Source: an uncultured Bifidobacterium sp. (GTDB taxonomy: Bacteria > Verrucomicrobiota > Verrucomicrobiia > Limisphaerales > JADLHS01). From it: a DNA stretch of 64,000 bases. The DNA lies in the NCBI GenBank assembly GCA_964594985.1, contig CAZQNQ010000010.1, forward strand, positions 71,466-135,465. The letters are read 5' to 3'. Both the position numbers and the translations under genes were made by a program. Below are positions 1-64,000 of this stretch, in pieces. Within the stretch, counting starts at the first letter, position 1. Each line of letters begins with the position of its first letter. The notes beneath the pieces were generated by a model. It saw only the letters and a list, made by a program, of their open reading frames with translations. It did no database searches and was not told the DNA's origin.

Positions 1-1
1 G

Positions 2-151
2 AAAGTCCGTGAAGCGCTCGCGGCGACGAAAGATTTCAAGGCCGTCACGGGGACCATCACGCTCAACGAACAACGCGATGCCACCAAAGCCGCCGTCATC
101 CTGCAAGTCAAGGACGGGCAATTCAAATACTTGGAAACGGTCGCGCCTTGA
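2..151 (+). CDS. 3' end of a periplasmic branched-chain amino acid ABC transporter substrate-binding protein (partial, runs off the window start)
   Basis: Own translation of frame 2 gives KVREALAATKDFKAVTGTITLNEQRDATKAAVILQVKDGQFKYLETVAP*. This looks like a LivJ/K-type C-terminus, and it lies directly upstream of livHMGF. Confidence 0.6.
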   Translation, partial: KVREALAATKDFKAVTGTITLNEQRDATKAAVILQVKDGQFKYLETVAP

Positions 152-187
152 GGCACGCTAGCGCCGGTTTTTCTGCGCCGACGCGAA

Positions 188-1099
188 ATGACCGAATTCC
201 TCCAGCAACTAATTAACGGATTTGCGCTTGGCGCAATCTACGCCCTCATCGCCCTCGGCTACACGATGGTCTATGGCATTCTGCGCTTCATCAACTTCGC
301 CCACGGTGACGTCTTCATGCTCGGCGCGTTCGCGGGATATTTTCTCGCGCCGCTGGTGGGGCGAATCCTCCCGGCCCAATCCTACGCGAGCGGCATCCTG
401 ATATTGGCTTTGGCGATGCTGGTTTGCGCCGCCATCGGAATGTTGATTGAAATCCTCGCCTACCGTCCGCTGCGGCAACGCCCCAAACTCACCGTGCTCA
501 TCACCGCCATCGGCGTTTCCCTGTTCATCGAATACACCTGCCAGCATCGGTTCGTGTTCGGCGCCGCGCCGCGAAAATTCCCCGATCTCATCCCCATCAC
601 CACCTGGCATCTCGGCAACGTGGTCATCAGCTCCACCCAGGTCATCGTCTTCGCGACGACCATCCTGCTGCTGCTCGCACTGCGGTTCATCGTCCAAAAA
701 ACCCGCGTCGGCACCGCGATGCGCGCCGTCTCCTTCAACGAACAGGCCGCCGCGTTAATGGGCGTGAACATCAACTCCATCATCTCCTTCACCTTCGGCC
801 TCGGTTCGGCGCTCGCGGCGGCGGGCGGAATCCTGTTCGCGATGAATTACGCCAGCATTGATCCGCTCATGGGCGTGCAGACCGGCCTCAAAGCTTTCGT
901 CGCCGCCGTCTTCGGCGGCATCGGCAATCTGCCCGGCGCGGCGCTCGGCGGATTGTTGCTCGGGATCATCGAAACCTTCGCGGGTGGCATTCCGGGCCTC
1001 TCGAATTACCGCGACGGCATCGCGTTCGCCATTCTCATCGGCGTGCTGATCTTTCGCCCGGCGGGATTGTTGGGGAAGGTGCAAACGGAAAAAGTCTGA
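188..1099 (+). CDS. livH: Branched-chain amino acid ABC transporter permease LivH
   Basis: 303-aa polytopic membrane ORF. The INGFALGAIYALIALGYTMVYG N-terminus is typical of LivH. First of a permease/permease/ATPase/ATPase operon. Confidence 0.9.
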   Translation: MTEFLQQLINGFALGAIYALIALGYTMVYGILRFINFAHGDVFMLGAFAGYFLAPLVGRILPAQSYASGILILALAMLVCAAIGMLIEILAYRPLRQRPKLTVLITAIGVSLFIEYTCQHRFVFGAAPRKFPDLIPITTWHLGNVVISSTQVIVFATTILLLLALRFIVQKTRVGTAMRAVSFNEQAAALMGVNINSIISFTFGLGSALAAAGGILFAMNYASIDPLMGVQTGLKAFVAAVFGGIGNLPGAALGGLLLGIIETFAGGIPGLSNYRDGIAFAILIGVLIFRPAGLLGKVQTEKV

Positions 1100-2016
1100 T
1101 GCAAACCGGCGCCAAACGATTTTTGATTGCCGCCGTTATCGTGGCGGCGGCGATCTCGCTGTTCTCGGCGCACTTCAACCGCTACTACCTCGGCATCGCG
1201 ATTGATGTCGGCATCAACATCATCCTCGCCGTCAGCCTCAATCTCATCAACGGCCACACGGGACAATTCAGTCTCGGCCACGCCGGCTTCATGGCCGTGG
1301 GTGGTTACACTGCGGCGAAACTCAGCCTCACCCTCCAACCGCTGCTGCCACCGTGGGCGCAGCCGGTCATTTTCCTCGGAGGCTTGCTGCTTGGCGGCGG
1401 CATCGCGGCCGCGACCGGCCTGGCCGTCGGTGTTCCAACATTACGATTGCGCGGCGATTATCTCGCCATCGTGACGCTGGGTTTTGGGGAAATCATCCGC
1501 GTGATTTTCCAAACCACCGAAGCCTTTGGCGCCGCCACCGGACTGACCGGGATTCCGAATTGGACCACCTTCGGTTGGGCGTGGGCGGGCGCGGCCTGGT
1601 GCGTGTTCGTCATCACCTGCCTGGTAAACTCCACTTACGGCCGCGGCTTCATCGCCGTGCATGACGACGAAGTGGCCGCCAGCGCCAGCGGCATCAATCC
1701 CGTGCGCTACAAAGTCACCGCGTTTGTCATCGGTGCGTTCTTCGCCGGCATCGCCGGCGGACTCTACGCGCATCACAAATCATTTCTTTCTCCGACTGGT
1801 TTCGATTTCATGAAATCCATAGACATCGTCGTGATGGTGATTCTCGGCGGCATGGGACGCACTGCTGGCGTCATCATCGCTGCCGTATTGCTGACCTTGT
1901 TGCCGGAATTCCTGCGCGGCTTCGCGGACTACCGGATGATCATCTACTCGCTGCTGATCATCATACTCATGATTGCGCGACCGCAGGGGTTGTTCACGTT
2001 TGGAAAGAAAAGCTAA
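1099..2016 (+). CDS. livM: Branched-chain amino acid ABC transporter permease LivM
   Basis: 305-aa membrane ORF whose ATG overlaps the livH stop. Carries the NLINGHTGQFSLGHAGFMAVGGY motif of LivM. Confidence 0.9.
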   Translation: MQTGAKRFLIAAVIVAAAISLFSAHFNRYYLGIAIDVGINIILAVSLNLINGHTGQFSLGHAGFMAVGGYTAAKLSLTLQPLLPPWAQPVIFLGGLLLGGGIAAATGLAVGVPTLRLRGDYLAIVTLGFGEIIRVIFQTTEAFGAATGLTGIPNWTTFGWAWAGAAWCVFVITCLVNSTYGRGFIAVHDDEVAASASGINPVRYKVTAFVIGAFFAGIAGGLYAHHKSFLSPTGFDFMKSIDIVVMVILGGMGRTAGVIIAAVLLTLLPEFLRGFADYRMIIYSLLIIILMIARPQGLFTFGKKS

Positions 2017-2156
2017 CCACGAATGAACACAAATGAACACAAATGTGAATGTAGTGGTAGGGCGCGTCACTCCGTGCGCGCCGCACCGGGTCAGACAGCC
2101 AACGGCGCGCACGGAGTGACGCGCCCTACCTGTGTCATTCGTGGCCATCCGTGGTT
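2015..2156. repeat. Nested palindromic element: outer AACCACGAATG...CATTCGTGGTT-like arms around an inner 28-bp perfect-arm hairpin (family A, copy 1)
   Basis: GGTAGGGCGCGTCACTCCGTGCGCGCCG at 2056-2083 pairs perfectly with 2103-2130. Periodic ACGAATGAACAC-like outer arms. Fills the livM-livG spacer. Confidence 0.85.
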
Positions 2157-2171
2157 TGAAATTCAATAACG

Positions 2172-2951
2172 ATGTCCACCCTGCTTCAACTCGACAAAGT
2201 CACCATCCGCTTCGGCGGATTGACGGCGGTGTCGGAAGTGGATTTGCGGATCGGCGCGCAGGAACTGGTCGGCCTTATCGGCCCGAACGGCGCGGGCAAG
2301 ACCACGGTGTTCAACCTCATCACCGGCGTCTATCAACCCACCAACGGCGCGATCACCTTTAACAGCCAGCCCACGGCAGAGTTGAAGCCGTTCCAACTCA
2401 CCAAGCTCGGCATCGCGCGGACGTTCCAGAACATCCGCCTGTTTGCGAGCATGAACGTATTCGACAACGTCCGCACCGCCGTGCAGGTGCATCGCGCGCA
2501 CGGCGTCGTCAATGCCCTCTGGCGGGGCAAAGCCTTTCGTGCCGGCGAAGCCGAAGTCACCGCCACTGTGATGGAGCTGCTGGAAATTTTTCAACTCGGC
2601 AAACATCGCGATGAGCCAGCGAAATGTCTTTCCTACGGCGACCAGCGCCGGCTCGAAATCGTCCGCGCCCTCGCCACCAAACCAAAGCTGCTGTTGCTCG
2701 ATGAACCTGCCGCCGGCATGAACCCGACCGAGAAAGTCGAACTGACGAAACTTATTCGCTTCATCAAAGAGAAATTTCAGATTGCAGTTCTGTTGGTCGA
2801 ACACGACATGCAGGTCGTCATGGGCATCTGTGAGCGGATTGCGGTGCTGGATTACGGCGTCAAAATCGCCGAAGGCACGCCAACCGAAGTGCGCGCGGAC
2901 CCGAAAGTGATTGAAGCCTACTTGGGCCAGGAGGCGGTGAAGCATGCTTGA
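2172..2951 (+). CDS. livG: Branched-chain amino acid ABC transporter ATP-binding protein LivG
   Basis: Walker [10 protein letters not shown], signature YGDQRRLEI, Walker [11 protein letters not shown]. Confidence 0.92.
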
Positions 2952-3651
2952 GATTAAGAATCTTCACGTCTGCTACGGTGTCATCAGCGCGTTGCAGGGC
3001 GTCTCGTTGTCCGTGAAGGCCGGCAGCATCGTCACGCTCATCGGCGCGAATGGCGCGGGCAAAAGCACGACGCTCCGCGCCATCTCCGGTTTGGTGAAGC
3101 CACGCAGTGGCGAAATCCTCTTCAACGGCAAAAACATTTCCGGTCTGCCCGCGCACGAGATCGTAAAGCTTGGCCTCTCGCACGTGCCCGAGGGGCGGAT
3201 GGTTTTCGCGAACCTGACCGTTCACGAAAACCTGATGATGGGCGCGTATCTCCAGCGCGATAAAACCGTCATCCAGCAGGAACTGGAACTGGTTTTCAAA
3301 ACCTTCCCCCGCTTGAAAGAGCGCGAGAAGCAGGTCGCCGGCACACTCAGCGGCGGCGAACAACAGATGCTCGCCATCGGTCGCGCGCTGATGAGCAAGC
3401 CGAAGTTTTTGATGCTGGATGAGCCTTCCCTCGGCATCGCGCCGTTGCTGGTGAAAACCATCTTCGAGAAAATCGTGGCGATCAACCGCACGCACGGCAT
3501 CACCATCCTGCTCGTCGAACAGAACGCCAATCTCGCGCTGGAAATCTCGCACTACGGCTACGTGCTGGAGACGGGCAAAATCATTTTGCAGAACGAATCG
3601 GCCGCCCTGCGCGCCGATCCCAAAGTCCGCAGCGCCTATCTCGGCGGCTAG
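2944..3651 (+). CDS. livF: Branched-chain amino acid ABC transporter ATP-binding protein LivF
   Basis: Walker A GANGAGKST, signature LSGGEQQMLAIGRAL, Walker B FLMLDEPSLG. Overlaps livG by 8 nt. Confidence 0.92.
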   Translation: MLEIKNLHVCYGVISALQGVSLSVKAGSIVTLIGANGAGKSTTLRAISGLVKPRSGEILFNGKNISGLPAHEIVKLGLSHVPEGRMVFANLTVHENLMMGAYLQRDKTVIQQELELVFKTFPRLKEREKQVAGTLSGGEQQMLAIGRALMSKPKFLMLDEPSLGIAPLLVKTIFEKIVAINRTHGITILLVEQNANLALEISHYGYVLETGKIILQNESAALRADPKVRSAYLGG

Positions 3652-3695
3652 GAGCGCCGATCTCCAGATCGGCTCGAAGTAGTTCCGGGCAGCAT

Positions 3696-3777
3696 CTTCC
3701 TCACGCCAAGGTCGCCAAGTGCGCAAAGAGTTTCTTCCCGTCTTCTTTGCGGCCCTTGCGCCCTTGGCGTGAGGAAG
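3696..3777. repeat. Long hairpin repeat with CCTCACGCCAAGG/CCTTGGCGTGAGG arms (family D, copy 1); possible bidirectional terminator
   Basis: CTTCCTCACGCCAAGG at 3696-3711 is complementary to CCTTGGCGTGAGGAAG at 3762-3777. Lies between the convergent livF and the anti-sigma-like gene. Related copies at 26658-26700 (half) and 49218-49361. Confidence 0.75.
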
Positions 3778-3782
3778 GCGCT

Positions 3783-4277
3783 CTAGTTGTGGCCGGCCAG
3801 CGGTTCGACCAGGACCAATTCGGCGTCGTGCGGGCCACGACGCACCAGGACGGCGATGTTCGGCTTGGCCAGTTCCAACAGTTCCTCGTCATTGACGGAA
3901 TGATAATTCGCGCCGGTCGTGCGCACCTCCACCACGGTGCCGCCGGAATGAACCGTCTGCTCGGGGGACAAGGGTTGACTGCTTACCAGTTGTTCCGCTG
4001 TCAGGGCAAACGTGGTCACGGTTTCAAAATTCGGGGGAACGATGGGTTTGTGAGCGAGATCAGCTTTGGGCTTTCGCGCCTCGAATTGAAACAGAAAGGC
4101 GGACACCACCGCCACGACCACCGCCACCGTAACACCGACGCGCCGAGCCTGTCGCCGGTGCCGACGCCGGCGGGCGAGTTGCAGCAACTGGTCGAGGGCA
4201 GCGGCGTTCAAACCGGCCTCCGACTCATCCGCCAGCACGTCGTTCAGCAATTGTTCCTGGTCAGTCCGCCGCTTCAT
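3783..4277 (-). CDS. Single-pass membrane protein, putative anti-sigma factor
   Basis: 164 aa with an RRRRHRRQARR stretch followed by the TM segment VGVTVAVVVAVVSAFLF. Overlaps the stop of the upstream ECF sigma gene by 17 nt. No zf-HC2 motif seen. Confidence 0.6.
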   Translation of the reverse strand: MKRRTDQEQLLNDVLADESEAGLNAAALDQLLQLARRRRHRRQARRVGVTVAVVVAVVSAFLFQFEARKPKADLAHKPIVPPNFETVTTFALTAEQLVSSQPLSPEQTVHSGGTVVEVRTTGANYHSVNDEELLELAKPNIAVLVRRGPHDAELVLVEPLAGHN

Positions 4278-4884
4278 GTTTCAATTTTTCGAGCAACAGT
4301 TCCTTCAACTTCCGACGCGCGCGGGTGAGGCGCGATTCCACCGCTTTCTCGCTGGTCTGAAAGGTTGTGGCGATGGCGCGCACGCTTTCGCCGCTGAAGT
4401 ATTTTCGTTCCACCAAGGCGCGTTCCTCGCCGGGCAGTTCGGTGATGAGACTTTCCAATTCAGCCAGCAATTGTGCGTCAGCCGCGCCGTTTTCGAGATG
4501 CGGTGCGGTGGTTTCCACATGCGTCTTGAACCGGTCGAGGAAGGCGCGGTAGCGACTGCGCTTGCGGTGACGGTCGGCAAACGCGGTGCGCGCCAGCACT
4601 GTGAGCCAGTTCCAGAACTGCGCTTCGTCGGTGAAAATCTTGATGTGCCGCACGACGCGCACCAACGTCGCCTGCAAAGTTTCGCGCGCGGCATCTTCGT
4701 CGCCTCTGGCGATGACGAGCAGGTAACGCAACAAGCGCGGAAAGTAGGCTTCATGAAAGGTTCGATACGCAGTTTCATCGCCCGCCACCATCCCGCGCGT
4801 CAATGGAAACACCGCCAGTGGCGCAGAGGGTGTAACTTCCCCAGCGTCACCCGCAACGCTTGTTTGCTGTGAGTGAGCGCCCAA
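4261..4884 (-). CDS. ECF-type RNA polymerase sigma-70 family factor
   Basis: Region 2-like FHEAYFPRLLRYLLVIARGDEDAARETLQATLVRVV and region 4 ELPGEERALVERKYFSGESVRAIATTFQTSEKAVESRLTRARRKL. The true start may be the internal Met near 4791. Confidence 0.85.
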   Translation of the reverse strand: MGAHSQQTSVAGDAGEVTPSAPLAVFPLTRGMVAGDETAYRTFHEAYFPRLLRYLLVIARGDEDAARETLQATLVRVVRHIKIFTDEAQFWNWLTVLARTAFADRHRKRSRYRAFLDRFKTHVETTAPHLENGAADAQLLAELESLITELPGEERALVERKYFSGESVRAIATTFQTSEKAVESRLTRARRKLKELLLEKLKHEAAD

Positions 4885-4913
4885 GTTTTTTCAGGTTCAC
4901 AGAGTTGGAAAAC

Positions 4914-5780
4914 TCAAGGTTCGCTCACAGAAGTTGGGGCAGGCTTGGGTAATGCTGGTAATTTTGCCGCAGAGGCAGACCCGGCCGCTCTCCGTTCGAT
5001 TTCAGTCATCCGCGCGTAAGGATCAATCGGCAAGCCCGTTGCTGGATCTATGGTGGATTTCTGGGTCAATGCTTTCAGCACTGCGTCAATGGTTTCAAGT
5101 TTTCCGGGTTCGCCCACCGCGATCAGTAGTTTGGTTTCCTTGTGGAAGCTGATGCTGGGCGTTTCCTTTTCGCCGAGCATCTTCCAGCCGGTCTGGATGG
5201 CGGTGGTGATGTCTTCCACTTTCAATCCTTGGTCCAGATAGGGTGTGAGCGCGTAGAAACGCGATATCTTCAACGGCACAGGCTTTGTCTCCCAGGCTGA
5301 GAAATCAGGCGGCTGCTGACGTCCGCGAAAATACCAGATCGCATCATCGGAGAGAGAGCCGCCGGTCTGGAAGCTGATCGAAGTTTGAAGTTGTTGGTAG
5401 GAAGAACCCCCGCCGCCATAAGTGGAAGTGCGATACGGTACGAACTTCACGCTCGCCATTTCCATGGCCCGGAATAGCTCAAACACAGTGACCTGCGACA
5501 TTCGAAGCGCCGAAATGCTCTCGTTAGCATATTCGTCGGGGATGACCACGTTCAACGGGCGCCCCGTGGCTTTCTCGATGGCAGCAACCAGTTGTTTGGG
5601 GGTTCCGCCCGGGAAATCGAGATTGAATTTGGTGAGCTTGGGCGCTTCAACCCCGCCCGCCGTTGGCTCCACACCTTTTAAGGCCCGGACAGGAAGTGTT
5701 GCGGCCGGAGGTGGGGAAGCGGCGGGTTGACCTGAGGCAGAAGCAGTGACGAGCAGAAGCAGACAGAGGTGTTTTTTCAT
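4914..5780 (-). CDS. Secreted hypothetical protein
   Basis: 288 aa with signal peptide MKKHLCLLLLVTASASGQ. First gene of a co-directional trio with the ECF sigma and anti-sigma-like genes. No family recognised. Confidence 0.65.
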   Translation of the reverse strand: MKKHLCLLLLVTASASGQPAASPPPAATLPVRALKGVEPTAGGVEAPKLTKFNLDFPGGTPKQLVAAIEKATGRPLNVVIPDEYANESISALRMSQVTVFELFRAMEMASVKFVPYRTSTYGGGGSSYQQLQTSISFQTGGSLSDDAIWYFRGRQQPPDFSAWETKPVPLKISRFYALTPYLDQGLKVEDITTAIQTGWKMLGEKETPSISFHKETKLLIAVGEPGKLETIDAVLKALTQKSTIDPATGLPIDPYARMTEIERRAAGSASAAKLPALPKPAPTSVSEP

Positions 5781-5957
5781 TTGAGTGGGGTTTCAGTTTA
5801 TTCTCTATCCTGAAAGACGCCGCAACACCAGAAATCCTTCGCGGCAATTTTCAAGCCCTCCCCGCCGGACTTTTCACGATGTCACCGGCCCCACTCCAAA
5901 TGGCAAACCACCGGGCCGCCCCAGACCTGGAGCAACACGGTGGTTCACTTGAATGGT

Positions 5958-6416
5958 TCAGGCTTTCCCGCCGAACGACACATAGTCGTCCACGTCGAGC
6001 ATGTCCGCCCACGTGCGGATGTCCTCGCGCGTCTTGCTCAACTTGCCAACCGCCTCGGCGAAGTAGCCCAGCGTTTCCGCGTCGCTATCCGGGCCGCGAT
6101 TATCCTGGAACTGGCTCCAGCCCGCGATTTCCCAGGCATCATGCTTGTGCTTCGCGTTGGCATTGATCCATTCGAGGATTTCGCCGTCCCCCTTGCCGGT
6201 GGCGACTTCGGCCTTCAACGCCTCGGGATCGAGGTCGAGGAAGCTTAACAGTCGCTGGTCGAGCGGACAGTTATAGTGGTAGTCGCCGTTCTTGCCAATC
6301 AAGGTGGCGCGGCATTTATCCAGCATCCGCGGCAGCAACGCGTATCCGCCGAGGCGGACGCGCGGACTGCGCGGAGCGCGTTGCGTGAGGTCAGGGGCAT
6401 TTAATTTAGTGCTCAT
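5958..6416 (-). CDS. DUF5069 domain-containing protein
   Basis: PRSPRVRLGGYALLPRMLDKCRA...YHYNCPLDQRLLSFL matches my memory of the DUF5069 N-terminal signature. Confidence 0.7.
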   Translation of the reverse strand: MSTKLNAPDLTQRAPRSPRVRLGGYALLPRMLDKCRATLIGKNGDYHYNCPLDQRLLSFLDLDPEALKAEVATGKGDGEILEWINANAKHKHDAWEIAGWSQFQDNRGPDSDAETLGYFAEAVGKLSKTREDIRTWADMLDVDDYVSFGGKA

Positions 6417-6452
6417 GTTCGTTTGATTTACGGTTGTTGGGTTTGGTTTTGG

Positions 6453-7457
6453 TCAGGCCACAAAGGCCAGTGTGTTGTTTTGGTCAACATTGTCACGGGC
6501 TTCCATCTTGGCGCGCAATTTCTTGAGCGCCTGCTCTTGAATCTGCCGGATGCGTTCCCGCGTCAGGCCGAAATGATCGCCGATCTCTTCAAGCGTCCGC
6601 TCGCGTCCGTCGCTCAAGCCGAAGCGCAACGAGAGAATCGCATTCTCGCGTTCGGGTAACTTGGCCAGTACTTCCCGCACGAGATCGGTGTCGGTTTCCG
6701 TCACCAACCGATCGTACGGCAACGCCGCATTCGGATCAGCCACGACTTCGGAGATGGAGTTGGAATCATCATCGCCGATGGGCGCGTCGAGCGACAATGG
6801 CGCTTTCGCGGCGAGGCGATACCGCCGCACGCGGCGCTCATCGAGTTTCAAGTGGTGGGCGATTTCTTCGTCCGTCGGCTCGTGATCGAGCGTCTCGCGC
6901 AACTTCATCTCCGCGCGCCGCAGGTCCGCGACCTGATCCACGACGTGGACGGGCAGGCGAATGGTCTTGGCTTGGTTGGCCAGGGCGCGGCGAATCTGTT
7001 GCTTGATCCACAGGCCGGCGTAGGTCGAGAGTTTTGCACCCTTGCGCGGGTCGAACTTCTCGACGCCCTTCATCAAACCGATGTTGCCCTCGTTGATGAG
7101 GTCCAACAGCGGCACGCCCATGCCTTCGTAATCGCGGGCGATCTTCACGACCAGGCGCAGATTCGCTTTGATCATGTGTTCGCGCGCGTCCTTGTCGCCG
7201 CGCTTGATGCGACGGGCCAAGGTGACTTCTTCTTCCGGCGTGAGCAGTTTCACGCGACCGATCTCATTGAGATAAAGCTGCAGTGAATCGCCGCGCGGCG
7301 CGGCGGACCGAGGCGTTTCGACAGGCCGTGCTTCTTCGCCCGTCGTCGCTGTGATGGTCGGACGGCGGCTGGGCACTTGCACGGGTGTGAACCGCGCCCG
7401 GGCGCGGCCAATTTTTCTAGGCTTGGCCGCAAAACGCTGCTTGGTGATGTTTTTCAT
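6453..7457 (-). CDS. RNA polymerase sigma factor, RpoD/SigA family
   Basis: LYLNEIGRVKLLTPEEEV (region 1.2), ANLRLVVKIARDY...DLINEGNIGLMKGVEKFD (region 2), TLEEIGDHFGLTRERIRQIQEQALKKLR (region 4.2). I prefer the ATG at 7457 over the GTG at 7469. Confidence 0.88.
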   Translation of the reverse strand: MKNITKQRFAAKPRKIGRARARFTPVQVPSRRPTITATTGEEARPVETPRSAAPRGDSLQLYLNEIGRVKLLTPEEEVTLARRIKRGDKDAREHMIKANLRLVVKIARDYEGMGVPLLDLINEGNIGLMKGVEKFDPRKGAKLSTYAGLWIKQQIRRALANQAKTIRLPVHVVDQVADLRRAEMKLRETLDHEPTDEEIAHHLKLDERRVRRYRLAAKAPLSLDAPIGDDDSNSISEVVADPNAALPYDRLVTETDTDLVREVLAKLPERENAILSLRFGLSDGRERTLEEIGDHFGLTRERIRQIQEQALKKLRAKMEARDNVDQNNTLAFVA

Positions 7458-7493
7458 AACAGGCAACACTTTCTCTTTTGTGAGTTCAGGGTT

Positions 7494-7826
7494 TCAGGAC
7501 GCGAGGGCGAGCGAATCCAATTTGGAAACGATCGTCTGCTTGCCCGTCACGCCGATGGTTTGATCACGCACTTCCCCGCCGCTGAAATACAACAGCGTCG
7601 GGATGGATTGGATGCCGTAGCGGGCCGCCAACGCGGGGTTCTCGTCAATGTTCACCTTGACGACCTTGGCCCGCCCGGTTTTTTCGCGGGCGACCTCGTC
7701 CAGCACGGGCGCGAGCATCTTGCAGGGCCCGCACCATTCGGCCCAGAAGTCCACGACGACCGGCTGCGCCGCCGTCAACACTTCGGATTCAAAGTTCGAT
7801 TCGTTGATTTCAATTGTCGGTTTCAT
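7494..7826 (-). CDS. trxA: Thioredoxin
   Basis: 110 aa with the WAEWCGPCK active site. Confidence 0.93.
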   Translation of the reverse strand: MKPTIEINESNFESEVLTAAQPVVVDFWAEWCGPCKMLAPVLDEVAREKTGRAKVVKVNIDENPALAARYGIQSIPTLLYFSGGEVRDQTIGVTGKQTIVSKLDSLALAS

Positions 7827-7860
7827 AGTCAGCTTTCTGTTGGTTCGTTGCGTTTGTGAT

Positions 7861-8196
7861 TCAAGCGGCCAAGGCGAGCGCGGGGTTCACCCGTCGCACC
7901 ACCTGCTGGCGGTCATTCCAATTCGAGACTGCTTGCACGCGCTCCAGCGCGAGCGTCGGGAAAATGAGATGCGGCACATTGGTCTGCCACGCGATGGCCT
8001 CGGCTTCGTTTACGGCCAACCGGAGCATCCGCTCGGAGGCTCGGGAGCTACCCTGCGCTTCAGCCAGAATCGCCGCTTTGGCCTCCTTGATGCGGGCGAG
8101 GATTTTGTCGCACGACTTCAAACATGCCTGCGTGAAACCCGCCACCAATCCGCTCTTGTTTGCTCCCTGCCTTATCCGGTTCGTTGTCATATTCAC
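7861..8196 (-). CDS. Hypothetical protein
   Basis: 111-aa ORF co-directional with its neighbours, preceded by an AT-rich spacer carrying a TGTAAC-N7-GTTACA palindrome. No family recognised. Confidence 0.5.
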   Translation of the reverse strand: MNMTTNRIRQGANKSGLVAGFTQACLKSCDKILARIKEAKAAILAEAQGSSRASERMLRLAVNEAEAIAWQTNVPHLIFPTLALERVQAVSNWNDRQQVVRRVNPALALAA

Positions 8197-8213
8197 TGTT
8201 CCTTTCAGACGTA

Positions 8214-8232
8214 TGTAACAGTCATAGTTACA
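8214..8232 (-). promoter_or_regulatory. Candidate Rrf2 operator (TGTAAC-N7-GTTACA) upstream of the 7861..8196 gene
   Basis: Perfect 6+6 inverted repeat in an AT-rich spacer. The same GTAAC-N7-GTTAC core recurs upstream of the Rrf2 gene at 8718-8736. Confidence 0.4.
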
Positions 8233-8256
8233 ATAGTGTTCAAAAAAAAGAGAAAG

Positions 8257-8703
8257 TTAATCGCGCTTGCTCTTGTTGCAGACGCCCGAGGCTTTGACTT
8301 GTTCAATCACGCCGGCCAGGGTGGTCTTTGCCAGGTCCTGCTCCAGCGCTTTGAAGGCCGAGGAAAAAATTTGCTCCAGCGTCTCGCGGATGCAGTTGCC
8401 CACCGGACAAGCGGCGTTGGGCTTGCGCGTCGGCTTGCCAAATGGCTCACAATCTTCCACGGCGTTGTAAATCTCAGCCAATGTGATCCGCCCCGGGGCG
8501 CGATTCAGGCGCGATCCACTGCCCGCGCCTTTGCAGGTATCCACCAGCTTGGCGCGCTGCAAAGCCAGCAACAGCCGCCGGATGATCACCGGGTTCGTAT
8601 TGACGCTGCCCGCCAGAAAGCCGGATGTGACCCGGTCGCCCTCCTTGTAAGCGAGGACGGCGAGCACATGCACCGCCATGGCAAATCGGCAACTGGTTCT
8701 CAT
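8257..8703 (-). CDS. Rrf2 family transcriptional regulator
   Basis: MRTSCRFAMAVHVLAVLAY...SGFLAGSVNTNPVIIRRLLLALQRAKLV is a typical Rrf2 wHTH. I use the start at the Met at 8703 rather than the ORF maximum at 8769. Confidence 0.85.
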   Translation of the reverse strand: MRTSCRFAMAVHVLAVLAYKEGDRVTSGFLAGSVNTNPVIIRRLLLALQRAKLVDTCKGAGSGSRLNRAPGRITLAEIYNAVEDCEPFGKPTRKPNAACPVGNCIRETLEQIFSSAFKALEQDLAKTTLAGVIEQVKASGVCNKSKRD

Positions 8704-8717
8704 AACAACGAAATTAA

Positions 8718-8736
8718 AGTAACAACAGAGGTTACA
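8718..8736 (-). promoter_or_regulatory. Candidate autoregulatory Rrf2 operator (AGTAAC-N7-GTTACA)
   Basis: Inverted repeat 15-33 nt upstream of the Rrf2 start codon, with the same core and spacing as 8214-8232. Confidence 0.4.
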
Positions 8737-8781
8737 CCTGTCAACGGAGAATTTTTCCGCTCCCATCAACTGCCGGGTAAA

Positions 8782-9435
8782 TCAATCAGCGTCGCCCGCA
8801 GCGGAGGATTTGGGCTTGGGTGTCGGTAGGGAGGCTGCCGCCGGGGCGGTTTTGGTTTCGCCCAGAAAACTTTCAAGGATCGCCAGATACCCGTCGAGTT
8901 CTTCGCTGGCATCGGCCCCGAGTTCGGCCTTGAACTTTTTCAACTGGTCGGCGGCGGCTTGCGCTTCGGCGCGGATCTGGCTTTCAGAAACTTGTCCGCT
9001 CAGGAAGCCGCCGGCGAGTTCCTGATACTTTTGCTGGGCTTGCGGTGAAGCATCCAGCAGCAGTTGCTCCTGCACCTGTCGCATCACATTCGTCGGGGCA
9101 GCCGAAGTCGGTTGCGAGCGGGCCAGCGTGGCCGCCTTGGCGGAGAACCCCGCCGGCAGCGCCGCCGTCACCACGTTCGTCGCCGGGCGTGGTGCAGTTG
9201 CGACCATGTTTGTTCCGAGCGTGAGTTGGGAAACCTTTTCCCGTGGGAGCTTGATCGTGCCGAGGATTTCATTCTTCAACACCAGCGTGTCCGGGCTCAA
9301 AGAGATGACCTGGCCGACATAACGGTCGCCATTTTTCATCTCCACTTGGTCGGCGAAAGCCTTTGTCGTGATCCCCAGCATTGAAAATCCGGCGATCACA
9401 CAACCAATCCAGCACAGGCAGGTCTTTGTTCGCAT
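8782..9435 (-). CDS. Secreted hypothetical protein
   Basis: 217 aa. N-terminal hydrophobic signal (CLCWIGCVIAGFSMLGITTKAFA) and an Ala/Gln-rich helical C-terminal half. Confidence 0.6.
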   Translation of the reverse strand: MRTKTCLCWIGCVIAGFSMLGITTKAFADQVEMKNGDRYVGQVISLSPDTLVLKNEILGTIKLPREKVSQLTLGTNMVATAPRPATNVVTAALPAGFSAKAATLARSQPTSAAPTNVMRQVQEQLLLDASPQAQQKYQELAGGFLSGQVSESQIRAEAQAAADQLKKFKAELGADASEELDGYLAILESFLGETKTAPAAASLPTPKPKSSAAGDAD

Positions 9436-9576
9436 GAGTCAACCTTACCCCCGCTGGCCCCGGACGCAATTGTTGGTTTCGGTGCGTTGTCGGCCCTTCT
9501 GACCAATCGTGGTGGGATTTTTCTTAATTTTTCCTGCCGTATCTCCTAGAGTTTCAGCGCATTCAAAACTACTGAT

Positions 9577-10863
9577 ATGAAATCTGTCCCGCTGCCCACC
9601 GCCTTGTTCACGCTCAACCGCGAACGTCTGGTCAAGGCGCTCCTGCCGCGCGCCGTCGCCGTCCTGAACGCCAACGACATCATGCCCACCAACGCCGACG
9701 GCTCGATGGCGCATCTGCAGAATGCCGACCTGTTTTATCTCACCGGCATCCGGCAGGAGGAAACCATGCTCTTGCTCGCACCGGATGCGTTCGATCCGAA
9801 CCATCGCGAAATCCTGTTCATCCGCCAGCCCAACGAGCATCTTGCGATCTGGGAAGGCCACAAACTCACCAAGGAACAAGCCACAAAAATCTCCGGCATC
9901 AAGAACGTGAAGTGGCTGTCGGACTTCCCGGCGCTCTTCCGCCAGATCGCCTGCGAGATGGATGTCATTTATCTCAACAGCAACGAACATCAACGCGCCG
10001 GCAACGAAGTCGAGACGCGCGACGAACGTTTCGTGCGCGAATGCCAGCGGATGTTTCCATTGCATCGTTACGAACGCCTCGCCCGCGTGATGCACAGTTT
10101 GCGCACGGTGAAGTCGAAGCATGAGATTGCCGCCATCCAGGCCGCCTGTAATCTCACGGGCAGGGGCTTCAAGCGCGTGTGCAAATTTCTCAAACCCGGC
10201 GTGAATGAAGCCGACGTGGAAGCCGAGTTCGCGCACGAGTTCATCCGGCACAAAGGGCAGTTCGCCTACCAGCCCATCATCGCGAGTGGCGCAAACAACA
10301 ACATCCTGCACTACAATCAAAATGATCAGCCGTGCAAAAAGGGTGAGCTGCTGCTGCTTGATGTTGCCGCGGGCCTCGGCAATTACATGAGTGATCTCAC
10401 CCGCACGATTCCTGTAAGCGGAAAATTCACGCGCCGCCAGAAACAGGTTTACAATGCCGTCCTTCGCGTCTTCCGCGCGACGACCAAAGCGATGACGCCG
10501 GGCAAGACCACCAAGGACCTCCGCACGGAGTGCGAGGAATTGCTCACGAAGGAATGCGTGGACCTCGGGCTCATCAAACCGGCGCAACTCAAGAAGGCCA
10601 CGCCGGACAATCCCGCTGTGCGCCCCTACTTCATGCACGGCGTCTCGCATCCCATCGGCCTCGATGTGCATGATGTGACCTACAACCATTTCAAGCTTGC
10701 GCCCGGCTGGGTCCTCACATGCGAGCCAGCGATCTACATCAAGGAAGAAGGTTTCGGCGTGCGCCTGGAGAACACCATCCTCGTCACTGAAACCGGTCAA
10801 CGCGATCTCATGGCCGGCATCCCCATCGAGGCCGACGCGATCGAATCGTTGATGAATCGCTGA
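9577..10863 (+). CDS. Xaa-Pro aminopeptidase (M24B family)
   Basis: 428 aa. M24 metal-ligand motifs LLLLDVAA...DLTRT, HGVSHPIGLDVHD and CEPAIY...GVRLENT. Confidence 0.88.
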   Translation: MKSVPLPTALFTLNRERLVKALLPRAVAVLNANDIMPTNADGSMAHLQNADLFYLTGIRQEETMLLLAPDAFDPNHREILFIRQPNEHLAIWEGHKLTKEQATKISGIKNVKWLSDFPALFRQIACEMDVIYLNSNEHQRAGNEVETRDERFVRECQRMFPLHRYERLARVMHSLRTVKSKHEIAAIQAACNLTGRGFKRVCKFLKPGVNEADVEAEFAHEFIRHKGQFAYQPIIASGANNNILHYNQNDQPCKKGELLLLDVAAGLGNYMSDLTRTIPVSGKFTRRQKQVYNAVLRVFRATTKAMTPGKTTKDLRTECEELLTKECVDLGLIKPAQLKKATPDNPAVRPYFMHGVSHPIGLDVHDVTYNHFKLAPGWVLTCEPAIYIKEEGFGVRLENTILVTETGQRDLMAGIPIEADAIESLMNR

Positions 10864-11054
10864 GAAAAACCCCTTCGAACCCCGACCATCATAGACTTCA
10901 TCCTTGCCCCGGGGCGGGTTGGTGTCCGCTTTCTGAACATTTCTGTCCGACATCGAAGCGGATCGGAAGGTGTCGTCAAAAATAGTTCGGCTCACCTGTT
11001 TGACCGTCAGTTCGACCGTGTTAATCTGGCAGGGTTGTCAGCCCGCGAACTGAA

Positions 11055-14000
11055 ATGAGCCTGATTCGTTTTGTACTTCTGCTCTCGGCGAGTTTATTTC
11101 TCGCAACTCCGTCTCTGCATGCCACGCCGGAAAACATCTGGCTCATCGGTGTGGATGAAGACCCGTTTTCTTCGGGCTACAATGCCACGATTGCCACGGA
11201 TGAGTTCTCGTCAGAGAATTATGTCAACGACGCACCGCCTGGAACGATTTACACCGCCGCCAATCCCGTAGTGGACGATGACTTTTATTTCCCCGGCACT
11301 TTTCCCATCGGCTTCAACAACCTGACTACGAATCGCACGGTGCTGAATGCGGAAACCAACCGCGGCTGGGAACGCGCGCTCACCGACGGCGACCGGACGA
11401 ACCGGGTTCATTTCTTTCTCACCAGCCCGCAGGCGGGTGCGCAGTCGCGACTACGTCTGAGTTTTGAGCTGATTCAAGGCGGCATCTGGCTGCCGTTGCT
11501 CGGACAGAGTGGCGAGGGTTTTGGCATCCACGACATTGCCGTGCGCTTCCGCAACAGCACTGGCACAACAACGTTGATCTACTCCAACCGGCTGGATCGG
11601 GACACGCGCATCGTCGTGGATTTCCCGGCGAGCAGCGTGGCGGCATCTGCCGGGCCAAACTCGATCGAGTTCGCACGGGTTGGACCGTTCACGGCAAACA
11701 CCGGGTATTGGATTCAATTCGATTACGCCCAACTTGAAGCCGACACCAACGCGCTCGCTGATGCGGACGGCGATGGTTTGCCGCGCTGGTGGGAGGTGGA
11801 CAACGGCCTGAGCGACACGAACGCCGCCGATGCCGCGAGCGACAAGGACGGCGATGGCCGCACGGCGTTGCAGGAATACAACAACGGCAATAACTCGACG
11901 AATCCAAATCGCGCCGACACCGATGGCGACGGCCTGAGCGACGGCATGGAGTTCGCATTGGGAACGAATCCAAACAAGACCGACACCGACGGTGATTCCA
12001 TTTCTGACGCCGACGAGGCGAATGGCTCGCCCCCCTCAAATCCGTTGCTGGTGGACTCCGACGGCGATGGCGCGCCCGATTCATTGGAGCGCCGCGTCGG
12101 AACGAATCCCTCCAGCGCCGCGAGCGTGCCGACAACTTTTCGCGGCGGCATCGGGATTCATTTCGTTTCCGAAAACGACCGCAATGCGACGCTGGACATG
12201 AACGAAACGGCCGGCGTCGTGCCACAGTTGCGCTGGAACGATACAATGCCGATTCGTGCCTGGACTCGTCCCAGCGGTGGCAAAGCCGACATCTTCACGC
12301 CACTCACGAATCAGATTGTCCGCAGTGATGGGGTGATCGCGGCAAACCTCACGTTCGCTTGGACGGCGGAAGCAACTGATGCGAGCGACAACGCCGGCTC
12401 ATCCGACCGCAAACTCATGAGCGGATTCATTCGCGCTCCCAACTCCGGTCAAGCCACGCTTACATTGAGCAACATTCCGTTCGCCAGTTACGATCTCTAC
12501 GTCATCGTCGGCGGTTCGTATGACGGGCAACGGGGACGGCTGCGCCTGAATGGAAGCAGCACCACTGACCGATTCTTCCGCACTGTCACGACTGCGCCAC
12601 AAAAGGATTTCGTCGAAATCAAACCCGGCGCGACGAATTATCCCTACGCCAACGTTGTGCTCTACACGAATCTCACCAGCAGCACGGCGACGTTGAACGT
12701 GACGAACGTGGACGGCTGGGCGGTCGGCATTCACGCGGTGCAGATCATTGATCGCAGTCTGGACTCCGACGCCTCGGGCATTCCTGACTGGTGGGAGATG
12801 AAATACGCGTTGCAACCCGGTTCAACCGCGCTGGCGGCGGCCGACACTGACGGTGATGGTTTGAGTAACCTGCAGGAGTTTCAACGCGGAACGAATCCGC
12901 GCCTCGCTGACAGTGATGGCGACGGATTGTCCGACAGTCAGGAAGTGGCGCTCGATACAAACCCGCTCAATGCCGACACGGATGGTGATGGTTTGTCCGA
13001 CGGCGCTGAAGTCAATGCGCCCATCCCGACCAATCCCAACCTCGCCGACACCGACGGTGACGGCGTCAGCGATCGCGACGAAAGCATGCGCGGCACTGAT
13101 CCGACCTACAATGCCGCCGCCGCTCCCGGTTACATCGGCGTCGTGCCGTACTTCCAAGGCTCACCGTCGCGCTGGGAATGGCGCATGGACAATATCCAAC
13201 TTGTCTGGGATCACGGCGCCGGTGCGCTTGCTCCGAACATCTGGAATGAGGATTATCTCGTCGAATTTGCCGTGAAGAATCCCGCCACGACCGACTGGCG
13301 GTCGCTCGGCATGGTGCTGCGGCACTACAACGGCGTGCTGACTTACACGTTCCATTCCGAAGTCACGGGTGCGTTCAGTTATTCAAGCCAGCCGAACAGT
13401 TCGATCTGGGATTCAGGCAGCACCGACCTGAAAGCGGGGCTTGGCTTCAGTGGTTACGGTCCGGCGGATATCTCGTCGCGACTCCAGTTCCGCGTTTTCG
13501 CCCAGCGCGGGGCGAACAGCAATTCATGGTCGGTCACCTTCACCATCACCAACCAGACGAGCAACACGTTGGTCTTGTCCCGCACGTTCAACAACTGCAC
13601 CGCGCGCGGTGCGCTTGACACCGGCACGGCGAAGTGGACCGATTACAACAACGTCACGAATCAATGCAGCATGGTCGTGCATCAGGGCGCGAAACTATTC
13701 ATCACTACGAACGTCCTGGAAAATCTCCCTGCGTTTGCCAGCGCCAAGGATTCCGACAACGACGGCATGCCCGACGTCTGGGAGGATGCGAATCTGTTCA
13801 ATAAATTCTCTGCCGCCGATGCGACCCTTGATGCGGACGGCGACGGCCTGAACAATCGCGATGAATTTTTGGCGGGAACGAACCCGCGCAATCCGGACTC
13901 CGATGGCGACGGCATCAGTGATTCGCTCGAACGCGCCAACGCCTCGAATCCATTGCTGGCGTCGAGCAAGCCTGAGTTCACCGGCCAGACTTTGCCCAGT

Positions 14001-16148
14001 GGTCAGGATCTGGACGGCAACGGTCTGCCGGATGCGTGGGAAATCCGCTATCGCGCCTTCGGACTGCCGCCGAATGGCGATGCGGATGGCGACGGTGCTT
14101 CCAATGCGCTGGAAGCCAAGTGGGGCACAAATCCCTTCGATGCCAATTCCAGACCTGCCGTCGCGATGGCGAAGCAAACGAACGATGTCGTCGTGGCCTG
14201 GCCGAACATTTCGGGTAAAGACCAGCGATTGTTTTCCAGCACGACGTTGACGAACTGGACGCAATTCGGTGGCGTGCCGTGGCTGAGTGGGAACACGGCC
14301 TTTGTCATCTTCACCAATCGTACGGCCCAGACGAATCGCGAGTTTTATCGCGTCAGCACAGACGATAAGGATACCGACGGTGACGGCGTGAAGGATTGGG
14401 ATGAATTTGTGCTGGGCAGCGATCCATTGCGCGCAAACAGCACTCGCGCCGCGCTGCCGCTGATTGCCAGCAACGGCACGGTCACGGGTTCGGTGGCGGG
14501 CGATTATGCCGCGTTTGTCCAGCAGATGCGCGGCGGGCCGGGCGGCAGCACGGGTTTGGTGACGCGGGCACAAGCGGCGCGTTTGCTTCAGCAGGCGACG
14601 TTCGGTCCGACGTTGCGCGAGTTGGATCGCGTGCAGCAACTCGGTATCGCGGCTTGGATTGACGATCAGATCACGAATGCGCCTGCCACGCTCCATCGGC
14701 CCTACATGGAACAGATCTACGCGGACTTCAACGGCCCGCGCACCGACCTCACCTATCTTTACAGCGAGATGGACGATTTCATCTTCGGCAACAACTGCAC
14801 GACACCGTTCGCGCGTGCGGCCTTGAGCGGGCCGGATCAGTTGCGACAGCGCGTGGCGTTTGCGCTGAGCCAGATCTGCGTCATCTCGCGGCGCGATCCA
14901 AATCTGGAAAACAAACCGCTCGCGGTGGCGGACTACTACGACATCTTCGTGCGCAACGCGTTTGGCAATTACTACGACGTGCTGCACGAAGTGACGTTGC
15001 ATCCGGTGATGGGCCGTTATCTCAGCCATATCGGCAATCAAAAAGCGCGGCCCGAGATCAACCAGTATCCCGACGAAAACTACGCGCGCGAAGTGCAGCA
15101 ACTTTTCACCATCGGCCTGTGGGAACTGAATCCCGACGGCACGCGCCAACTTGATGGCTTCGGCCAGCCAATCCCAACTTACGGCAACGCGCAGATCACC
15201 GAGTTCGCCCGCGTGTTCACCGGCTTGTGGTTCGGCGGCCAGTCGTGGGGCAATAATGGCTGGAGCGATGACGATTCCTCCGTGCCGATGCAGATGTGGG
15301 CGGAGAAACACGACTTCGACGCAAAGATGTTGTTGAAGGGCGCGACCATCCCCGCGCGAACCGCAACCGTGGAGAATGGCATGCGCGACATTGATGACGC
15401 CTTGCGCAACCTCTTCGAGCATCCGAACACCGGCCCGTTCATCGGCAGGCAATTGATTCAATTCCTCGTCACGAGCAATCCGTCGTCGAATTATGTCGCC
15501 CGCATCGCGGCCAAGTTTGCCAACGACGGCAGCGGCCAGCGCGGCAATCTCGCCACCGTCATCAAAGCGATCCTGCTCGACGAGGAAGCCCGTGATGCGC
15601 GGTGGTTTTTGGGCGCGCCGGAATTTGGCCGGTTGAAAGAGCCGGTGCATCGGGCGATGGCGATTGCCCGCACGGGCAATATCGGTCGCTACCCCAATCT
15701 GCTGTGGTGGACATGGGGCGATTTCAATTCCGCCGCTTTCCAAGAGCCGACGTATTCGCCGAGCGTGTTCAACTTTTTCCGGCCGAGTTATCAGCCGCCC
15801 GGCTTGCTGACGCAGGCAGGACTCGTCGGTCCGGCCTTCCAGATCACCGACAGCTATTCGAGCATCTCGTTCCCGAACAAGCTCTGGGAGATGACCCAGA
15901 CCGGCCTGAACTATTACAACACGTACAGTTTTCCGCCCGACTACGCGGACTTGTTGCCGGTGTCTGGCGATGCGGGATTGTTGGTGGATCAAGTGAACCT
16001 GCTGTTCTGCGGCGGCTCGATGTCCGCAGCGACTCGCGACAATCTCGTCAACGCCGTGAATCAAGTTGCGTCGTATGACCGCCTGCTGCGCATTCGGCTG
16101 GCGGTTTATCTGGCAGCGACGTGTCCGGAAGGAGCGGTGCAACGATGA
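11055..16148 (+). CDS. Giant secreted protein: repeated thrombospondin type-3-like Ca-binding repeats fused to a C-terminal DUF1800 domain
   Basis: Signal peptide MSLIRFVLLLSASLFLATPSLHA. Many DxDxDGxxDxxE units (DTDGDGLSDGMEF, DSDGDGLSDSQE and others) in at least five clusters. The C-terminal ~500 aa carry DUF1800-like ENYAREVQQLFTIGLWELNPDG and HPVMGRYLSHIGN. Confidence 0.85.
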   Translation: MSLIRFVLLLSASLFLATPSLHATPENIWLIGVDEDPFSSGYNATIATDEFSSENYVNDAPPGTIYTAANPVVDDDFYFPGTFPIGFNNLTTNRTVLNAETNRGWERALTDGDRTNRVHFFLTSPQAGAQSRLRLSFELIQGGIWLPLLGQSGEGFGIHDIAVRFRNSTGTTTLIYSNRLDRDTRIVVDFPASSVAASAGPNSIEFARVGPFTANTGYWIQFDYAQLEADTNALADADGDGLPRWWEVDNGLSDTNAADAASDKDGDGRTALQEYNNGNNSTNPNRADTDGDGLSDGMEFALGTNPNKTDTDGDSISDADEANGSPPSNPLLVDSDGDGAPDSLERRVGTNPSSAASVPTTFRGGIGIHFVSENDRNATLDMNETAGVVPQLRWNDTMPIRAWTRPSGGKADIFTPLTNQIVRSDGVIAANLTFAWTAEATDASDNAGSSDRKLMSGFIRAPNSGQATLTLSNIPFASYDLYVIVGGSYDGQRGRLRLNGSSTTDRFFRTVTTAPQKDFVEIKPGATNYPYANVVLYTNLTSSTATLNVTNVDGWAVGIHAVQIIDRSLDSDASGIPDWWEMKYALQPGSTALAAADTDGDGLSNLQEFQRGTNPRLADSDGDGLSDSQEVALDTNPLNADTDGDGLSDGAEVNAPIPTNPNLADTDGDGVSDRDESMRGTDPTYNAAAAPGYIGVVPYFQGSPSRWEWRMDNIQLVWDHGAGALAPNIWNEDYLVEFAVKNPATTDWRSLGMVLRHYNGVLTYTFHSEVTGAFSYSSQPNSSIWDSGSTDLKAGLGFSGYGPADISSRLQFRVFAQRGANSNSWSVTFTITNQTSNTLVLSRTFNNCTARGALDTGTAKWTDYNNVTNQCSMVVHQGAKLFITTNVLENLPAFASAKDSDNDGMPDVWEDANLFNKFSAADATLDADGDGLNNRDEFLAGTNPRNPDSDGDGISDSLERANASNPLLASSKPEFTGQTLPSGQDLDGNGLPDAWEIRYRAFGLPPNGDADGDGASNALEAKWGTNPFDANSRPAVAMAKQTNDVVVAWPNISGKDQRLFSSTTLTNWTQFGGVPWLSGNTAFVIFTNRTAQTNREFYRVSTDDKDTDGDGVKDWDEFVLGSDPLRANSTRAALPLIASNGTVTGSVAGDYAAFVQQMRGGPGGSTGLVTRAQAARLLQQATFGPTLRELDRVQQLGIAAWIDDQITNAPATLHRPYMEQIYADFNGPRTDLTYLYSEMDDFIFGNNCTTPFARAALSGPDQLRQRVAFALSQICVISRRDPNLENKPLAVADYYDIFVRNAFGNYYDVLHEVTLHPVMGRYLSHIGNQKARPEINQYPDENYAREVQQLFTIGLWELNPDGTRQLDGFGQPIPTYGNAQITEFARVFTGLWFGGQSWGNNGWSDDDSSVPMQMWAEKHDFDAKMLLKGATIPARTATVENGMRDIDDALRNLFEHPNTGPFIGRQLIQFLVTSNPSSNYVARIAAKFANDGSGQRGNLATVIKAILLDEEARDARWFLGAPEFGRLKEPVHRAMAIARTGNIGRYPNLLWWTWGDFNSAAFQEPTYSPSVFNFFRPSYQPPGLLTQAGLVGPAFQITDSYSSISFPNKLWEMTQTGLNYYNTYSFPPDYADLLPVSGDAGLLVDQVNLLFCGGSMSAATRDNLVNAVNQVASYDRLLRIRLAVYLAATCPEGAVQR

Positions 16149-16157
16149 CAAGCGAAT

Positions 16158-16255
16158 TCAACATCGAACATCCAACATCCAACGCTCAAGACCCAAGACG
16201 ACGCGCGCGTCAGCATCATTGGATGTTCGATGTTGGAAGTTGGGTGTTGGATGTT
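16158..16255. repeat. Periodic-arm hairpin repeat (ACATCCAAC units; family E)
   Basis: AACATCGAACATCCAACATCCAAC... faces ...TTGGATGTTCGATGTTGGAAGTTGGGTGTTGGATGTT. A second copy at 57439-57533. Fills the DUF1800-DUF1501 spacer. Confidence 0.75.
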
Positions 16256-16269
16256 TCCCCTTTTGCCTT

Positions 16270-17733
16270 ATGAAACCCATTTCCCGCCGTGGCTTTCTCA
16301 AACAACTGAACTGCGCTGCCGTCGGCACGTCGGCGATCCTCAACACGCTGCTCAATCTCAAGCTGGCCAACAGCGTCGCCGCGCAGGGCGGACCGCTCGA
16401 CAACAAAGCGCTCGTCTGCATTTTTCTCAGCGGCGGCATGGACTCGTTCAACCTGCTCGTCCCGTGGGAACAGTCGGCTTACAACACTTACTCGGTAACC
16501 CGTGGCGCTTTCGGCAGCGACGGCGGCCTCGCGCTCAATCGTAATGCGCTGCGCCAACTCGCCGCGCCCTCGGCAAACTTCGGGCTGCATCCGTCGTGCG
16601 TAAACTTGCAGGCGATGGCCAATGGCACCGGCGCATTCTCGGGCAAGCGGCGGCTTTCGTTTGTTTCCAATGTCGGCACGCTGGTGCAGCCGATCACCAA
16701 GGCACAGTTCAACGCGTGGGAAAACGGCCAGAACGCGGCGCTGCCTGTGCCGAAGGCGTTGTTCTCGCACAGCGATCAGATCGAGCAATGGCAGACCGCC
16801 GTGCCGCAGGGGTTGGCGCAGTTGAGCGGTTGGGCGGGACGTTGCGCGGATATTTTGCACGCCTACTACAACTCGGGAAACAACTCGATGAGCATTTCGC
16901 TCGGCGGCAACAACGTGTTTCAGGTTGGCAACACGACACAACAATTCGTGATCACGCCGGGCGGCGCGTTGTCGTTCGAAGGGAACACCGGCGGCGCGAA
17001 CCCGAATCCGCTCCAGATCAAGAACGCGGCGTTGCGCAATACGCTCGACCAGACTTACACGAATCTGCTGACCGAAAGTTTTTCCCAGCTCACCCGCCAG
17101 AGCGATGACGCGCAGTTACTGTTTCAGACCCAGTTTGATTCTGACGCCGCCAAACTTGGCCCAATGGTGGACGCATTGTTCCCAACGACGAATTATGTCG
17201 CTACGACGCTCAAGGCGGTGGTGAAAACAATTAAGATCCGCAGCCAGCTTGGGCTCCGCCGGCAGACATTCTTCGTGCAATACGGCGGCTGGGATCATCA
17301 CGGCGAATTGCTCAACACGCAGGCGGGAATGCTTGCTTACCTTGATACAGCCATCGGCGCGTATCAGCAGGCGCTCGAAATGCTCGGATTGCAGGACGAC
17401 GTCATCACCTTCACGGCATCGGATTTCAGTCGCACGCTCCGCTCAAACGGTCGCGGCACGGACCACGCCTGGGGCGCAAACGCGATGGTCTTCGGCGGCA
17501 AGATTGATGGCGGCAAAGTCTTCGGCTCGTATCCCGACCTGACGTTGGATGGGCCGAACGATGTGGGTCGCGGCGGACGCTTGCTGCCCAGCACGGCGGC
17601 GGACTTGTATTTCGCGGAATTGCTGCGCTGGTTTGGCGTCGCCCCGGGGAACATGCCTTACGTGCTGCCAAACGTGGCGAACTTTTGGAATCCCAATTCG
17701 GGAACTGCACCGCTAGGCTTCGTGGCGTCATGA
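16270..17733 (+). CDS. DUF1501 domain-containing protein (Tat-signal, sulfatase-like fold)
   Basis: Start chosen at MKPISRRGFLKQLNCAAVGTS (twin-arginine signal). GGWDHHG and GRGTDHAWG motifs. Canonical partner of DUF1800. Confidence 0.88.
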   Translation: MKPISRRGFLKQLNCAAVGTSAILNTLLNLKLANSVAAQGGPLDNKALVCIFLSGGMDSFNLLVPWEQSAYNTYSVTRGAFGSDGGLALNRNALRQLAAPSANFGLHPSCVNLQAMANGTGAFSGKRRLSFVSNVGTLVQPITKAQFNAWENGQNAALPVPKALFSHSDQIEQWQTAVPQGLAQLSGWAGRCADILHAYYNSGNNSMSISLGGNNVFQVGNTTQQFVITPGGALSFEGNTGGANPNPLQIKNAALRNTLDQTYTNLLTESFSQLTRQSDDAQLLFQTQFDSDAAKLGPMVDALFPTTNYVATTLKAVVKTIKIRSQLGLRRQTFFVQYGGWDHHGELLNTQAGMLAYLDTAIGAYQQALEMLGLQDDVITFTASDFSRTLRSNGRGTDHAWGANAMVFGGKIDGGKVFGSYPDLTLDGPNDVGRGGRLLPSTAADLYFAELLRWFGVAPGNMPYVLPNVANFWNPNSGTAPLGFVAS

Positions 17734-18308
17734 AGCGCCTGCTGTTCGCCCTGCTATTCCTGCCGGTTCTGCTCGTCCTCATTTTTCTGCTGACGCAGAT
17801 GCGTTGGAAATGGTCCAAGCCTGCCGGGAAAACGGGCGTTGTCCCCAAATTGATCGCCAGCAATGCCACCGCCCAAACGCTGGCTGCTCCAGTCGTGAAA
17901 CCGGAAGGCGAATTGCTCGGAGAAACCATCCTGCGGGGCTACGCCGACACCAACCTCCCTCCCGAGAACGATCTCACGCTCATGTCGCGATTGATGGAGA
18001 ACTCGCTGCTGTTGCTGAAGTCGGCGGCGAATCGGCCGTTGAGCGCGAACGAGGACTGGGCGGATCTGTTGCGTGGCAAGAATGCGGCGCATGAAGAATT
18101 TTTGCCCGCGCAGCACGTTGCGTTGAATGATAAGGGGCAACTCATTGATCGTTGGCAGACGCCGCTGTTCTTCCATGCACTCGGCGGCGGACGATATGAA
18201 ATCCGCTCTGCCGGGCCGGACAAAGCAATGTGGACACCGGATGACATTCAGCGGAACTCCAACGGGACATTTCTGCGGGGAACGCCTCAATCTTCTGCAC
18301 CGCGTTGA
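17730..18308 (+). CDS. Membrane-anchored hypothetical protein with a GspG-like C-terminal motif
   Basis: The ATG overlaps the DUF1501 stop (ATGA). N-terminal TM MKRLLFALLFLPVLLVLIFLL. C-terminal DRWQTPLFFHALGGGRYEIRSAGPDKAMWTPDDI resembles the pseudopilin G C-terminal pattern. Confidence 0.6.
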   Translation: MKRLLFALLFLPVLLVLIFLLTQMRWKWSKPAGKTGVVPKLIASNATAQTLAAPVVKPEGELLGETILRGYADTNLPPENDLTLMSRLMENSLLLLKSAANRPLSANEDWADLLRGKNAAHEEFLPAQHVALNDKGQLIDRWQTPLFFHALGGGRYEIRSAGPDKAMWTPDDIQRNSNGTFLRGTPQSSAPR

Positions 18309-18366
18309 ATGCCCCCGTGACTTGCCGTCTTCAGGTTCTGCGATGCGGAAAGCGGTGCTAAAGCCA

Positions 18367-18429
18367 CCGCAATCCAGACGCTTCGCGGGGTCGAAAACGC
18401 TTGGCGGTCGCGAAGCGTCTGGACTGCGG
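18367..18429. repeat. Hairpin repeat CCGCAATCCAGACGCTTCGCG / CGCGAAGCGTCTGGACTGCGG
   Basis: 21-nt arms, nearly perfectly complementary, flanked by two short GC hairpins (GCGGTG..CACCGC and GCGGCG..CGCCGC). Confidence 0.7.
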
Positions 18430-18532
18430 CGTGTTCACCGCCGCTCTCGAATGGCTGATGACATGCGGGTTGCTAAATCGCAAGGATTTCTGGCTCGCGA
18501 TGCTCCCCTGCCCTCGCTAGCGTTCCGACATT

Positions 18533-19741
18533 ATGAACCTGGCAGAGCAAGCGCAGAGTGACCGTCGCGTGGAGGGTGGGGCATTTCATCCTGACCTGCC
18601 AAATGGTCGTGCCTCGGGCGAAGTGACGATCAGCTTCACCGCCGTGCATTTCAAATCGGACAAGGGCGACTTCGACCTGGCTGCCGACGGCTTGAAGATC
18701 GAACTCGGCGGCGCGAGCGATCGGTTGATTTTCTTTTCGCATCCGGCGCATCCCAAGGTCACGATCCACACACCGGACCACAGCATCCTTGATCACCCGA
18801 TGCTGGTGGCCAACCCGGCGTTCGCGGTGCAACGAAAGAAAGTGCGCGCCCGGAAACGTATGGCCTGGGCGGTGTTGCTTGGTGTCGTCGGCAGCGTCGT
18901 GGCTCTGTTGTTGGGCTTGTTCCTCGCGCGCGACAAGATGGTGCGCACGGCAGCCAAGGCCGTCCCGGTAGATTGGGAGATTGCCGCCGGCGACAAGTTG
19001 TTTGAGCAGATCATCGCCACGAAACGATTGGTGACTGACACAAACATCAACGCGCAACTGAAGCTCATCACCGAGCCGCTGCTGGCCGGCATCAAGGACA
19101 ACCGCTACCCGCTCAAGTTTCATATCGTGGAAGACCCGACGTTGAACGCCTTCGCCATGCCGGGCGGCAATGTCGTGATCCATAGCGGCCTATTGATGGC
19201 GGCGGATTCGCCCGAGGAAGTCGCCGGGGTGCTCGGGCACGAGATCGCCCACGTCACCCAGCGCCACAGCATCCGCAGCATCATTTCGTCGGCCGGACTA
19301 TTCCTTGTGCTGCAAGCGATGCTCGGCGACGTGACGGGCATCGCGGCGGTGCTGGCAAACAACAGCGCGTTCCTGCTGGATCGGAAATTCTCCCGTGACT
19401 TCGAGCGCGAATCGGACAATCACGGCTGGGATTACCTGCTGGCGGCCGACATCAAGCCCGAGGGCATGATCGCCTTCTTCACCAAAATGCAGGCGGAGGA
19501 AAAACGGATGCGCGAAAAGATGAAGGACGCGACTTCGATTGACGTGGACCCAAGTTCGCTGGAAATCCTGAGCACCCACCCGGCGACGGACGAACGGATG
19601 AAAAATCTACAGGCCAAGTGGGACAAGCTGGAAAAGAAAACCGGCTATCGCACTTTCGACTTGAACTACACCGCGTTCAAAGACAGCCTGCGCTCCAAGC
19701 TTCACGCGGCGGAAAAAGAAACTGATCAGAAGGATAAATAG
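18533..19741 (+). CDS. M48 family metallopeptidase, membrane-anchored
   Basis: HEIAHVTQRH zinc motif and one TM (WAVLLGVVGSVVALLLGLFLA) after a ~110-aa N-terminal domain. Confidence 0.85.
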   Translation: MNLAEQAQSDRRVEGGAFHPDLPNGRASGEVTISFTAVHFKSDKGDFDLAADGLKIELGGASDRLIFFSHPAHPKVTIHTPDHSILDHPMLVANPAFAVQRKKVRARKRMAWAVLLGVVGSVVALLLGLFLARDKMVRTAAKAVPVDWEIAAGDKLFEQIIATKRLVTDTNINAQLKLITEPLLAGIKDNRYPLKFHIVEDPTLNAFAMPGGNVVIHSGLLMAADSPEEVAGVLGHEIAHVTQRHSIRSIISSAGLFLVLQAMLGDVTGIAAVLANNSAFLLDRKFSRDFERESDNHGWDYLLAADIKPEGMIAFFTKMQAEEKRMREKMKDATSIDVDPSSLEILSTHPATDERMKNLQAKWDKLEKKTGYRTFDLNYTAFKDSLRSKLHAAEKETDQKDK

Positions 19742-20401
19742 ATGAACACCACCATTGAAGGCCGTCCGGCGTTCGCCCACATGCACGTGGACCTGGCACC
19801 CGGCGAAAGCATCATCGCGGAATCCGACGCCATGGCCAGCATGGCCGCCGACCTCGACCTGAAGGCGCAGTTCAACGGCGGCTTCTTCTCCGGCCTCTGC
19901 AAAAAATTTCTTGGCGGCGAATCGCTCTTCGTCAACGTCTTCACGAACAACACCGATGGTCCGCGCCGCGTCACGCTCGTGCAACCGACGCCCGGCGACA
20001 TGGGCGTGATCGAATTGAAGGGCAACTCCATGTGCTTGCAGCCGGGCGCGTATATCGCCTCGACGCCGGGTGTGAAACTTGGGTTGAAGTGGGCGGGCTT
20101 TGCTTCGTTCATCGGCAAGGAAGGTTTGTTCAAGCTCATCGTCTCCGGCACGGGTACGGTCTGGTATGGCGCGTATGGATCGTTGTTGGAAAAACCGGTG
20201 GACGGCGAATTCATCGTGGACACGAGCCATCTGGTGATCTACGAACCGCAACTCAAGCTCAAGGTGCAGATGGCAGGCGGCATCTTCAGCAGCTTCTTCG
20301 GTGGCGAAGGTCTCGTCACCCGCGTCAACGGCAAGGGCAACGTCGTCATCCAGACGCGCAGCCTCGAAGGTTTGAAGAGTTGGTTGAACCCGCGGCTTTG
20401 A
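19742..20401 (+). CDS. AIM24/TIGR00266 (DUF124) family protein, paralog 1
   Basis: Starts 1 nt after the M48 stop. Shares motifs LGGESLF and GGEGLV..V.G.G.V.IQT with the next two ORFs. Confidence 0.8.
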   Translation: MNTTIEGRPAFAHMHVDLAPGESIIAESDAMASMAADLDLKAQFNGGFFSGLCKKFLGGESLFVNVFTNNTDGPRRVTLVQPTPGDMGVIELKGNSMCLQPGAYIASTPGVKLGLKWAGFASFIGKEGLFKLIVSGTGTVWYGAYGSLLEKPVDGEFIVDTSHLVIYEPQLKLKVQMAGGIFSSFFGGEGLVTRVNGKGNVVIQTRSLEGLKSWLNPRL

Positions 20402-20429
20402 TATGATCTCGCAAGTTAGCGATAATTCC

Positions 20430-20581
20430 GCCCTCACCCCGACCCTCTCCCCCAGGAGAGGGGGAAGCATAGACGCTTTTGATTCATGGAACGCCGGCAT
20501 GGCAAATCCAGTCGCAGGAAAAATCTCAGCACGCGGGAACAATGACTCCCTCTCCCCGGGGGAGAGGGCCGGGGTGAGGGC
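20430..20581. repeat. MITE-like palindromic element (family B) with GCCCTCACCCCG(A/G)CCC...GGGCCGGGGTGAGGGC termini
   Basis: About 30-nt terminal inverted repeats, each containing its own CCCTCTCCCC..GGGGAGAGGG palindrome. The same element in the same orientation lies inside the ATPase CDS at 56579-56712. Confidence 0.85.
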
Positions 20582-20640
20582 GAGCGTGAAAACATTCTTT
20601 CACTTCGCCCACCAAGAGCACCAACAACACGCTTCCTCAC

Positions 20641-21318
20641 ATGCAAACTGAAATCATCCACAGTCCCGGCAGCGCCGCGGCGCGCATCCGGCTCGATGCC
20701 GGCGAAACCATCACGGCGGAAGGCGGCTCGATGATCGCGCTCGGCGGCGAGGTGACGCTCCAGACCAGCACGCATCAAAAGGGCAAAGGCGGTTTGATCA
20801 AAGGACTCAAGCGCCTGCTCGGCGGCGAATCCTTTTTCCTCAACCACTACACCGCGGGTATGTCCGGCGGCGAAGTCTGGCTCGCGCAGACCTTGCCCGG
20901 CGACATGATGAAACTCGCGCTCGAAAACCAGACGCTCATTGTGCAGGCCGGTTCGTTCGTCGCAAGTTCGGCGGACGTGGGCATGGAAGTCGGCTGGCAG
21001 GGTTTCAAGAATTTCCTCTCCGGCGAAAGCCTCTTCTGGCTGCGCATCGGCGGGACGGGCCGCTTGATCCTGAGTTCCTACGGCGCAATCTATCCCGTGC
21101 AGGTCAGTGGCGAATACATCGTGGACACCGGCCATATCGTCGCGTTTGAGGAGACGCTGAACTTCAAGTTGAGCAAGGCTGGCAAGAGCTGGATGTCGTC
21201 CATCCTCGGCGGCGAAGGGCTCGTCTGCAAATTCCAAGGGCAAGGCATCGTCTGGTGTCAGTCGCACAACGCGCCGAGCTTCGGCGGCATCATCGGCCCG
21301 AAACTCCGCGCCCGCTAA
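20641..21318 (+). CDS. AIM24/TIGR00266 family protein, paralog 2
   Basis: LLGGESFFLNHYTA and LGGEGLVCKFQGQGIVWCQS, collinear with paralogs 1 and 3. Confidence 0.8.
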   Translation: MQTEIIHSPGSAAARIRLDAGETITAEGGSMIALGGEVTLQTSTHQKGKGGLIKGLKRLLGGESFFLNHYTAGMSGGEVWLAQTLPGDMMKLALENQTLIVQAGSFVASSADVGMEVGWQGFKNFLSGESLFWLRIGGTGRLILSSYGAIYPVQVSGEYIVDTGHIVAFEETLNFKLSKAGKSWMSSILGGEGLVCKFQGQGIVWCQSHNAPSFGGIIGPKLRAR

Positions 21319-21326
21319 CAACCTTT

Positions 21327-21479
21327 AACCACGAATGAACACGAATAGACACGAATGGGATTTGACTGGTAGGGCGCGTCACTCCGTGCGCGCCGACCTT
21401 TGCCAGCCAGACGACGGCGCGCACGGAGTGACGCGCCCTACCCGTTCCGCTTCGTGTCCATTAGTGTCCATTCGTGGTT
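21327..21479. repeat. Nested palindromic element (family A, copy 2)
   Basis: AACCACGAATGAACACGAATAGACACGAATGG ... TTCGTGTCCATTAGTGTCCATTCGTGGTT outer arms. Inner 28-bp perfect arms at 21368-21395 and 21415-21442, identical to copy 1. Confidence 0.85.
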
Positions 21480-21489
21480 ACTCCCTCTC

Positions 21490-22173
21490 ATGAACCAACA
21501 AACTTCCGAATACGAATATCGCGTCGAAGCGCAGCCGGACTTCAGCTTCCTGACGGTGAAGTTGCAACCCGAGCAGACCCTCAAGGTCGAAGCCTCCGCC
21601 ATGGCGACGATGGACACCAACCTCCGCATGAAGACCAAGATGCGCGGCGGATTGAAACGCCTGCTCACCGGCGAATCCCTGTTCATCAACGAATTCACCG
21701 CCCAGAACGGCCCGGGCGAAATCGGCATCGCGCCCGGCGCGCCCGGCGATCTGGACCACGTCTATCTCGAGAACGACACGATCTATCTGCAGAACACCGC
21801 CTACGTCGCGTCGAGTCCGGCGGTGAACATCGAGACCAAGTGGCAGGGACTCATCAAAGGCATTTTCTCCGGCGAATCCCTCTTCCTTATCAAATGCTCC
21901 GGCCAGGGCGACGTGTGGTTCAACACGTTCGGCGGCATGATCGTGATTGATGTGGACGGCTCGTACGTCGTGGACACCGGCCACATCGTCGCCTTCACCG
22001 AAGGGCTGCAATACAACGTCGGTCGCATTGGTGGCTACAAATCGCTGTTCTTCTCCGGCGAAGGGTTGGTCTGCCACTTCACCGGGCGCGGGCGATTGTG
22101 GATTCAGACGCGGAAGATCGGCGCGTTCACGAGCTGGGTTTATCCTTACCGCCCGCAGAAGAAGGGGGATTAA
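21490..22173 (+). CDS. AIM24/TIGR00266 family protein, paralog 3
   Basis: Start chosen at MNQQTSEYEY, because the ORF-track N-terminal extension reads through the repeat. Motifs LLTGESLFINEFTA and FSGEGLVCHFTGRGRLWIQT. Confidence 0.8.
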   Translation: MNQQTSEYEYRVEAQPDFSFLTVKLQPEQTLKVEASAMATMDTNLRMKTKMRGGLKRLLTGESLFINEFTAQNGPGEIGIAPGAPGDLDHVYLENDTIYLQNTAYVASSPAVNIETKWQGLIKGIFSGESLFLIKCSGQGDVWFNTFGGMIVIDVDGSYVVDTGHIVAFTEGLQYNVGRIGGYKSLFFSGEGLVCHFTGRGRLWIQTRKIGAFTSWVYPYRPQKKGD

Positions 22174-22250
22174 AGCTGGAAGCCTGAATTACGACCGGAG
22201 CCATGCCAAACGTGATGAACGACATCGTTGTCGCTCAATCATAATGTTAG

Positions 22251-22547
22251 GTGTCATCGCGTGCATGTACATTGCATCGAAATGTGAAAGCTCCATCTCC
22301 AAAAATTCGCCGAGTAGCCGGAGCAATACGGATTGCGGCACGGGTATCAGCAGTTATCTCGCTGCCATTTGTCCTGCTCTTCCTCCTGTTTATCACTGCG
22401 ACCGACGCAACCATTGGAGGAGTTTTTCGAGCATTGTATTTTTTCTTCCGTGCATTCTATTCGGGTCACATTTTGCGACCGCTCATTCTCCGCACAGTCA
22501 GCCGTTCTCCACCATTCAAACCGGAGGGCAACGACCATGACACCTAG
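22251..22547 (+). CDS. Possible small membrane protein (orphan)
   Basis: GTG-start 98-aa ORF in an AT-richer patch with a hydrophobic stretch VISLPFVLLFLLFITATDATIGGVFRALYFFF. A competing frame is also open, so the call is weak. Confidence 0.25.
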   Translation: MSSRACTLHRNVKAPSPKIRRVAGAIRIAARVSAVISLPFVLLFLLFITATDATIGGVFRALYFFFRAFYSGHILRPLILRTVSRSPPFKPEGNDHDT

Positions 22548-22613
22548 CTGTTGTACCTCGACAGGTTGTCCGCAGTTTCGGGGAGACTGGAGTTTGAGCC
22601 AGCGGCGTTGCCG

Positions 22614-22749
22614 CTAAAACTTGATCGCCTCGTTCAGCTTGCCGCATTGGGAACAGCGGGAACGGTCCACGTCCGGGGTCGGCGGTGTAAACCAGACCGC
22701 ATTTCTCGCAGCGGAAGATTCGGTCCTCACTCTGACCTGATCGGAAACG
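22614..22749 (-). pseudogene. Degenerate duplicate of the 3' end of the zinc-ribbon gene at 22850..23074
   Basis: About 136 nt align with 22850-22985. The first 60 nt are identical, followed by substitutions and a 1-nt indel that breaks the frame. Confidence 0.75.
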
Positions 22750-22849
22750 TGGGGATTGAAAGGAGATAACTGAGGCAACAGAGGTTGACGGCCAGGCAGA
22801 CTGATAATCCTCCGTTCTCTCTGTTTGCTCCTGTTCAAATCGGGTTCGA

Positions 22850-23074
22850 CTAAAACTTGATCGCCTCGTTCAGCTTGCCGCATTGGGAACAGCGGGAACG
22901 GTCCACGTCGGGGTCGTCGGTGTAAACCAGACCGCACTTCTCGCAGCGGAAAACCCGGTCTTCGCTCTGGCCCGGACGGAAGCGGCGCCCGCGCATCTCG
23001 CTGTAAATGGTCAACGCCACCAAACCGCCCAGCAGCAGCGTCACGTAACTGAAGATGAGCGCGTGCGTGGTCAT
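22850..23074 (-). CDS. Small membrane-anchored zinc-ribbon protein
   Basis: MTTHALIFSYVTLLLGGLVALTIY (TM), then CEKC...CSQC. The ATG overlaps the stop of the upstream TonB-like gene (ATGA). Confidence 0.65.
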   Translation of the reverse strand: MTTHALIFSYVTLLLGGLVALTIYSEMRGRRFRPGQSEDRVFRCEKCGLVYTDDPDVDRSRCSQCGKLNEAIKF

Positions 23075-23868
23075 TCGGCGGGCGGGCGGTTGCTGTTGGC
23101 GGGCGCTTCCGTCTGCCACTCGAAGATCAGCGTGCCCACGGTGAGCCGGGGCGTCTTGCCAAGCGGCGCAAATTTCATCCCGGCGGCGGTCTTGATCGCG
23201 AGTTGATCCGCTTCCCGCGAACCGCTGCCCGGCGGCAGCAGGACGGGCGAGAACACGTGGCCGGTTTCATCCACCGTCACTTGGACGAGAGTATTGGTCA
23301 GATTCTCCTGAGCGCGCTGTAGCGGCAAGGCGGCGGGAATATTTTCCAGTTGGCGCTCCGCCAGATTGCCGGTGAGGCGCAAGGTGGATTGCGTGGGCGC
23401 GGGTGGGGGCGGCAGCGGCGGCAGGATGGTGGTGCCGGGCGTGGGCGCAATTTCAACGGCCTGCGGCGCGATGCCATTGGCCTGGCCTTGACTGAGCGAC
23501 AGCGTGCCGAGTTGTTCGGTGGCCAGCGCGAGCAGCCGCGGTGGATCGGTCCAGCGAAAGGTCGGAAAGGGAATATTAGGCGGCCGCAGCCAGGTGCTGG
23601 CGGCGAAACCGCGTGGATGCGGCCCGGCGAATACGGTGGGGTCTTGCAGTTCGAATGCTTCACTGCGGTCCAGGATAGGACGGAGCGTGACAGCGTTTTT
23701 CACCGGTCGCGTCGCGAGGGGTTTGTGATTCCCCAGACCGAGGAACAAGCCGATGTGCAGCACGAAAACAAGACCGATCCAAAACAGCCAGCGCCACAGC
23801 GGCCACGGCGTTTCGCACACGGGCGGATAATCCGGGACGGGCGGAGCATCGGGCGGCACGGCGTTCAT
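23071..23868 (-). CDS. TonB-like energy transducer
   Basis: N-terminal TM, a Pro-rich linker (PPLPPPPAPT), and a C-terminal TonB_C-like VDETGHVFSPVLLPPGSGSREADQLAIKTAAGMKFAP. Follows exbBD. Confidence 0.7.
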   Translation of the reverse strand: MNAVPPDAPPVPDYPPVCETPWPLWRWLFWIGLVFVLHIGLFLGLGNHKPLATRPVKNAVTLRPILDRSEAFELQDPTVFAGPHPRGFAASTWLRPPNIPFPTFRWTDPPRLLALATEQLGTLSLSQGQANGIAPQAVEIAPTPGTTILPPLPPPPAPTQSTLRLTGNLAERQLENIPAALPLQRAQENLTNTLVQVTVDETGHVFSPVLLPPGSGSREADQLAIKTAAGMKFAPLGKTPRLTVGTLIFEWQTEAPANSNRPPAE

Positions 23869-24290
23869 GGTGGGGCGAGGGGGACGCCAAGTTGCGGGGC
23901 GTTGGCCCCGATGGCGTCATTGATGCCGGCATCGCGCGCCAGCATCTGGAGCCGCTGCAGGTCCTTGTAGCGAACGGATTCGTCCGCCAGGATGACGAGC
24001 GTGAGCGGCTCCGGCGAATTGGTGCTGGCCTCGCGCAATCGCTCCTCCAACGCCGCCGCCTCGATCATCTGGTTTTGGTAGTAGTACCGGCCAAATTCAT
24101 CCAGCGCGACGGTGACGGTGGGTTTGTCCGTACCCGGCAGATCGCTGGCGGTGGGCAGACTGATCTTCACGCCCGGCGTGTAAAGGCGCGAGCTGAGCGA
24201 CACGAAGATGACGAGCAGGAAAAACACCGCGGCATACGCCGTGGCGTCAAACGGATTGCGGAGCAATCGGGTGCGCCGGGGAAATTTCAT
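23865..24290 (-). CDS. exbD: Biopolymer transporter ExbD/TolR
   Basis: 141 aa with an N-terminal TM. Size and position after ExbB are as expected. 4-nt overlaps on both sides. Confidence 0.8.
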   Translation of the reverse strand: MKFPRRTRLLRNPFDATAYAAVFFLLVIFVSLSSRLYTPGVKISLPTASDLPGTDKPTVTVALDEFGRYYYQNQMIEAAALEERLREASTNSPEPLTLVILADESVRYKDLQRLQMLARDAGINDAIGANAPQLGVPLAPP

Positions 24291-25009
24291 TCGACTTTCG
24301 CGCGGCTGTTTTCGCTGACGATGTTCACGATCTCGTTGGCGGCGCGTTCCATGTCGGTGACGATGGCGTTCACGCGGCTGACGAGATAGTTGTAGCCGGC
24401 ATGGACGGGAATGGCGACGGCCAATCCGGCGGCACAGCAGATCAACGCCTGCCCGACGCCTTGCGACATCAGCGTGCTGTTGGCGTAGAGCGCCTGACCC
24501 TGGAGTACGCCAAAGGTCTTGATGAAACCCAGCACCGTGCCGAGCAAACCGAGCAGCGGCGCGAGTTGCGCGATGGTGGCGAGGAGATCGAGGCGTTTCT
24601 CCAGGCGCGGCACTTCGGCGAGGCCAGCTTCTTCGAGGGATTCGCGGACGCGCTCACGGCCGAAGTCGCGATTGAGGATGGCCGTTTTCACCAGTCGCGC
24701 GACCGGGCCGGGAGTGGCGTCGCAGATGGAGATGGCTTCGACAAGATTGTCGCGCTTGATGACGGTGCGGACGCCGTTGAGGAATTCGGTGGAATTGATC
24801 TGGGCGCGATGGCAGTGCAGCGCGCGTTCGATGAAGATGACGATGCCCGCCGCGCCCGCAAAGATGATGACCCAGAGAATGGGCGCATCCGCGAGCTTGA
24901 AGGATTCAATCCCCGTGGCGGCGGCAAACATTGTCGTGGTAACGCCGTTGACCAGTAGATTCGGCATGCCGGATTTATAGGCTTTCGCGGGGGAAGTTCC
25001 AAGTTCCAA
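24287..25009 (-). CDS. exbB: MotA/TolQ/ExbB proton channel protein
   Basis: Conserved C-terminal LGLLGTVLGFIKTF...GVGQALICCAAGLAVAIP. Confidence 0.85.
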   Translation of the reverse strand: MELGTSPAKAYKSGMPNLLVNGVTTTMFAAATGIESFKLADAPILWVIIFAGAAGIVIFIERALHCHRAQINSTEFLNGVRTVIKRDNLVEAISICDATPGPVARLVKTAILNRDFGRERVRESLEEAGLAEVPRLEKRLDLLATIAQLAPLLGLLGTVLGFIKTFGVLQGQALYANSTLMSQGVGQALICCAAGLAVAIPVHAGYNYLVSRVNAIVTDMERAANEIVNIVSENSRAKVE

Positions 25010-25025
25010 GTTGGCGCACAGATTT

Positions 25026-25108
25026 TGTTGCAGGTTAAAAGTTGCAGGTTGCAGGTGGAAGAGGCGCCGCGTGGTTCAACTTGCAACCAGCAACCTTCAA
25101 CTTGCAAC
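25026..25108. repeat. Periodic-arm hairpin (GTTGCAGG units; family E)
   Basis: GTTGCAGGTTAAAAGTTGCAGGTTGCAGGTGG faces CAACTTGCAACCAGCAACCTTCAACTTGCAACC. Confidence 0.75.
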
Positions 25109-25165
25109 CCACCCACCCCCGCTTTCCGGCTTGATTCCACGGAGTTTCGTCCGAATCCTTTGCCT

Positions 25166-25546
25166 ATGGAAAAACCTGATCAGTTGCGCGAGCTGTGGCG
25201 GATGCAAGACGCTTTGAACAAACGCATCGGCGTCATGACCGATGGCATGAGCGACGAGGACAAGGCCAAGTGGCTGCTCAACTACTCGCGCGCCATGACG
25301 CAGGAGATCGCCGAACTGGTGGACAGCGTGCCGTGGAAATGGTGGGCCAAGTATCAGAAGTTCGACGAGCAGAACGCGCGCGTCGAGGTCGTGGACCTGT
25401 TCCATTTCCTCATCAGCATGGCGCAGGTGCTCGGCATGAGCGCGGACGACGTGTTCAATGCCTACATCAAAAAGAACGAGGTGAATTTCAAGCGACAGGA
25501 AACCGGGTATCACACCAAGGACGAACACGACTCGAAACACATTTAA
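25166..25546 (+). CDS. Dimeric (all-alpha) dUTPase family protein
   Basis: Start at MEKPDQLRELWRMQDALN. WLLNYSRAMTQEIAELVDSVPWKWW and VDLFHFLISMAQVLGM are typical of the dUTPase_2/MazG-like fold. Confidence 0.75.
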   Translation: MEKPDQLRELWRMQDALNKRIGVMTDGMSDEDKAKWLLNYSRAMTQEIAELVDSVPWKWWAKYQKFDEQNARVEVVDLFHFLISMAQVLGMSADDVFNAYIKKNEVNFKRQETGYHTKDEHDSKHI

Positions 25547-25573
25547 GCCGGTTCGCGGGACCGCTGAACTCGC

Positions 25574-25951
25574 ATGAATCCCCTGGAAGATTTAGCGCAG
25601 GTCGGCGATTGCGCGTTTTTCCGCCCACAGGGACTGGCCCCCGGGCCGGAACGGTTGAAACAACTGTTGCAGGTCGTCGCGCTGGCCCACGCACGGCAGA
25701 TCCCCAAGTTGGTGGTGAATCTGACCGGCTTGGAAAATGTGCGGATGCCCAATGTCGCGGAGCGGTATTTCATCATGCGCGAGTTGGCCGCCGTGGCGAA
25801 AGGCGCGGTGAAGATCGCGTTTGTGCTGCCGCCGCATTTGATCGGGGACAAGTTCGGCATCCTGGTCGGAAAAAACGCCGGCCTGACGAGCGAGGTGTTC
25901 ACCGATGAAGCGGAGGCGGTCGCGTGGCTGAACTCCGCGCCGGAAAAATGA
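25574..25951 (+). CDS. Hypothetical protein
   Basis: 125-aa ORF with GC-rich third codon positions. No family recognised. Confidence 0.55.
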   Translation: MNPLEDLAQVGDCAFFRPQGLAPGPERLKQLLQVVALAHARQIPKLVVNLTGLENVRMPNVAERYFIMRELAAVAKGAVKIAFVLPPHLIGDKFGILVGKNAGLTSEVFTDEAEAVAWLNSAPEK

Positions 25952-26014
25952 TTCTTAGTCGCTAGCGGTCAGAATTTTTCTCGGCAACCATGGTTTAACC
26001 CTTACCATCGCGCC

Positions 26015-26656
26015 ATGAGCAAAGCTGCCGCCAAACTCGCCGCGCCCAAAGCATCTGTCCCGCCACGCTGGCGCAAAGAGGTGGCCAGCATCCTCATCAC
26101 TGACAGGATGCTCGCCAAACGCATCGCCGAACTGGGCCGCGAAATCGAACGCGACTTTGCCGGGCGCGACATGGTCGTTGTATCGTTGCTCAATGGCACG
26201 GTGATGTTCATCGGCGATCTCATCCGGCATCTCTCGCATCCGCTGCGCTTGGATTTCATCGGCGTGTCGAGCTACGGCAAGGGCACAGAGTCTGGCGACC
26301 TGGTGTTCACCAAGGAACTGCGGCTCGATGTGAAGGGTCGTGATGTACTGCTCGTGGATGACATCCTCGACACGGGCCGGACGTTGCGTCGCGTGCTGGA
26401 AAAGCTTTGCCTGCTCGGACCGAAACGGATTCGCACCTGTGTCTTGTTAGATAAGCCGGCCCGGCGCGTGGAGCGAGTGACGGCGGACTACATCGGCTTC
26501 ACGATTCCCGACCAGTTCGTGGTCGGCTACGGATTGGATTTCGCCGAGAAGTATCGCAACCTGCCGTTCGTCGGCGTGTTGAAACCGGAAATGTATTCCA
26601 GCCCGAAACCCAAAGTGCCGGCCCAAAAGACCAAACGCACCAAAGCCGCGAAGTGA
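26015..26656 (+). CDS. hpt: Hypoxanthine phosphoribosyltransferase
   Basis: PRPP-binding VLLVDDILDTGRTL and the flexible loop SSYGKGTESGD. Confidence 0.9.
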   Translation: MSKAAAKLAAPKASVPPRWRKEVASILITDRMLAKRIAELGREIERDFAGRDMVVVSLLNGTVMFIGDLIRHLSHPLRLDFIGVSSYGKGTESGDLVFTKELRLDVKGRDVLLVDDILDTGRTLRRVLEKLCLLGPKRIRTCVLLDKPARRVERVTADYIGFTIPDQFVVGYGLDFAEKYRNLPFVGVLKPEMYSSPKPKVPAQKTKRTKAAK

Positions 26657-26700
26657 GTTGGCCTTTGCGTCCGTCGCGTCCTTGGCGTGAGAAACAGTTC

Positions 26701-26946
26701 ATGCAAATCCGTGTTCAATTCTATTCCTACTTCAAGGAACTGACCGGCTGTGCGGAAGCCACCGAAACCCTCGCCGCTGGCGCGACGCTCGGCGCATTGC
26801 ACGATCAACTCATGGCGCGCTTTTCGAAACTCGGCGCGATGAAAAAGTCCACCCTGCTCGCCGTAGGCGTGGATTATCAACCTCGTGATTACATGCTGCA
26901 AGACGGCGATGAAGTGTCGCTGTTCCCACCGGTGCAAGGCGGATGA
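26701..26946 (+). CDS. moaD: Molybdopterin synthase sulfur carrier MoaD
   Basis: 81 aa ending ...DGDEVSLFPPVQGG*, the C-terminal Gly-Gly of the ubiquitin-like fold. Directly precedes moaE. Confidence 0.85.
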   Translation: MQIRVQFYSYFKELTGCAEATETLAAGATLGALHDQLMARFSKLGAMKKSTLLAVGVDYQPRDYMLQDGDEVSLFPPVQGG

Positions 26947-26979
26947 GATGAATGCGGAGTGCGGAGTGTTGATTGCGGA

Positions 26980-27366
26980 ATGAAGAGGCAACTGACCATC
27001 ACCAGCGAACCCATTGACGAAGCGGCGTTGCTTTCCCAGCGTCAGATGTCGGCGGGCATGGGCGCGGTCGTGAACTTTCTCGGCGTGGTGCGCGGCAGTG
27101 AGGACGGCAAACCCATCTCCGCCATCGAATACGAGGCGTTCGAGAAAATGGTGGCCCACCAATTCAACCTGCTGTTCGACGACATGGCGAAGAATTGGCC
27201 GATCGAATCGGTGCGTCTGGTGCATCGCGTCGGCGTGGTGAAGGTGAACGAACCATCGCTGTGGGTGGAGATCGTTGCGCCGCATCGGGGCGAAGCGTTC
27301 GCGGCGTGCCAGTGGCTGGTTGACGAGATGAAACGCGTCGTGCCGATCTGGAAGCAGCCGATTTAG
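26980..27366 (+). CDS. moaE: Molybdopterin synthase catalytic subunit MoaE
   Basis: GAVVNFLGVVRG...IEYEAFEKM...VHRVGVVKVNEPSLWVEIVAPHRGEAF...PIWK. Confidence 0.85.
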   Translation: MKRQLTITSEPIDEAALLSQRQMSAGMGAVVNFLGVVRGSEDGKPISAIEYEAFEKMVAHQFNLLFDDMAKNWPIESVRLVHRVGVVKVNEPSLWVEIVAPHRGEAFAACQWLVDEMKRVVPIWKQPI

Positions 27367-27369
27367 TTC

Positions 27370-27458
27370 AACCACAGATGGCCACGGATAAACACGGATG
27401 AAAACAGTTCGCGTAACCGCCTTCCAAAATCCGTGTCCATCTGTGTCCATCCGTGGTT
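27370..27458. repeat. Periodic-arm hairpin with AACCACAGATGG...CCATCCGTGGTT termini (family E)
   Basis: AACCACAGATGGCCACGGATAAACACGGATG faces CATCTGTGTCCATCCGTGGTT. Fills the moaE-CNT transporter spacer. Confidence 0.75.
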
Positions 27459-27533
27459 AATTTTAGTTCGTGGCTGACGCGCAGATCACTCGCCCCTCGA
27501 CTCTCGTCCCTCAACCCTTTACCGTGCCCACCC

Positions 27534-28778
27534 ATGCAACTCAAGCTGATCAGTTTGCTGGGACTGCTGGTGTTCGTTGGAATGGCGTGGGCAATCTCTT
27601 CCAACCGGAAACAGATCCCGTGGCGCACGGTGCTCTGGGGGCTGGGGCTGCAGTTTCTCTTTGGCTTTCTCATTTTGAAGACCACGCCGGGCGAGCGCGT
27701 ATTTGATTTCTGCCAACGCGGCGTGACCAAACTGATCGGGTTTGCGGATGAAGGTTCAAAAATGGTTTTTGGGCCGCTGGCCAATGGGGATTTGCTCTCG
27801 GAAAAACTTGGGCCGGGCAACGGCTTCATTTTCGTCATCACCGTCACGGCGACCATCATTCTTGTCGCGGCGCTATCCTCGCTGCTTTACCACTACGGCA
27901 TTCTGCAACTCGTGGTGCGCGGCACGGCGTGGGTGATGCAACGGCTCATGCGCACCAGCGGCAGTGAAAGCCTCGCGGCGGCGGCCAACATCTTCATGGG
28001 CCAGACCGAAGCGCCGCTCGTCATCCGCCCATATCTGCCCACGATGACGCGGAGCGAAATCCTCGCCTTGATGACCGGCGGCATGGCGACGATTGCCGGC
28101 GGCGTGCTGGCGGCCTATGTCTCGTTCGGCATTTCCGCCGGCCACTTGCTGACCGCCTCGGTGATGAGCGCGCCAGCGGCGTTGTTGATCGCAAAAGTGA
28201 TGTTGCCCGAAACGGAGAAAAGCGAAACCGCCGCCGGGGCTGCGGCGAAAATCCCACGCGAGACGACGAACGGCCTCGATGCGCTGTGTCGCGGCGCAAG
28301 CGAGGGAATGATGCTGGCAATCAATGTCATGGCCATGCTCATCGCGTTCGTGGCGGTGGTGGCGCTGGCGAATTATCTGATCGGGTTGGGGCTGCGACAG
28401 TTCGGCTACACCGGCAACACGCCGCTGCAAACGCTGTTCGGCTGGGTGAACGCGCCGTTCGCCTGGCTGATGGGCGTGCCGTGGAAGGATTGCCAGGCGA
28501 TCGGCAGCATTTTGGGCGAACGCATCGTCATCAACGAATTCGTCGGTTACTTGAGCCTGAGCAAGATGGCGACGGACCTCGACCCGCGCAGCTACACGCT
28601 GGCGACGTATGCGCTCTGCGGCTTTGCGAATTTTTCCAGCATCGCAATCCAGATCGGCGGCATCGGTTCGCTCGCACCGACGCGGCGGGCGGATCTGGCA
28701 AAACTTGGCTTGCGCGCGATGGTGGGCGGATTGCTGGCAAGTTACTTAACAGCGACGATTGCCGGGATTTTGATATGA
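27534..28778 (+). CDS. NupC/NupG-type concentrative nucleoside transporter
   Basis: Start at MQLKLISLLGLLVF. Polytopic, with the conserved GERIVINEFVGY and FANFSSIAIQIGG motifs. Confidence 0.85.
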   Translation: MQLKLISLLGLLVFVGMAWAISSNRKQIPWRTVLWGLGLQFLFGFLILKTTPGERVFDFCQRGVTKLIGFADEGSKMVFGPLANGDLLSEKLGPGNGFIFVITVTATIILVAALSSLLYHYGILQLVVRGTAWVMQRLMRTSGSESLAAAANIFMGQTEAPLVIRPYLPTMTRSEILALMTGGMATIAGGVLAAYVSFGISAGHLLTASVMSAPAALLIAKVMLPETEKSETAAGAAAKIPRETTNGLDALCRGASEGMMLAINVMAMLIAFVAVVALANYLIGLGLRQFGYTGNTPLQTLFGWVNAPFAWLMGVPWKDCQAIGSILGERIVINEFVGYLSLSKMATDLDPRSYTLATYALCGFANFSSIAIQIGGIGSLAPTRRADLAKLGLRAMVGGLLASYLTATIAGILI

Positions 28779-29851
28779 AAACAGACTTCTGGGGCAAAAT
28801 GTCGGATGAGTATCTCAAGGATAATCCTGAGCCTCCTCCGTTGACGGATACATCGCTTGCAGCATTTGAGCAACGAGCTGGGCTTAAACTGCCGAAGATG
28901 CTGACGGATTTACTGCGAGTCAAAAATGGTGGCCTGCTCCAAAACACGGATTTTCGCTTCCATGGCAAGGGATATGAGGTGACTTACATCAAAGCTGTCG
29001 CGTCCGATGATTCGTATGATTCGATCAGGTCGTATACGAGCATTTTGAGTGACACAGACTCGGTCGAAACCAGGGAGCAATTACAAGGCATCATGGGTCC
29101 GCTCAACAAGCTTCTCTACGTTGCCGAACCCTCTGGTTATCCTTTCGGCTATGTCCTCAACTACAACAAACTAAATTCGCATGGTGAGCCAACGATCTGG
29201 TGCATCGGATTGGAATTTGGGGAGCCACCCAGCGTTAAGCAGATCGCGGACTCATTCGCAGAATTTTTAGCCGGGCAGTATTTCGGAGACGAACTGCCCA
29301 TTGTTGACCTAAAGGAAGCGGACAAATACCGACTGGTCGCCAAGGGGGGATATGAAGGGCGATATGAGGGTGAACCTGAACCGGAACGCGGCGTTTTAAG
29401 CGGCTTGCCAGTTAAAGTTCGCTGGAAGATTTGTTCCCACCGAAACCGGCTGATCGTATTCCAGGACATTGACTGGGCCGGTCAAAAGGAGATTCGCCGC
29501 GAGGAAATCCACAAGGCTGCCCTGACACTTGATTTTCCAGAGTTGGAAAGTTACGGCGTCGAATTAGAGCCGGAATTGGCAGAAATGATCCGTCCTGCGG
29601 TCGAGGTTGAGGTGATTTCCCAAAGCGAGATCCCGGTAATCCCCAAGATTTGGGTGCTGCTTCTGCACATTCAAATGGGCGATAAACGATGGGTGAAAAC
29701 GGCCAGTTCGTCACTTTTTCAAGGACGATGGAAGAATGAGAAATCAAAGATCCTTTATTCCTCGATCAAATCCGCGAGCCGATCTGAAGTGGAAAAGACC
29801 CTTCGGGCTGTCGCCGCCAGTTGCGCGGGGCTGCGACGCTGGTTTGGTTAA
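28775..29851 (+). CDS. SMI1/KNR4 (SUKH-1) family protein with a ~200-aa uncharacterised C-terminal extension
   Basis: LAAFEQRAGLKLPKMLTDLLRVKNGGLL is the SMI1/KNR4 N-terminal signature. The ATG at 28775 overlaps the transporter stop. The gene is visibly AT-richer than its neighbours. Confidence 0.7.
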   Translation: MKTDFWGKMSDEYLKDNPEPPPLTDTSLAAFEQRAGLKLPKMLTDLLRVKNGGLLQNTDFRFHGKGYEVTYIKAVASDDSYDSIRSYTSILSDTDSVETREQLQGIMGPLNKLLYVAEPSGYPFGYVLNYNKLNSHGEPTIWCIGLEFGEPPSVKQIADSFAEFLAGQYFGDELPIVDLKEADKYRLVAKGGYEGRYEGEPEPERGVLSGLPVKVRWKICSHRNRLIVFQDIDWAGQKEIRREEIHKAALTLDFPELESYGVELEPELAEMIRPAVEVEVISQSEIPVIPKIWVLLLHIQMGDKRWVKTASSSLFQGRWKNEKSKILYSSIKSASRSEVEKTLRAVAASCAGLRRWFG

Positions 29852-29900
29852 AAATCGGTTTCCGATTGAGCCCTTCCGCCGTCCGCGCTACAACTCCGCC

Positions 29901-30290
29901 ATGCTCAAGACCGGCATCCTCAATCCCCACATCCTCGACCTCCTCGCCCGCATCCGTCACACCAACACGCTCGTCATCGCGGATCGGGGTTTTCCGTTCT
30001 GGCCCGAGATCGAGACGGTGGACCTCTCGCTCGTGGACGATGTGCCGACGGTGTTTCAGGTGTTGAACGCCGTTCGCGCCCAATGCGTCATCGGCAAGGC
30101 CTGGATGGCGAAGGAATTCCTGCCGGCCAACAACAAACGCACGCAGACGCGGTATGTCACCGCTTTGAAGGGAGCGACCTTGAGTTTCGAGCCGCACGTG
30201 GACTTCAAGAAACGCGTGCCCCACGCCATCGGCCTGATCCGCACCGGCGACACGACGCAGTACGGGAACATCATCCTGGAGTCGGCGTAG
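29901..30290 (+). CDS. RbsD/FucU family sugar mutarotase/pyranase
   Basis: MLKTGILNPHILDLLARIRHTNTLVIADRGFPFW resembles the RbsD_FucU N-terminus. 129 aa. Confidence 0.7.
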   Translation: MLKTGILNPHILDLLARIRHTNTLVIADRGFPFWPEIETVDLSLVDDVPTVFQVLNAVRAQCVIGKAWMAKEFLPANNKRTQTRYVTALKGATLSFEPHVDFKKRVPHAIGLIRTGDTTQYGNIILESA

Positions 30291-31133
30291 TCAGCCCTGG
30301 TTTTCGTCCTTGGGATTCCGGCGAGGCAATGGCGCGCGCAGCTTTCGATACAACCGGGTCTCCAACGGGCGGAGCGGACTGAGCCATTTGTAGAACGGGG
30401 AGTAAATCAATCGCACCCGGAAGGTGGAAAGAAACATCACCAGCGACGTGCGGAACAGGGACGATGTGACTTTCGACCCGATCTTGTCGGTCCATTCGGT
30501 GGGCACTTCCTTGACGGTGAAGCCGGCGCGCCGGAGCGAAACGATCAGATTCACGTCAAAGGCCAGATCCGCGATGCGCAGGCTGGAGTGGATCTTTTCC
30601 ACGGCGGCGCGGCGCATGACTTTGCACGGGCATTGGGTGTCCTTGATGTTCATCCAGAACAGCGATTGCACGACGAGATGGAAACAGCGGCTGGTGAACC
30701 GGCGCACCCACGGTTGCGCCTGGTGCAACACCGCACCGGGCAGCCAGCGCGAACCGATGATGCAATCCGCTTCGTTGAGACGTTTGGCCAGGGCATGAAA
30801 CGCCGCCGGTGGCGTGGCCCCGTCGGCGTCCACGTAACCCACAATCTCCGCTTTTGACGCGAGCTTGAGTCCTTCGATAAGCGCCCCGCCCTTGCCGATG
30901 GGTTCGGGAAAATCCAGCAGGCTGATGAACTTGAAGTCTAGGGTGACTGCTTCCACAACGCCCCGCGTGTTGTCGCGGCAACCGTTGAGCACGACGACGA
31001 TCTGGAAGTCGCCCTGGTAATGGGCCTGAAAATAATGGCCGAGTTCGCGCAGCACCGGTCCGATGCGCGCTTCTTCGTTGTACGCTGGAATGAGCAACAG
31101 CAGACTAGGCTCAGGCACGCGGCTTTGTAGCAA
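30291..31133 (-). CDS. Family 2 glycosyltransferase (polyprenol-phosphate glycosyltransferase-like)
   Basis: LLLLIPAYNEEARIG and the DxD motif VGYVDADGATP. Confidence 0.85.
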   Translation of the reverse strand: MLQSRVPEPSLLLLIPAYNEEARIGPVLRELGHYFQAHYQGDFQIVVVLNGCRDNTRGVVEAVTLDFKFISLLDFPEPIGKGGALIEGLKLASKAEIVGYVDADGATPPAAFHALAKRLNEADCIIGSRWLPGAVLHQAQPWVRRFTSRCFHLVVQSLFWMNIKDTQCPCKVMRRAAVEKIHSSLRIADLAFDVNLIVSLRRAGFTVKEVPTEWTDKIGSKVTSSLFRTSLVMFLSTFRVRLIYSPFYKWLSPLRPLETRLYRKLRAPLPRRNPKDENQG

Positions 31134-31201
31134 GGGGCGGAGGAAAAGTCGAATCGCGAATCATCCGCGCGCCCGGGGCGCACCACGATTCCATCAATGA
31201 A

Positions 31202-31343
31202 AGGTGTGATTCAAACTGCCGTGCGCTCCGGCCTCTTAATCTTAATCTTTTTCGTAATCTTAATCTCCGGGCCAGAAGGATTAAGAAAAAGATTAGGATT
31301 AAGATTAAGAACCGGCCCGGCGAGCGGCAGTTCCAATCACACC
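31202..31343. repeat. 142-bp long hairpin with periodic CTTAATC arms (family E)
   Basis: GGTGTGATTCAAACTGCCG...CTCTTAATCTTAATCTTTTTCGTAATCTTAATC faces GGATTAAGAAAAAGATTAGGATTAAGATTAAGA...CGGCAGTTCCAATCACACC. Confidence 0.8.
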
Positions 31344-31345
31344 CC

Positions 31346-31849
31346 TCAATGAAAAACGCTCTTGATGAAGCGGGGTTCGTTCTCCACCTGCGTCAACCGC
31401 CAGAAATAGACGGCGATGCCGCCGAGCATCAGCACGTTCACCGCTTGAAACACCCCCTCCCAGACCTGGAACTGCCGCCGGGCGGCCTCGGCTTGCGCGG
31501 CCGGTTGATTGGGGACGAACTGAGCGCGTTGCAACCTAGCCAGCTTGGGACACAACCACAGACTGCCGATCAGACTGCCGACGAATAGAGCCGTCAACAG
31601 CCCCGCCCAGAAGCGCCGGGGGAAACGCCCCAGATACAACCATTCGGCGACCAAGTGCAGCCCGGCGAGGATCGCACAGAGGATTTGCAGATGATAAAAC
31701 CGGGTGAAGATGATCTGCGTCAAAGCCCCGGAAACCTGGCTGAAGTATTGCGTCCCGATCAAGGCGACCGCCGCGCGCGAGTTCATCGCCACCAGCAACG
31801 CCGTGGAGCAAAACACCGCGCTGCCCAACCAGACGGCGGCATTGAGCAT
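31346..31849 (-). CDS. DUF4149-like integral membrane protein
   Basis: Start at MLNAAVWLGSAVF. Four hydrophobic segments. The upstream in-frame extension in the ORF track is read-through of a repeat (PHPGPLPIRWGEGG). Confidence 0.6.
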   Translation of the reverse strand: MLNAAVWLGSAVFCSTALLVAMNSRAAVALIGTQYFSQVSGALTQIIFTRFYHLQILCAILAGLHLVAEWLYLGRFPRRFWAGLLTALFVGSLIGSLWLCPKLARLQRAQFVPNQPAAQAEAARRQFQVWEGVFQAVNVLMLGGIAVYFWRLTQVENEPRFIKSVFH

Positions 31850-31940
31850 CCCGACAAAGCGAAGGAATCCGGTCACGCGGCAACCGTAGAAACATTCCCC
31901 CGCCCTGCCAAGCCCGGATGTTGCACCCGCGCCCGGACCT

Positions 31941-32088
31941 AGAACGGTTTTCAAAAAAATGTTGGAAACAAAATCCCCCCACCCGGCCTGGCGGCCACCC
32001 TCTCCCCATCGGATGGGGAGAGGGCCGGGGTGAGGGGCGTTTCGCAAAGCGGGAGTTTTCAACATTCATTTTGGGGTACGCTCTAAAA
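31941..32088. repeat. Family C repeat (diverged copy) with core palindrome CCCTCTCCCCATCGGATGGGGAGAGGG
   Basis: Collinear with 49818-49966 and 62361-62508, and with 57575-57663 in inverse orientation. Confidence 0.75.
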
Positions 32089-32139
32089 GAAAAAGCCCCG
32101 GCGCTAACCGGGGCTTTCGCGGATCGTGGTCGTTGCGGA

Positions 32140-33081
32140 TTATTTCATCCGGTCGAAATTCTTCTGGAGAATCTGCCAGTCCTTGAGGCCCTGCACTTTT
32201 TCCTGCATGGACTTGTGGATCTCGGCTTCCTTCGTGTTCTTCGTCGGCTTGGACTTCTTGAAGAAGATGCCGAAGCGGCCCGGGAACGGTTCGTCGGCCA
32301 GCTTGTAGGCGGCCATCTCGTCGGTCACGTCGTGGTCGGCGGGGACGAGGTTGAACACGCCGCCTTTGCGCGGGTTGCTCGCGTCGAACGCGCCTTCGTA
32401 GAACTCGACGCATTCGCTCAGGCATTCGATGAAGCTGAAGCCGTCGTGATCCATCGCGGCTTCCATCATCTGGAGGACGTGATTCGGATTGGTGTGCGTG
32501 GTGCGGGCCACAAACGTCGCGCCCGCCGCGATCGCCTGCTTCATCGGGTTGATCGGATAATCCACCGCGCCCCATTGGTCGGTCTTGCTCTTGAACCCGA
32601 GCGGCGACGTGGGCGAGGTCTGTTTCTTCGTCAGGCCGTAAACCCAGTTGTCCATCACGCAATAGGTCATCTTGATGTTCTTGCGCGCGGTGTGATTGAA
32701 ATGATTGCCGCCGATGGAGAAGGCGTCGCCGTCGCCACCGAACACGAACACGTGCAGGTCCGGACGCGAGAGTGAAATGCCGCTCGCGAACGGCAGCGCG
32801 CGGCCATGGATAAAGTGCGCGCCGTGGGCTTGCACGAAATACGGGAAGCGGCTCGAGCAACCGATGCCCGCGACCGTGGTGATCTTTTCGTGATGCATCT
32901 TGCGCTTCTCGATCAGCTTGAAATAAAGCGCGAGTACGGAGAAATCGCCGCAACCGGGGCACCATGTCGGGTGATCGGCAGCGACTTCTTTCTTCGTCAG
33001 GCCCTTGCGCTCTTCGGGCGTAGGGACGCGAGGGGTCAAAACAGCGGGACTCGTGGGAGCTTCGGTAAGTATCTGGCTCAT
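32140..33081 (-). CDS. korB: 2-oxoglutarate/2-oxoacid:ferredoxin oxidoreductase beta subunit
   Basis: TPP-binding WCPGCGDFSVL and GGDGDAFSIGGNH. Confidence 0.88.
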   Translation of the reverse strand: MSQILTEAPTSPAVLTPRVPTPEERKGLTKKEVAADHPTWCPGCGDFSVLALYFKLIEKRKMHHEKITTVAGIGCSSRFPYFVQAHGAHFIHGRALPFASGISLSRPDLHVFVFGGDGDAFSIGGNHFNHTARKNIKMTYCVMDNWVYGLTKKQTSPTSPLGFKSKTDQWGAVDYPINPMKQAIAAGATFVARTTHTNPNHVLQMMEAAMDHDGFSFIECLSECVEFYEGAFDASNPRKGGVFNLVPADHDVTDEMAAYKLADEPFPGRFGIFFKKSKPTKNTKEAEIHKSMQEKVQGLKDWQILQKNFDRMK

Positions 33082-33099
33082 ATTAAAAAGTGGTTGAAA

Positions 33100-34923
33100 T
33101 TATTGTTTGCGCAGACCTTCGGAGACGTTGGTCTTCACGCGTTCGAGGATTTCTTTGACCTTGAACGTAAGGCCGTCGGTCTTGTTGATGCCGCGGATCT
33201 TTGGATCGCAATAACGGGAGCGGAGCAAGCCGCCAAGCTGGCCGAAACCATAGAGGCCTTCGTCGTTCATCTCGACCACGAGGATATGGTTGAAGCCGGA
33301 GAAAATGTTTTCCAAGTCCGGCGGCAACGGGTTCAGGTGCTTGATGTGAATTGAGGACACGCTGTCGCCGGCGGCGCGGGCGCGGTCCACGGCTTCCTTG
33401 ATCGGACCTTGGGTCGAACCCCAGCCGACGAGGAGAACATTGCCTTCGCTCGGGCCGTAAATCTTCGGCGTGGGCAACGTCGCCCCGAGCGCCTGCAGTT
33501 TCTTGCGGCGCTTCGCCATCATCTGCATGTGCAACTTCGGCGAGCCGGTCGGATGACCGAGTTCGTCGTGCTCGAGACCGGTGACAATCGGATATTTACC
33601 GCTCTGAATCCATGTGCCCGGCGGAACGTGCTGCGTGATGCCATCCTTGGCGGAGAGATCGTAAGGCTTGTGATCGGCGACGGGTTTGAAATCGGGGGAA
33701 ATGTCCTGGCAAACTTTTTCGAGATTCGGCTCGGTGAAGGCTTCGATGCGGGTGGCGATGCCTTGGTCGGTGAGAAGAATTACGGGAACGCTGTATTTCT
33801 TCGCAATGTTGACGGCTTCAATCGCGGAGTAAAAACAATCTTCCACGTCCGCCGGCGCAATCACCACGCGCGGAGAATCGCCGTGACCGCCGAAGCAGGC
33901 GATGTTCAAGTCGGACTGCTCGATGTTCGTCGGCATACCCGTCGAAGGTCCACCGCGTTGCACGTCCACAATGACGAGCGGCATTTCCGCCATCACCGCC
34001 CAACCGAGCGCTTCGGTCTTGAGCGAGATGCCCGGACCGCTGGAGCCGGTGACCGCCACGCGACCGGCGTAGCTGCCGCCGATGGCCATCGAGATGGCCG
34101 CGATTTCGTCCTCAGTCTGCATGAACGTGCCGCCATATTTGGGCAGTTCGCGCCGCAATAATTCCATGATGTCGGACCACGGGGTGATCGGGTAACCTGC
34201 GCCGAAACGCACGCCCGCCGCGATGAGGCCGTAGCCGAGCGCTTCATTGCCGTTCATCACGATTTGATGCCCGCCCTTGCTCTGGCTATCAACAAACTTG
34301 AAGGTTTCCAGCACGTTGCCAAGCGAGTGCCCATAACCCGCGTGGAAAGCCGAGAGCGCGTTTTTGACGATGCTCTGATCTTTGCCGGTGAAGCGTTCGG
34401 TGATCAATCTTTCCAGCTTCGGCAGGTCGAGCGCGAACATCTTGGCGATCAGTCCAAGGGCATAGATGTTTTTGCCTTTATCCTTGGCCGTGCCGCCGAT
34501 GGCTTCGACCGTCAGACCGGAAATCGGGATGCCCAGATGATGGTAATCCTTCTGCCACTCAGGCTTCGCTTCGACATGGTCGGAATCATAGAGCACAATG
34601 CCGCCCTTCTTGAGCGAGTTGATGTGGCCTTCGTAGGAATGCTGATAGAACGCCAGCAAGACGTCGGCTTCATCACCGGAACTGAGGACTTCGCCCGAAC
34701 CGATGCGAACCTGGAAGATGGACGGCCCGCCGGAAATCGTGGCCGGAATCGTCATGAACGTCATGACTTCCTGTTCGCTGCGGCCGGCGAGGCGGGCGAG
34801 GAAACCACCGATGGCCTGGATGCCGTCCTGGGAATTGCCGGCGATGCGGATGACGGCCTCGGAAATCTGGGCGACTTTCGGCGCTCCACCCGCGTTTGCG
34901 GCTGCTACTGTTGAATCACTCAT
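33100..34923 (-). CDS. korA: 2-oxoglutarate/2-oxoacid:ferredoxin oxidoreductase alpha subunit
   Basis: 607 aa with GNEALGYGLIAAGVRFGAGYPITP and SGPGISLKTE. Immediately upstream of korB. Confidence 0.88.
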   Translation of the reverse strand: MSDSTVAAANAGGAPKVAQISEAVIRIAGNSQDGIQAIGGFLARLAGRSEQEVMTFMTIPATISGGPSIFQVRIGSGEVLSSGDEADVLLAFYQHSYEGHINSLKKGGIVLYDSDHVEAKPEWQKDYHHLGIPISGLTVEAIGGTAKDKGKNIYALGLIAKMFALDLPKLERLITERFTGKDQSIVKNALSAFHAGYGHSLGNVLETFKFVDSQSKGGHQIVMNGNEALGYGLIAAGVRFGAGYPITPWSDIMELLRRELPKYGGTFMQTEDEIAAISMAIGGSYAGRVAVTGSSGPGISLKTEALGWAVMAEMPLVIVDVQRGGPSTGMPTNIEQSDLNIACFGGHGDSPRVVIAPADVEDCFYSAIEAVNIAKKYSVPVILLTDQGIATRIEAFTEPNLEKVCQDISPDFKPVADHKPYDLSAKDGITQHVPPGTWIQSGKYPIVTGLEHDELGHPTGSPKLHMQMMAKRRKKLQALGATLPTPKIYGPSEGNVLLVGWGSTQGPIKEAVDRARAAGDSVSSIHIKHLNPLPPDLENIFSGFNHILVVEMNDEGLYGFGQLGGLLRSRYCDPKIRGINKTDGLTFKVKEILERVKTNVSEGLRKQ

Positions 34924-35236
34924 GAAAACTTTCTATTCAAAATGCGCGTCACGTTTCGAGGGGACAACTCGACCGCTTTGCGCGACACACTGTGCTTTCT
35001 CACAGTACCAAGCGACGGGATAGAGTCAATTTCTTCTCCGTCATATCTCGGTTGTTCAGGGCCAATCCATGACTGCCACGCATGGAAATGTCAGGTTTCA
35101 GCCAGAAAAGTAAGCAGGCGTGATTCAGGCGACAGCAGGGATAAAACGACTTAATCAAAGCTCCGAGCGCGGGTGGCTGGAAATTCCGGCGGAAACTATA
35201 CTTGTCCCATCATGCTGAAACTTCAAAATCGCCTTC

Positions 35237-35989
35237 GTGCATGATCAACCTGAACCAGTCTCAAGCAGTTCTCCCGAGCCGCTTGATACGCATGACGGTG
35301 GATTGCTCACCCGGCTGAGACGACGATGGCGGGCTTTCTCTCAAGCCAGTGCGACCGAAATCTTCTCGGAAATGCTCGTGCGCTCTTTGGTTGGGTTGGT
35401 TTTGGGCGGCATTGCCTGCGTAGCCTTGATTCCAATCGTCTTCTGGCCCAGCAAGCGAAATCCCCAGCCCATGTTCAACGAAATGAGCGACGCAACTTGG
35501 GCCATGTGGCTGTTTGCCGGAATGCTGCTTTTACCCGCCATCATTGGGGCTTTAAGCACGTTTCTAGGTGATCTCAAAGCCGGCTTCAAGGCCGCGCTCG
35601 GCATGAAGAAGCGCCGGGCAAGATATGAGATCGCTGATGGGGTCATCCTGATTGATGAAGCTGAACCTCCCGCCAGTTGGCTGCGCCGCATCCTCGGCGC
35701 GATGGGCAATGCGTTGGCGTGGATAGTTGTTTGCGCGCCCGGACTAATCTTCATGCTGGCCGGATTCAGCGCCGTAATCAACGAACGCATCACCGCTGGC
35801 AGGATGCAGCGCACTTCTTATGGCATCACTGCGGTCGGTTTCGGGTGGATTGAAGTCGCTTTGGGAGTCTGGTTCTTGGCGGAGGGTTTTCATCTCAAAA
35901 CCGACCGGCCCATCTATCGCTGGATTGGATGGGTTTTGGCTGGAGCGTGTCTGGTCAAAGGGATTTCCGTCCTGATTTCCGGGAAATAA
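35237..35989 (+). CDS. Integral membrane hypothetical protein
   Basis: 250-aa GTG-start ORF with about 6 hydrophobic segments. No family recognised. Confidence 0.55.
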   Translation: MHDQPEPVSSSSPEPLDTHDGGLLTRLRRRWRAFSQASATEIFSEMLVRSLVGLVLGGIACVALIPIVFWPSKRNPQPMFNEMSDATWAMWLFAGMLLLPAIIGALSTFLGDLKAGFKAALGMKKRRARYEIADGVILIDEAEPPASWLRRILGAMGNALAWIVVCAPGLIFMLAGFSAVINERITAGRMQRTSYGITAVGFGWIEVALGVWFLAEGFHLKTDRPIYRWIGWVLAGACLVKGISVLISGK

Positions 35990-35996
35990 GTCCGCA

Positions 35997-36767
35997 TCAG
36001 GCAAAGAAGCGCTCCAGCCCCTCCGCGACGCCGTGCCCGCAATGCAACTCACTCACAAAGCCGCCCTGCTTCTTCACCGCTTCTTTCGTCAGCGAAATCG
36101 CATTGGCTGGCGCAACGAGATAGCGCGCAAATTCCGTCTTCAACATCGGCAAGTCGTTCAGATGATCGCCCGCCGCCAAAACTTCTTCGCTCGTCAGCTT
36201 GAGCATCCGTGTCAGTTCCGCCAGCGCCGTGCCTTTGTTGTAATTCACATGGCTGAAGCGCGCATAGACATCGTTGCGCACCACGGTCAGTTCCGGGAAG
36301 CGGCGGCAAAACTCGTCGAGTCGCGCGTGGATTACGTCCGCATCGCCGTTGTTTCCCGCGATCAAACAAAACGGCGACCACGAGTCCTCGTAAACCGTTG
36401 CCTTGAACCGCTCATTAACCCAATCCATCAACGCGGAAACCTCTGGGCGCACCCGCGCAAACAGCACCTCGTGATCGCGATGACACGCCGTGTTCCAATG
36501 CTCCACCGGCGCGTAACGCCCGCCGTCGTGCTGATAAATCTCGCGCTCCACCAGGACCAGATAATCCGGCTGCACCGTGATCCGCGCCCGGGCCAGGGCT
36601 TCCATCAAGCTGGACATGTCGCGCCCGGTGTTGATGACCCATTTCACGCCCCGCGCCTGCAAATCGCTGATGAGCGACACAAAGCGCGGCGGGATCGGCG
36701 GGTTCTCGAACTCCGCGAACAGCGTCCCATCGAAGTCCGTTGAAACTAATTTGATTGGCAAACTCAT
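35997..36767 (-). CDS. HAD-superfamily (Cof/IIB-like) hydrolase
   Basis: Start at MSLPIKLVSTDFDGTLF (DxDxT motif), then NTGR and a distal GDHLNDLPM. Confidence 0.8.
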   Translation of the reverse strand: MSLPIKLVSTDFDGTLFAEFENPPIPPRFVSLISDLQARGVKWVINTGRDMSSLMEALARARITVQPDYLVLVEREIYQHDGGRYAPVEHWNTACHRDHEVLFARVRPEVSALMDWVNERFKATVYEDSWSPFCLIAGNNGDADVIHARLDEFCRRFPELTVVRNDVYARFSHVNYNKGTALAELTRMLKLTSEEVLAAGDHLNDLPMLKTEFARYLVAPANAISLTKEAVKKQGGFVSELHCGHGVAEGLERFFA

Positions 36768-36804
36768 CGTCGTGCGGTGCAGTATATCGGGGCCAGACAA
36801 CGCA

Positions 36805-37272
36805 ATGCAAAGTTTGATGAGCGCACCGCAGGAACAATACGACGACGCCATGTTCGCCTTCAGCCAGGGTGATTACGACGGGTGCATCGAGAAACTGCGC
36901 CCCATCCTCGCGAGCGATCCGACGCATTTCGACGCGCAACTCTCCCTTGGCATGGCGTTCTATCGCAAAGGCGATTTCGCCACCGCCATCGCCGAAGGCC
37001 ACAAAGCTGAGCAACTGCGCCCCAAGGAACAGCTTGTTCACACGAACCTGTCGTTGTTCTACATGAAGTCCGGCGACAAACAAACCGCCGAACATCACGG
37101 CCTGCAAGCGCGCATCGCCTCGTGGCGCGAGGACAAATCCAAACCCGGCGAAACTCCCGCCACCGCGTCCGACCCCGAACTGGCGTTCGTGAAACCACCC
37201 ACACCGCCGCCCCTCAAGCCGCCGGAGAAATTCCCCGACATGCCGTGGAAGAAGAAAAAAGTTGATGGTTGA
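36805..37272 (+). CDS. TPR repeat protein
   Basis: Start at MQSLMSAPQEQYDDAMFAFSQGDYDGCIEKL. Three TPR-like units and a Pro-rich tail. Confidence 0.7.
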   Translation: MQSLMSAPQEQYDDAMFAFSQGDYDGCIEKLRPILASDPTHFDAQLSLGMAFYRKGDFATAIAEGHKAEQLRPKEQLVHTNLSLFYMKSGDKQTAEHHGLQARIASWREDKSKPGETPATASDPELAFVKPPTPPPLKPPEKFPDMPWKKKKVDG

Positions 37273-37304
37273 ACTTTGAAACACATCGAAATATGCATTG
37301 TTTG

Positions 37305-37379
37305 GGTAGGGCGCGTCACTCCGTGCGCGCCGTCGTCTGGCTGGCCCAATACGGCGCGCACGGAGTGACGCGCCCTACC
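37305..37379. repeat. Family A inner hairpin, copy 3 (inverted loop, no outer arms)
   Basis: 28-bp arms at 37305-37332 and 37352-37379, identical to copies 1 and 2. The loop TCGTCTGGCTGGC is the reverse complement of the copy-2 loop. Confidence 0.85.
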
Positions 37380-37432
37380 AGCCAAAGGCAAAGCCGTCAT
37401 TTAATTAAGGTTCTCAACAGAAGCTAACGAAT

Positions 37433-37723
37433 ATGAAATCCTCCTACGAACTCGCGATGGAACGCCTGAACAAAACCGCGCCCGTCGCCAAACTGACCGC
37501 TGAACAAAAGAAGGAAATCGCCGAACTCGAATCCAAGGCCAAAGCCAAAACTGCCGAACGCGAAATCGCCTTGAAAGAGGCGACGGCCGCCGCGTCTGAG
37601 GCGGGCGACTACGAGAAAGTGGAGCAACTTCAACAGCAGCTCATCAAAGAACGCAAAGCCATTCAGGCGGACTTGGAGGAGAAGAAAGACCGCATCCACC
37701 AGGCGTCAAAAGGGCGTCGATAA
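37433..37723 (+). CDS. Small coiled-coil hypothetical protein
   Basis: 96 aa, Lys/Glu-rich heptad-like sequence. Its last ~100 nt are repeated at 40655-40756. Confidence 0.65.
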   Translation: MKSSYELAMERLNKTAPVAKLTAEQKKEIAELESKAKAKTAEREIALKEATAAASEAGDYEKVEQLQQQLIKERKAIQADLEEKKDRIHQASKGRR

Positions 37724-37731
37724 AATGCCGT

Positions 37732-39129
37732 ATGATTTCCATTTCACAACTTCAAGAGTGGGTGCGAACGGGTGAGTCTGAGACGCTGGAATTCAAGCGC
37801 ACAACCGGCGAACGCCGCGCTGGCACACAGACACTTTGTGGGATGCTCAATCATCGTGGGGGACGGGTGCTCTTTGGCGTTGAGCCGGATGGCCGCATCA
37901 TCGGCCAAATGGTTTCGGATCATACGGTCGAAGAAGTAGCGCAAGAGTTAAAGGAAATTGACCCGCCAGTCTTTCCTTCCATCGAGCGGGTAGATGTAAC
38001 TGAGGGGCGGCAGGTGTTGGTGGTAACCGTTTCAGCAGGAACAAACCGCCCCTACAACTACAAAGGACAGGCATACCGACGCGTGGGGAACACAACTCCA
38101 GAACTCTCGGGCCACGGTTTTCAACAGATGTTGTTGGAGCGATTGCATGGCGAGAGGCGTTGGGAGAATGAGCCTGCGGAAGGGTGGGCGGTGACCGATT
38201 TGGAAGCTTCCGAAATCATTCGGACCCTGGAAGAATCCATCCGGCGCGGTCGAGCGGATGACCCCGGCGTGCGCGATCCCGCAGAGGTGTTGCGTGGTTT
38301 AGGATTGATGCGGGGCGGACAATTGTTGCGGGCTGCGGTGGTTTTGTTCGGAAAAGCCGAACAACTGGAACCGCGGATGCCGCAGTGTTTGTTGCGTGTG
38401 GCACGCTTTCGTGGTCGAGATAAGACCGAGTTCCTTGATAACCGGCAGTTTCACGGCAACGCGTTTGATCTCTTGCTGCGGGCGGAGCGATTTTTACGGG
38501 AAAATCTGCCGGTCGCAGGTCGCATCCAACCAGGCTTGTTCGAGCGTGTGGACGATCCGCTCTATCCGCCAGTGGCGTTGCGGGAGACGCTGGCCAATGC
38601 GGTTTGCCATCGAGATTACAGTATTGGCGGCGGTTCAATTGCCGTGGCACTTTTCGATGATCGGCTGGAGATCACTTCGTCGGGCACGCTTCACTTCGGA
38701 TTAACAACAGAAGCACTGTTCCAACCTCACGAGTCGCTGCCATGGAATCCGCTCATCGCACGGGTGTTTTATCGGCGCGGCGTAATCGAAGCATGGGGCC
38801 GGGGCACCATCAAGATCGCGGAGTTAGTTGCGAGAGCCGGACTGCCTCAACCTGAAATTGAAGAGGCGGGCGGCTGTGTGGTGGTGCGGTTTCGTCCCAG
38901 TCGTTATGTTGCACCATCGCGGGTCGCTCAAGATGTGACTGAGCGCCAACGACGAGTTCTTGAAGTCTTGGCGGCCGGGGCCAGCGGCGGGATAGCGCTC
39001 CGGGAAATTGCGGCTCAGTTGACCAATCATACGCCACGGGCACTTCGGGAAGACCTGAGTGTTTTGCAGACTTTGGGTTTAGCAAAAACAACAGGTTGGG
39101 GCGCTGGTGCAAAGTGGAAACTTCGGTAG
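37732..39129 (+). CDS. AlbA_2 (Schlafen-like) DNA-binding domain / HATPase_c_4 / wHTH protein (often annotated 'RecG-like' or 'ATP-binding protein')
   Basis: N-terminal GESETLEFKRT...LCGMLNHRGGRVLFGVEPDG (AlbA_2), central REtLANAVCHRDY-type motif (LRETLANAVCHRDYSIGGGSIAV) and a C-terminal wHTH-like RQRRVLEVLAAG...LREIAAQL. Confidence 0.8.
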   Translation: MISISQLQEWVRTGESETLEFKRTTGERRAGTQTLCGMLNHRGGRVLFGVEPDGRIIGQMVSDHTVEEVAQELKEIDPPVFPSIERVDVTEGRQVLVVTVSAGTNRPYNYKGQAYRRVGNTTPELSGHGFQQMLLERLHGERRWENEPAEGWAVTDLEASEIIRTLEESIRRGRADDPGVRDPAEVLRGLGLMRGGQLLRAAVVLFGKAEQLEPRMPQCLLRVARFRGRDKTEFLDNRQFHGNAFDLLLRAERFLRENLPVAGRIQPGLFERVDDPLYPPVALRETLANAVCHRDYSIGGGSIAVALFDDRLEITSSGTLHFGLTTEALFQPHESLPWNPLIARVFYRRGVIEAWGRGTIKIAELVARAGLPQPEIEEAGGCVVVRFRPSRYVAPSRVAQDVTERQRRVLEVLAAGASGGIALREIAAQLTNHTPRALREDLSVLQTLGLAKTTGWGAGAKWKLR

Positions 39130-39138
39130 AACGGGCTT

Positions 39139-39180
39139 ATTCCGGCTCATTCCGGCTCATTCCGGCTCATTCCGGCTCAT
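39139..39180. repeat. Tandem 10-bp repeat (ATTCCGGCTC x 4.2)
   Basis: Perfect tandem copies between and overlapping the 3' ends of the two convergent genes. The GH28 stop codon lies inside it. Confidence 0.9.
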
Positions 39181-40603
39181 GATGCTTAATTCGCTCGTTT
39201 GTTTCCCGCACATTCTCTACGTTCCGCAGGCTGTTCGTCCGGCTGTGCGCTTGGTTGACCGTGATATTTTCAAGAAAGACGTCGCGCACGGGTAGCTTCG
39301 CATCGCCCGCGATTTTGATGGGCGTGTCGGTTTCTTCGACTTGAATGTTTTTGAGGTGAATGCCCCGGATGGGCGTGAGCTTTTCCTCGTAGGTCGGCAC
39401 GAGGTCGCGCCATTGGTAGAGCACGTCGGTATCAATACCCAGCACGCCAAACTTCGTGCTCTTGGCGGCGATGTTCTCGACATGGATGTTCTCCACGAAA
39501 CCGCCGCGCCGCCGGTTGGTCTTGATGAAGACGATGTTTTGCGGTGGGTTCGAGTCAGCGTTGTCGAACCGGCAGTCATGCACATACACATTACGGATGC
39601 CGCCGGAAAGTTCGCTGCCGATGGCGACCAGTTGATGCCCGCGCACCATCGTGCAGTTGCGGACGACAATGTTCTCCGAAGGCGTGTTCAACCGCCGCCC
39701 GTCGAAATCCATCCCAGCCTTGATGGCGATGGCATCGTCGCCCTGATCAAACCGGCAATCTTCCACGAGCAGATTGCGCGTCATCTCCGGATCAATGCCG
39801 TCGTTGTTGCGATTGCGCGCCACGATGTCCACGCGCCGGACCACGACGTCTTCGCTCAACAACAGGTGAATCGTCCAGAACGGGCTGTTGCGGATCTTCA
39901 CGTCTTCGATGAGCACATTCCGGCAGCGATTGAACTGGATGAACTGCGGACGCAGATGATTTTCCCCGACCGCCATCTGACGCTGCGCGACCGGCGCATT
40001 CGTATAAGCAAAGTGATAAAGCCGCTTCAACGCTTCCAGATGCGCGGGGGGCCGGGTGAACCACTGTTTCCAAACGTCCAATCGCGCCTCAATCATGCCC
40101 TGGCCCGTGAGCGCGACATTCGTGCAGCCAAACGCATAAATCAGCGGTGAATAGTTGAAGCACTCCGTCCCCTCCCAACTCGATTGCACGGCGGGCAAGT
40201 AATCCTCTGGCCTGGCGCTGAAGTAGAGCGTCGCGCCCTCAGCGAGGTGAAGGTTGACGTTGCTTTGCAGATGAACTTTTCCCGTCAGCCATTTGCCGCG
40301 CGGAATCACGACTTTGCCGCCGCCCGCCGCGTGACAGGCCGTGATAGCTTTGTGGATGGCTTCAGAGATGTTTGTATTCCCGCCTTCCACCGCGCCGAAA
40401 TCCGTGACGACAAAATCACGGTCGGGAAACACCGGGATTTTGATTGCCGGCATGGTGAACGGCGCGGCCACGAAAATCTCCTGATGCCGGATGCCGTTGG
40501 TTTCGGCCCGCACAAAATTTGCCGCCAAAAACAGCGCGAACAACGCGCCAAGCAGCATGGCAAATGACTTGGTCATCAAAGATAAAGTGACTGGCTTTGC
40601 CAT
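39167..40603 (-). CDS. Glycoside hydrolase family 28 (polygalacturonase-like, parallel beta-helix)
   Basis: Start at MAKPVTLSLMTKSFAMLLGALFALFLAANFVRA (signal peptide). GH28-like NRNNDGIDP, FDQGDDAIAIK and RGHQLVAIGSE motifs. Confidence 0.85.
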   Translation of the reverse strand: MAKPVTLSLMTKSFAMLLGALFALFLAANFVRAETNGIRHQEIFVAAPFTMPAIKIPVFPDRDFVVTDFGAVEGGNTNISEAIHKAITACHAAGGGKVVIPRGKWLTGKVHLQSNVNLHLAEGATLYFSARPEDYLPAVQSSWEGTECFNYSPLIYAFGCTNVALTGQGMIEARLDVWKQWFTRPPAHLEALKRLYHFAYTNAPVAQRQMAVGENHLRPQFIQFNRCRNVLIEDVKIRNSPFWTIHLLLSEDVVVRRVDIVARNRNNDGIDPEMTRNLLVEDCRFDQGDDAIAIKAGMDFDGRRLNTPSENIVVRNCTMVRGHQLVAIGSELSGGIRNVYVHDCRFDNADSNPPQNIVFIKTNRRRGGFVENIHVENIAAKSTKFGVLGIDTDVLYQWRDLVPTYEEKLTPIRGIHLKNIQVEETDTPIKIAGDAKLPVRDVFLENITVNQAHSRTNSLRNVENVRETNERIKHHEPE

Positions 40604-40642
40604 TTGAGGCCACTTCCCAAACTGGTGATAATACGGTCGTCC

Positions 40643-40777
40643 GTAGCCGCCGAAGCGGGCGACTTCGAGAAAGTGGAACAGCTCAAGGAACAACTCATCA
40701 AGGAACGCAAAGAAATTCAGGCTGACTTGGAGGAGAAGAAGGACCGCATCCATCAGAAGTCAGCTCGTTCATCTTGA
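40643..40777 (+). pseudogene. Orphan 3' fragment homologous to the end of the 37433..37723 gene
   Basis: Translates in frame to ..AAEAGDFEKVEQLKEQLIKERKEIQADLEEKKDRIHQKSARSS*, compared with ..AASEAGDYEKVEQLQQQLIKERKAIQADLEEKKDRIHQASKGRR*. No plausible start. An in-frame stop lies at 40583. Confidence 0.7.
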
Positions 40778-40823
40778 TCAGAAATAGGAACCCCTGCTCG
40801 TGTGCGCAACAAAGGTGTGGGGA

Positions 40824-41090
40824 CTATTTGATGTCCCACACCAAATCTGCGACTTCGACGTTAAGCGCTCTGGCAATTTTGAGCAGCGAGCCAACGGAAA
40901 TTTCCATGGTGCCGCGCTCGACCGCACCGATGAAGTTATGGTGCAGGTCGGCTTTCTCCGCCAATTTTTCCTGAGTCAACCCAACTTTTTTGCGATGGGA
41001 ACGGATCGTTTCACCCAAAATTCGGCGGTGATTTGGCCTCGTTGACACAAATGTTAGCAAGCGCAGACCAACACACCACGCTCCACACAT
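40824..41090 (-). CDS. XRE-family helix-turn-helix transcriptional regulator
   Basis: LGETIRSHRKKVGLTQEKLAEKADLHHNFIGAVERGTMEISVGSLLKIARAL is a canonical HTH_3. Divergent from the 41196 gene. The true start may be the GTG near 41048. Confidence 0.8.
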   Translation of the reverse strand: MCGAWCVGLRLLTFVSTRPNHRRILGETIRSHRKKVGLTQEKLAEKADLHHNFIGAVERGTMEISVGSLLKIARALNVEVADLVWDIK

Positions 41091-41195
41091 TAAACTGTGT
41101 TTTTACTTGCAGACGCTTGGCAAAATGATAGAACAAATCTGTTCATAACAAACCAAACCCGGGTTGTTTTAACGGGGAAATCAAACTGAAATATC

Positions 41196-43919
41196 ATGAA
41201 AATCTTGCGCCAAAAGCTGATTGTCGTGCTTGCGTCACTACTGTTCATTGTCGCGTCAAGTCAGGCCATTGAAGGACTGAAATTACAAATCATTTGTCCC
41301 GATGTTGTGTTGTCGTGGCCGAGTGTGGAGGGGGCAACTTACATTGTTCAGTATCGGCCCACGCTGGATCCGATTACGCCGTGGCAAACGCTGACCAACA
41401 ATCTGCCCGCAGGGACGGGAACGAACGTGACATTTTTTGTCCACTCGAACCGGGTTGATTGCTCGGCGGGGCAGATTTTTGGCATGGGGCTTTTGCCAGA
41501 TGGCGGCAACGCAATGGTTTCATCAGCCGCATCGTTGTCTCCGGAAGAAAGAAGGCAGCTCAAACAGGCCCGGGAGACGCAACGCCTGGCTGAACTATTG
41601 GTGCAGTGCGAATTAGAGCAACGCGAGCCATACGAATGGGAGTTGAAGAATGAACCGCCACCACCGCCATCAACTGAAGAAGTTCGAGCCAAAATCCTCG
41701 CTGCGATGGAAAAGAGACAGGCTGGCTTGAACACCGCTGGCAGCGTCGGTTTGGCACCGCAATTTTCTTCTGCGGCAATCAACAGCGCCAACAGTTGCGC
41801 CTCGTATGTTGCCAGCAACAACAATTCCGGGTTTTACCGTGTATTCTGTCCTGCACCCGTTGCTCAACTTGATGTGTTTGGCGTCGAGCAAGGTTCAACC
41901 ATGAATCAGCTCGATATTTTGCTCAATGATACGGACCCGGATGACAATCCAATTATGCTGTCCCACGTTCAACCGGCAGGTCACGGGGAAATAGAATATA
42001 GCGACGATGCCAGCATCTTTCGCTACACGCCGACAAATACTTTCTCGGGCTTGGAGACTTTTTCGTACGCCATCACGAACGATGTGGGGGGATCAAACAC
42101 GGCCACAGTATTTGTGTTTGTCAACGCAGCGGGAAACAACCAGCCGTACACCCTGCCGTTAGAACTGACATTGCAGACAAATCAAACGGCAATTTCCTTC
42201 CCCATCCTGACCAACGCGGCAGACCCGGACAACGATGCGCTTCAACTTGTCGTCATTGCGCCACCCACCTACGGAACGGTCACGACCAACACCAACAGTG
42301 AACTCGTTTATTCGTGTACGTCGTACTACGTTGCTCAGGATTCGTTCTTCTATGTTTTGACCGACGGACGCGGCGGATTTGTAAAACAACCCGTCATCAT
42401 CAATCCGCAGGACGATGACGGAGATGAAATTCCCGATGAATGGGAGTTGCAGCACGACCTTGACCCGACTCTAAACGATGCGGCGGATGATCCTGATGAA
42501 GACGGGTTGCCGAACCTCGCCGAATACAAGCTGGATACCTGCCCTTGGTCTTCTGACAGCCCGCTCAACTTGAGCCACATTGCCATCAATCAACCTTTCC
42601 GCGAATTTGCGCTCATTCCAGTGCCGCTCAAAAGCCACATCAAAAAGCCCGCTCTTTCCATGTTGCTCAATGGCAGCCGCGCCAACGGGTCACTGGTGAA
42701 ACGGGCCGACGGATGTTGGTATCTCAACTGGGACACCGGCTATCTGGCTAATGGCCCATACTCCCTTGCGCTGGAATTGGAGTACCGCGCTGACCCGCAG
42801 CCGGGAGATTTGCCGGTGGTGGGAGCAACCGTGCCAGTCATCGTGACCAATGATGTGACCTTTAGCCAATTAGCCTCCACTTTCAGTGATTTCCTTGTGA
42901 TTGACGTGAAGCTCGCCTTGCAAAGCGCTGACTGGCGGATTGAGTTCTTTGACGAAGCAAACCAATACCTTGGCTATTTTTACGGCACAACATCGGATGG
43001 CACAATTCAAGGCGCATGGGATTTGACTGACGGCCAAAACCAGATTGCCTTCAGTCATGTCCGGACGGATTTTTATTTTGCTCCACATCAGGAAATTTCG
43101 CTCTTGGATGATGCCCCTCCGGGTGGTAATCAAAGGAAAGCCCGGCGTTGGTTCATCAAACAAATCCCCGGCGGAATCGGAAACACTTTCGTGGTCGCTT
43201 GGGGGTGGGATGCTTACACCACCAGCTTTAACAACAACCGCACCAGACTAATGCTCAATGGCGTCATTAACATTCTCGCCAATCCGGCTCGAGACGATGA
43301 GTATTTTCTGCGGCCTGGGGCCAACTTATTTGATGGCAATGCGTTTCGCTATGATGATGATTTGGACAAGGAAACATTACTTTCGGCTTTGAAAGCCAGC
43401 GATAGTGGCAATTTCTTTTGGTTTGGACATGGCGATGTTGATGTGCTGCAAGGAGATCACAAGCGTTCATCAATCCCTCCTGACCTTGTAGAAAACACGT
43501 TGCAAAACAAGAGACACCGCTCAACAAAAAGAGTTCCTGCCGTGGACAAGCACCCGTATCGCTTGGTCATTCTGAATGCTTGCAAAATGTATCATCCGAA
43601 TTGGGCTCATGCGTTTGGGATTGATTATTCGACAAATGGAACTACCAGCGATGTTTATGCCTATTACCAGCATGGACGGCAATCACAGGCGTTTGTTGCT
43701 TGGACAAATAACATTCAGGTGCCAAAGCTTGGCAATTTTAACTACCGTAGCGATGAATATGCAGTCGGGCTAGCGGCGCTATTTTCTCGATGGATGGATG
43801 GTTATGCTTTGGAAAACTGTCTTGGTTGGTATGAATACTACATGGACAATTACAATTTTAGCGGTCATGACTCTTGGAAAATATCCGGCACGGCTTACAT
43901 GTGGCGGACGGCTCCATGA
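41196..43919 (+). CDS. Large secreted protein: cadherin-like/VCBS-like repeats, TSP3-like Ca-binding motifs and a C-terminal caspase/CHAT-like (clan CD) candidate peptidase domain
   Basis: Signal peptide MKILRQKLIVVLASLLFIVASSQA. Repeats DTDPDDNPIML..YTPTNTFSGLETFSYAITNDVGG and ADPDNDALQLV..YSCTSYYVAQDSFFYVLTDGRGG. TSP3-like DDDGDEIPDEWE and DPDEDGLPNLAEY. FFWFGHGD (His745) and LVILNACK (Cys796) lie 51 residues apart. Confidence 0.75.
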   Translation: MKILRQKLIVVLASLLFIVASSQAIEGLKLQIICPDVVLSWPSVEGATYIVQYRPTLDPITPWQTLTNNLPAGTGTNVTFFVHSNRVDCSAGQIFGMGLLPDGGNAMVSSAASLSPEERRQLKQARETQRLAELLVQCELEQREPYEWELKNEPPPPPSTEEVRAKILAAMEKRQAGLNTAGSVGLAPQFSSAAINSANSCASYVASNNNSGFYRVFCPAPVAQLDVFGVEQGSTMNQLDILLNDTDPDDNPIMLSHVQPAGHGEIEYSDDASIFRYTPTNTFSGLETFSYAITNDVGGSNTATVFVFVNAAGNNQPYTLPLELTLQTNQTAISFPILTNAADPDNDALQLVVIAPPTYGTVTTNTNSELVYSCTSYYVAQDSFFYVLTDGRGGFVKQPVIINPQDDDGDEIPDEWELQHDLDPTLNDAADDPDEDGLPNLAEYKLDTCPWSSDSPLNLSHIAINQPFREFALIPVPLKSHIKKPALSMLLNGSRANGSLVKRADGCWYLNWDTGYLANGPYSLALELEYRADPQPGDLPVVGATVPVIVTNDVTFSQLASTFSDFLVIDVKLALQSADWRIEFFDEANQYLGYFYGTTSDGTIQGAWDLTDGQNQIAFSHVRTDFYFAPHQEISLLDDAPPGGNQRKARRWFIKQIPGGIGNTFVVAWGWDAYTTSFNNNRTRLMLNGVINILANPARDDEYFLRPGANLFDGNAFRYDDDLDKETLLSALKASDSGNFFWFGHGDVDVLQGDHKRSSIPPDLVENTLQNKRHRSTKRVPAVDKHPYRLVILNACKMYHPNWAHAFGIDYSTNGTTSDVYAYYQHGRQSQAFVAWTNNIQVPKLGNFNYRSDEYAVGLAALFSRWMDGYALENCLGWYEYYMDNYNFSGHDSWKISGTAYMWRTAP

Positions 43920-43932
43920 AGAAAGGCTGTTA

Positions 43933-44280
43933 ATGCAAACTAAAAACACGCCACCAGACGCAACTGAGGTTTTGATCAAAAAGAAACGGCACGGCCAACA
44001 ACTGACGACCTCCGCGCTTTGCCTTGCGGTTGTTTTCTTTTTGAGCTTCTCGCCCTATGCCCCAACAACGCGGAACTTGATCTGGTATGAAATACAATGC
44101 TGGGGGCTTGTTGCCGTGCCGCTGGTTCTGTCTAGTTTTGCATTCATCCACTTGTTGCCTGTGCTGGTGCGCGGGGTAGGGACGCAACGAATATCGGCGG
44201 TTATTTTGCTGATCGTGTCAGGTTACTATGCCTATCAAGGTTGGGAGGAAATCATCTTTCACTATATGATCAACCCCTAA
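43933..44280 (+). CDS. Small integral membrane protein (3 TM), unknown family
   Basis: Start at MQTKNTPPD, 14 nt after the upstream stop. Three hydrophobic segments. AT-richer codon usage like its neighbours. Confidence 0.55.
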   Translation: MQTKNTPPDATEVLIKKKRHGQQLTTSALCLAVVFFLSFSPYAPTTRNLIWYEIQCWGLVAVPLVLSSFAFIHLLPVLVRGVGTQRISAVILLIVSGYYAYQGWEEIIFHYMINP

Positions 44281-44302
44281 AATTTCAGACGCCTCTATTA
44301 CA

Positions 44303-44644
44303 TTGATGAAAACGGAGGATTCAACCCAAGAAACCCGCCAGTCGGCGAATGATGCGAATATCACCCGGGTGGTGTTCACCGTAATTTTGCTGTTGTCCCT
44401 GTTCATCATCGCCAAGTCGTTCATTGCGACTCACAATGTGACTCAGTGGAGCGATGAGATTCAGATGATGTTCATCCGTGAGCAAACCGAAGCCGGGAAG
44501 CGGGGCTATTCAATTACAGAATACCTCACCCGGCTGGATGACATCCAGAAACAGTGGAAAGTCATGCGTCATGTCAGCGTTGGCTTGGCGGCGCTATCAG
44601 CCGTTGGGGTCTTTTTGGCGGGCAAACGCAGGAACAAACAATAG
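44303..44644 (+). CDS. Small bitopic membrane protein (2 TM flanking a ~55-aa loop), unknown family
   Basis: 113 aa with TM1 VVFTVILLLSLFIIAKSFI and TM2 VSVGLAALSAVGVFLAG. Confidence 0.55.
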   Translation: MMKTEDSTQETRQSANDANITRVVFTVILLLSLFIIAKSFIATHNVTQWSDEIQMMFIREQTEAGKRGYSITEYLTRLDDIQKQWKVMRHVSVGLAALSAVGVFLAGKRRNKQ

Positions 44645-44657
44645 TCGCAAGGCATTC

Positions 44658-45476
44658 ATGGACATCCTCTACATTTCACTTGCCTACAAATACGTGATGC
44701 TGGCGTTGATGCTGGCGGAGGTGAATCACGCGGGCGGCAAACTCGAAATTCCCAACTGGCAGCCGATTACTTTCGCGCAAGTCGAGACCTACAACATTTC
44801 GCCGCCACGAATGCGCGCGGGCGGCAGTCTGGATACCACCAATGGAGTTTTTGGCTTTGGTGAAAATAAATTGCAATTCATACAGTGGCCGGAGCCGAAT
44901 TCGGACTTGCCGCTGAGGGAGCGGCAGATGCGCTGGTCAAAGTTGGAATCCCTTGTTGACACCAACGGAGCCTATCAACTGGCGACCAACTGGTTGACGA
45001 GATTGGAAGTGGATGTGTCCGCTTTGGAGAAAAAGCATCCGGTGTCCGTGTTGCAACAATTCTTTTATCCCGGCGGGGACGTCAACCAGCAACGGATTTT
45101 ACTGCCACGCTTTGAAGTGCGTTGGGGTAAAAATCCATCTCTGCCTGCGATTTGGGTTTCCATTTATGGGCCAACCAAAACGCCGCTTTTCATCCGGCAG
45201 GAGGACGGTTCGTTCATTCGGCGTCCCGAAGTGGTAAAGCCGGAAGCCATTGCGACACTGCTTTCAATCACCAACGCTACGTTTGCCGGATGGACCATGA
45301 CTCAAAAATCCAATCTCGTCGTGCAGTCCGCTGGCAATGGGTATCCGACGCTGGTGTTTCCCGAAGTGATTTCTGAGGGAAAGACGCCAAAACAATCCAC
45401 GCTGCTTATGAAGCCCAAGCCGCCTGTCGTCCCCGCCAAAAAGACTAGGATTTTGCCAGCGGCAAACCGGGAGTAA
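44658..45476 (+). CDS. Hypothetical protein, unknown family
   Basis: Start at MDILYISLAYKYVMLALMLAE (N-terminal hydrophobic anchor or signal). 272 aa. Last gene of the AT-richer cluster. Confidence 0.55.
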   Translation: MDILYISLAYKYVMLALMLAEVNHAGGKLEIPNWQPITFAQVETYNISPPRMRAGGSLDTTNGVFGFGENKLQFIQWPEPNSDLPLRERQMRWSKLESLVDTNGAYQLATNWLTRLEVDVSALEKKHPVSVLQQFFYPGGDVNQQRILLPRFEVRWGKNPSLPAIWVSIYGPTKTPLFIRQEDGSFIRRPEVVKPEAIATLLSITNATFAGWTMTQKSNLVVQSAGNGYPTLVFPEVISEGKTPKQSTLLMKPKPPVVPAKKTRILPAANRE

Positions 45477-45591
45477 GTCGCGCTAGGTACAGCCTTCTCA
45501 AACGGCCCGGGGCCAATCTATGACGGCGCGCCTCACCGTTCTGCAAGCAAATCCTTCGTGCCTTCCGCCGGTTCTCGACTATGCTGCGCTC

Positions 45592-46044
45592 ATGTTCGAC
45601 GACTTGAACGACCTTTATCAGCAGGTCATTCTCGACCACTGCAAGAAGCCGCGCAATTTCCACGAGATGCCGCAGGCCAGTTGTTCCGCGCAGGGCCACA
45701 ACCCGCTCTGCGGCGATCAACTCAAACTCTTTCTCGCCCTCGACGGCGACACGATCAAGGACATCAGCTTCGTCGGCTCGGGTTGTTGCATCTCGAAGGC
45801 GTCGGCGTCGTTGCTGACGGAATTTGCCAAGGGCAAGACCAAGGCCGACGTGGAAAAGATGTTTGGTGAGGTGCGCGAGATGGTCACCACCGGAAAGATG
45901 GCCGAGGACGTCGGCAAGCTCGCGGTCTTCGCGGGCGTTTACAAATATCCGGCCCGCGTGAAGTGCGCCATCCTCGCGTGGCACGCCGTGATGGGCGCGT
46001 TGAAAGGTGACGCCAAACCGGTGACGACCGAGTCCGAGCAGTGA
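45592..46044 (+). CDS. sufU: SufU/IscU-like Fe-S cluster assembly scaffold
   Basis: Three Cys ligand motifs: NPLCGD, GSGCCISKASAS and ARVKCAILAW. Confidence 0.85.
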   Translation: MFDDLNDLYQQVILDHCKKPRNFHEMPQASCSAQGHNPLCGDQLKLFLALDGDTIKDISFVGSGCCISKASASLLTEFAKGKTKADVEKMFGEVREMVTTGKMAEDVGKLAVFAGVYKYPARVKCAILAWHAVMGALKGDAKPVTTESEQ

Positions 46045-46060
46045 CGGGCAACGGCGCGGT

Positions 46061-46261
46061 TTACCGGCGGCCCACGTAGATCAATCCCACCCCCACCGTT
46101 ATCAGCACGGCTCCGCCGACATACAGCCAGGTGATGCGATTGTGGGTGGACGAGCTGAACATCTGGTGCCATTGGCCGTGGAAAGTCCGCGATTCACGAT
46201 AGCCCCACACCAGTGCCGTGGTGCCCGCCACCAGACAAAGGATGGCAAACGTCTTCTTCAT
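46061..46261 (-). CDS. DUF3185-like small membrane protein
   Basis: 66 aa with two TM segments (FAILCLVAGTTALVWG and WLYVGGAVLITVGVGLIYVG). Confidence 0.6.
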   Translation of the reverse strand: MKKTFAILCLVAGTTALVWGYRESRTFHGQWHQMFSSSTHNRITWLYVGGAVLITVGVGLIYVGRR

Positions 46262-46264
46262 GCT

Positions 46265-46447
46265 TCAATCTTCCGCTTCGGTTGCATCCTCCGCGCCGCC
46301 GAACTCCGGACAGCAGGAGCAGGAAGTTCCATAACAATCCGCACACAGTTTCTTTTCGCCAAAATCATAGGCGCCGTAACGCCCGCATTTGTCGCACGTA
46401 CGCTGCGGATCGGGTTTGATTTCCGTATTCAGGTCCATTCCGGCCAC
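46265..46447 (-). CDS. Small Cys-rich (zinc-ribbon-like) protein
   Basis: 60 aa with CDKCGRYGAYDFGEKKLCADCYGTSCSCCPEF. Confidence 0.5.
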   Translation of the reverse strand: MAGMDLNTEIKPDPQRTCDKCGRYGAYDFGEKKLCADCYGTSCSCCPEFGGAEDATEAED

Positions 46448-46456
46448 AGTTTGGCA

Positions 46457-47137
46457 TCAAACCTTGGGCTTGGCCAGTTGCATGGCGATGTACGCCCCGT
46501 GCAACAGCGCCAGGAAGATCAGGCCGAAGCCCGAGGCGCGCTCCATCCGCAACAGGGTCTTCTCGGTGAACTTTTTGTGCCCCAGGGAAATCGCCCAGCT
46601 CAACCCGATGAACCAGACCCCCACGCCCGCGGTCACGCCCACCAGACAGGCCAGTTTGCCTTCGCGATTCGGCTCGACCCAGCCGCGCGAGATGAAATTG
46701 GCGCCGAGAATGATCCAGCCCAGCAACACGCCGGGATTGGCCAGGGTGCGGACGAACCCCGTCATGAACGCGGAGTGCGGATGCAGTTTCGCTTCGATCT
46801 TCATCTCGATGCGTTGCTCCAGCTTTTCCACGACGGCGACGGTTTTCGCCATCGCGAAGCGCACGCCCAAAAACAGCAGGAAGGCGAAACTGAACACCTC
46901 CATGACCGACTTGATCGCGCCCTTCTGGAAAAAGGCCGCAAACCCGGTGAACGCGATGGCGCAATAGATGACTTCCATCACGGTCGCCCCGATGCCGATC
47001 AACGCGGCCCACTTGAACCCGCGCCGCGCGCCCTCGTTGATAATGGTCAGATTGACCGGCCCGACCGGGATGCACAACGCGAGACCCGCAATGAACCCGG
47101 TCAACGTCGCGATGAAGATAGGTGGCAACTCCGGCAT
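46457..47137 (-). CDS. LysE/RhtB family amino-acid exporter
   Basis: 226 aa, 6 TM. N-terminal FIATLTGFIAGLALCIPVGPVNL is typical of the LysE family. Confidence 0.75.
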   Translation of the reverse strand: MPELPPIFIATLTGFIAGLALCIPVGPVNLTIINEGARRGFKWAALIGIGATVMEVIYCAIAFTGFAAFFQKGAIKSVMEVFSFAFLLFLGVRFAMAKTVAVVEKLEQRIEMKIEAKLHPHSAFMTGFVRTLANPGVLLGWIILGANFISRGWVEPNREGKLACLVGVTAGVGVWFIGLSWAISLGHKKFTEKTLLRMERASGFGLIFLALLHGAYIAMQLAKPKV

Positions 47138-47143
47138 GATCCC

Positions 47144-48043
47144 TTAATCCGCCCGCTTCGGCGCTTCATCCTCGTCGTCATCTTCCTCGATGATGTCCCG
47201 GCGCGTCTGCCGCGAGAGCCGCGGCCGGATGAAGCCGTAAATCAGATACGCCGTGAAGAACAACGGCAGGATGAACATCAGAACCTTGCCCTTGGACACT
47301 ACAATCAAGCCCAGCAACAAGATCGCAATCAACATCCCGGGGAACGACCGCGTCGTGCGCAGGTTCAGCACCTTGAAGCTTGGATACTTCACCTGGCTCA
47401 CCATCATCCACGAGAGAAACAGCATCAGCACCGGCAACAGGTAGCGCCAACGGCTGTGGTTGAACTTTCCCTCCATCCACCCGTTTTCATTGAGCCAGAT
47501 CATCAAAAAGGTCAGTGAGGTGACCAGTGCCGCCGCCGAGGGAATGGGAAAACCGAGAAACTCCTTGCTGCCGCCCCCGGGCATGGCCGCCAGACAGTTG
47601 AACCGGGCCAGCCGAAACGCCCCGCAGACCAGATAAATGGACGCGATGAACCAGCCGATTTCCGCGTATTGTACAAAGACATCCTTGAGCACGATGCGAT
47701 GCACCAGAAACGCCGGGGCCGCGCCGAACGAAATCAAGTCCGCCAGCGAATCAAACTCCCGCCCGAACGGACTGTCCGCCCCGATCATCCGCGCCACGCG
47801 TCCGTCAAACAGATCGAACACACAGGCGGCGAGAATGAAAGCCATCGCGATCTTGATGTCGGTGAAGTTGCCCGAGCCGATATCCGCCTCGACAATCTTC
47901 GTCAGCGCCACGAAGCCGCAAAAAAGATTTCCCGCTGTCAGCAGGTTCGGCAGGAAATAAATCTTCAGCTTCGGCTCGGGGGCGTCGCCGTTGGTAGTGG
48001 TGGTATTGTCAGCCATGTGGTCACTCAACCCGGATTCGCGCAA
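47144..48043 (-). CDS. pssA: CDP-diacylglycerol--serine O-phosphatidyltransferase
   Basis: CDP-alcohol phosphatidyltransferase motif DGRVARMIGADSPFGREFDSLADLISFG. The start may be the Met at 48016. Confidence 0.85.
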   Translation of the reverse strand: MRESGLSDHMADNTTTTNGDAPEPKLKIYFLPNLLTAGNLFCGFVALTKIVEADIGSGNFTDIKIAMAFILAACVFDLFDGRVARMIGADSPFGREFDSLADLISFGAAPAFLVHRIVLKDVFVQYAEIGWFIASIYLVCGAFRLARFNCLAAMPGGGSKEFLGFPIPSAAALVTSLTFLMIWLNENGWMEGKFNHSRWRYLLPVLMLFLSWMMVSQVKYPSFKVLNLRTTRSFPGMLIAILLLGLIVVSKGKVLMFILPLFFTAYLIYGFIRPRLSRQTRRDIIEEDDDEDEAPKRAD

Positions 48044-48154
48044 ACCGCAGCTTGGGCTTTACCCGGTTGTTTCATGTGTTCAAGGTAAGGACGGTTCGCG
48101 CGGGGGCAAAGCATAAAATCCGCCCGGCGCGGAACTGATATCGAGATCGAACCG

Positions 48155-48532
48155 ATGAACCCTGATTGGGAACAGCTCAAGAAACTGGCCGCAACCGAAG
48201 TGGACATGACGTTGGCGGAACTGCCCGTGCGCTTGCGCGACTGCGCCGCCCGCCTGCCGGTCACCTTCGAGCGGGTGCCGCATGCGGATTTTGTCGCGGA
48301 AGGCATTGAAGCGGATTCGTTGGGCTTGTTCACCGGGCCGGCGTTTGGCGAGGAAGATCAGGCCGCGTCGCCCGTGCCCCCGCAGATCATTCTCTATCTC
48401 GAAAACCTCTGGAATTATGCGGAGGGCGACGAGGAGATTTACCTCGATGAAGTCCACACCACGTATCTCCACGAACTCGGCCACTACCTCGGCCTGGATG
48501 AAGACGACCTCACGGAGCGCGGCTTGGATTAG
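48155..48532 (+). CDS. Small zincin-like metallopeptidase family protein
   Basis: 125 aa ending in HELGHYLGLDEDDLTERGLD (HExxH). Confidence 0.7.
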   Translation: MNPDWEQLKKLAATEVDMTLAELPVRLRDCAARLPVTFERVPHADFVAEGIEADSLGLFTGPAFGEEDQAASPVPPQIILYLENLWNYAEGDEEIYLDEVHTTYLHELGHYLGLDEDDLTERGLD

Positions 48533-48570
48533 GAGCGCCGCGCACCGCCTCGGCCCGGCCCTGAGTTTTT

Positions 48571-48688
48571 GAACCACGAAACACACGAAAGGCACGAAAA
48601 GAACACCAAAGGAAAAACCTTCGCCGTGACAATTATCTCAACCGCTCGATTTTGTTCCCTTTTCGTGTGTTCCGTGTGTTTCGTGGTT
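48571..48688. repeat. Periodic-arm hairpin with GAACCACGAAACAC...GTTTCGTGGTT termini (family E)
   Basis: AACCACGAAACACACGAAAGGCACGAAAAG faces CTTTTCGTGTGTTCCGTGTGTTTCGTGGTT. Confidence 0.8.
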
Positions 48689-48690
48689 GC

Positions 48691-49056
48691 TTATCGGGCC
48701 GAGCCGGTACTCGGCGCTCCTTTCGCGTAAGCCTGCACTAACGCGGCCAATTCCTTTTTCACATCCGCAAGCTTCGGATCGCCGGCCAGATTCTGCAACT
48801 CGTGCGGGTCGGCTTGCTGATCAAACAACATCGCGCTGTTCTTACCATCCAGGCCGAACTCCGCGTAGCGCCAACGCTCATTTCGCACGGCCACGCCGTG
48901 ATATGTCTTCCCGTCCTCACTCCACACCGTGAACGCCGGATGATTCCACTCGGCCTTGGGATTCTTCAACAACGGCACAAGACTGCGCCCTTCGAGTTCT
49001 TTTGCCACCGGCAAACCGCACAGTTCCACCAGCGGCGGATAAAAATCCACAACCAA
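48691..49056 (-). pseudogene. C-terminal remnant of a sulfatase
   Basis: DFYPPLVELCGLPVAKELEGRSLVPLL...LFDQQADPHELQNLAGDP is the conserved sulfatase C-terminus. Only ~120 aa are present. An in-frame TAA lies immediately upstream, and the catalytic N-terminal ~350 aa are absent. Confidence 0.7.
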
Positions 49057-49106
49057 CCGGCCTTAGCGCCTGTTTGAAAAGACAGCATTGCCCCTCGTTC
49101 TCGTTC

Positions 49107-49152
49107 TCGTCGTCGTCCTCGATTTTTCAAGGGAATGCGAGGACGACGACGA
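49107..49152. repeat. Hairpin TCGTCGTCGTCCTCG / CGAGGACGACGACGA
   Basis: 15-nt perfect arms with a 16-nt loop, adjacent to the sulfatase truncation point. Confidence 0.8.
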
Positions 49153-49217
49153 TTCGCCGGCACGGGAGTTTTCAGACCGGCTCTTAGCCGGAGCCATGCA
49201 GTTAAAGATCAATTGTG

Positions 49218-49361
49218 CCGCACGCCAAGGACGCGAAGGACGCCAAGGGGGGAAGTTTCTGTCGTGTTCCGGGCACCGTTGCTGGCGCTGCTTGGGTTGC
49301 GCTATGTCGGCTTTTAATCCGGCTGGTTTGCTTTGCGGCCTTCGCGCCCTTGGCGTGCGGC
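49218..49361. repeat. Family D long inverted repeat (GCCGCACGCCAAGGACGCGAAGGACGCCAAGG ... CCTTCGCGCCCTTGGCGTGCGGC)
   Basis: Terminal arms are complementary and share the CGCCCTTGGCGTG core with 3696-3777 and 26658-26700. Confidence 0.75.
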
Positions 49362-49465
49362 GCAAGAAGTTGCTACTGCATGGTTCCGGCTTAGACCAGA
49401 GCAACCTCCCATTCTGGCGAGGCTTGGGCTTGCCGTGCCCGGAGTGAGCGCGCTAATTTCACCCC

Positions 49466-49819
49466 GTGGCCTCGCAACCAAAAGCTCGCACCCGCCTCCG
49501 CATCTATCACGGGGAACGGATTGCGCTCGGCCCGGGCAAAGTGGAGTTGCTCACACGCATCGCGGCGACCGGCTCGATCTCCGAAGCCGCCCGGCAGATG
49601 GGCATGTCGTATAACCGCGCGTGGCTGCACGTTCAGGACATCAACAAAAGTTTCAAGTCGCCGCTGGTCACGTCATTGCGCGGCGGCAATTCCGGCGGCG
49701 GCGCGGCGCTGACGGAAACCGGGAAACAAATCCTCGCTTTGTATCAACAGTTGGAAACCGAAGCCCAAGCCGCGACCGAGAAAACCTGGAAACAAGTCCA
49801 GCAACTGCTGCGCGATTAG
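49466..49819 (+). CDS. ModE-like molybdenum-responsive regulator, N-terminal wHTH only (no Mop/TOBE domains)
   Basis: GPGKVELLTRIAATGSISEAARQMGMSYNRAWLHVQDIN...GGNSGGGAALTETG matches the ModE N-terminal domain. Only 117 aa. Confidence 0.75.
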   Translation: MASQPKARTRLRIYHGERIALGPGKVELLTRIAATGSISEAARQMGMSYNRAWLHVQDINKSFKSPLVTSLRGGNSGGGAALTETGKQILALYQQLETEAQAATEKTWKQVQQLLRD

Positions 49820-49966
49820 AACAGTTCGCAAAATGTTTGGCGGAACCGAATTTCCCGCACCCGGCCGGTGGCCACCCTCTCCCCATCCGATGGGGAGAGG
49901 GTCGGGGTGAGGGGCCTTTCGCCAGCACCTCGTTCCCGACCTTCTTTTGGCAGGACGCTCTAACCC
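49818..49966. repeat. Family C repeat (about 150 bp) with core palindrome CCCTCTCCCCATCCGATGGGGAGAGGG
   Basis: AGAACAGTTCGCAAAATGTTTGGCGGAACCGAATTTCCCGCACCCGGCCGG... is nearly identical to 62361-62508. Starts within the modE-like stop codon. Confidence 0.85.
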
Positions 49967-50022
49967 ACCCCGCAAGACGGATTCATGGCCACGCCCCGAA
50001 ATAATCATGCCCCGCCCCACCG

Positions 50023-50043
50023 TTATACTTGATTAAGTATAAT
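50023..50043 (+). promoter_or_regulatory. Candidate ModE operator overlapping a TATAAT -10 box
   Basis: Perfect palindrome TTATACTT-GATT-AAGTATAA (50023-50042), preceded by CG as in the E. coli ModE half-site CGnTATAT. TATAAT at 50038-50043. AT-rich island about 150 nt upstream of the porin-modABC genes. Confidence 0.5.
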
Positions 50044-50191
50044 GACTTTGTTTTTCTCGCTGCCATGAAATTGCGGGTTCGCGGCAACCCTTTGCGCCTG
50101 CGTCTGAGCGAGGATGATGCCGACGCGTTTGAACACCCCGGCGGGAGGACAACTCATGGCTGCGGCCTGACCACGACGGAAGAATGAATTC

Positions 50192-51682
50192 ATGAACCAC
50201 CAAACATCCCAAACAACGAAACGACTGGCCCGCACCGCTCTGCTCGGTGCCTGCCTGGCAACCACTGCGGCGGCCTCCGCCCAAACCAATCAACCGGCGG
50301 CAAGTCCATCCGCCACGGCGACCACGCCGGCCAAGACGACCCCCGCCAGTCAGGGGTTGATCAATGACTGGCTGCGCGAACAGTCGGCGGAATTCAAGAA
50401 ATGGGATTTGGGCGGACAGGTCCGCGTCCGCTATGAAGCCAGGGAAAACGCCGGTTTCGTGGCCAATCGCGATTTCACCCGCAATCTGGACAACAGCAAC
50501 GATTACGTTTTGTTCCGGGAAAAAATCCACCTCGGCTACACGCCGGCAAGCTGGTTGAATCTCTACGTGGAGGGCCGCGACGCCTCATCACACTCGGATA
50601 AACGCAATCCCAGCCCCGACGAGGATGCGTTCGATTTGCATCAGGCTTCCGTTTCACTCGGCGACCCGAAAATGTTTCCCCTGTTGCTGAAGGTGGGCCG
50701 GCAGGAATTGCTCTACGGCGACGAACGTTTCGTCGGGATTGGCGACTGGAGCAATACCGGGCGGAGCTTCGATGCGGCAAAACTCCGCTTTGAAAACTCG
50801 TTCTTCTGGGTGGACGCCTTCAGCGGGCGGGTGGTCGTGCCCTACGACGAGCATTTCAACCAATCGAACGACTACGACTGGTTCTCCGGAGTCTATGCTT
50901 CGTCCCGCCAGCTTTTACCGTGGCAGGAGACCCAGCTCTATTTTCTGGCGCGCAATGTCGGCGCCCAAGCTCCGAACGCCGCGGCGCCGGGAGTGCCCGG
51001 CACGCCGACTTCGGCCCGCGATGTTTACACCGTCGGCGCGCGTTTCAAATCGTTGCCCGGCAAAATCGGCGGCTGGGATTACAGCACGGAGATCGCCGGC
51101 CAATTCGGCAGCGTGGTGCAAACCGGAATCCGGCGCGATCTGGAAGCGCTCGCCGCCGATGCGACCTTGGGTTACACGTGGGCCAAGGCCTTTGGTTCGC
51201 CACGGCTGGGAGTTGGTTATACCTACGCCTCCGGCGACGACAGCCCCAACGACGGCAAAACCCAGACCTTTGAACCGCTCTTCGGCACGAACCACAAATT
51301 CTATGGGTTGATGGACCTGTGGGGACTGCGCAACATCCAGAGCGGTCGCGTGACCGCCTCGCTCAAGCCGGTGAAACCACTGACCCTGACCGCGGAGTAT
51401 CATCTCCTCTGGCTCGCCGATACGGCGGATTTCTTTTATCCCGAATCCGGCAGTGGCCGCAGTGGCAATGGCTATGGTCGCAATGCCCAGTTCGACAGCT
51501 TCGTCGGTTCGGAATTCAACCTCCTGGCCACCTACACGCCGGTTTCTTATGTGGATCTGCAACTCGGCTATGGTCATTTTTTTGTGGGGGATTACATCCG
51601 GCAATCGGTGAATTCCGCCCCGGCCAACGGCGGCGCGCAGGATGCGGACTGGTTTTATGCTCAAATCCGGTTTAATTTCTGA
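50192..51682 (+). CDS. Alginate-export-family outer membrane beta-barrel porin
   Basis: Signal peptide ...ACLATTAAASAQ. VGRQELLYGDERFVGIGDWSNTGRSFDAAKLRF matches the Alginate_exp signature. C-terminal ...YAQIRFNF. Confidence 0.8.
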   Translation: MNHQTSQTTKRLARTALLGACLATTAAASAQTNQPAASPSATATTPAKTTPASQGLINDWLREQSAEFKKWDLGGQVRVRYEARENAGFVANRDFTRNLDNSNDYVLFREKIHLGYTPASWLNLYVEGRDASSHSDKRNPSPDEDAFDLHQASVSLGDPKMFPLLLKVGRQELLYGDERFVGIGDWSNTGRSFDAAKLRFENSFFWVDAFSGRVVVPYDEHFNQSNDYDWFSGVYASSRQLLPWQETQLYFLARNVGAQAPNAAAPGVPGTPTSARDVYTVGARFKSLPGKIGGWDYSTEIAGQFGSVVQTGIRRDLEALAADATLGYTWAKAFGSPRLGVGYTYASGDDSPNDGKTQTFEPLFGTNHKFYGLMDLWGLRNIQSGRVTASLKPVKPLTLTAEYHLLWLADTADFFYPESGSGRSGNGYGRNAQFDSFVGSEFNLLATYTPVSYVDLQLGYGHFFVGDYIRQSVNSAPANGGAQDADWFYAQIRFNF

Positions 51683-51789
51683 CCCCATCAGAACCAGCCA
51701 TGCCATTACCACGGCAACGATCCCATTGCCCCACCAAACCAACTTGGCACTGACGATCAATGAACCAACGGCGCACAATTTCCCGAAAC

Positions 51790-52563
51790 ATGAAAAATAA
51801 AAACTTCCTCATCGCAGCGTTCCTGCAAATCACCCTCGCGCTGGGGTTCCTGGCGCTGACGCCGCTTCGCGCGGCGGAAATCAACGTCTTTGCCGCCGCC
51901 AGCCTGACGGATTCGCTCAAGGAGATCGCGGTGAAATACGAAAAGCAATCCGGCGACAAACTGGTTTTCAATCTTGGTGCCTCCAGCACTCTCGCCCGGC
52001 AGATCGAATCCGGCGCCCCCGCTGACATCTTCTTTTCCGCCGACGAAGCCAAGATGGACGGCCTCGAAAAGAAAGGCCTGATTGATGCCGCCACGCGCAA
52101 GAGCCGGCTCGGCAATGCGCTCGTCGTCGTGATCGCTGCGGACAGCGCGCTGAAGATTGATTCCGCTCAAGCGCTCACCAATGCCGCCGTGCAGAAGATC
52201 GCCCTCGCCGACCCGAAGGCCGTGCCCGCCGGAGTTTACGCCAAGCAATGGCTGGACGGTTTGCAACTCTGGGCGGCAATCGAACCCAAGGTTGTGCCCA
52301 CGGAAAATGTCCGCGCCGCGCTGGCCGCCGTGGAGTCCGGCAATGTCGAGGCGGGCGTCGTCTATAAAACCGACGCGGGCATTTCCAAGAAGGTCAAAGT
52401 CGCCTACGAAGTGCCGGCGAAAGATGCACCGAAGATCAGCTATCCCGTCGCACTGGTGAAGGAGTCCAAGCAGGCCGACGTGGCGAAAAAATTCCTGAAT
52501 TACCTCGACTCCAAAGACGCGGGCGACATCTTCAAGAAATTCGGCTTCGTGCTGCTCGAATAA
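51790..52563 (+). CDS. modA: Molybdate ABC transporter substrate-binding protein
   Basis: Start at MKNKNFLIAAFLQ (signal peptide). VFAAASLTDSLKEI and GVVYKTDA motifs. Confidence 0.88.
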   Translation: MKNKNFLIAAFLQITLALGFLALTPLRAAEINVFAAASLTDSLKEIAVKYEKQSGDKLVFNLGASSTLARQIESGAPADIFFSADEAKMDGLEKKGLIDAATRKSRLGNALVVVIAADSALKIDSAQALTNAAVQKIALADPKAVPAGVYAKQWLDGLQLWAAIEPKVVPTENVRAALAAVESGNVEAGVVYKTDAGISKKVKVAYEVPAKDAPKISYPVALVKESKQADVAKKFLNYLDSKDAGDIFKKFGFVLLE

Positions 52564-52590
52564 AATGCAGACGCGTCGCTGCGAGTCGCA

Positions 52591-53259
52591 ATGAGTCCGG
52601 AAGAATGGCAGATCATCTGGTTTACCGCATGGGTATCCGCCCTGAGCACGGTGCTCATCCTGCCGTTCGGGCTCGCGCTCGCGTGGGCGCTGGCCCGCCA
52701 CGATTGGCCGGGTAAATCGCTGGTCGAAACTTTCATCTCGCTGCCACTCGTCATGCCGCCGGTGGCGACGGGTCTGATTCTCCTGCAACTCTTCGGACGA
52801 CGCGGTGCGATTGGCGGCTTTCTCCACGACAAATTGAACTTCGATGTCGTATTCACGTGGCGGGCGGTGTTGCTGGCGTTGGCGGTGATGTCGTTGCCGT
52901 TGCTCGTGCGGTCGGCGCGCGTGGCGTTTGAAGGCGTGAACCCGCGCCTCGAACAGATCGCGCGCACGCTCGGCGCCGGCAACTGGCGCGTCTTCTTCAC
53001 CATCACCGTGCCGCTGGCCGCGCGCGGCATCGTGGCGGGCCTGGTGCTGGCCTTCGCCCGCGCGCTCGGCGAGTTCGGCGCGACCATCATGATCGCCGGC
53101 AACATTCCCGGCAAAACCGCCACGCTCTCGCTCGCGATCTTCCACAATGTGCAACTTGGCCAGGACGGCGCGGCGTTCCGGCTGCTGGCGGTGTCCGTGC
53201 TGCTGGCCTTTGCCGCCGTATGGTTCAGTGAATTTTTGCTGCGCCGGAAAAAACCATGA
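52591..53259 (+). CDS. modB: Molybdate ABC transporter permease
   Basis: 222 aa with the EAA-loop region ARTLGAGNWRVFFTITVPLA and FARALGEFGATIMIAGNIPGKT. Confidence 0.9.
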   Translation: MSPEEWQIIWFTAWVSALSTVLILPFGLALAWALARHDWPGKSLVETFISLPLVMPPVATGLILLQLFGRRGAIGGFLHDKLNFDVVFTWRAVLLALAVMSLPLLVRSARVAFEGVNPRLEQIARTLGAGNWRVFFTITVPLAARGIVAGLVLAFARALGEFGATIMIAGNIPGKTATLSLAIFHNVQLGQDGAAFRLLAVSVLLAFAAVWFSEFLLRRKKP

Positions 53260-54326
53260 GCCTGCTGCTCAAGAACATTTCCCTGCCGCTCGCAACGTTC
53301 CCGCTGGAAGTGAACGTGGAACTTTCCGGGCGCGTCACGACGCTGTTCGGCCCGTCCGGCGCGGGCAAAACCTCGCTGCTCGATCTGATCGCGGGTCTTC
53401 GCACCGCGCGCTCCGCCTTCATTCAACTCGGCGACCGCGTGCTCACGGACACCGCGAAGCGTTTTGCCATGCCGACGCACCAACGCGGCATCGGCTACGT
53501 GCCGCAGGACCTCGCGCTGTTCCCGCATCTGTCGGTGCGGCAGAACCTGCTTTACGGACGCAAAGCGGATCGTCCCCCGGACGCACGCTTCCAGTTCGAA
53601 CACATCATCGAAGTGCTGGAAATCCGTCCGCTGGTGGCGCGCCGCGTCACGGAACTTTCCGGCGGCGAAAAGCAACGGGTAGCACTCGCCCGCGCTTTGC
53701 TGGCATCCCCGGAATTGCTGTTGTTCGACGAACCGCTGGCCAGTCTCGACGCGCCGCTCAAAGTGAAGATCCTCCCCTGCTTCAAACGCATCCGCGACGA
53801 GTTCAACCTCCCCATGATTTGTGTCACGCATGACCGGCTGGAGGCGCTGGCTCTCGCCGATGAAATGGTCGTGCTGGCCGGCGGGAAAGTGTTGCAGGCC
53901 GGCCCGATGCTGGACGTGTTCAACCGCCCGGCCAACCCTGAAGTCGCCAAACTGGTCGGGGTGGAAACCGTGTTGCCCGGGGTCATCACCGGCGCAAACG
54001 AAGGTCTGGTCACGGTCGCGATCAACGGCACGATGTTGACCGCGCTCGCGCCGGAAGCGCCGGGGAAAAATGTCTTCGTGTGCATCCGGGGCGAGGATGT
54101 GATTCTGCAACGAGATGCGGTCGCCGCCACCAGCGTGCGCAACCGCCTCGCGGCGCGCGTCAAATCATTGCAAGCCGAGGGCGCGTTGGTGCGCGTGGAA
54201 CTGGATGCGGGCTTTCCGCTGTTCGCCGTCGTGACGCGGCCTGCTTGTGTGGAACTGGATTTGCGCGAAGGTCAGTCGGTGGCGGCACTGATCAAAGCGC
54301 CCGCCGTGCATCTTCTGCCGCGCTGA
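53256..54326 (+). CDS. modC: Molybdate ABC transporter ATP-binding protein with C-terminal TOBE/Mop domain
   Basis: Walker A GPSGAGKTS, signature LSGGEKQRVALARAL, Walker B LLLFDEPLASLD. The C-terminal ~120 aa are TOBE-like. Confidence 0.9.
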   Translation: MSLLLKNISLPLATFPLEVNVELSGRVTTLFGPSGAGKTSLLDLIAGLRTARSAFIQLGDRVLTDTAKRFAMPTHQRGIGYVPQDLALFPHLSVRQNLLYGRKADRPPDARFQFEHIIEVLEIRPLVARRVTELSGGEKQRVALARALLASPELLLFDEPLASLDAPLKVKILPCFKRIRDEFNLPMICVTHDRLEALALADEMVVLAGGKVLQAGPMLDVFNRPANPEVAKLVGVETVLPGVITGANEGLVTVAINGTMLTALAPEAPGKNVFVCIRGEDVILQRDAVAATSVRNRLAARVKSLQAEGALVRVELDAGFPLFAVVTRPACVELDLREGQSVAALIKAPAVHLLPR

Positions 54327-54336
54327 AGCAAACGCG

Positions 54337-54741
54337 TCACGCCGCCGGCGGCTGGATGTGCCGCACGAGCAGCGGAATGCTGGCCTGCACCTTCTCGTCG
54401 AACATCACTTCCAGCGAATAGAGGCCCGGTTCTTCAAACTTGAGCTGCTGGATGTTGAGGATGTAATTGCGCGTGCCGAAGTGCATGTCGCCCGGCAGCG
54501 AGACTTCGAGCGGGATCTCGATCGGCGGCATGATGGCGCGGCCGTCCGCGTCCACGAAGTTGAGTTTCAACTGGCGCTTGCCCTCGTCCTCGCTGGCGAA
54601 GGTCACGCGCAACGCCACGGCGCACTGCGGATGGATGGCCGGCAGTTCGCGCGCGTAGATCGTGTCGAACGCGCCGAGCAGGTTCAACTTGCCGTTGTCG
54701 TCCGTCGCCGCGTCGCAGAGGACCGCCACTTGAATGTTCAT
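54337..54741 (-). CDS. Conserved hypothetical protein
   Basis: 134-aa ORF with good codon bias (MNIQVAVLCDAATDDNGKLNLLGAFDTIY...). Family uncertain. Confidence 0.6.
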   Translation of the reverse strand: MNIQVAVLCDAATDDNGKLNLLGAFDTIYARELPAIHPQCAVALRVTFASEDEGKRQLKLNFVDADGRAIMPPIEIPLEVSLPGDMHFGTRNYILNIQQLKFEEPGLYSLEVMFDEKVQASIPLLVRHIQPPAA

Positions 54742-54874
54742 GCGGCTCCAAGCTAGCCATGAAACCAGGGGAATGGCACGAAAGATTTTTCATTACAGCG
54801 GCGTTACTGTCTCCGCAGCGGACGTTTTTCTCATCGCACCACAAAGCGTGCTATGCTAACCGTGCGTTGCGGAA

Positions 54875-57358
54875 ATGAGTGCCAATCACAAATCTCCCCC
54901 AGCGGCCACCCCGGTAAGCGGTTGTCTCACGCGGGCGGTGACGTCGGTCTTGATGGAAGAACCGACGCTGGAGGCGGTGACGATTGATCCCGGACACAAA
55001 AAAATCTCGGTCGCCACGCTCGGCCGCACCGACGAATCCCGCCTGCGCGCCCGCATCAGCGCCAAACTGGCGGAAGCCGAGCGCGCGGACAGTCCGCACG
55101 CGTGCCAGTTGCTCATCACGGGCGGCAGTTGCGCGAACTGCGCCACCCCGTTGAGCGAGCCGGAGCGCAATCAATTCACCATCCGCCACGACCACGGGGC
55201 CATGACCGTCGCGCGCGTGACCTGCCCGACGGCCCCAAAATTCTGGCGGTGGCGCGATCTGCCCTTTCCCAAGATTGTCCAGCGCGACGTCGAGTTTCTC
55301 GAACACGCGGACGAAGATCACGATCATCACCACGCGGACGAATGGAAATTGCAACTCGTGCTCGCAGTCGCTTGTGGCGGGTTGGGTTTGCTCGCGGCGT
55401 ATGCCGTGCCGGCGGCGTGGCGCGTGCCGGTGTTTGTCTTGAGTTATCTCGCGGGCGCATGGTTTCCGGCGGAAGAAGTCTGGGAACGGTTACGCCAGCG
55501 GGCGATTGATGTCCACTTCCTGATGCTCGCCGTCGCGGCGGGCAGCGCGAGCATCGGCGCGTGGGGTGAAGGCGCGACGTTGCTATTTCTCTTCTCGCTG
55601 TCCGGTGCGCTGGAACATTACGCGTTGGGGCGAACGCAAAAGGAAATCCGCTCGCTGTTCCGCGAAGCGCCGAAGACCGCGACGGTACTTGAAGCGAATG
55701 GCGGCGAGCGCGAGGTCAAAGTGGAATTGCTGAAAACCGGGATGCGGTTGCTGGTGAAGCCCGGCTCGCAATTCCCCGTGGACGCGGAAGTCCTGAAAGG
55801 CGGCACGGCGGCGGATGAATCCAACCTCACCGGCGAAGCGACCCCCGTGGAAAAAGCCGTTGGTGACCCGGTGCTGGCGGGTACAATCAATCTGTGGGGC
55901 GCGGTGGAAGTCGGCGTGCTGCGACCAGCGGCGGAAAGTTCGCTCCAGAAGATCATCAAGCTCATCAAAGACGCGCAGCACCAGAAAGCCCCGTCGCAGC
56001 AGTTCACGGACAAGTTCAGCACGTATTACACGTACGGCGCGTTGGCGTTGTCGGCAGGGATGTTCTTTGTCTGGTGGTTGGGATTTGGGCTGACACCGTT
56101 CACGTCGGAGGGCGAGACCAAGAGCGCGTTTTATCGGACCATGACGCTGCTCGTGGTGGCGTCGCCGTGCGCGCTGGTGTTGTCCATTCCGTCGGCGGTG
56201 CTGGCGGCGATTGCGTGGGGCGCGCGACATGGCGTGTTGATCCGCGGCGGCGCGGCGGTGGAAAAGCTGGCGGACGTGAACATCGTGGCGCTCGACAAGA
56301 CCGGCACGTTGACCACGGGCGAATTACGCGTGGAAAAGGTGGAGAGCTTTCCGCCGGGCCGCGAAACCGAGGTCGCCCAACTGGCCTACTCGCTCGACCG
56401 GCTTTCGACGCATCCGCTCGCGCGGGCCGTCACGCGCCACGGCAAGCAGCAAGGGTTGACGCCGCTGGAATTTGAACACTTTGAATCCGTGACCGGCCAA
56501 GGCGTGAAAGGGCGTTGCGCGCAAGGCGAGTGTTTGGTTGGCAGGCGCGAGTGGGTTTTGGAGTCAGTGAAAACACTCGCCCTCACCCCGGCCCGCTCCC
56601 CCAGGGAGAGGGAGAACGTAAAGAATGCGCTCGTAAATCCGGCGGCTGCGGAATCCTTTCAACGCGGGAACAATGAACTCCCTCTCCTGGGGGAGAGGGC
56701 CGGGGTGAGGGCGGACTCTCTTTCCGAAGGCAAAACAACCGCCTCTGGCACTTCCGAAGTCTGGCTGAACAACGATGATTTGCTGGGCCGCATCGTGCTG
56801 CGCGACGATATCCGGCCCCAGGCCCAGGGCGTGGTGGACGAACTCAAGCGGAGCGGCCTGCGCACGGTGGTATTGACCGGGGATCGCCGCGCGGCGGGCG
56901 AACATCTCAAAACCGAATTGCATCTCGACGAGGTTCGCGCCGAGTTGAAGCCGGAAGAGAAAGTCGCGGCGATCGTGGCGTTGAGCGATGGCCACAATCG
57001 CGTGGCGATGATCGGCGACGGCGTGAACGACGCGCCGAGTCTGGCGGCAGCGCACGTCGGCGTGGCAATGGGCGCGCGGGGTTCGGATGCGGCCCTGGAA
57101 CAGGCGGACGTCGTGTTGATGCACGACCGGCTGGAGAATTTTCTGGCGGCGTTTCGCTTGAGTCAGCGGGCGCGACGCATCATCCGGCAGAATTTGTTCG
57201 TGTCGCTCGGCACGGTGGCGGTGCTGGTGGTCTTCGCGCTCATCGGGAAGATTCCATTGCCCGTGGGCGTGGTCGGCCACGAAGGCAGCACGGTGATTGT
57301 GGTGATGAACAGTCTGCGGCTGCTCTTCGGCGAAGCGAACCCGAAGGCCAGGAGCTAG
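54875..57358 (+). CDS. Heavy-metal P1B-type ATPase, P1B-4-like (SPC / HEGST signatures), carrying an in-frame repeat insertion
   Basis: DKTGTLT, GDGVNDAP, TM motif VVASPCALVLSIP and terminal VGHEGSTVIV. No classical GMTCxxC HMA domain. Residues ~569-613 are encoded by a family B repeat. Confidence 0.88.
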   Translation: MSANHKSPPAATPVSGCLTRAVTSVLMEEPTLEAVTIDPGHKKISVATLGRTDESRLRARISAKLAEAERADSPHACQLLITGGSCANCATPLSEPERNQFTIRHDHGAMTVARVTCPTAPKFWRWRDLPFPKIVQRDVEFLEHADEDHDHHHADEWKLQLVLAVACGGLGLLAAYAVPAAWRVPVFVLSYLAGAWFPAEEVWERLRQRAIDVHFLMLAVAAGSASIGAWGEGATLLFLFSLSGALEHYALGRTQKEIRSLFREAPKTATVLEANGGEREVKVELLKTGMRLLVKPGSQFPVDAEVLKGGTAADESNLTGEATPVEKAVGDPVLAGTINLWGAVEVGVLRPAAESSLQKIIKLIKDAQHQKAPSQQFTDKFSTYYTYGALALSAGMFFVWWLGFGLTPFTSEGETKSAFYRTMTLLVVASPCALVLSIPSAVLAAIAWGARHGVLIRGGAAVEKLADVNIVALDKTGTLTTGELRVEKVESFPPGRETEVAQLAYSLDRLSTHPLARAVTRHGKQQGLTPLEFEHFESVTGQGVKGRCAQGECLVGRREWVLESVKTLALTPARSPRERENVKNALVNPAAAESFQRGNNELPLLGERAGVRADSLSEGKTTASGTSEVWLNNDDLLGRIVLRDDIRPQAQGVVDELKRSGLRTVVLTGDRRAAGEHLKTELHLDEVRAELKPEEKVAAIVALSDGHNRVAMIGDGVNDAPSLAAAHVGVAMGARGSDAALEQADVVLMHDRLENFLAAFRLSQRARRIIRQNLFVSLGTVAVLVVFALIGKIPLPVGVVGHEGSTVIVVMNSLRLLFGEANPKARS
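56579..56712. repeat. Family B MITE-like palindromic element embedded in frame in the ATPase CDS
   Basis: GCCCTCACCCCGGCCCGCTCCCCCAGGGAGAGGG...ACGCGGGAACAATGAACTCCCTCTCCTGGGGGAGAGGGCCGGGGTGAGGGC is collinear with the intergenic copy at 20430-20581. Confidence 0.85.
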
Positions 57359-57438
57359 CGCGCTTCGCTAGAGCGTACGGCAAGAAGAATGTCGGGAATA
57401 ATGCGCTGACGAAACACCCCTCCCCATGAACCCTTGGG

Positions 57439-57533
57439 AACATCCAACATCCAACCTCGAACCCTCAACACCCAAGGCCTGACCAAGCGACGCTCCTTGG
57501 AGGTTCAAGGTTGGGGGTTGGATGTTCGATGTT
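57439..57533. repeat. Periodic-arm hairpin (ACATCCAAC units), second copy
   Basis: AACATCCAACATCCAACCTCGAACCCTCAACACCCAAGG faces CCTTGGAGGTTCAAGGTTGGGGGTTGGATGTTCGATGTT. Confidence 0.8.
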
Positions 57534-57574
57534 TTCCGGCGGTTCAGGGGGTCAAAGCGTGAAATCCCATTGGG

Positions 57575-57663
57575 GAGAATTCTCTCCCCATCCGATGGGG
57601 AGAGGGGGGCCGAAGGCCGGGTGAGGGGAATTCGGTTCCGCCAAACATTTTGCGAACTGTTCT
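57575..57663. repeat. Family C repeat, partial, inverted orientation
   Basis: ...TCTCCCCATCCGATGGGGAGAGG...GGGTGAGGGGAATTCGGTTCCGCCAAACATTTTGCGAACTGTTCT is the reverse complement of the 5' half of 49818-49966. Confidence 0.8.
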
Positions 57664-57751
57664 AAAATTCTCCCCGCAGCGACCGGACTTCGGGTGGAAG
57701 TTCCCGCCCTTTGCAAAGTTCCAGAGAGAGAGCATCCCTCCAAGCTTTGCA

Positions 57752-58015
57752 TCATTCGTTCAATCCCCAATACCGCGGGGTCAGCGGACGGTCCATGATT
57801 TCGGCCAGGACTTCGGTCATGGCCTCGGCCCGCTGGTGCATCGCGCGCTCGAGGGGCAACTCCTTCGCGGGTGGATATTCCCCGGCGGTTTTCAGGACTG
57901 AGTTTTCCGTCGCGAGGAGCGAAACCGCAATCTGGCTCGATCCGCCCGCCGGGACGCTGGTTTGATCTGGCAGGACGTTCATATAAAACCTTTGCACGTC
58001 CGGGCCGATCCGCAT
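57752..58015 (-). CDS. Hypothetical small protein
   Basis: 87-aa ORF downstream of and co-directional with the AraC gene. GC-rich third positions. No family recognised. Confidence 0.4.
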   Translation of the reverse strand: MRIGPDVQRFYMNVLPDQTSVPAGGSSQIAVSLLATENSVLKTAGEYPPAKELPLERAMHQRAEAMTEVLAEIMDRPLTPRYWGLNE

Positions 58016-58102
58016 TTTATTTTTGCGGAAAAAACGGCGCGAAAATTGGCCGGGTAATCAGTCGCAGCACTGATGGAAAGCCGGGCTGACGGAGGAGTGC
58101 CG

Positions 58103-59122
58103 CTAGGCGGAGGGTAATTTTTCGCGGTACCGGGTGGGCGATTCGCCGGCAATGCGGCGGAAGACCCGGTTGAAGTGGCTCAACGACTGGAAGCCTGCCG
58201 CAAAGGCGACCTCGCTGATGCGCAGGTTCGGATTCAGCAGGAGGTTCTTCGCCTTCTCGACCCGGACGCGGGAGAGATAATCCGTGAAGTTCAGGCCGGT
58301 GGCCTTCTTGAACATCTTGCAGAAATAAAACGTGCTCGTGCTCACGGCCTTCGCCACGTCGCTCAGGGAAATCTCCTCGGCCTGATGGGTCGCGATGAAT
58401 TCCTTGGCCTTGGTGATGGCGGGCGGCTCGGAGTTGGCGCGGCGGACGAGCAGTTGATTGCTCACCAGCGCGAGGTGTTGCGCGAAGATGGTGAGCAGGT
58501 GCAGGACCGACTCGTATTGCTTCGGATTGATGACGCGCGTCTGGAAATAGGCTTCTTCGAGTTTGCGCAGGTCGGTCTTCCAGCCCCAATCCGTCAGTTG
58601 TTGCGAGAGTCTGGAGAACTGGGCCTTGGTGGGTTTCTGCGTGAAGACCTGACCGGTCTGGAGGAAGCCGAGGAGTTCGTCGCCGATGGAGACGGGCACG
58701 CCGGTGTCGCACAGACCCGCAAAACATTTCACCGTGCGCGGACCGATGCCGATCTGGTCGGCGATCTTCTGCTGGGTTTCGAGGCAGGCGGCACAGGCGC
58801 GATTTTGTTCGGCCATGATGAGGCAGAACGGGTTTTCCGATTTCTTCCCGCCGTGCGCGCGCTGGAACGATTCGACCGGGCGCAGGCTGAGTGGCAGGCC
58901 GGTGGTCTTGGTGAAGGCGCGTTCGTAGTCCTGGTAGATCTGCGATTGCGATAGGGCCTCGATGAACTTTTTGTTGTCGCCTCGTTCCACAACGTCAACG
59001 TAGCGAGTGCATCGCCGGGGGACAAGTGGCAAAAGGTCTGGCGGCAAAAGAGGGTGATGATTCGGCAACTGAGGCGGAGCAGTGGCCGAAGTCCCGGCGT
59101 AGTCTGCGAGTGAATAGCACAA
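58103..59122 (-). CDS. PocR sensory domain / AraC-family transcriptional regulator
   Basis: PocR-like [15 protein letters not shown]...FCLIM...CAACLE...[14 protein letters not shown]-terminal Ara[36 protein letters not shown]. The true start is probably the GTG at 58990, because 59122 would leave only 5 nt to the divergent USP gene. Confidence 0.8.
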
Positions 59123-59127
59123 GCTCC

Positions 59128-59640
59128 ATGAAACAAGCGGCGGTCAAAAAAACCAGAGTCGAGGCAGGCCCGGCGGCGCAGCCAAAGTTCCAGCGCATCC
59201 TGGTGGCGGTGGATTTTTCCGAGGAAAGCCGGAGCGCCCTCGCCTGCGCGGCGGAACTGGCGGCGCAGTTCGACGCCTCGCTGACGCTGGTGCATGTGGT
59301 CGAACCGCATTTTGGTCCGCCGGATACCGATGTGCCGGCGCTGACGGGCGAGGTGTCGGATGCCGAGGAATATGCCGAGGCCAAACTGGAGTTGAACGCG
59401 CTCGGGGAACAGATGCTCGGCCCGTGCCGGGTGGTGGAAACCGTGGTGCGGGCCGGGTTGGCCTTCTTCGAGATCACCGAGGCGGCCAAGGCCCTGGGGG
59501 CGGATTTGATCGTCGTGGGCACCCACGGTTACACCGGCTTGAAACGCGCCCTGCTCGGCAGCACGGCGGAAAAGGTCGTGCGCCATTCGCCGTGTCCGGT
59601 GCTGGTGGCCCGCGCCAGCTACGGCGAAATCATGATATGA
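59128..59640 (+). CDS. Universal stress protein (UspA family)
   Basis: [11 protein letters not shown] and [30 protein letters not shown]. Confidence 0.85.
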
Positions 59641-60140
59641 ACTTCACCACGCACATCCCGGGATCGCAGGACGGCAACGGGAGGGCGAAGGGCGTGATGG
59701 AAGGCGACTGGCGTTCGCATCCGTTCGTGCGCGGCATGAGTGCCGACATCCTGGCCGCCCTGACCGCCTGCGCCATGCCGACGGTCTTCGACGCCAACCA
59801 CCTCATCTTTCGCGAAGGCGAAATCGCCAACCGTTTTTATCTCCTGCTCGAAGGTCACGTGCAACTCGAAGCCGAAGCCATTGATCGCCCGGGTGTGCCG
59901 GTGGATCAACTCAGCGCGGGTGATGTGCTCGGCTGGTCGTGGTTGTTCCCGCCCTACACCTGGAACTTCACCGCCCGCACCCTCGAGCCGGTCAAGGCGG
60001 TCTTCTTCTACGGTACCTGGCTGCGCGAACGCAGCGAAACCGATCTCGCGCTCGGGTACGAATTGATGCGGCGCACGGCGATGGTGTTGATGCGGCGGCT
60101 GCAGGCGACGCGCCAGCAGTTGGTGCAAGCCACGTCCTGA
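59637..60140 (+). CDS. Stand-alone cyclic-nucleotide-binding domain protein
   Basis: The ATG overlaps the USP stop. [21 protein letters not shown]...GDVLGWSWL. No C-terminal HTH. Confidence 0.75.
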
Positions 60141-60164
60141 GAGCCGGTTTGAAAACTCGAAACT

Positions 60165-60238
60165 GGCGGCAAGGATGCCGCCAGAACTCGCAGGCTGGGA
60201 AGCCTGCGTTACGCCGTAGCGCGGGCATCCTTGCCTGC
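60165..60238. repeat. Compound hairpin between convergent genes (GGCGGCAAGGATGCCGCC ... GCGGGCATCCTTGCCTGC, inner GCAGGCTGGGAAGCCTGC)
   Basis: Outer and inner inverted repeats seen directly. Likely a bidirectional terminator or REP-like element. Confidence 0.65.
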
Positions 60239-60284
60239 GGGTTCACGGAGCTTCCCACCGGTCTTTTCAATCAGGCTCTGAGGC

Positions 60285-60485
60285 TCAATCCTCATTTCCC
60301 GGCCAGTCGGTCGAGGACTGCTGAGACTCTTGCAGGAACAGCTCCAGACACTGCGGGCGACAAAATATCACCTGCCGGGAATCCAGCCGCAGCCGGGCGA
60401 ACCATTGTCCGTAGGCAATTTCCTTCCCGCAGAAAAAACAGGTCACAACCTCCCCGGCGGCGGCCGACGCGCTGGTCGCACTCAT
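60285..60485 (-). CDS. Small TRASH/zinc-ribbon-like protein
   Basis: 66 aa with C-x2-C-x22-C-x3-C (CFFCGKE...IFCRPQC). 4-nt overlap with the upstream cytochrome gene. Confidence 0.6.
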   Translation of the reverse strand: MSATSASAAAGEVVTCFFCGKEIAYGQWFARLRLDSRQVIFCRPQCLELFLQESQQSSTDWPGNED

Positions 60486-62233
60486 AAATCCTGACGATAA
60501 TCAGAAGGAGCGTCTGGTTTGGCGGCCGCTTCGGGGGCCGGCGCTGGTTTCTCCAACGCGCGCTCTTCCTCCTGCCAATGCTCCGAAACCTTGCCGTCCC
60601 AGCACGCGAGATTCAGCGGATACACGTCCGGATCGAACATCACGTGATAGAAATGCCAGACGATGATGGCGAGACACGCGAGGATCGCTTCGTAGTAATG
60701 GATCGTCAGCGCGACATCCACCACCCAGCGCGGCAGCCACTGCGTCACTTCCATCTTGAACCACACGGCCAAGCCGGTGACGCCCATGATGATCGTGCCC
60801 CAGATCACCGCCCAATACTCCATCTTCTCCGCGTAACCGAAGCGTCCGTTCTGCGGCTTCTCCTTCCGCAACCCAACCAGCCAGCGCACCGTGCCGACGA
60901 TGTCCGCCAGATCCTTTTTCACGGGCAGGAAATCAATCACCAGCTTGCGTCCGTCCTTCGAGACGACGAGATAGATCAGGTGATACAACCCGACCAGCAA
61001 CAGCACCACGCCCGCGACACGATGCGACCAGCGGCGGAACGGCTCGCTCGAACCCATGATTTTCGCCAGCCAGGAATCCGGCCACTTGAGCGCAAAGCCC
61101 GTGACGGCCAGCGCAATGAAGCTCAATGCCAGCACGGCGTGTTGCCAGCGTTGCGCCAGATTCATGCGCTGGACCGGACGACCCGACGAACGCAGGTGCG
61201 CCTTCACCTTCTTCACCAGCAGCAGAAAGTTGTGCATGAACATGCCGCTGATGGTGCCGATGATGAGCAGCAGATAAATCTTCCGCACCCACCAGTTCAC
61301 CTGGCTGCCGACGTCGTCGTCGCGCCGCAATTCGCCCGTCAGGTTGACGTGCATTTTGCTCAGGGCAAATTGCTCGGTCGCGCCCGGGTGACATTGGCCG
61401 CACGTCGCCACCAGGTTGTTCTTGTGAACGGTTGAAGCGGGATCAGCCGACGGCAGCACCTTGTGATAACCGTGGCAGCTTGCGCAGTTGGCCGCCAGCG
61501 TTGAACCATACGAACTCGCCAGCCCGTGATAGCTGTCGAAGAACGTCTGCACGCGGTCGGCGGGGAGATTATATTTCGTATTCAACCGTTCCGAACCGTG
61601 ACAACGGCTGCACACGTCGGCGGATAATTTGCGCGCCGCGCCGACGCTGAGCGATTTGATCTGATGCTCCAGATGACAGTCAATGCAGGTGGGCGCGGCG
61701 CGAACGCCGCGGGCCAGCGCCCGACCATGCACACTCGCCGCGTAATCGGCGGTGGCCTGTTCGTGACACGCGCCGCAGGTCTCCGCCTGCCGCGTGATGT
61801 GCAACGGCGAAGCCGGCGATGTCGGCGGCAGGATCAGATGCGAGTCATGGCAATCCTGACAGTTGGGCGCGCTGCCGTCACCGGCTTTCACCGCGCGACC
61901 ATGAACACTCGCCTCGTAAGTCCCCATCTGCCGGACGTGACATTGCCGGCAATCCACCCGCCGGGCCGCGATGTTGTCGTCAGGATGCTGGTCGGTCAGG
62001 TCCGCGTGGCAACTGGCGCAGGTGTTGGTGCTGTGCGCCGACGCCTTGAGTTTGGCGGCGTCCACAAACAGTCGGATCTCTTTCCCGGCGGCGTTGGTTT
62101 TGGTGAGCGTGTTGTCCGCGTGACATTCGAGGCAGTCGGCATCCTTGATCGCCGCAAAAGTAGAGAGTGTCAGAGCGCAGCCTGCCCACACCCCAACAAT
62201 CCATGGCAACGCTGCGTTTCCTCTGACACTCAT
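60482..62233 (-). CDS. Fusion of a nine-heme c-type cytochrome domain with a membrane b-type cytochrome (HydC/FdnI/PhsC-like) domain
   Basis: Nine CxxCH motifs (CLECH, CASCH, CRQCH, CQDCH, CGACH, CIDCH, CSRCH, CASCH, CGQCH) in the first ~290 aa. Then 4-5 TM helices with conserved His (RWQHAVLALSF..., HRVAGVVLLL..., WGTIIMG..., HYYEAILA...). Confidence 0.85.
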   Translation of the reverse strand: MSVRGNAALPWIVGVWAGCALTLSTFAAIKDADCLECHADNTLTKTNAAGKEIRLFVDAAKLKASAHSTNTCASCHADLTDQHPDDNIAARRVDCRQCHVRQMGTYEASVHGRAVKAGDGSAPNCQDCHDSHLILPPTSPASPLHITRQAETCGACHEQATADYAASVHGRALARGVRAAPTCIDCHLEHQIKSLSVGAARKLSADVCSRCHGSERLNTKYNLPADRVQTFFDSYHGLASSYGSTLAANCASCHGYHKVLPSADPASTVHKNNLVATCGQCHPGATEQFALSKMHVNLTGELRRDDDVGSQVNWWVRKIYLLLIIGTISGMFMHNFLLLVKKVKAHLRSSGRPVQRMNLAQRWQHAVLALSFIALAVTGFALKWPDSWLAKIMGSSEPFRRWSHRVAGVVLLLVGLYHLIYLVVSKDGRKLVIDFLPVKKDLADIVGTVRWLVGLRKEKPQNGRFGYAEKMEYWAVIWGTIIMGVTGLAVWFKMEVTQWLPRWVVDVALTIHYYEAILACLAIIVWHFYHVMFDPDVYPLNLACWDGKVSEHWQEEERALEKPAPAPEAAAKPDAPSDYRQDL

Positions 62234-62360
62234 ACGCCCTCACCGTCGCAGGCCGGAACAGAAACGGCTCCGCGCGCGTTGGCGATTTGCGCCCGGATTT
62301 TGGCGGTGCTGCTCCGCATCAGATCGGAAGCAGGCGACCGGCGGCCGGATGAGGTGTTTT

Positions 62361-62508
62361 AGAACAGTTCGCAAAATGTCTGGCGGAACCGAATTCCCCG
62401 CACCCGGCCGGCGGCCACCCTCTCCCCATCGGATGGGGAGAGGGCCGGGGTGAGGGGCGTTTTGCCAGCCCATCGTTTCCGACCTTCTTTTTGCAGTACG
62501 CTCCAACC
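62361..62508. repeat. Family C repeat, copy between the two cytochrome genes
   Basis: Nearly identical to 49818-49966. A further imperfect periodic-arm hairpin follows at about 62510-62677. Confidence 0.85.
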
Positions 62509-62722
62509 GCCGATGAACGCAAATGGAAAACCGCGAACCGCGCCAAAAACGCGAACGGAATTGCCCTCCATGCTTCATCCTTCTCAATTCCGATCATCCT
62601 CCGGGATTGGCGGTTCAAAACTCTTTGCGTTCTTTTGTGGCAAATGAATCCGGGTTCATCGGTGTTGATCCGTGGTCAAAGGTTTTCCCCGGCAACGGGC
62701 CGATGCGGAGATCGGCACTCCG

Positions 62723-63997
62723 TCACCACGCGCCGCCGGTGTGACAATCATTGCACGCGCCATCCACCGGATCGCCGGGATGCTGGAACTCCTGGCCGCG
62801 CGGCGAAATCTGATGCAACTCATCGCCCGCACCTTGTGACAGGATCGTGTGACACGATTGGCAGCCGCTGGCGGGAATTTTCTTTTTCGTCTCCGCCACG
62901 AGATGTCGGTCGTCGTGACAACGGAAGCAGCCCGGCCAGTCCTTGTGCCCGATGTTCTCGGGATACGCGCGCCAGTCGGCCTTCATCTCCGGGAAGAAGT
63001 TCTGGCGATAAATGGTCTGCACCTCGGTGATGAGCTTGTCCACCTCGGGTGCTTCGGGATACGTCATCCAGAGCGCGACTTCGATTTTGTCGAGCGCTTC
63101 TGTTTCCGTCTCATACTTCTGCGCGAGCAAGGCGACCACGTTGGATTTCACCCAAGGCAGTTGCAGATTAATCTTGCCGGCGCTGAGGGCGAAATTGACG
63201 GCGTCGTTCGGCGAACGAAAGCGATGCGACGGGCGGTTGTGGCAATCCATGCAATCCATCAGGCGGATTTCGTAACCACTGATGTCGTTGGTGAACTTGG
63301 GCACGCGATACTCCGTGACGACGCCCTTGGCATCCGTGACGCGCACCCACGGGATGACCTGCCGGCGATCATCGGTGGCGATGTATTCGATCTTGTTGTC
63401 CTGATTGACGTGCCAATGGATGCCGCCGACCGGGCCGTGCGTCGGGTCCGCGCCGCCCACATTGAGCGAGAGCCGCACGGCGTACGGCGTGTTGGTTTCG
63501 TCCGCGAGAAAAGATTGATACGTGCGGTCAATATTACCTGAAAACTTCTGCGGCCAGTGACACTGCTCGCAGGTTTCACGGGCGGGACGGAGATTGTGGA
63601 TCGGCGTCTTGATCGGGCGGTTGTAATCACCGGTCATCACCCCGACGAGCTGGTGGACGCCATTCATCTTGGCTTTCACAAAGGCTTCCACGCCATGGCC
63701 GACGTGACATTCCACGCAGGCGACCCGCGCGTGCGGCGAAAACTGATACGCGGTGAACTCCGGTTTCATCGGCCCGTGACAGGCCTGGCCGCAGAATTGC
63801 ACCGACTCGCTGACGTGATAGGTCTGGTAGCTGCCGATGGCGGTGCAGAGCAGAAAGATCACGCTGCCGACCACGAACCACCGGAGTTTCTTGCGGTCGG
63901 CGGGACGCGACAAGTCCACCGAGAGCAATCCCGGGCCATCCGCAACGCCGGAGCGTCGCTCGCTCCGGCGTTGCCACCATGCTCCCAACCCAACCAT
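62723..63997 (-). CDS. Membrane-anchored multiheme c-type cytochrome, NapC/NirT-like (7 heme motifs)
   Basis: N-terminal TM WFVVGSVIFLLCTAIG. Six CxxCH motifs (CVECH, CEQCH, CMDCH, CFRCH, CQSCH, CNDCH) plus one CGQACH (CX3CH). The start is 3 nt from the window edge and could lie further upstream. Confidence 0.8.
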   Translation of the reverse strand: MVGLGAWWQRRSERRSGVADGPGLLSVDLSRPADRKKLRWFVVGSVIFLLCTAIGSYQTYHVSESVQFCGQACHGPMKPEFTAYQFSPHARVACVECHVGHGVEAFVKAKMNGVHQLVGVMTGDYNRPIKTPIHNLRPARETCEQCHWPQKFSGNIDRTYQSFLADETNTPYAVRLSLNVGGADPTHGPVGGIHWHVNQDNKIEYIATDDRRQVIPWVRVTDAKGVVTEYRVPKFTNDISGYEIRLMDCMDCHNRPSHRFRSPNDAVNFALSAGKINLQLPWVKSNVVALLAQKYETETEALDKIEVALWMTYPEAPEVDKLITEVQTIYRQNFFPEMKADWRAYPENIGHKDWPGCFRCHDDRHLVAETKKKIPASGCQSCHTILSQGAGDELHQISPRGQEFQHPGDPVDGACNDCHTGGAW

Positions 63998-64000
63998 GCC

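Follow-up and report, generated by a model that had tools for sequence, protein, structure and literature searches.

Two adjoining multihaem cytochrome genes on the minus strand near the end of a verrucomicrobial DNA stretch raise the question of whether they correspond to ImcH and CbcL of Geobacter, as a preliminary description of this DNA had proposed, and whether they belong to a chain that carries electrons out of the cell (for ImcH of Geobacter sulfurreducens the source is reportedly Levar 2014). Having analysed the window (the whole stretch of DNA, 64,000 nucleotides), the sequence adjoining it and related genomes, we favour, with a probability of roughly 0.7, the reading that the imcH and CbcL-like genes encode the inner-membrane part of a conserved extracellular-electron-transfer (EET) cluster of Verrucomicrobiota, with electrons probably flowing outward. 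The runs that hold the studied sequence are DNA metagenomes only. All features described earlier for the cytochrome gene pair are present, and the relevant part of the window is organised as follows.

62723..64000, minus strand: imcH gene (P0124), represented by the 3' 1278 of its 1476 nt; the predicted product is an inner-membrane cytochrome of the ImcH family with seven haems
62234..62722: spacer of 489 bp between imcH and the CbcL-like gene, carrying a dispersed repeat of about 150 bp
60482..62233, minus strand: CbcL-like bc-cytochrome fusion (P0002), 583 aa, with a signal/anchor, nine CX2CH motifs, five transmembrane (TM) helices and a hydrophilic C-terminal tail
60285..60485, minus strand: 66-aa ORF encoding a four-cysteine zinc ribbon (TRASH/L24e-like), C-x2-C-x22-C-x3-C, with weak L24e/TRASH-type matches
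59424..60140, plus strand: cNMP-binding (CRP/FNR-type) protein, PF00027 (5.1e-11), divergent from the cytochrome genes
59026..59640, plus strand: universal stress protein (USP), PF00582 (4.9e-38), syntenic in relatives
58103..59122, minus strand: PocR-sensor/AraC-type HTH regulator, PF10114 (1.1e-21) and PF12833 (3.9e-25)

The two inner-membrane cytochromes

The imcH gene is cut by the window end; the full ORF (L002:1189-2664, minus strand) encodes 491 aa and would end at the window-equivalent position 64198. Its product had been characterised as a membrane-anchored, NapC/NirT-like protein with seven haem motifs, and all of this is borne out: the hydrophobic N-terminal segments (approximately 17-47, 48-74 and 104-126) indicate three TM helices, which in GSU3259 span residues 13-35, 45-67 and 100-122 (PMC6295460), the N-terminal region matches NapC/NirT (2.6e-10), and the seven haem sites comprise one CX3CH (residue 136) and six CX2CH motifs (161, 210, 316, 424, 446 and 482). 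The CX3CH motif, F-C-G-Q-A-C-H at 135-141, is located ten residues past the third TM helix and is invariant across two alignments and six Geobacter-type sequences, and the CX2CH motifs are colinear with those of GSU3259 (157, 206, 312, 429, 449 and 487, the values in Table S3 of PMC6295460 being taken as 0-based).

Six Geobacter-type ImcH sequences which, like the CbcL comparators, were assigned by published motif positions and lengths (for ImcH, the Geobacter rows of Table S3), exhibit 36.6-39.6% identity to P0124 in BLASTP (E 1e-112 to 1e-127) and 38-41% over about 478 aligned residues in MAFFT, which falls inside the range of 31.5-49% published for the identity of ImcH homologues outside the Geobacter group to Geobacter ImcH (PMC6295460). 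The BLASTP match is full-length, and P0124 is the reciprocal best match of Geobacter-type ImcH in the assembly studied (G000). Of the residues that form the haem-1/quinol pocket of GSU3259 (E127, H137, K173, Q179 and Y188; bioRxiv 10.1101/2023.05.03.539133), the first four have invariant counterparts in P0124 (E131, H141, K177 and Q183), while Y192 aligns with Y/W. Given the MAFFT identity and the retention of the pocket residues, P0124 is, by every sequence feature compared, a true member of the ImcH family.

The downstream gene had been described as a fusion of nine CxxCH motifs to a HydC/FdnI-type membrane b-cytochrome domain, and we found exactly this arrangement. P0002 contains nine CX2CH motifs (34, 72, 95, 125, 153, 183, 208, 250 and 278), and its residues 355-533 form a domain of the Ni_hydr_CYTB/formate-dehydrogenase-gamma type (PF01292, 5.9e-16; TIGR01583, 8.7e-17), which also matches PDB 1kqf_C (2.7e-9). 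Comparison with Geobacter-type CbcL reveals that His334, His365, His512 and His527 are invariant, and that a histidine near 404 is one column off. CbcL is the only strong match of P0002 in the Geobacter-type genomes searched, and the alignment with five Geobacter-type CbcL sequences is colinear over 570 aa; the identity of 29-30% places P0002 at the bottom of the published family range (28.6-100%). Five TM helices (319-534), found also in a low-confidence AF2 model, are followed by a hydrophilic tail; most members of the CbcL/MtoC/MtrH family have six (PMC6295460). The segment after the last haem motif comprises about 305 residues in P0002, as compared to 360-369 in Geobacter-type CbcL and in an 11-haem verrucomicrobial paralogue.

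In a tree calculated for the membrane domains of 80 bc-fusion sequences, with a midpoint root only, clade A, comprising Geobacter-type CbcL and the 11-haem verrucomicrobial paralogue, is separated with 100/100 support from clade B, comprising P0002 and the imcH-adjacent genes of Acidobacteriota, Ignavibacteriota and Bacteroidota, whose products have five TM helices and 9-13 c haems. The deep sister clade, the low identity and the presence of five rather than six TM helices rule out P0002 as an orthologue of CbcL. The proposed resemblance of the gene pair to ImcH and CbcL can thus be retained for ImcH and, as regards CbcL, for the architecture and the best Geobacter-type match, but not for orthology: P0002 is a distant CbcL look-alike in clade B of the CbcL superfamily, with the same predicted domain architecture.

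A porin-cytochrome cluster across the window end

A search for an outer-membrane conduit, suggested in the preliminary description, was successful immediately past the window end, where genes for a monohaem cytochrome c, an MtrB-like barrel, a lipoprotein of MtrA/DmsE type with eight haems and 9-haem cytochromes predicted to be secreted are located; what had been named there as evidence against an extracellular role, membership in unrelated families and lack of a conduit, is therefore not what we observe. The order on the minus strand is: 541-aa 9-haem cytochrome, 8-haem lipoprotein, barrel, class-I monohaem cytochrome c, ImcH, CbcL-like protein and zinc ribbon, with a second secreted 9-haem cytochrome (772 aa, with TSP3 repeats) encoded divergently upstream of the cluster. 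The barrel (P0125) has no match in Pfam or NCBIfam; its model contains 26 strands, and the top PDB match is MtrB (6r2q_B; E 1e-15, TM 0.63/0.70), with TonB-dependent receptors scoring well below (approximately 0.4). The 8-haem lipoprotein, whose gene is separated from that of the barrel by 18 bp, possesses seven CX2CH motifs and one CX4CH and matches the DmsE/MtrA family (7e-46, with DmsE/MtrA-family scores below the model cut-offs) and the GSU2203 family (9e-52). The gene of the 541-aa protein, which has a signal peptide, overlaps the MtrA-like gene by 4 nt. Both 9-haem proteins carry MtrC/MtrF-type domains, and their signal peptides, together with analogy, suggest that they are secreted to the cell exterior.

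The combination of a large barrel with an adjacent periplasmic 8-haem cytochrome matches the porin-cytochrome type that He et al. described in 2017 (PMC5615132) and proposed for EET in freshwater Verrucomicrobia. The 5.24-Mb genome contains 12 ORFs with at least three haem motifs, and since six of them crowd into the 13-kb stretch of contig C10 described here, their distribution is not a chance pattern.

The TRASH-like small protein mentioned in the preliminary description is indeed encoded downstream, its ORF overlapping the stop of the CbcL-like gene by 4 nt, but it accompanies only the copies of close relatives: among 14 other cases tested, it adjoins a P0002-type gene in two (G017 and G006), which makes it a lineage-restricted accessory. 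The three remaining neighbours named earlier, i.e. the PocR/AraC regulator, the USP and the cNMP-binding protein, were all identified by their Pfam matches. The cNMP-binding gene, which probably starts further downstream than listed, is syntenic in G017, G008 and G006. The link of the PocR/AraC regulator to the cytochrome cluster is weak, because the syntenic position in G017 leaves no room for a regulator gene.

Conservation of the cluster and direction of electron flow

The two cytochrome genes had been called an operon. They are adjacent, and can be regarded as a putative operon at most, because the 489-bp spacer between them contains a many-copy repeat, the core of which gives 263 hit rows genome-wide in blastn. 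In the nearest relative (G017), a 705-aa, 11-haem gene of the CbcL clade is located between imcH and the CbcL-like gene; blastn and a search of the assembly studied detected no remnant of it in the spacer and no copy elsewhere. A second repeat is inserted in frame at the 5' end of the barrel ORF. The repeat-bearing spacer, the missing paralogue and the repeat in the barrel ORF could be taken to mean that imcH and the CbcL-like gene are mere neighbours, and that a part of the cluster became uncoupled or silent when the paralogue was lost and the repeat inserted. We find this highly improbable, as every ORF of the cluster is intact and retains its full set of haem motifs and ligands, and as imcH and the CbcL-like gene adjoin in the same way in G008, with no 705-aa paralogue there either.

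The two genes had been described as unlinked in Geobacter, but their adjacency is no novelty: of 80 loci from many phyla, 45 have imcH and a CbcL-family gene as same-strand neighbours, an arrangement seen even in two of the five Geobacter-type genomes. Such pairs are frequent outside Geobacter, and in Acidobacteriota, Ignavibacteriota and Bacteroidota the usual neighbour of imcH is a clade-B gene. Homologues of ImcH and CbcL in Verrucomicrobia were tabulated in 2018 (PMC6295460), Table S2 of that work listing the 11-haem, 6-TM type (e.g. Oter_2603 and PAW67162.1).

Synteny of the cluster is kept across genus and order, and in 23 of 28 verrucomicrobial loci a monohaem cytochrome is encoded at most 600 bp upstream of imcH, whether a barrel is nearby or not. 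The latter observation would also fit a role of ImcH, the CbcL-like protein and the monohaem cytochrome c as a general menaquinol:cytochrome c oxidoreductase branch for periplasmic or oxygen respiration, to which the porin-cytochrome genes are linked incidentally; NapC/NirT members such as NrfH, NapC, TorC and CymA serve many periplasmic reductases, and pairs of ImcH with a clade-B protein are frequent in Acidobacteriota, many of which are aerobes. However, the barrel is present in 28 of the 29 ImcH-positive relatives, barrel/MtrA-like genes adjoin imcH or lie within a few kb of it in G000, G017, G008, G006, G035, G037 and several public MAGs, and the NrfA of the genome studied has its own NrfH elsewhere (C12:126864-128997), all of which argues that such a general branch is unlikely.

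Gene content, family membership, conserved ligands and synteny, established here along with a modelled barrel fold, make the candidate module for extracellular respiration that the preliminary description envisaged a probable one, and its predicted parts are all of known kinds. For its activity, direction, partners and regulation we infer the following scheme. Dehydrogenases would reduce menaquinone (the genome encodes futalosine menaquinone genes and ResB), and ImcH would oxidise menaquinol at a site on the periplasmic side by the CX3CH haem 1 (His/Gln pocket), with protons released to the periplasm. The CbcL-like protein would be a second exit from the quinol pool, probably of lower yield, in which electrons pass from two b haems to nine c haems. 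Electrons would then travel by way of one or more periplasmic cytochromes to the MtrA-like cytochrome, which would be inserted in the barrel, and the surface multihaem cytochromes would use Fe(III), Mn(IV) or humic quinones as acceptors; the CRP/FNR-type protein and the USP probably tie expression to oxygen or redox state.

Class-I monohaem cytochromes of the type encoded in the cluster are usually high-potential, a property that suits outward transfer no better than Mto-type oxidation of Fe(II) or the supply of electrons to an oxidase. If the cluster ran inward, it would draw electrons from Fe(II) or reduced humics outside the cell, as mtoAB-mtoD-mtoC/cymA clusters do; the monohaem cytochrome c would hand them on to a terminal oxidase, while some would enter the quinone pool by reverse flow through ImcH and the CbcL-like protein. 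The mto clusters encode the monohaem MtoD, and the genome studied possesses at least four haem-copper oxidase genes, so that the organism is no dedicated anaerobe. On the other hand, two large predicted secreted multihaem cytochromes with MtrC/MtrF-type domains are encoded; such cytochromes are typical of reducers and are not known from Mto clusters. MtoC of Fe(II) oxidisers belongs to the CbcL superfamily, and homologues of CbcL/MtoC/MtrH are considered bidirectional, but ImcH has so far been implicated in quinol oxidation only (PMC6295460). Reduction of Fe(III) is known from cultured Limisphaerales: Limisphaera respires Fe(III) citrate and ferrihydrite and has MK-7 (PMC13608581). We therefore regard inward flow as improbable and retain the outward direction.

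As a tentative extension, the clade-B bc-cytochrome, ImcH and the class-I monohaem cytochrome c could form a conserved module, distinct from Geobacter CbcL and without description in the literature searched, that would be the actual route by which electrons leave the quinol pool for the porin-cytochrome conduits of Verrucomicrobiota, Acidobacteriota, Ignavibacteriota and Bacteroidota. ImcH and the clade-B protein, as its two quinol oxidases, might work together in physical contact or as a "two-gear" pair that depends on potential; if true, the potential-switching logic of Geobacter would extend to very abundant soil and freshwater heterotrophs.

Comparison with known conduits

P0124 resembles ImcH (GSU3259) in its three N-terminal TM helices, the CX3CH haem 1 directly past the third of them, the six CX2CH motifs, the spacing of the first four haems and the length (491 vs. 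507 aa). It differs in having a linker shorter by about nine residues between haems 4 and 5, and in the location of its gene, which directly follows that of a monohaem cytochrome c within a porin-cytochrome cluster; in 2018, Zhong and Shi reported no mtrAB or mtoAB adjoining imcH (PMC6295460). P0002 shares with CbcL (GSU0274) the N-terminal periplasmic nine-CX2CH domain fused to a HydC/FdnI-type dihaem-b domain with conserved histidines, but has a hydrophilic C-terminal tail in place of the sixth helix; the verrucomicrobial 11-haem, 6-TM paralogue, with 36-38% identity to CbcL, is the closer relative of CbcL.

With MtrCAB of Shewanella and mtoAB-mtoD-mtoC of Gallionella and Dechloromonas, the cluster shares an MtrB-like 26-strand barrel, an MtrA/DmsE-like periplasmic cytochrome, a quinone-linked cytochrome of the CbcL superfamily and a monohaem cytochrome c. 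In contrast to these systems, its MtrA-like protein has eight haems instead of ten, with sub-threshold family scores, the barrel lacks a Pfam or NCBIfam match, ImcH is added, and the surface cytochromes are not orthologues of MtrC. The cluster described by He et al. 2017 (PMC5615132) is from the same phylum, the related loci reported there including Limisphaerales bog MAGs, and likewise combines in one cluster a barrel of at least 20 strands and an adjacent periplasmic eight-haem cytochrome; it also has an extracellular multihaem cytochrome, to which the predicted secreted 9-haem proteins would correspond here. That work saw no homology to Mtr, whereas the barrel studied here models as a 26-strand MtrB-like fold, and it did not specify the step at the inner membrane ("ET in IM"), where the present cluster encodes ImcH together with a CbcL-like protein.

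Cytochrome genes of the window and the identity of gene 1

The preliminary description had placed a seven-haem NapC/NirT-like cytochrome next to a nine-haem::cytochrome-b fusion, with a PocR/AraC regulator, a USP and a cNMP-binding protein beside them. Our analysis confirms both cytochromes, with their haem motifs and membrane domains, and all three neighbouring genes are real. The cytochrome genes are as follows (the window corresponds to C10:71466-135465 of the source genome, and L002 is the genome region that reaches past the window end):

Window 60482-62233, minus strand: gene 2, bc-cytochrome P0002, 583 aa, nine CX2CH motifs (34-278) and a membrane domain
L002:1189-2664, minus strand: gene 1, imcH (protein P0124), 491 aa; partial within the window (62723-63997)

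For the membrane domain of the bc-cytochrome, the matching families are Ni_hydr_CYTB (5.9e-16) and formate dehydrogenase gamma (8.7e-17). The 3' end of its gene overlaps by 4 nt a 66-aa four-cysteine zinc-ribbon ORF, likewise on the minus strand, that is restricted to close relatives. The 489-bp spacer between imcH and the CbcL-like gene (window 62234-62722) contains a dispersed ~150-bp repeat, which gives 263 blastn hit rows genome-wide, occurs in many other spacers too and appears as PHPxPLP...GEG-like strings when translated in spurious ORFs. Beside the USP and cNMP-binding genes lies a P-type (E1-E2) ATPase gene (window 54875-57358, plus strand), whose synteny is kept in G017, the genome of the closest relative, at 82% identity. 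The sequence of the locus is present in DNA runs only, the RNA runs being without it.

The ImcH family is defined by three N-terminal TM helices, an adjoining atypical CX3CH motif, six CX2CH motifs and a length of 495-519 aa (PMC6295460). The N-terminus of P0124 has three hydrophobic helices, and the haem motifs of the protein are one CX3CH (FCGQACH, residue 136) and six CX2CH. Comparison with the family criteria and with the motif positions in Table S3 of the same paper reveals agreement on all counts; its first four haem sites are displaced from those of GSU3259 by a constant offset of +4. The Geobacter-type comparators were drawn from 401 genomes, G041 among them, of the phylum (Desulfobacterota-type) to which a Desulfobaccales match belongs, and were chosen for length and motif spacing equal to those in the Geobacter rows of the published tables, i.e. 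they were recognised by architecture, not by name. Against ImcH proteins recognised in this way, P0124 exhibits 36.6-39.6% identity in BLASTP (E 1e-112 to 1e-127) and 38-41% in MAFFT alignments, the published range being 31.5-49%; used as queries against the source genome, they match only the P0124 gene. The proposed haem-1/menaquinol pocket of GSU3259 comprises E127, H137, K173, Q179 and Y188 (bioRxiv 10.1101/2023.05.03.539133), and of the equivalents in P0124 the residues E131, H141, K177 and Q183 are invariant, while the Y192 position is occupied by Y or W. The suggested resemblance to ImcH is thus borne out by motifs, helices, pocket residues and identity to the Geobacter-type proteins, and gene 1, judged by its sequence, is a member of the ImcH family.

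The 150 best library representatives, searched along with 10 named clusters, yielded one Desulfuromonadales MAG and no Geobacter sequence, and a PDB search with gene 1 returned no ImcH relative. We rejected the assignment of gene 1 as an NrfH-type nitrite-reductase accessory protein, as it scores 48.6 bits against an NrfH cut-off of 134 bits and the genome encodes a separate NrfH-NrfA pair (4 and 5 haems, respectively) on contig C12 (126864-128997).

Gene 2 and the two clades of CbcL-like proteins

In P0002 the b-haem histidines H334, H365, H512 and H527 are conserved, plus a His near 404. The Geobacter-type CbcL proteins, again recognised by architecture, have 617-618 aa and motifs at 35, 58, 83, 106, 130, 159, 187, 230 and 258, which are the positions of Table S2 (PMC6295460) shifted by exactly one. 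P0002 is colinear with them over 570 residues at 29-30% identity, but its five TM helices are followed by a hydrophilic tail, compared with six helices in CbcL (the AF2 model of gene 2, of low confidence with pLDDT 48, was used for the helix count only). Relatives of the source genome possess a second, longer paralogue (705 aa, 11 haems, 6 TM helices), which shares 36-38% identity with Geobacter-type CbcL (E ~1e-137) and represents the 11-haem type given for Verrucomicrobia in Table S2 (PMC6295460).

A midpoint-rooted maximum likelihood tree, calculated for the membrane domain of 80 sequences, splits into two clades with 100/100 support. Clade A groups Geobacter-type CbcL with the 11-haem verrucomicrobial paralogue, and in clade B P0002 and its orthologues from Verrucomicrobiota stand together with the genes that adjoin imcH in Acidobacteriota, Ignavibacteriota and Bacteroidota. 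Because of this separate clade, the five TM helices and the 29-30% identity, gene 2 is, as far as sequence comparison goes, not a CbcL orthologue, although it would work in a CbcL-like manner as a distant relative; the architecture and b-haem histidines agree with the earlier comparison to CbcL. In G017 the gene order is barrel, monohaem cytochrome, imcH, 11-haem paralogue, P0002 orthologue and zinc ribbon. In the source genome we found no remnant of the 11-haem paralogue in the 489-bp spacer and no copy elsewhere in the assembly.

The JGI name of gene 2, formate dehydrogenase gamma subunit, was discarded, as the neighbourhood lacks FdnG/H genes and the protein combines its b domain with nine c haems. 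The only multihaem PDB match to gene 2 is 28pb_A, which is not Geobacter CbcL. This solved 278-aa "Cytochrome c" of unstated origin matches P0002 residues 34-270 (E 4.9e-16) and, more weakly, Geobacter-type CbcL (1.2e-6), and may be the structure of a clade-B-like haem domain.

Porin-cytochrome genes past the window end and the probable direction of electron flow

A search of the rest of the genome for an outer conduit, as advised in the preliminary description, revealed an MtrB-like barrel, an MtrA-like 8-haem protein and 9-haem cytochromes upstream of imcH:

113 bp from imcH, upstream on the same strand: class-I monohaem cytochrome c, 111 aa
L002:3639-5837, minus strand: barrel protein P0125, 732 aa, C-terminal YRF, without a Pfam or NCBIfam match
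18 bp from the 732-aa gene, same strand: lipoprotein-like cytochrome, seven CX2CH and one CX4CH
4-nt overlap with the lipoprotein gene, same strand: secreted cytochrome, 541 aa, nine CX2CH
Divergent orientation: nine-haem protein, 772 aa, with TSP3 repeats

The AlphaFold model of the 732-aa protein, for which nine orthologues served as input, is a 26-strand barrel (mean pLDDT 73.7, most strand blocks >90), whose top PDB match is MtrB (6r2q_B, E 1e-15, TM 0.63/0.70), followed by TonB-dependent receptors with TM ~0.4. For the 8-haem protein we obtained matches to the DmsE/MtrA model (7e-46) and the GSU2203 decahaem model (9e-52), both under the model cut-offs. The two nine-haem cytochromes are presumably extracellular. 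Since six of the 12 ORFs with at least three haem motifs in the genome fall inside C10:131950-145176, their clustering is not due to chance. The gene order shared with relatives speaks for a vertically inherited cytochrome cluster.

At its 5' end (L002:5720-5800) the barrel ORF encodes ~27 extra residues compared with the G017 orthologue, between the start (MKKKARV...) and the signal-peptide core. The corresponding DNA, ~80 bp in length, is a palindromic repeat that has >100 matches genome-wide. Either the repeat seems to have been inserted in frame into the signal-peptide region, or the true start is further downstream. A tyrosine recombinase/phage integrase gene (L002:13291-14439, minus strand) is situated close to the end of the contig, ~1.1 kb past the divergent gene of the 772-aa cytochrome. 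Contig C1 carries a paralogous second pair of porin and cytochrome genes (150414-153991; L022:5703-8995), where an MtrA-like cytochrome with 7 CX2CH counted (42% identity to the 8-haem protein of the cluster) is followed by a barrel with 27-29% identity to P0125. The 15-kb stretch analysed there showed neither an ImcH nor a CbcL-like gene.

Outward electron transfer is the best-supported reading of the cluster. Menaquinol formed via the futalosine pathway, the genes of which are present in the genome, would be oxidised at the periplasmic face by ImcH, with the bc-cytochrome as an alternative, and one or more periplasmic cytochromes would carry the electrons to the MtrA-like protein, housed in the MtrB-like barrel, from which they would reach surface multihaem cytochromes. 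Genes for cytochrome c maturation (ResB) are also present. Cultured Limisphaera, apparently of the same order, has MK-7 as its sole quinone and respires ferric citrate and ferrihydrite (PMC13608581). A less probable reading is that the same cluster runs inward, with electrons taken from Fe(II)-type donors. It would fit the membership of MtoC, from Fe(II) oxidisers, in the CbcL superfamily, the similarity of the class-I monohaem cytochrome to MtoD of the Mto systems, and the presence of at least four genes for haem-copper oxidases (on contigs C6, C17, C12 and C13). Reduction is the likelier direction in view of the large secreted cytochromes and of what ImcH is known to do. The NrfH-NrfA pair and the at least four oxidase loci indicate a facultative and versatile respiratory chain, and the neighbouring conserved CRP/FNR-type protein and USP suggest redox-dependent control.

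Distribution of the pairing and relation to known clusters

Of 23 congeneric genomes, 20 encode ImcH, as do roughly half of the order's other families, and the barrel is present in 28 of 29 ImcH-positive genomes (the source genome included). A scan of species-representative genomes with a 6-sequence alignment as the query revealed at least 593 ImcH-family loci from many phyla, with no Geobacter label among the best 80. In 45 of these best 80 a CbcL-family gene adjoins imcH on the same strand, and in another 12 such a gene lies at a distance of up to 10 kb; the flanks of most other loci are short. According to phylum labels that we assigned from record titles and gene content, it is immediately upstream of imcH in 16 of 16 Acidobacteriota loci, downstream in 15 Verrucomicrobiota loci, and adjoining in 9 loci of Ignavibacteriota/Bacteroidota. 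In two of five Geobacter-type genomes, too, cbcL adjoins imcH. The adjacency, which the preliminary description had contrasted with the unlinked genes of Geobacter, is thus the rule outside G. sulfurreducens and no novelty. A verrucomicrobial peculiarity is a monohaem cytochrome c gene within 600 bp upstream of imcH (23 of 28 verrucomicrobial loci). Several MAG records titled Bifidobacterium or Bifidobacteriaceae (L033, L034, L043, L050, L077) contain verrucomicrobial-type clusters (monohaem cytochrome, imcH, 11-haem cbcL, barrel) and fall inside verrucomicrobial clades of the tree; their taxonomy is probably wrong.

The locus is a real and coherent module of known kinds, and no new kind of system. 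Of the initial reading, ImcH and the CbcL architecture stand, and the outer conduit for which it advised a search is encoded next to them; gene 2 is no CbcL orthologue, and the adjacency is not novel. The refinements are the association of ImcH with the verrucomicrobial porin-cytochrome cluster, the two clades of CbcL-like proteins, and a CbcL-clade paralogue absent from the assembly. Equating every "9-haem + cytochrome b" fusion with CbcL, in annotation or marker surveys, would merge two deeply separated clades. In practice the results are of use for annotation and for deciding which genes to target genetically in cultured relatives. This verrucomicrobial order has abundant members in soil, bog and lake habitats. 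For the phylum, respiration of iron was not demonstrated in culture until 2026, with the inner-membrane step unnamed.

The barrel, 8-haem and 9-haem genes past the window end are the "novel porin-multihaem cytochrome c" cluster described by He et al. in bog Verrucomicrobia, with a porin of at least 20 strands, an eight-haem periplasmic cytochrome and extracellular MHC, in a model that left the inner-membrane step open (PMC5615132). Here, in contrast, the same cluster encodes an orthologue of ImcH together with a CbcL-like paralogue, which suggests how the conduit is linked to the menaquinone pool.
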